Origin: Breznakia sp. PF5-3
GTDB lineage: Bacteria > Bacillota_I > Bacilli_A > Erysipelotrichales > Erysipelotrichaceae
Assembly: GCF_029504745.1 (NCBI RefSeq)
Contig: NZ_JAQFIQ010000055.1
Location: forward strand, 1 to 13,729
Direction: 5' to 3'
Length of the DNA: 13,729 nucleotides
The position numbers and the translations under genes are program-made. Shown one piece after another: positions 1 to 13,729 of this stretch. Every line of letters starts with the position of its first letter. Within the stretch, counting starts at the first letter, position 1. Below the pieces are notes generated by a model. That model was not told the DNA's origin, searched no databases, and worked only from the letters and a program-made list of their open reading frames with translations.

Positions 1-19
1 AAAAGCCTCTTTTAGAGGC
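1..19 (-). terminator. Hairpin with U-tract on the minus strand; possible second or bidirectional terminator at the window edge
   Basis: GCCTCT (5-10) pairs with AGAGGC (14-19) around a 3-nt loop. AAAA at 1-4 gives a T-run on the minus strand. Only CTT follows on the plus strand. Confidence 0.4.
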
Positions 20-71
20 CTTAGGAGAAAGGTTGTAACTGTCAGGTATTTAGTAGTCGAAGGACTACACA

Positions 72-92
72 ATAAAAGACCCTTACAGGGTC
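72..92 (-). terminator. Rho-independent terminator of the aldolase gene
   Basis: GACCCT (78-83) pairs with AGGGTC (87-92) around a 3-nt loop. On the minus strand it is followed by TTTTATT (77-71). It lies about 30 nt downstream of the stop at 120-122. An extra 8-bp hairpin (101-108/112-119) sits directly after the stop. Confidence 0.6.
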
Positions 93-119
93 AGTACATA
101 CCACTGATTATATCAGTGG

Positions 120-788
120 TTATGATTTTAAAGTAGTACGATTATAAGCATTTTCCCAGTCTTTGGTGAATGTGTCTACTGCTATATCAGTCATTGGATG
201 ATCCATCATATTTTGAAGTACATCTGTTGGTACTGTAACAGCTTGAATTCCACCTTTGATTAATTCATGAACTTGACGAGTATTTTTGAAAGATGCAGCA
301 ATTATTTTTGTTGGTAAATTGTTGACTTTCAACATTTGTATCAAGTCTAAAACATTTTCTACTCCATTACCAAGGTTATCCATTCTATTTACATATGGAG
401 CAAGAGCATCCGCACCAGATAAGGCAGCTAAGAATCCTTGTTCGGCTGAATAGATTGCTGTCGCCAAAACTTTAATTCCTAGTTTCTTACATTCTTTGAT
501 AGCTTTCAACCCTTCATTGCTTACTGGTATTTTCGCATAAATATTTTGTTTTCTAAGAGAATGTATATATTTTGCTTCTTCAACAATTCCAGCACAATCA
601 GTTGCTAGTACTTGAACATATAAAGCTTGATCATCATTTAGAATTGACAAGATATCATCAATCACGGCATGAAATTCTTTTTTGCTTTTCGTAATGATGG
701 TTGGGTTGGTTGTAACTCCATCAATTGTAAGATATTCATTAAAATGTTTAATTGCACTTGTATCGGCAGTATCTAAGATTAATTCCAT
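120..788 (-). CDS. fsa: Fructose-6-phosphate aldolase (FSA subfamily of the class I transaldolase family)
   Basis: The 222 aa product is colinear by eye with E. coli FsaA: MEL.LDT, GVTTNP, the Schiff-base Lys context AKIPV, APYVNR and AASFK. It carries the FSA-type Gln (YVQV) and Tyr (APYVNR) where true transaldolases have Glu and Phe. AGGAGG RBS on the minus strand at 796-801. Confidence 0.88.
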   Translation of the reverse strand: MELILDTADTSAIKHFNEYLTIDGVTTNPTIITKSKKEFHAVIDDILSILNDDQALYVQVLATDCAGIVEEAKYIHSLRKQNIYAKIPVSNEGLKAIKECKKLGIKVLATAIYSAEQGFLAALSGADALAPYVNRMDNLGNGVENVLDLIQMLKVNNLPTKIIAASFKNTRQVHELIKGGIQAVTVPTDVLQNMMDHPMTDIAVDTFTKDWENAYNRTTLKS

Positions 789-836
789 TATATTTCCTCC
801 TATATAATTTCTACATATTTAAGTATACTATATTCT

Positions 837-865
837 ATTAAAATTCAAAGACCAATTGATTTCAA
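837..865 (-). promoter_or_regulatory. Candidate sigma-A promoter for fsa
   Basis: On the minus strand: TTGAAA (865-860), 17 nt spacer, TTTAAT (842-837). This would give a leader of about 40 nt to ATG 788. Confidence 0.4.
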
Positions 866-905
866 AAGTTTGTACAACCAAATTTTTATTGGTTTTCCAC
901 GCATT

Positions 906-927
906 AAAACTTTGAATTCAAAGTTTT
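906..927. promoter_or_regulatory. Perfect 22-bp palindrome; candidate operator shared by the divergent fsa and nanE promoters
   Basis: AAAACTTTGAA|TTCAAAGTTTT, with 11/11 positions symmetric around 916/917. Related half-sites TTCAAAG at 844-850 and TTCAAAAG at 861-868. Confidence 0.4.
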
Positions 928-992
928 TTACTTGTTTTTATGAAGTCTATAAGAAACAAGAGAAAGTTGTAAAATGAATGTACTATAAGCGC

Positions 993-1021
993 TTGAAATC
1001 TCCTTTTGATTGCGGTATATT
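993..1021 (+). promoter_or_regulatory. Candidate sigma-A promoter for nanE
   Basis: TTGAAA (993-998), 17 nt spacer, TATATT (1016-1021). It overlaps the TTG at 1010 that the ORF track uses as a start, which argues for the downstream ATG. Confidence 0.5.
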
Positions 1022-1042
1022 GAGATAGAACGGAGGCGTCTT

Positions 1043-1711
1043 ATGCTTGATAAAATAAAAGGAAAATTAGTAGTATCTTGCCAGGCTTTACCTGATGAAC
1101 CTTTGCATTCATCGTTTATTATGGGAAGGATGGCATTGGCTGCGAAAGTTGGTGGAGCCAGTGGAATCCGCGCACAGAGTAAAGAAGATATTGATGAAAT
1201 TAAAAAGGTTGTTGATTTGCCTGTGATTGGGATTGTAAAACGTAATTATCCAGATAGTGATATATATATTACACCAACAAAAAAGGAAGTTGATGAATTG
1301 TTATCAACAGGGTGTGAAATGATTGCTCTTGATGCAACAGATCGCAAACGACCAAATGATGAAAAAATAGAAGATTTAATTGAATATATCAAAGCTCATG
1401 GAGTAAAAACAATGGCAGATTGTAGTACTTATGAAGAATGTATGGAAGCAGAGCGAATAGGGTTTGATTGTGTTTCAACTACCCTATGTGGATATACACC
1501 ATATAGTAAAAAAGTAGATGGACCCAATTTTGAATTAATTAAAAGATTAGTGAAAGATTTAAAGACACCATTGCTAGCAGAAGGGAAAATAAATACTCCT
1601 GAAGAATTACGTCAAGTTTTAGAATTAGGAGCATACAGTGCAGTTGTTGGTGGTGCAATCACAAGACCTCAACAAATTACAAAAACATTCATTGATGCAA
1701 TAAAAAAATGA
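1043..1711 (+). CDS. nanE: N-acetylmannosamine-6-phosphate 2-epimerase
   Basis: The N-terminus MLDKIKGKLVVSCQALPDEPLHS is characteristic of NanE. The length (222 aa) is that of a TIM-barrel protein. Start moved from TTG 1010 to ATG 1043, which has GGAGG at 1032-1036 with a 6 nt spacer. Confidence 0.9.
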   Translation: MLDKIKGKLVVSCQALPDEPLHSSFIMGRMALAAKVGGASGIRAQSKEDIDEIKKVVDLPVIGIVKRNYPDSDIYITPTKKEVDELLSTGCEMIALDATDRKRPNDEKIEDLIEYIKAHGVKTMADCSTYEECMEAERIGFDCVSTTLCGYTPYSKKVDGPNFELIKRLVKDLKTPLLAEGKINTPEELRQVLELGAYSAVVGGAITRPQQITKTFIDAIKK

Positions 1712-1730
1712 TCAAAATTGATCATTTTTT
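1702..1730. terminator. Bidirectional A/T-rich hairpin between convergent nanE and the lipoprotein gene
   Basis: AAAAAAATGATCA / TGATCATTTTTT (1702-1714 and 1719-1730) with a 4-nt loop. A-run on one side and T-run on the other. The stem is AT-rich, so only moderately convincing. Confidence 0.45.
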
Positions 1731-1732
1731 CT

Positions 1733-2992
1733 TTACCATTCATCCACTGCTTTAGCTGGTTCTGCTTCTTCGGCTGGTTCCGCTTCTTCGGCTGGTTCTG
1801 CAGCTACTAGTTCATTTCTGTTTACGGTAGAAGCATATGATATTACTTCTTCAGTTGCATCAACACCCATATCAATATCAGGATGAGTATCAACAACTAC
1901 ATCTTCTATTGGTTGTGGTTGATTAGCAGCTACCTTTTTCTTTGTTGTTTCTGAATCCTTCTCTAAAGAAATTGTATGCGAATGAATTGCTTCACTAGTT
2001 TTACTACGATATTTCGTATTCTGTTCATTTTCTTTATAAGGGTTTCTGTTTTGAGAAGTATTCTGTTGCCCTTTGACTTCGTTTATAGTATCTATGGCTT
2101 GGGTTTTAAGTTCTTCTAAAGCACTTCCAAATAACGCGAAAACAGATTTCTTCTCCGCTGGATTTTTTTGCTGTTGTTGTTTTATAGAGATTTTTTTCTT
2201 CCCAGATATATAATTCATTGATCTTGGTGTATATAGGTTATTAGAAACTTTTGATAGTATCCTAGTTTTATTTTTCTTAATTGCAAGAAGAATTGCAATT
2301 AAGATACTGATAACAACAATCAAGGTTAGGACTGCAAAGATAGGACCGTTACTCTCATTGGTCTCGGAATTACTAAAGTTTGAGTATGAATCATCGTCGT
2401 AATAGTTATCGTATGATGAATATTGGTTAGCTTTAATTTCAATGTAAGGTTCATCAAAGTTCAAAATATCATAACTTGTTTCATAATCGCTATAATAATC
2501 TACATGATCATGATTAGAGTTAGAACTTATAATATTTCCCGGGAAAGAAAATGCAATAATAACTTCTGCATCCATCTCTTTTAATTGATCAATTGTATAG
2601 ACATCAAATGTACTTAATAGATAATTTCTTAATGCTTCACTTTCTATTTTAATTGTTATTGTCTCTGAATCATAATCAATATCTTCATAATATCCATCAC
2701 CTAATAAATCTTGTAGGCTAACTTCATAAGCATAGGATGAAAAATAATATTGATTTCCATAAATGTTTCCAAAATCTTCATCATAAATACCAGATAAAGA
2801 ATCCTTCTCCATTTGTTTACGAACGCTATCAATTGTTGCATGGCTATTATCAAAGGCGTCCTTATCAACTTCTAACGAATATAAAATAGAATAATCGTCT
2901 TGTCCATTATAATAGACAGTCATGTTTGCTTCTCCACATCCACTTACTAAAGTGATGAAAAGAATAATAAATAATAATCTAAATTTTTTCAT
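1733..2992 (-). CDS. Hypothetical lipoprotein with an additional transmembrane helix and a disordered C-terminal tail
   Basis: The 419 aa product has an N-terminal signal with lipobox LVSG|C (Cys19). A Tyr/Asp/Ser-rich region of about 195 aa follows, then a hydrophobic helix (FAVLTLIVVISILIAILLAI) followed by KKNK. The last ~180 aa are low-complexity (QQQQK, and AEPAEE repeats at the C-terminus). GAGGGG RBS upstream on the minus strand. I recognise no family. Confidence 0.8.
   Translation of the reverse strand: MKKFRLLFIILFITLVSGCGEANMTVYYNGQDDYSILYSLEVDKDAFDNSHATIDSVRKQMEKDSLSGIYDEDFGNIYGNQYYFSSYAYEVSLQDLLGDGYYEDIDYDSETITIKIESEALRNYLLSTFDVYTIDQLKEMDAEVIIAFSFPGNIISSNSNHDHVDYYSDYETSYDILNFDEPYIEIKANQYSSYDNYYDDDSYSNFSNSETNESNGPIFAVLTLIVVISILIAILLAIKKNKTRILSKVSNNLYTPRSMNYISGKKKISIKQQQQKNPAEKKSVFALFGSALEELKTQAIDTINEVKGQQNTSQNRNPYKENEQNTKYRSKTSEAIHSHTISLEKDSETTKKKVAANQPQPIEDVVVDTHPDIDMGVDATEEVISYASTVNRNELVAAEPAEEAEPAEEAEPAKAVDEW
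1755..1803. repeat. 18-bp tandem repeat, about 2.7 copies, inside the lipoprotein gene
   Basis: GCTGGTTCTGCTTCTTCG (1755-1772), GCTGGTTCCGCTTCTTCG (1773-1790), then partial GCTGGTTCTGCAG (1791-1803). Encodes (AEPAEE)n on the minus strand. Confidence 0.85.
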
Positions 2993-3014
2993 GATTCCCC
3001 TCGTTATGTAAATA

Positions 3015-3023
3015 ATTATATCA
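3015..3023 (-). promoter_or_regulatory. Extended -10 (TGaTATAAT) candidate promoter for the lipoprotein gene
   Basis: The minus strand reads TGATATAAT across 3023-3015, about 20 nt upstream of the RBS. No good -35 element. Confidence 0.35.
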
Positions 3024-3061
3024 AAATTGAGCTAGATTGGGTACTTTATTTAGATGAATAA

Positions 3062-3069
3062 TGTATAAT
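3062..3069 (+). promoter_or_regulatory. Extended -10 (TGTATAAT) candidate promoter for pepT
   Basis: TG at 3062-3063 followed by TATAAT at 3064-3069. RBS GAAGGTG at 3081-3087 and ATG at 3093. The -35 element is poor. Confidence 0.4.
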
Positions 3070-3092
3070 GGAAAGGAAAAGAAGGTGAAAAG

Positions 3093-4310
3093 ATGAATAT
3101 TGTAGAAAGATTTATAAAGTATGTGAAAGTGGATACACAATCAGATCCAAACAATATGGAGGCACCATCAACCAAGAAACAGTTAACCCTGGCGAATATT
3201 TTAGTTGATGATATGAAAGCAGTGGGGATTGGAGATGCCCATGTAGATACTTATGGGATTGTTTATGGAACCCTTGCTTCTAATATTGATAAGAAGGTTG
3301 AAACAATAGGATTTATTGCTCATATGGATACTGCTCCTGATATGAGTGGAGAAAATGTAAATCCTAGAATTATTAAAAACTATGATGGTGGAGAAATTAT
3401 TCTAAATGAAGCATTAAATATTTCAATGAGTCCTAAAATGTTTGATAATTTAAATGGTGTAATAGGAAAAGATATTATTGTTACAGATGGTACAACATTG
3501 TTAGGTGCTGATGACAAAGCCGGTGTTACAGAGATTATGGAAATGTGTAAATATTTCTATGAGCATCCAGAAGTAAAACATGGAACAATTAAAATTGCGT
3601 TTACTCCAGATGAAGAAGTAGGAAGAGGAGCAGATCATTTTAATGTGAAAAAGTTTGCTGCTGACTATGCATACACAGTAGATGGTGGAGATATCAATTC
3701 TATTGATTATGAAAACTTTAATGCAGCTTCTGCAGAAGTATTAATTCAAGGAAGTAGCATTCATCCTGGTGATGCAAAAGATAAGCTTGTAAATGCAAGT
3801 AAGTTAGCAATGGAATTCCATATGTTATTACCAATTGAATTAGATCCTGCAAAAACAAGTGGACGTGAAGGATTTAATCATCTTACATATCTAAATGGAC
3901 ATACAGAACATGCAGAGATGGAATATATTATTCGAAATCATGATAAAAAGCTTTTTGAAAATCAAAAAGAAGAATTTTATCACGCAAGAGATATTATGAA
4001 TGAAAAATATGGGGATGTAATTTCTGTGGAAATAAAAGATTCATATTATAATATGGCAAACTTAATTGAAACAAGAATGTCAATTGTGGATGATGTTAAA
4101 CGAATTATGAAAGAAATGGGCTTACAACCGACGAGTACACCAATTCGTGGTGGAACCGATGGTTCAAGATTGTCATATGAAGGACTACTTTGTCCAAACA
4201 TTGGAACAGGTGGAGCCAACTTCCATGGGAAATATGAATATGTTTGTATTCAATCAATGGAGACCATTCGGGATTTAATAATCAATATCGTAAAAGATAA
4301 AGCCAAATAA
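3093..4310 (+). CDS. pepT: Peptidase T (tripeptide aminopeptidase, M20B family)
   Basis: The 405 aa product starts with ERFIKYVKVDTQSD. It carries the M20 metal and catalytic motifs HMDT, GADDKAG, PDEEVG and a C-terminal NFHG. Confidence 0.95.
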   Translation: MNIVERFIKYVKVDTQSDPNNMEAPSTKKQLTLANILVDDMKAVGIGDAHVDTYGIVYGTLASNIDKKVETIGFIAHMDTAPDMSGENVNPRIIKNYDGGEIILNEALNISMSPKMFDNLNGVIGKDIIVTDGTTLLGADDKAGVTEIMEMCKYFYEHPEVKHGTIKIAFTPDEEVGRGADHFNVKKFAADYAYTVDGGDINSIDYENFNAASAEVLIQGSSIHPGDAKDKLVNASKLAMEFHMLLPIELDPAKTSGREGFNHLTYLNGHTEHAEMEYIIRNHDKKLFENQKEEFYHARDIMNEKYGDVISVEIKDSYYNMANLIETRMSIVDDVKRIMKEMGLQPTSTPIRGGTDGSRLSYEGLLCPNIGTGGANFHGKYEYVCIQSMETIRDLIINIVKDKAK

Positions 4311-4335
4311 AAGCAACTTATGAGAAGTTGCTTTT
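4309..4335. terminator. Bidirectional rho-independent terminator between pepT and the pentapeptide-repeat gene
   Basis: GCAACTT (4313-4319) pairs with AAGTTGC (4325-4331) around a 5-nt loop. It is flanked by AAAA (4309-4312) and TTTT (4332-4335). Confidence 0.7.
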
Positions 4336-4954
4336 ATTCTTTTATTTTCAATCCTAAGATTTTAGATAAATCAATTGCTTGCATTGGGCTTACGATAACA
4401 CCTTTTAAACTATCGTTTGTCAATGCAATACCTTCGATATTACAAGAACTTACATCGATATTTTTTAAATGGGTATGCAAAAACTCACAGCTAGCAAGGT
4501 TACACTCATCAAAGAATACATCCTTAAAGGTTGTTTCGTTGAAACTGCTTTGAGAAAGATTGGTTTGTGAGAAGCACGTATTTTTAATAGTAGCACAGGA
4601 GAAGTTTGTGTAATTGGCACTGTTATTTATAAATTGGATATCTTGTAATCGCGTGGAAGAGAAATCACATCCTGTTAAACGACAGTTTTTAAAGATTACT
4701 CTAATGAGTGATCCTTCATAAAATGATAGATTAGATAAATCACAGTTTTCAAAGATGATATCCATGCCATCGATACGCTCAAAATCACAATCAATAAAGG
4801 TTGTGTTTTTAAAATGACATTCATTGATTTTAAGATGTTTTTGTTTGATTTCCTGAAATTCTTCATTTTCCCAAATACCATATTCAAGCGATTCACTAGA
4901 TGTGTACTCGTAGGTATGTAGGGCTTGGAAAAATTTGGGTTGTTTAATGTTCAT
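4334..4954 (-). CDS. Pentapeptide-repeat protein, Qnr/MfpA-like (putative topoisomerase-protection protein)
   Basis: About 25 consecutive pentads have a central F/L (CHFKN TTFID CDFER ... CNLAS CEFLH THLKN). The size is ~206 aa, and a non-repeat C-terminal segment (SPMQAIDLSKILGLKI) resembles the dimerisation tail of Qnr-type PRPs. Start placed at ATG 4954. The track's TTG 4975 is an alternative. Neither start has an SD. Confidence 0.85.
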   Translation of the reverse strand: MNIKQPKFFQALHTYEYTSSESLEYGIWENEEFQEIKQKHLKINECHFKNTTFIDCDFERIDGMDIIFENCDLSNLSFYEGSLIRVIFKNCRLTGCDFSSTRLQDIQFINNSANYTNFSCATIKNTCFSQTNLSQSSFNETTFKDVFFDECNLASCEFLHTHLKNIDVSSCNIEGIALTNDSLKGVIVSPMQAIDLSKILGLKIKE

Positions 4955-4961
4955 GTTATCT

Positions 4962-4990
4962 ATTATAAATGGCAATTATAATTTTTACAA
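4962..4990 (-). promoter_or_regulatory. Near-consensus sigma-A promoter positioned to give a leaderless PRP mRNA
   Basis: On the minus strand: TTGTAA (4990-4985), 17 nt spacer, TATAAT (4967-4962), then 7 nt before ATG (4954-4952). Confidence 0.5.
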
Positions 4991-5004
4991 TCTTATAAAA
5001 GGAG

Positions 5005-5033
5005 TTATCACAACAGCTGTAATTTGGTATAAT
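5005..5033 (+). promoter_or_regulatory. Candidate promoter for tex with an extended -10
   Basis: TTATCA (5005-5010), 17 nt spacer, TATAAT (5028-5033). TG at 5025-5026 makes TGgTATAAT. RBS AGGAGA at 5048-5053. Confidence 0.5.
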
Positions 5034-5058
5034 GAGAATGTTGACTTAGGAGATTACG

Positions 5059-7197
5059 ATGAAAGAAATTAATGAAATTGCAAATAGTTTGCAAGTTGCA
5101 GAAAGCCAGGTAGTAAATACCTTGAAATTGTTAGAAGAAGGGAATACAGTTCCCTTTATTGCTCGTTATCGAAAAGAGATGACGAAAGGATTGGATGAAG
5201 AACAAATTCGTTTAATTCAGGAAAGTTATACATATAAAATAAATTTAGAAAAGCGTAAAGAAGATGTTTTACGTTTAATTGAGGAACAAGGAAGACTTAC
5301 GGATGAGATTCGTGAGCAGGTCATGAAGTGTGAAAAATTAGCACAGGTGGAAGATATTTATCGACCATACAAGCAAAAGAAAAAAACACGTGCTAGTGTT
5401 GCTGTTGCAGCTGGTTTAAAACCACTTGCAGAATATTTATTGAGTTTTCCTCGTCTACTTGATGATGAAAAAGTAGCAAGCTTTTTAAATGATACAATCA
5501 CAAGTGTTGAAGATGCTTTACAAGGCGCAAAAGATATTATTGCGGAAATAATCAGTGATGATAATGATGTGCGTACTAAAATTTATGATTCAATGATGAA
5601 TTATGGAAAAATAAAAACGAATGAAAAGAAAAATCATGAAGATGAGAATAAAGTATATAAGATGTACTATGATTATGAAGAGCGCATTGGTAGTCTAGCA
5701 GCACATCGAATCATGGCGATTGATCGTGCTGAAAAAGAAAAAGTAATTACTGTTTCAATAATGATAAATGAAGAGTATATAACAAACTGGGTAAAAAGAC
5801 GGTATATGAAGTATCCAAATAGTGCTACCTCTGCAGATGTTGAAGAGGCAATTCTAGATGGTTTAAAACGTTTGGCATATCCATCAATTGAAAGAATGGT
5901 GCGTAGTGAATTAAGTGAGAAAGCTCATGATACAAGTATTGATGTATTTTCATTTAATTTAGAAAAATTACTTCTTCAACCGCCAATGAAAGAAAAGATG
6001 ATCTTAGGTTTTGATCCTGCATATCGTACAGGGTGTAAATTGGCAGTTATTGATCGCCAAGGAAAAATGGTGAAAGTAGATGTTATCTATCCACATAAAC
6101 CTGTTTCTAAGATGAAAGAAGCAAAGCAAAAATTGATTGAGTTACTTACTACTTATAAGATTGATATTGTTGCAATTGGAAATGGAACTGCTAGTAGAGA
6201 GAGTGAAACTTTTGTAGCTGAAGTAATCAAGAGTAACAATTTAAATGTAGCATTTACGCTTGTAAGTGAAGCAGGTGCTTCGGTGTACAGTGCATCAAAA
6301 TTGGCGATTGATGAATTTCCTAAATTACATGTTGAGGAAAGAAGTGCAATCTCCATTGCAAGAAGGTTATTAGATCCTTTATCAGAACTTATTAAAATTG
6401 ATCCTCAATCAATAGGGGTTGGACAATACCAACATGATTTACCTACAACACAACTAAAAGAAAGATTGGCTTTCGTAGTGGAGAAGGCAGTTAACTTAGT
6501 TGGTGTTAATATCAACAGTGCAAGTCCAGCATTGCTGCAAAATGTTGCAGGATTAACAAGTGCGAGTGCAAAGAGCATTGTTTCGTATCGTGAGGAGAAT
6601 GGGAAAATAGCATCACGTAAAGTGATTAAAAAAATCCCTAAAATTGGACCAAAAGCATATGAGCAAGCGGCAGGATTTTTACGTGTGGAAGATAGTGAAG
6701 AAAAGTTAGATCGTACAGCAATTCATCCAGAAAGCTATAAACTAGCAAAAGCAGTTTTAAAAAGATTAAATCTTACAGAAGATGATATGGGGACTTCCAA
6801 AGCAGAAATAGAAGTTAAAAAACTGAATCGTGAAGAACTATTAGAACAATTAGAATGTGATTCCTATACTTTGGATGACATTTTAGATGCTATTTGTTTA
6901 CCATTGCGTGATTATCGTGATCAATATGATGCCCCAATTTTACGTCAGGATATTTTGTCTTTTGAAGACTTAAGTGAAGGCGATGAACTTGAAGGCGTGG
7001 TTCGTAATGTTGTTGATTTTGGTGCGTTTGTTGATATTGGGTTAAAAGAAGATGGATTGATTCATATATCACAATTATCGAAAACAAGAGTAAAGCATCC
7101 AAGTGATATTGTTTCCGTAGGCGATATTTTAAAAGTATGGGTATATAAAATTGATGAAGAAAAGCATAAAGTACAATTAACGTTGATTGAAAGATAG
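5059..7197 (+). CDS. tex: Transcription accessory protein Tex (S1 RNA-binding domain protein)
   Basis: The 712 aa product has the N-terminal VPFIARYRKE motif and a central YqgF/RuvC-like region (GFDPAYRTGCK). HhH-like repeats follow, then a C-terminal S1 domain (GVVRNVVDFGAFVDIG...DGLIHISQL). Confidence 0.95.
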   Translation: MKEINEIANSLQVAESQVVNTLKLLEEGNTVPFIARYRKEMTKGLDEEQIRLIQESYTYKINLEKRKEDVLRLIEEQGRLTDEIREQVMKCEKLAQVEDIYRPYKQKKKTRASVAVAAGLKPLAEYLLSFPRLLDDEKVASFLNDTITSVEDALQGAKDIIAEIISDDNDVRTKIYDSMMNYGKIKTNEKKNHEDENKVYKMYYDYEERIGSLAAHRIMAIDRAEKEKVITVSIMINEEYITNWVKRRYMKYPNSATSADVEEAILDGLKRLAYPSIERMVRSELSEKAHDTSIDVFSFNLEKLLLQPPMKEKMILGFDPAYRTGCKLAVIDRQGKMVKVDVIYPHKPVSKMKEAKQKLIELLTTYKIDIVAIGNGTASRESETFVAEVIKSNNLNVAFTLVSEAGASVYSASKLAIDEFPKLHVEERSAISIARRLLDPLSELIKIDPQSIGVGQYQHDLPTTQLKERLAFVVEKAVNLVGVNINSASPALLQNVAGLTSASAKSIVSYREENGKIASRKVIKKIPKIGPKAYEQAAGFLRVEDSEEKLDRTAIHPESYKLAKAVLKRLNLTEDDMGTSKAEIEVKKLNREELLEQLECDSYTLDDILDAICLPLRDYRDQYDAPILRQDILSFEDLSEGDELEGVVRNVVDFGAFVDIGLKEDGLIHISQLSKTRVKHPSDIVSVGDILKVWVYKIDEEKHKVQLTLIER

Positions 7198-7205
7198 GTG
7201 TAATA

Positions 7206-7823
7206 ATGGATATTTTTGATAAATTATATGACTATCAAAAAGATAGAGTAAAAGAAATAATAAGGAATAGTGAAACTGCAGATTATGGACAAACTGTTTT
7301 CTTTGGTGATTCTATTATTCAAAGTTATGATTTAAAAACATATTTTCCAAACGAGAATTACTATAATTGTGGTGTTTTAGGTGCAACTACTGTACAACTG
7401 CTTTATTTACATGATTATGCTATTCAAAAGTATAAGCCTAAGAATATCGTATTAATGATTGGTACAAACGATTTAGACGATGTACATCAGTATGAGCCAT
7501 TAGATATTGTGTATAATGTTTATAAGTTGCTAGAGATTATTGATGTTCGTTATGATGTAGACAATATCTATATACTTTCTCCTTTACCGATAGATGAAAG
7601 TCGAATGAAGCAAGGCTTAAGAGATAATCGACAATTAAAACTTTTAGGAAAAGAGTATGAAAAACTAACAATGGAATTTGAAAATGTACACTATATAAAT
7701 CTATTTGAAGATTTCTTAGTAGATGGTCAAATACATGCAGAGTATACAAGTGATGGCTTGCATATAACAGCAAAAGGGTATGCAATCATAAGTGAAAAAT
7801 TAAAAGAAATCTATAAAATTTAA
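7206..7823 (+). CDS. SGNH/GDSL-family hydrolase (esterase or lipase-like)
   Basis: The 205 aa product has block I FFGDSI, block III GTND and block V DGLHIT. It starts 8 nt after the tex stop with AGGTG as RBS, so it is probably co-transcribed. Confidence 0.85.
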   Translation: MDIFDKLYDYQKDRVKEIIRNSETADYGQTVFFGDSIIQSYDLKTYFPNENYYNCGVLGATTVQLLYLHDYAIQKYKPKNIVLMIGTNDLDDVHQYEPLDIVYNVYKLLEIIDVRYDVDNIYILSPLPIDESRMKQGLRDNRQLKLLGKEYEKLTMEFENVHYINLFEDFLVDGQIHAEYTSDGLHITAKGYAIISEKLKEIYKI

Positions 7824-7833
7824 ATAAAATAAT

Positions 7834-7871
7834 AAAAAATGTGATAACAGTGGTGAAAATCACATTTTTTA
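7834..7871 (+). terminator. Terminator after the tex-SGNH unit
   Basis: AAAAAATGTGAT (7834-7845) pairs with ATCACATTTTTT (7859-7870) around a 13-nt loop, and a T-run follows. The stem is AT-rich. Confidence 0.5.
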
Positions 7872-7911
7872 TTAATCAATTATATTTTATAAATGTTTTT
7901 GGGGTAATCAG

Positions 7912-7940
7912 TTGAATGTTGTAAAATTAGGGCTTACAAT
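7912..7940 (+). promoter_or_regulatory. Candidate sigma-A promoter for the giant surface-protein gene
   Basis: TTGAAT (7912-7917), 17 nt spacer, TACAAT (7935-7940). This predicts a leader of about 120 nt. Confidence 0.5.
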
Positions 7941-7957
7941 ATAGTTGCAGATAGGAC

Positions 7958-7983
7958 CCTGCTTTTTAAGCATGACAAGCAGG
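7958..7983 (+). promoter_or_regulatory. Stem-loop near the predicted 5' end of the giant-gene leader
   Basis: CCTGCTT (7958-7964) pairs with AAGCAGG (7977-7983). TGCTT can alternatively pair with the nearer AAGCA at 7968-7972. No T-run follows, so this is not a terminator. Confidence 0.3.
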
Positions 7984-8066
7984 AAAAAATTTTACTCATA
8001 TAATTATAACAAATAAGCAAACAATAAGTATAATATAACTAAATATTGTGCAAGGGAGGGCATTGT

Positions 8067-8159
8067 ATGAAAAAGAAAGGAATTAGCAGGTTTGGAAATC
8101 TTGTGTTAGCAATATTTCTAACATTAACATGTGGAGCTGTGCTTCTTGATTCGAACGCA
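8067..8159 (+). other. Sec (signal peptidase I type) signal peptide of the giant protein
   Basis: KKK..R n-region, a hydrophobic core of about 16 aa, and S-N-A before the predicted cut after aa 31. Confidence 0.7.
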
Positions 8160-11100
8160 TTAGAAGTATTAGATGACTTCGGTATTAAAACAGAAGTAAC
8201 GTATTCAGATGCAAAAGACACAGCTAAGATTGAATTGGATCTAGAAGAAGTGAAAGAGGAATTTTCAATAATGGAAATTATAGATCCTGAAAATGAGAAA
8301 ATGGATTTTAATAATCTTACTTTTGATGTGCAAAAGAATGGAGAATATATTTTCAAAGTAAAGTACTTACAAAAGACAAGGGTACTTAGTGAAAATGAAC
8401 CGACTACTGAGGGCGATGATGTAACATATAGTGAAGCTTGGATTCTAAATGGAGATGAAGAAGAGCAAACATATGATTTGAAAGTAAAGGTTGATGAGAT
8501 TAAAACTTCAGAAGATACGCAAACAACTATTGAAGAAAATCAAGGAAAAAAAGAAATCAAAGAAGTTGGTGATGCATTAAATGTACGTGGGTTTAGTGAT
8601 AAAATTGAAATTTCCCCACGATCAACAGCAACCAATAATTCAGTAACCATTGATATACCAGATTATAATGCAACAACTGGGTGGACACGTGGAGATATCA
8701 AGGAAGTAAAGGTTACAGTTAACTTTGGTGATGCAACTTCAGCTAATAAAAAAGTATCAATTACAGTACCAGAAGGTTTGCGATATGAGCAAATTTCAAT
8801 TAAGAGTGATACCAACAAAACAGGTGCAGATCCAAAAATACTTACACTTTATGATGCAGGTGATCCAATAGTTACAAGTGCAACTTCGATCACATTACCA
8901 AAATTAGAGACAGTAGCATCAAAGAAATCAACTTTTGGTAAACTAGAATATCAATTCTTGAATACCGTACAAACGGTTACGATTAAATTTCAAGTTGGAG
9001 TAGATATAACAAGGTATTATGGACCACACACAGTAAAAAATCCTATTAGTGTGGATGTAAGGAAAGGGAATAATGTCTTAGTTGGTGGTAGTGTTGTAAA
9101 CCAATCAGTAAAATTAACAGGTGGTGTGTTATCAACAGGAATAATAACATACTACAGTACATTAACAGCAGCAGGATCAAAAGAGGTAATTGCTAGTACT
9201 GCAAGTGATGAATCTTTAGGTAGAGTTAACCAATATCATTTACCACTTCACAATTGGGAGTGGAAGGATACCCATAGATATGCTAAAAGTGTGACAATGG
9301 ACTTATATTTTCCAGCAGGGATGGAATATCATAGTATTACGGGCTTGCCAGCATTTACTGTTGTAAGTAAAGACAATGCTGCAGGTCGAGTAACCATCAA
9401 AATTGATAATTGGATGACACGACAGGATTTTTGGCTCTATTATAAGGTTCCGATTGGAAAAGCCGTAGGGACATATAATCTAACAGGAAAAGATAAAATT
9501 ACATATACTTGGTATGATGGTACGGTTGAATCAAAGACTAGACCAACTAGTGTAGTAGATTATAATACAAAAGTAATTTCAACCCCTGTAAATAAAATGA
9601 CTCTCAGCAATAGTCGAGATGGATATGCTAATGCAGATGTAGAACATTATTCACGTGGTACAATGTGGGTGTTTTCTAATGCGAGTGCAGGAAAGCGTAC
9701 AAATCAAACCGTAGAGTTTACAATTGATCCAAATTGGCAAGCGGTAATGCTGCATTTGCCATTTGATAAAACAATAACTACAAATAAAATTACGAAGGTA
9801 TATTATAAAACGAATAAAAGTCCTACGACATGGAAAGAATATAATATATCGACAGGCTTACCATTGTCAGGGAATGTAGCAGTTTTGAAAAAGACAAATA
9901 TGAAAAATGCTTCAGGAGCTGCACTTTTGGCTAGTGATGAGTATTTTACAGCGGTGAAAGCAAATATAGGGTCAGTTTCACAAGATTATACACAATCAAC
10001 TAATATTGATAACAATGGAAATATTCTTGTTTATGGTAAATTCGCCCCTAATAGTACAGTGAATGAAGCGCCAATTACCATCTCAATGTACGATGAAAGT
10101 AATAAAACAGCAACTACTGTTACAGGAACAAGATATGTTAGAAAATCATTAGCAGGTAACAAAAAGGTAGTTTCGCATTCAACCGTGGAATTTCGAGATG
10201 AAAATAATTCAATAGTTTCAGGTATAACAGCTGGTTCATCTTTTAAGGTTAATGCGAAAGTATCAACTCGGCAAGTTCAACAATCAACAGCGCAAGCGAT
10301 GGCAAATCCAGAGATTTATTTAAGACAACCAAAAGGAATGACGATTGCCTCAGATTCGATTACAATAAAGGATAATTCAGGAAAAGCTGTGGCTTTCGAT
10401 ATTGCACCACTTTATCAAAATAAATTTGGTGAAAAAATTTATATATTAAAAACTAAAAATTGTGTATTAGGATTATATTTAGATGAAAATATTTCTATCA
10501 ATAGAACTTTCAATGTATCTTATACAGTAGGAACAGATGGTACGATGGCTGGAGGGTCGATGAATGCTAGGGATTTAGTATCATGGGGAAAAGATGGATA
10601 TGCACCAGTTAGTGATGGACAAACCCCAGGGTATGTTGATGCGTATGATTTTAATGGAAATAACAATTATACAGAACAATTACTTTCTTTTAAAGATCTT
10701 CCGTTTACTATAGCAGAAAATAAAAACGTATTAGTAGAAACGTTCTTGTCATTTGCGGGTCAAGAACCAAGTGCTCCATATATAGAAGGAGTAGATAGTA
10801 CTTTAGTTTATTTTACTCCTGGAACACAAGCAGATTATACGGTGAAGATGACTAACAATTCATCTTCAGCGGCTAAAACAAAAGTATATATTCCAATTCC
10901 AAAAACAAATGACAATTTTGGAGCAGGATTTCAAAGTACGGCTTTTAAATGGGATATGAAATTAAGAAGTGCAGTTGCTGCGCAAAGTGGTTTTACTGTT
11001 ATGTATTCTACAACTGCAACAGCTGCAAACTATGAGCAAGCTGCTCAATATAAAACAGCAGCCCAAGTAAACCTAGCAGATGTGAAAATGGTGAAGATTG

Positions 11101-13729
11101 AGGCTACGAGTATGGCAGTAAATGCGACTGCAAACTTCAAAATACCACTACAAATCAATGAAACATTCAGTAGTGCTACACAACCTGGACAAGAAAAAGT
11201 AAAGACAAGGAATATTTATAATCCTAGGTATTCTGTTGAAAGTGCTAGTTTTAATGGGAATCTTCCAGGTACTAAAGTAGGTGCTGAATTAATTATTACC
11301 GAAATTGGTGGAACAATCTTTGAAGATAAGAATGGAAATAGTATTTATGATGCTGGAGATTTACCAGTTATAGGTCATAGTGTAGAACTATATAAATGGG
11401 ATGATGTACAGAAAAAATATTTGGTAGCTAAAGATAAAGCTAATAAAGCAATTACAACAGTAAGTAATGCAACTGGAAAGTATCTCTTTGATAATACTTT
11501 AGATTTACCAAAAGGTACGTATGCTGTGAAGTTTGCCGCAAAAACAAATTATCAATTTGTGAAGACTGGATCTGGTAGTTCAGATGTTGATAGTAATGTA
11601 ATCATTGCTGATAATCTTCCAAAAGCTGGTGATAAATATAAAGGATGGATTATTGATATTGATGGAACTTTACCAATTGCGAAAACCATGGGTTGTGGAT
11701 TTGTTAAATATAATCCAGCGACAAATTTAGGATTAACGTTACCAACAACAACTTTAGAGTTCAAAGTAGATGAAACACGTACAATGAGTCCAACAAGCAT
11801 TACACCTAACTACTGGGAAACAATTAAAGGGAATCCTGGATATAAATGGGAATTGGTCACTGCAACAGACTCACAATATGTACAGTTAACAGCAGCGAAT
11901 CAAAAACAATTGACATTAAAAGGTTTGAAAAAAACACCATTGGGTTATGAAATTCAAGTTAAGTTAACAATCAATGATATTTATGGTGGTACAAAAAGTG
12001 CTACTACAAAAATAAAAATTAATACAAAGGTAGCACCAACTATAACAACAAGTACGATAAATGCCTATGTTGGTGATCAAGTGAATCTATTAGCTGGAGT
12101 TAGTGCAAAAGATGATAATAATGAAAATATTGTAATCACAGAAGAAGGAGCACTTAAAAATACAACGATTCTTAATAAAGATAAAATATCAAGTTCAGGT
12201 GGAAAATACAACAAATCAGAGACTTATAAAATAACGTATGAAGTGTTAGATAAATATGGAAACAAAGGAACCAAAGATCGAATTATTAAGGTTAATGGAA
12301 ATCCGATTATTACTGCCAATGCACAAGTATATCAACTTGGTGAGGCAGATATTCTCACAAAAGTAAAGAATGCAGCTGAGGCTAGTTTCATGAAAGCATC
12401 AGAAACACCAGGAAATGCAGCTACAAAAACAGTGTTTGCTATGAATGCACCAACCATAACAGGACCGACACAAGACTTTACAGCAGTTGGTAAATATCAA
12501 GTTACATATAGTGCGAAAAATGAAGATAATAAATCAGTTAGCAAAACCGTTGATGTGATTATTACAAATGGAATAGTTCCAGGTAATGAACAAAAAGGTA
12601 TAGAAATTAGAGCAGATAATATTGTAATAGAACGTAATGAGTTGGCAACCTTTGATCTTGCAAAAGCAATGAATAAAGCAAATGTACAAGCAATCTATTA
12701 TGAAAGAGATGATAAGAAAAATCTTACTAAACTAGATGATATTACAACATCAATTAGTGTAAGTTCACTTGATAATATAAAAAAGGCTCCTGAAAAAGGT
12801 GGCGAATATGAACTTACTTTTACTACAACATATAGTGGAGTTACAAGCAATAAGAAGATTTTGGCAGTGGTTGTAGGTAATGAATTAAAAGTTCAAAATG
12901 GCTTGGTTATAAAAGCAACCGATATTGATATTGAGAATGATGCAGCAAGAGTTCTAACGCAATCACAAGCGATTTCATTGGCGAATGTAGAAGCGTATGT
13001 ATTACAAACAAAACAGGCAACTGCAAATAATACAGTAAATACTACTCAGCTCAATGCGATTAAAGCAGTTACTAATGATGCACAAACATTCAAGCTAACC
13101 TATACTGCAACACAAGATGGAAAGACAGTAAGTATTGAAAAGGATGTAAATGTAAATCATTCATTAGTAGGACCAGTAATTACAGCAGATGCATGTGAAC
13201 ATTATGTAGGTGATAAGTTTGAAGTACTACATGATGTAAGTGCTAAAGATGTGAATAATGATGCTATTAATTTAGAAATGACAGGTTCTAATAAAAATAC
13301 TGAAGTGGAACATCAAATACCATTAGAAAATGGTGAGTATAAAACAGCAGGAACTTATGAAATCAAATATGCAATTACTGATAAATATGGTAATACAACA
13401 GAAAAGACAAGATTGGTAAAAGTACATGCTATGCCAGTGATTGAAACAAATCCACAAGTATATTCATTAAAAGATGAAGATATTGCTGGACAAATTACAG
13501 CAGCAGCAAGTGCATACTACAATAAAGCAGATAATGCTGTTGGGGCCACTCCTATCAAAACAAAAATTGATGAAATCAGCTATGAAATTAGCGGACCTAG
13601 CCAAGATTTCAGCGAAGTAGGAACTTATGAGATTACCTATAAGAGTGAAAATGTAGATGGACGTAAAGCAAGTAAGAAAGTAGAAGTTATCATTACGAAG
13701 AATGAGCCTTTACCTACCGATGTGGATAA
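8067..13729 (+). CDS. Giant secreted surface or adhesin-like protein, 5' portion only (more than 1887 aa; runs off the window)
   Basis: Not in the supplied ORF track. I read every codon from ATG 8067 to 13727 and found no in-frame stop. An in-frame TAA at 8040 closes the frame upstream. GGGAGGG sits at 8054-8060, 6 nt before the ATG. Signal peptide MKKKGISRFGNLVLAIFLTLTCGAVLLDSNA|LE. Composition is Thr/Asn/Lys/Val-rich and Cys-poor. An SdrD-B-like domain and Ig-like modules lie downstream. Confidence 0.92.
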   Translation, partial: MKKKGISRFGNLVLAIFLTLTCGAVLLDSNALEVLDDFGIKTEVTYSDAKDTAKIELDLEEVKEEFSIMEIIDPENEKMDFNNLTFDVQKNGEYIFKVKYLQKTRVLSENEPTTEGDDVTYSEAWILNGDEEEQTYDLKVKVDEIKTSEDTQTTIEENQGKKEIKEVGDALNVRGFSDKIEISPRSTATNNSVTIDIPDYNATTGWTRGDIKEVKVTVNFGDATSANKKVSITVPEGLRYEQISIKSDTNKTGADPKILTLYDAGDPIVTSATSITLPKLETVASKKSTFGKLEYQFLNTVQTVTIKFQVGVDITRYYGPHTVKNPISVDVRKGNNVLVGGSVVNQSVKLTGGVLSTGIITYYSTLTAAGSKEVIASTASDESLGRVNQYHLPLHNWEWKDTHRYAKSVTMDLYFPAGMEYHSITGLPAFTVVSKDNAAGRVTIKIDNWMTRQDFWLYYKVPIGKAVGTYNLTGKDKITYTWYDGTVESKTRPTSVVDYNTKVISTPVNKMTLSNSRDGYANADVEHYSRGTMWVFSNASAGKRTNQTVEFTIDPNWQAVMLHLPFDKTITTNKITKVYYKTNKSPTTWKEYNISTGLPLSGNVAVLKKTNMKNASGAALLASDEYFTAVKANIGSVSQDYTQSTNIDNNGNILVYGKFAPNSTVNEAPITISMYDESNKTATTVTGTRYVRKSLAGNKKVVSHSTVEFRDENNSIVSGITAGSSFKVNAKVSTRQVQQSTAQAMANPEIYLRQPKGMTIASDSITIKDNSGKAVAFDIAPLYQNKFGEKIYILKTKNCVLGLYLDENISINRTFNVSYTVGTDGTMAGGSMNARDLVSWGKDGYAPVSDGQTPGYVDAYDFNGNNNYTEQLLSFKDLPFTIAENKNVLVETFLSFAGQEPSAPYIEGVDSTLVYFTPGTQADYTVKMTNNSSSAAKTKVYIPIPKTNDNFGAGFQSTAFKWDMKLRSAVAAQSGFTVMYSTTATAANYEQAAQYKTAAQVNLADVKMVKIEATSMAVNATANFKIPLQINETFSSATQPGQEKVKTRNIYNPRYSVESASFNGNLPGTKVGAELIITEIGGTIFEDKNGNSIYDAGDLPVIGHSVELYKWDDVQKKYLVAKDKANKAITTVSNATGKYLFDNTLDLPKGTYAVKFAAKTNYQFVKTGSGSSDVDSNVIIADNLPKAGDKYKGWIIDIDGTLPIAKTMGCGFVKYNPATNLGLTLPTTTLEFKVDETRTMSPTSITPNYWETIKGNPGYKWELVTATDSQYVQLTAANQKQLTLKGLKKTPLGYEIQVKLTINDIYGGTKSATTKIKINTKVAPTITTSTINAYVGDQVNLLAGVSAKDDNNENIVITEEGALKNTTILNKDKISSSGGKYNKSETYKITYEVLDKYGNKGTKDRIIKVNGNPIITANAQVYQLGEADILTKVKNAAEASFMKASETPGNAATKTVFAMNAPTITGPTQDFTAVGKYQVTYSAKNEDNKSVSKTVDVIITNGIVPGNEQKGIEIRADNIVIERNELATFDLAKAMNKANVQAIYYERDDKKNLTKLDDITTSISVSSLDNIKKAPEKGGEYELTFTTTYSGVTSNKKILAVVVGNELKVQNGLVIKATDIDIENDAARVLTQSQAISLANVEAYVLQTKQATANNTVNTTQLNAIKAVTNDAQTFKLTYTATQDGKTVSIEKDVNVNHSLVGPVITADACEHYVGDKFEVLHDVSAKDVNNDAINLEMTGSNKNTEVEHQIPLENGEYKTAGTYEIKYAITDKYGNTTEKTRLVKVHAMPVIETNPQVYSLKDEDIAGQITAAASAYYNKADNAVGATPIKTKIDEISYEISGPSQDFSEVGTYEITYKSENVDGRKASKKVEVIITKNEPLPTDVD
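11298..11711 (+). other. SdrD B-repeat-like (Cna-B/CarboxypepD_reg-like) Ca-binding domain, aa ~1078-1215
   Basis: GGTIFEDKNGNSIYDAGD has a DxNxNGxxD-type loop. Further matches are GHSVELYK, the strand pair ATGKYLFDN...LPKGTYAVKF, then DVDSN and ...GCGFVKY. This matches the pattern of staphylococcal Sdr B repeats. Confidence 0.7.
12030..13729 (+). repeat. Diverged protein-level module array A-B-C-C'-A-B, period about 379 aa
   Basis: Module A at 12030-12302 and 13167-13433 matches the DUF5011/HYR-like Ig pattern (P.IT....YVGD......VSAKD.NN..I......Y.I.Y...DKYGN...K.R..KV). Module B at 12303-12572 and 13434-13703 shares P.I..N.QVY.L..DI....AA.A...KA....GP.QDF..VG.Y..TY....S K.V.VIIT. Module C at 12597-12878 and 12900-13157 shares G..I.A..I.IE....ANV.A....LT[FY]T.T. 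Copies are only about 35-45% identical by eye. Confidence 0.7.

Follow-up and report, generated by a model that had tools for sequence, protein, structure and literature searches.

What is encoded in the last 5.7 kb of the window, a 13,729-nt stretch of DNA from Breznakia sp. PF5-3, is the question that this locus raises. Breznakia is a genus of Erysipelotrichaceae described from insect guts. Among open reading frames of 80 aa or more, the listing gives only two for this part of the window (8039-8356 and 11552-11800), both of them antisense.

The reading frame and its upstream region

The first-pass annotation had claimed an uninterrupted plus-strand frame running from 8067 to the end of the window, and re-translation bears this out: 1887 codons are read from ATG 8067 with zero stops, after which two leftover bases remain and the frame exits the window. 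The probability of so long a run without a stop, calculated from the base composition of the region, is about 10^-71.6, and shuffling 200 times gave a longest stop-free run of 133 codons (mean 77). Read in its other five frames, the DNA shows between 59 and 250 stops. The GC content is 18% at codon position 3 against 44% at position 1, and the RSCU correlates with that of the housekeeping genes of the window at r=0.92 in frame and at 0.46 out of frame. The absence of this ORF from the list had been ascribed to its unclosed frame, and the documentation of the list agrees, as frames running off an end are omitted. Hence, a real gene that makes up 41% of the window (5663/13729 bases, the share given at first pass) was hidden by a list restricted to closed frames.

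The truncation of the gene by the window, also claimed earlier, extends to the assembly. The window stops where the source contig stops, at a point that corresponds to base 1 of contig JAQFIR010000014.1. The exact protein is held by NCBI as 'hypothetical protein M2475_002109, partial', at the extreme end of a 50-kb contig. Since the window and contig ends coincide and the record is labelled partial, the public record of the gene is itself cut by an assembly break. Scans for sequence extending the gene past the contig end found none. The ORF is a real but incomplete gene. A dead remnant or pseudogene, or a region expressed only as fragments, with its disruption concealed by the contig end, is barely credible as an alternative; the incompleteness of the gene would fit it, as would the fragments of family members that other genomes contain, such as one of 1063 aa in L. 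monocytogenes, but the unbroken frame, the host-like codon usage, the strong third-position bias, the intact start region, and a full-length colinearity with a complete 2507-aa relative speak against it. Moreover, assemblies often break within repeat-rich genes, though no near-identical DNA repeats were visible within the window.

At the start region, an in-frame TAA (8040-8042) precedes the start codon, and the sole alternative start, TTG 8046, is without a Shine-Dalgarno sequence; the strong one reported at first pass is present ahead of ATG 8067 (Table 1). The promoter that had been placed 120 nt upstream fared less well. A 9/12 site does exist there, but a better one lies closer to the start codon, and the AT-rich 600 nt hold 5 promoter-like sites against 3.3 +/- 2.1 in shuffles. 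As this number does not rise above the shuffle expectation, neither site counts as promoter evidence. The stop codon of the upstream GDSL-lipase gene is directly followed by an AT-rich hairpin and a T run (AAAAAATGTGA-15 nt-TCACATTTTTT), which was not called by a terminator scan that demands at least three G-C pairs. The hairpin may be the terminator of the GDSL-lipase gene, in which case the giant gene would form a separate transcription unit.

Table 1. Features of the giant gene and of the region preceding it (positions in the window; aa, residues of the predicted protein)
Feature	Positions	Strand	Evidence
AT-rich hairpin and T run	7834..7870	+	read directly
Promoter-like TTGAAT-17-TACAAT, 9/12 match, first-pass site	7912..7940	+	site count not above shuffles
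Promoter-like ATAACA-17-TATAAT, 10/12 match, 33 nt before start codon	8006..8034	+	not above chance
Shine-Dalgarno GGGAGGG, 6 nt 5' of ATG 8067	8054..8060	+	read directly
ORF, 5' part of predicted giant surface protein gene	8067..13729	+	translation, coding statistics, NCBI record
Predicted Sec-type signal peptide, aa 1-31, likely cleavage after SNA	8067..8159	+	direct reading; same n/h/c layout in homologues
Small N-terminal beta-sandwich domain, aa 41-142	8187..8492	+	AlphaFold pLDDT 90-95; alignment occupancy 0.34-0.65
Disordered charged linker, aa 150-185	8514..8621	+	pLDDT 32-34; sequence
All-beta head of ~890 aa, family-defining module, aa 186-1075	8622..11291	+	exhaustive search; AlphaFold
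pAdhesive_6 (PF20595) jelly roll, first domain of head, aa 209-333	8691..9065	+	31.7-32 bits, gathering score 27, E ~1e-7
Most conserved core of head, aa 887-966	10725..10964	+	invariant columns in alignments A2, A3; conservation profile
SdrD B-like domain (PF17210), aa 1079-1179	11301..11603	+	E 2.6e-11 to 8e-13; SdrD 4jdz among Foldseek matches
First stalk beta-sandwich, PKD-like, aa 1222-1319	11730..12023	+	model 2; weak K319L-like PKD match
Two Ig-like stalk domains, aa 1325-1410 and 1414-1500	12039..12566	+	PF16403; model 2
Two ~95-aa alpha/beta repeat copies, aa 1510-1603 and 1611-1696	12594..13154	+	model 2: mixed helix/strand, pLDDT ~90
Second Ig-like stalk pair, aa 1704-1787 and 1791-1877	13176..13697	+	Pfam, internal repeat, model 2

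Domain organization of the protein

The protein is rich in T (11.0%), K (9.0%), and N (7.5%). Its N-terminus consists of the basic MKKKGISR, the hydrophobic FGNLVLAIFLTLTCGAVLL (19-aa core), and then DSNA|LE; by direct reading, this n/h/c layout with its SNA|L site agrees with the classical signal peptide proposed earlier and is of Sec type I. It is followed by a small beta-sandwich domain found in part of the family only, a linker, the head, one SdrD B domain, and a stalk of Ig-like and ~95-aa alpha/beta domains. The first-pass annotation had spoken of a modular, adhesin-like giant and had suggested Pfam, AlphaFold, and Foldseek as checks; these yielded pAdhesive_6, SdrD_B, and four Bact_surface_Ig-like (PF16403) stretches, together with two confident models (pLDDT 87 and 89) that are built almost entirely of beta-sandwich domains and that, among solved structures, best match Gram-positive adhesins, cadherins, and arrays of the S-layer or extender type.

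The AlphaFold model of aa 32-1200 (1169 aa) is all-beta with a pLDDT of 86.8 and a pTM of 0.67, and most of the head exceeds a pLDDT of 85. The head is matched in Foldseek only by chains of beta-sandwiches (PrgB, AgI/II C123, SdrD, integrin legs, and macroglobulin arrays), with low TM-scores (0.1-0.3) that indicate such a chain and no specific homologue, and a sequence search of the PDB with the head gave no match. The pAdhesive_6 match is marginal (32 bits vs 27) and was not surfaced by a scan of the whole 1887-aa protein; in the conservation profile, few parts of the family are as well conserved as this domain. The conserved core further along the head carries the motifs NVLVETFL..G..P..PY, YFTPGTxADYTV.I.NN, and YIPIPKTxxNFGxxFQxxxFKWDMKL. 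A bacterial alpha-2-macroglobulin or thioester-domain protein was also considered and was rejected: the 1887 aa contain four Cys (aa 22, 799, 1210, and 1710), none of them in a CxEQ context, no TED or A2M match was found in Pfam, and the structural matches are generic MG-type sandwiches.

The single SdrD B-like domain bears an acidic loop, FEDKNGNSIYDAGD, at aa 1085-1098 and may bind Ca2+ as known SdrD B domains do. For the PKD-like first stalk domain, a family profile hits collagenase and bacillolysin in their PKD and Ig domains, and the first member of the first Ig-like pair is a Bact_surface_Ig-like (DUF5011) domain. The ~95-aa alpha/beta repeat has no match in Pfam; an iterated HMM found 99 copies of it across 29 proteins of the family, 20 of them in one protein. 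An internal super-repeat is evident from the 41% identity between aa 1307-1500 and aa 1685-1877, and the second Ig-like pair opens a second super-repeat that is interrupted by the contig end. AlphaFold model 2 (aa 1180-1887) reached a pLDDT of 89.0 and a pTM of 0.44, as a beads-on-a-string arrangement would lead one to expect. Its Foldseek matches include protocadherins, S-layer arrays, the GhpA neck, and RTX adhesin extenders.

Relatives, anchors, and known surface proteins

In an exhaustive search of 1.84 billion proteins, the related clusters numbered about 118, with 58 below 1e-30; nearly all are proteins of 1.2-3.9 kaa with the head at the N-terminus. They come from Erysipelotrichales, Culicoidibacter, several Listeria species, and a few Clostridia MAGs. 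A small family with a large conserved head is thus common to insect-gut Erysipelotrichia and to several Listeria species. The source records give all of its members generic names. The closest relative (P0002, 2507 aa, complete) is colinear along the entire ORF and continues for 654 aa to a helix and a basic tail; judged by this colinearity, about 650 aa including an anchor would be missing from the PF5-3 protein.

The LPXTG check suggested at first pass is answered by the complete members, which end in LPKTG, LPSTG, LPTTG, LPQTG, or variants, followed by a membrane helix and a K/R tail. For example, the Listeria relatives end in LPKTGD, a helix, and RRR. The five paralogs of B. pachnodae end in V[GKAD]T[GS]D with a helix and a K/R tail and without Leu-Pro, and the canonical LPXTG is absent from the Breznakia paralogs. 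Surface anchoring of the PF5-3 protein is probable by analogy. Paralog expansion is typical of surface-protein repertoires; besides the five copies in B. pachnodae, three occur in some Listeria genomes, and paralogs within a genome are divergent (35-44% identity).

These features bear on the possibility that the protein is a structural component of the envelope, serving as an S-layer-like coat or else as a spacer, and recognises no specific ligand. Sap, EA1, SbsB, and SbsC are among the top Foldseek matches of the stalk model, and the head is predicted to be rigid (pTM 0.67). However, the S-layer matches score a TM of only 0.10-0.14, neither SLH nor CWB2 nor any other domain for S-layer anchoring occurs in the available 1887 aa, the anchors of the family resemble LPXTG or consist of a single helix, and several divergent paralogs per genome misfit a single abundant lattice protein. 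An envelope role is therefore very unlikely.

A few members end in dockerins instead (P0007, with Pfam Dockerin_1 at E 1.3e-9; P0041 and P0050 by motif); Gram_pos_anchor and Dockerin_1 were each confirmed by Pfam in single members. The type I dockerin ends, which replace the wall anchor in these three proteins, could suggest a tether for dietary polysaccharides (plant fibre or chitin) or an all-beta carbohydrate-active enzyme, nearer to cellulosome-associated proteins than to host adhesins. The insect-gut origin of the genus would suit this, as would the strong conservation of the head core, in which numerous D, E, K, Y, and W positions are invariant, a pAdhesive_6 domain that is conserved and not variable, and noise-level matches to the carbohydrate-related beta-sandwich families X25, GH95_C, and CarboxypepD_reg. 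Against it, most members carry wall or membrane anchors and not dockerins, no glycoside hydrolase, lyase, or CBM family rose above threshold in Pfam or NCBIfam, Foldseek returned adhesin and Ig arrays with no enzymes, and polysaccharide-utilisation genes are absent beside the giant gene. No catalytic fold (Foldseek) or catalytic Pfam family was found in the protein. This reading is unlikely, though less so than an envelope role.

Several known systems may be compared with the preferred reading of a surface adhesin. The pAdhesive_6 family goes back to Monzon et al. 2022, where it is cluster 5 among the predicted fibrillar adhesins; it was defined with Collagen_bind-like jelly rolls, its function was predicted from a Collagen_bind-like or pilin-like fold, and 53 UniProtKB matches were reported (PMC9210967). 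The PF5-3 protein shares with it the near-N-terminal position, the long stalk behind, and the rarity (53 UniProtKB hits; 118 clusters here). Unlike the conserved head of ~890 residues, the Pfam family spans only ~125, and the remainder, including the core at aa 887-966, belongs to no Pfam family. A precomputed pAdhesive_6 domain is also borne by the relatives P0017 and P0119. The accession of the PF20595 seed representative adjoins that of a member of the family from Culicoidibacter larvae (P0006), so both are probably from one proteome.

Likewise, SdrD of S. aureus (4JDZ) and other Sdr/Clf MSCRAMMs combine a Sec signal and a binding region at the N-terminus with a long spacer, a domain of the SdrD B type whose acidic loop is of the Ca type, and an LPXTG anchor, the last being found in the relatives of the PF5-3 protein. 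In contrast to them, the PF5-3 protein has only one B domain (PF17210, E 2.6e-11), a head about three times larger, and a spacer of folded Ig-like and alpha/beta domains; in its 1887 aa, neither an A region of the SdrG_C_C/Collagen_bind DEv-IgG type (Pfam at E up to 0.1-1) nor a Ser-Asp dipeptide repeat was found, and a tandem-repeat finder returned only trivial 9-12 nt arrays. The best structural matches of the head, PrgB of E. faecalis (Ig-like, 8BEG) and C123 of streptococcal antigen I/II (6E3F, 7L0O), are likewise tandem beta-sandwich domains of Gram-positive surfaces, with 8-10% identity and a TM of 0.14-0.30 that mean a resemblance of fold class only. Unlike them, the PF5-3 protein is without the PrgB adhesin domain, an alanine- or proline-rich stalk, or nearby conjugation genes. 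Similarly, Bap-type and RTX extenders project a binding region on a long rod of tandem Ig-like domains, and Foldseek places the Aeromonas RTX extender 6XI1 and the GhpA neck 9FLP among the matches of the stalk model, but these systems differ in type I rather than Sec secretion, in the anchor, and in having no sequence relationship.

True homologues are the Listeria LPXTG proteins recorded as 'bacterial Ig-like domain-containing' or 'DUF5011 domain-containing', e.g. L. seeligeri WP_338671838.1 (P0013, 2006 aa). They follow the same overall plan and align throughout the head and SdrD B domain at 33-35% identity, whereas their stalk is made of Big_3 (PF07523, E 3e-156 in one member) and their LPKTGD anchor is canonical.

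A predicted fibrillar adhesin

By the domain-based definition of fibrillar adhesins of Monzon and Bateman (PMC8286594 / PMC9210967), the protein carries a secretion signal, a pAdhesive_6 domain (marginal, its function predicted), and a stalk of tandem domains. Probably, positions 8067-13729 hold the 5' three quarters of a ~7.5 kb gene for a giant cell-surface protein of ~2,500 aa, and this product is a fibrillar adhesin of a small uncharacterised family. The architecture is the expected plan of Gram-positive fibrillar adhesins, the first domain of the head is already flagged as putatively adhesive by Pfam, and no established picture is changed.

The protein would be exported by Sec and its signal peptide cut off. 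A C-terminal sorting signal (motif, membrane helix, and basic tail), expected past the contig end from the complete relatives, would tether it to the surface. From this anchor, the Ig-like and alpha/beta stalk would reach outward to the putatively Ca-binding SdrD B domain, and the far tip would bear the rigid all-beta head beginning with the pAdhesive_6 jelly roll. The head would most likely bind a ligand on the host gut lining, food particles, or other cells; fibrillar adhesins work by binding such ligands. An adhesive function, this kind of ligand, and a setting of ligand specificity by the N-terminal region are all suggested. Adhesin tips are often variable, while the pAdhesive_6 domain is conserved, and hence the head could have a conserved structural or other role instead.

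Giant surface proteins are prime candidates for the hold of gut symbionts on host or food. The ligand of the head would give a first handle on the attachment of Breznakia and might also bear on how non-pathogenic Listeria live in the environment. A bolder proposal, which has only an outside chance of being right, sees in the head, conserved in insect-gut Erysipelotrichia and as far as Listeria, a new and rigid recognition machine of several domains for which neither a solved nor a characterised relative exists. In B. pachnodae, each of the five divergent copies is preceded by a cassette of its own, made up of an ECF-type sigma factor that spans the membrane and a small surface protein of the Flg_new type; this arrangement hints at a repertoire of giant surface proteins that is switched under the control of signals. 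The PF5-3 copy is without this cassette and could therefore be the constitutively expressed member.

The reading frame and its missing end

The giant open reading frame, from ATG 8067 to base 13729 of the forward strand, contains no in-frame stop, and re-translation returns 1887 sense codons as they had been read in the first-pass annotation. With the base composition of this region a stop is expected about every 12 codons, and the probability of an open run of this length is ~10^-72; the longest open run in 200 shuffles is 133 codons, and each of the remaining five frames is interrupted by 59-250 stops. The GC content is 44% at codon position 1 and 18% at position 3. The synonymous codon usage correlates with that of the Tex, M20 peptidase, NanE and GDSL lipase genes of the same window (r=0.92), and the correlation drops to 0.46 if the frame is read one base out of register. 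That a frame of this kind belongs to a pseudogene is highly improbable.

The frame is bounded upstream by an in-frame stop (see the table), and the sole alternative start, TTG 8046, lacks a ribosome-binding site. The strong SD sequence described earlier is present (GGGAGGG, 8054-8060, 6 nt before the ATG). The near-consensus promoter proposed along with it finds no support, as sigma-70-like sites are no commoner here than in shuffled sequence. The absence of the gene from the ORF list has the cause that had been presumed: frames running off an end are left out of the list, whose entries for this stretch are just two short antisense ORFs. These (8039-8356, 105 aa; 11552-11800, 82 aa; both on the reverse strand) lie wholly within the giant gene and are best regarded as chance ORFs. 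The 5' leader was considered as a riboswitch or leader element and rejected, since no Rfam family matches at E up to 1 and its fold is not better than that of shuffles (z = -1.5). Likewise, horizontal transfer of the ORF was rejected, given that its GC content, skews and codon usage match the rest of the window.

An identical 1887-aa protein is found in NCBI and UniRef ('hypothetical protein M2475_002109, partial [Breznakia sp. PF5-3]'). In assembly GCA_029504775.1 it is located at the extreme end of contig JAQFIR010000014.1 (50,010 bp), and the contigs carrying it all stop at the same place. The gene is truncated by the window, as first suggested, and because the exact protein sits at the very end of that contig the window end is an assembly break as well. 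Near-identical DNA repeats are absent within the giant ORF, and nothing in the window shows why the assembly breaks off here. Neither an exact search with the terminal 50-mer of the window nor a protein scan of metagenome contigs gave a match, and the 3' end was not recovered. The closest relative, P0002, has 2507 aa and shares 47% identity over the head; it aligns colinearly with the giant ORF along its full length and continues with two further super-repeats, a helix and a basic tail. Because P0002 runs 654 aa further, about one quarter of the giant gene is probably missing here.

Architecture of the protein and its family

Direct reading bears out the signal peptide, residues 1-31 (MKKKGISR-FGNLVLAIFLTLTCGAVLL-DSNA/LE), with the basic, hydrophobic and small-x-small layout of a Sec signal. 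A lipoprotein reading (LTLTC) was rejected, also on direct reading, as a lipobox does not have Thr at position -1 and the hydrophobic stretch extends beyond the Cys. The Pfam matches of the whole protein are a single SdrD B domain (aa 1079-1179) and Bact_surface_Ig-like (DUF5011) at four stretches; when the protein is scanned piecewise, pAdhesive_6 (PF20595) also matches, at aa 209-333, with a score of 32 bits (threshold 27). The acidic loop FEDKNGNSIYDAGD is present in the SdrD B domain, and we take it to be of the type that binds calcium in SdrD (PDB 4JDZ). No NCBIfam entry matches the first 1075 residues. The head, an all-beta module of ~890 aa (aa 186-1075), has no match in the PDB by sequence, whether searched as a single sequence or as a family profile; these searches gave noise (gastrotropin) or PKD and Ig domains, the latter matching the stalk.

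Two AlphaFold models were built with family alignments as input, and both have high confidence. Model 1 (aa 32-1200) has a pLDDT of 86.8 and a pTM of 0.67, and because this pTM is fairly high over 1169 residues, the model suggests that the head domains are packed in a defined arrangement. Model 2 (aa 1180-1887; pLDDT 89.0, pTM 0.44) shows separate domains in a string, and an internal repeat (aa 1307-1500 versus aa 1685-1877, 41% identity) is consistent with it. Foldseek matches in the PDB include, for the head, PrgB Ig-like domains, antigen I/II C123, SdrD, integrin legs and macroglobulin arrays, and for the stalk, protocadherins, S-layer arrays, the GhpA neck and RTX adhesin extenders; because the TM-scores are low (0.1-0.3), these matches identify a class of fold rather than particular homologues. 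A purpose-built HMM of the ~95-aa alpha/beta repeat of the stalk detects it 99 times across 29 family proteins, including 20 copies in the family member P0007, and the repeat is a candidate new family of stalk domains.

Features of the giant gene and protein, and cassettes of Breznakia pachnodae
Feature	Location	Strand	Remark
In-frame stop TAA	8040-8042	+	Bounds giant frame at 5' side
Sigma-70-like sites	7912-7940; 8006-8034	+	Count not above shuffles
Small beta-sandwich	aa 41-142		Model 1
Disordered linker	aa 150-185		Model 1
Continuous all-beta region	After linker, through SdrD B domain inclusive		Model 1
Stalk: PKD-like sandwich, two Ig-like, two ~95-aa alpha/beta, two Ig-like, in this order within the modelled stretch	aa 1180-1887		Model 2
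Two ~95-aa alpha/beta stalk domains	12594-13154; aa 1510-1696	+	No Pfam family
Cassettes, locus L002	6977-9439; 17153-19604
Cassette, locus L003	7107-9551
Cassette, locus L004	~7051-9322
Cassette, locus L005	~7004-9250
Cassette, locus L008	~7150-9463

Word-index searches with the full giant protein and with aa 32-1075, in which repeats filled the limit of 8000 candidates, gave the protein itself or no match; a scan of genome contigs with the single giant protein found no relative, and a profile query retrieved just 4 proteins. The family emerged through an exhaustive HMMER search with aa 32-1075 against 1.84 billion representative proteins. It yielded 118 clusters (58 below 1e-30), made up almost entirely of proteins of 1,200-3,900 aa with the head N-terminal. 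The scan of species-representative genomes was guided by the alignment of closer relatives (A3), the wider alignment A2 being too diverse for search patterns. It found five paralogs in Breznakia pachnodae (2,241-2,839 aa, 35-44% identity), and further hosts among uncultured Erysipelotrichales, Coprobacillaceae and Anaerorhabdus, Culicoidibacterales, a few Clostridia MAGs, and Listeria (L. immobilis, L. ilorinensis, L. farberi, L. cossartiae and L. marthii). Cluster look-ups, in which the members bear generic names throughout, add L. seeligeri (152 sequences), Culicoidibacter larvae and one fragment in L. monocytogenes. The members of the L. monocytogenes group look fragmentary or masked (locus L028 of L. 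marthii; P0135, LMxysn_0112 of L. monocytogenes, 1063 aa), which may point to decay or variability of the gene in this lineage. The best conserved parts of the head are aa 182-331, corresponding to the pAdhesive_6 domain, and aa 882-1081, with the near-invariant motifs YFTPGTxADY and PIPKTGxNFGxxFQxxxFKWDMKL.

The suggested check for an LPXTG motif with a hydrophobic, basic tail could be answered on complete relatives, whose C-termini have a sorting-signal layout. The Listeria relatives carry a canonical LPKTGD followed by a hydrophobic helix and basic tail, and other members also have a canonical LPXTG. The Breznakia paralogs at five loci (L002, L003, L004, L005 and L008) end in VGTGD, VKTGD, VGTSD, VATSD or VDTSD, a V-x-T-[GS]-D pattern followed by a hydrophobic helix and K/R tail, i.e., the layout of a sortase signal without Leu-Pro; this tail may be cleaved by sortase, or the helix may simply be retained in the membrane. 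Type I dockerin repeats take the place of a wall or membrane anchor in the C-terminal ~70 aa of P0007 (3909 aa; Pfam Dockerin_1, E 1.3e-9), P0041 (3451 aa) and P0050, which implies attachment of these members via a cohesin partner. The dockerin-bearing members and the conserved core of the head would fit a polysaccharide-capture or enzymatic role of the giant protein, a reading considered unlikely; no catalytic fold occurs among the Foldseek matches of the head and stalk models.

Probable reading as a surface adhesin

The giant protein is likely to be a surface adhesin, for which we infer the anchoring of this copy, the binding and the ligand. The Sec signal would direct its export, a long stalk of tandem folded domains would bear a distal binding head, and a C-terminal wall or membrane anchor would complete the plan of a fibrillar adhesin. 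Three of the four sequence-based features of this class are present, and the fourth, the anchor, lies beyond the end of the sequence. That the protein forms a structural coat is very unlikely. It is not an Sdr/Clf MSCRAMM: despite its single B domain, it lacks the DEv-IgG A region and the Ser-Asp repeat. Identifications as an S-layer, thioester or macroglobulin protein were rejected on the 1887 aa of sequence.

The pAdhesive_6 domain was defined by Monzon et al. (cluster 5) from fibrillar adhesins predicted by machine learning, and is described as a jelly roll like Collagen_bind and Gram-positive pilin domains (PMC9210967). Because the UniProt accession of its representative adjoins that of P0006, the family member of Culicoidibacter larvae, part of the head-bearing family has probably been catalogued already, as prediction only. 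Of some novelty are the large conserved head without a solved or studied relative, the ~95-aa stalk repeat without annotation, the departure of the Breznakia paralogs from the canonical C-terminal signal, and the regulatory cassette beside the B. pachnodae copies.

Neighbouring genes and the cassette of B. pachnodae

A conserved two-gene cassette lies immediately 5' of all five giant paralogs of B. pachnodae (DSM 16784), and a sixth is found downstream of one paralog, in L002. The product of the first cassette gene is an ECF-type sigma factor of ~426 aa that carries a C-terminal extension and a membrane helix predicted at aa 245-263. The second gene codes for a protein of ~390 aa in which a signal peptide is combined with a Listeria-Bacteroides (Flg_new) repeat and, at the C-terminus, a helix and basic tail. 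This arrangement suggests that each giant gene is under dedicated, possibly signal-dependent control. The cassette was not found in the window, in the 15.6-kb locus L001, which includes DNA directly 5' of window base 1, or at the P0002 locus, where other genes lie alongside: a ClpB-like gene upstream, and genes for signal peptidase and bactofilins downstream.

Breznakia is a genus of Erysipelotrichaceae. GC content and skew are uniform throughout the window, and the upstream genes (transaldolase, NanE, lipoprotein-like protein, M20 peptidase, pentapeptide-repeat protein, Tex and GDSL lipase) are ordinary and have no obvious link to the giant gene. No Pfam family matches the reverse-strand ORF 1733-2992 (419 aa), which carries a canonical lipoprotein signal (LFITLVSGC), a further hydrophobic helix at ~aa 217-240 and a low-complexity acidic tail with AEEAEP repeats; it was rejected as a partner, being unrelated to the cassette protein. 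An IS200/IS605-type Y1 transposase gene (PF01797, 151 aa; L001 1481-1936) abuts the window start beside the transaldolase gene. Mechanical TTG starts give 233 aa for 1010-1711 (+) and 213 aa for 4334-4975 (-), against 222 aa for NanE and 206 aa for the pentapeptide-repeat protein in the public record, and the true starts of both genes are probably internal to these ORFs.
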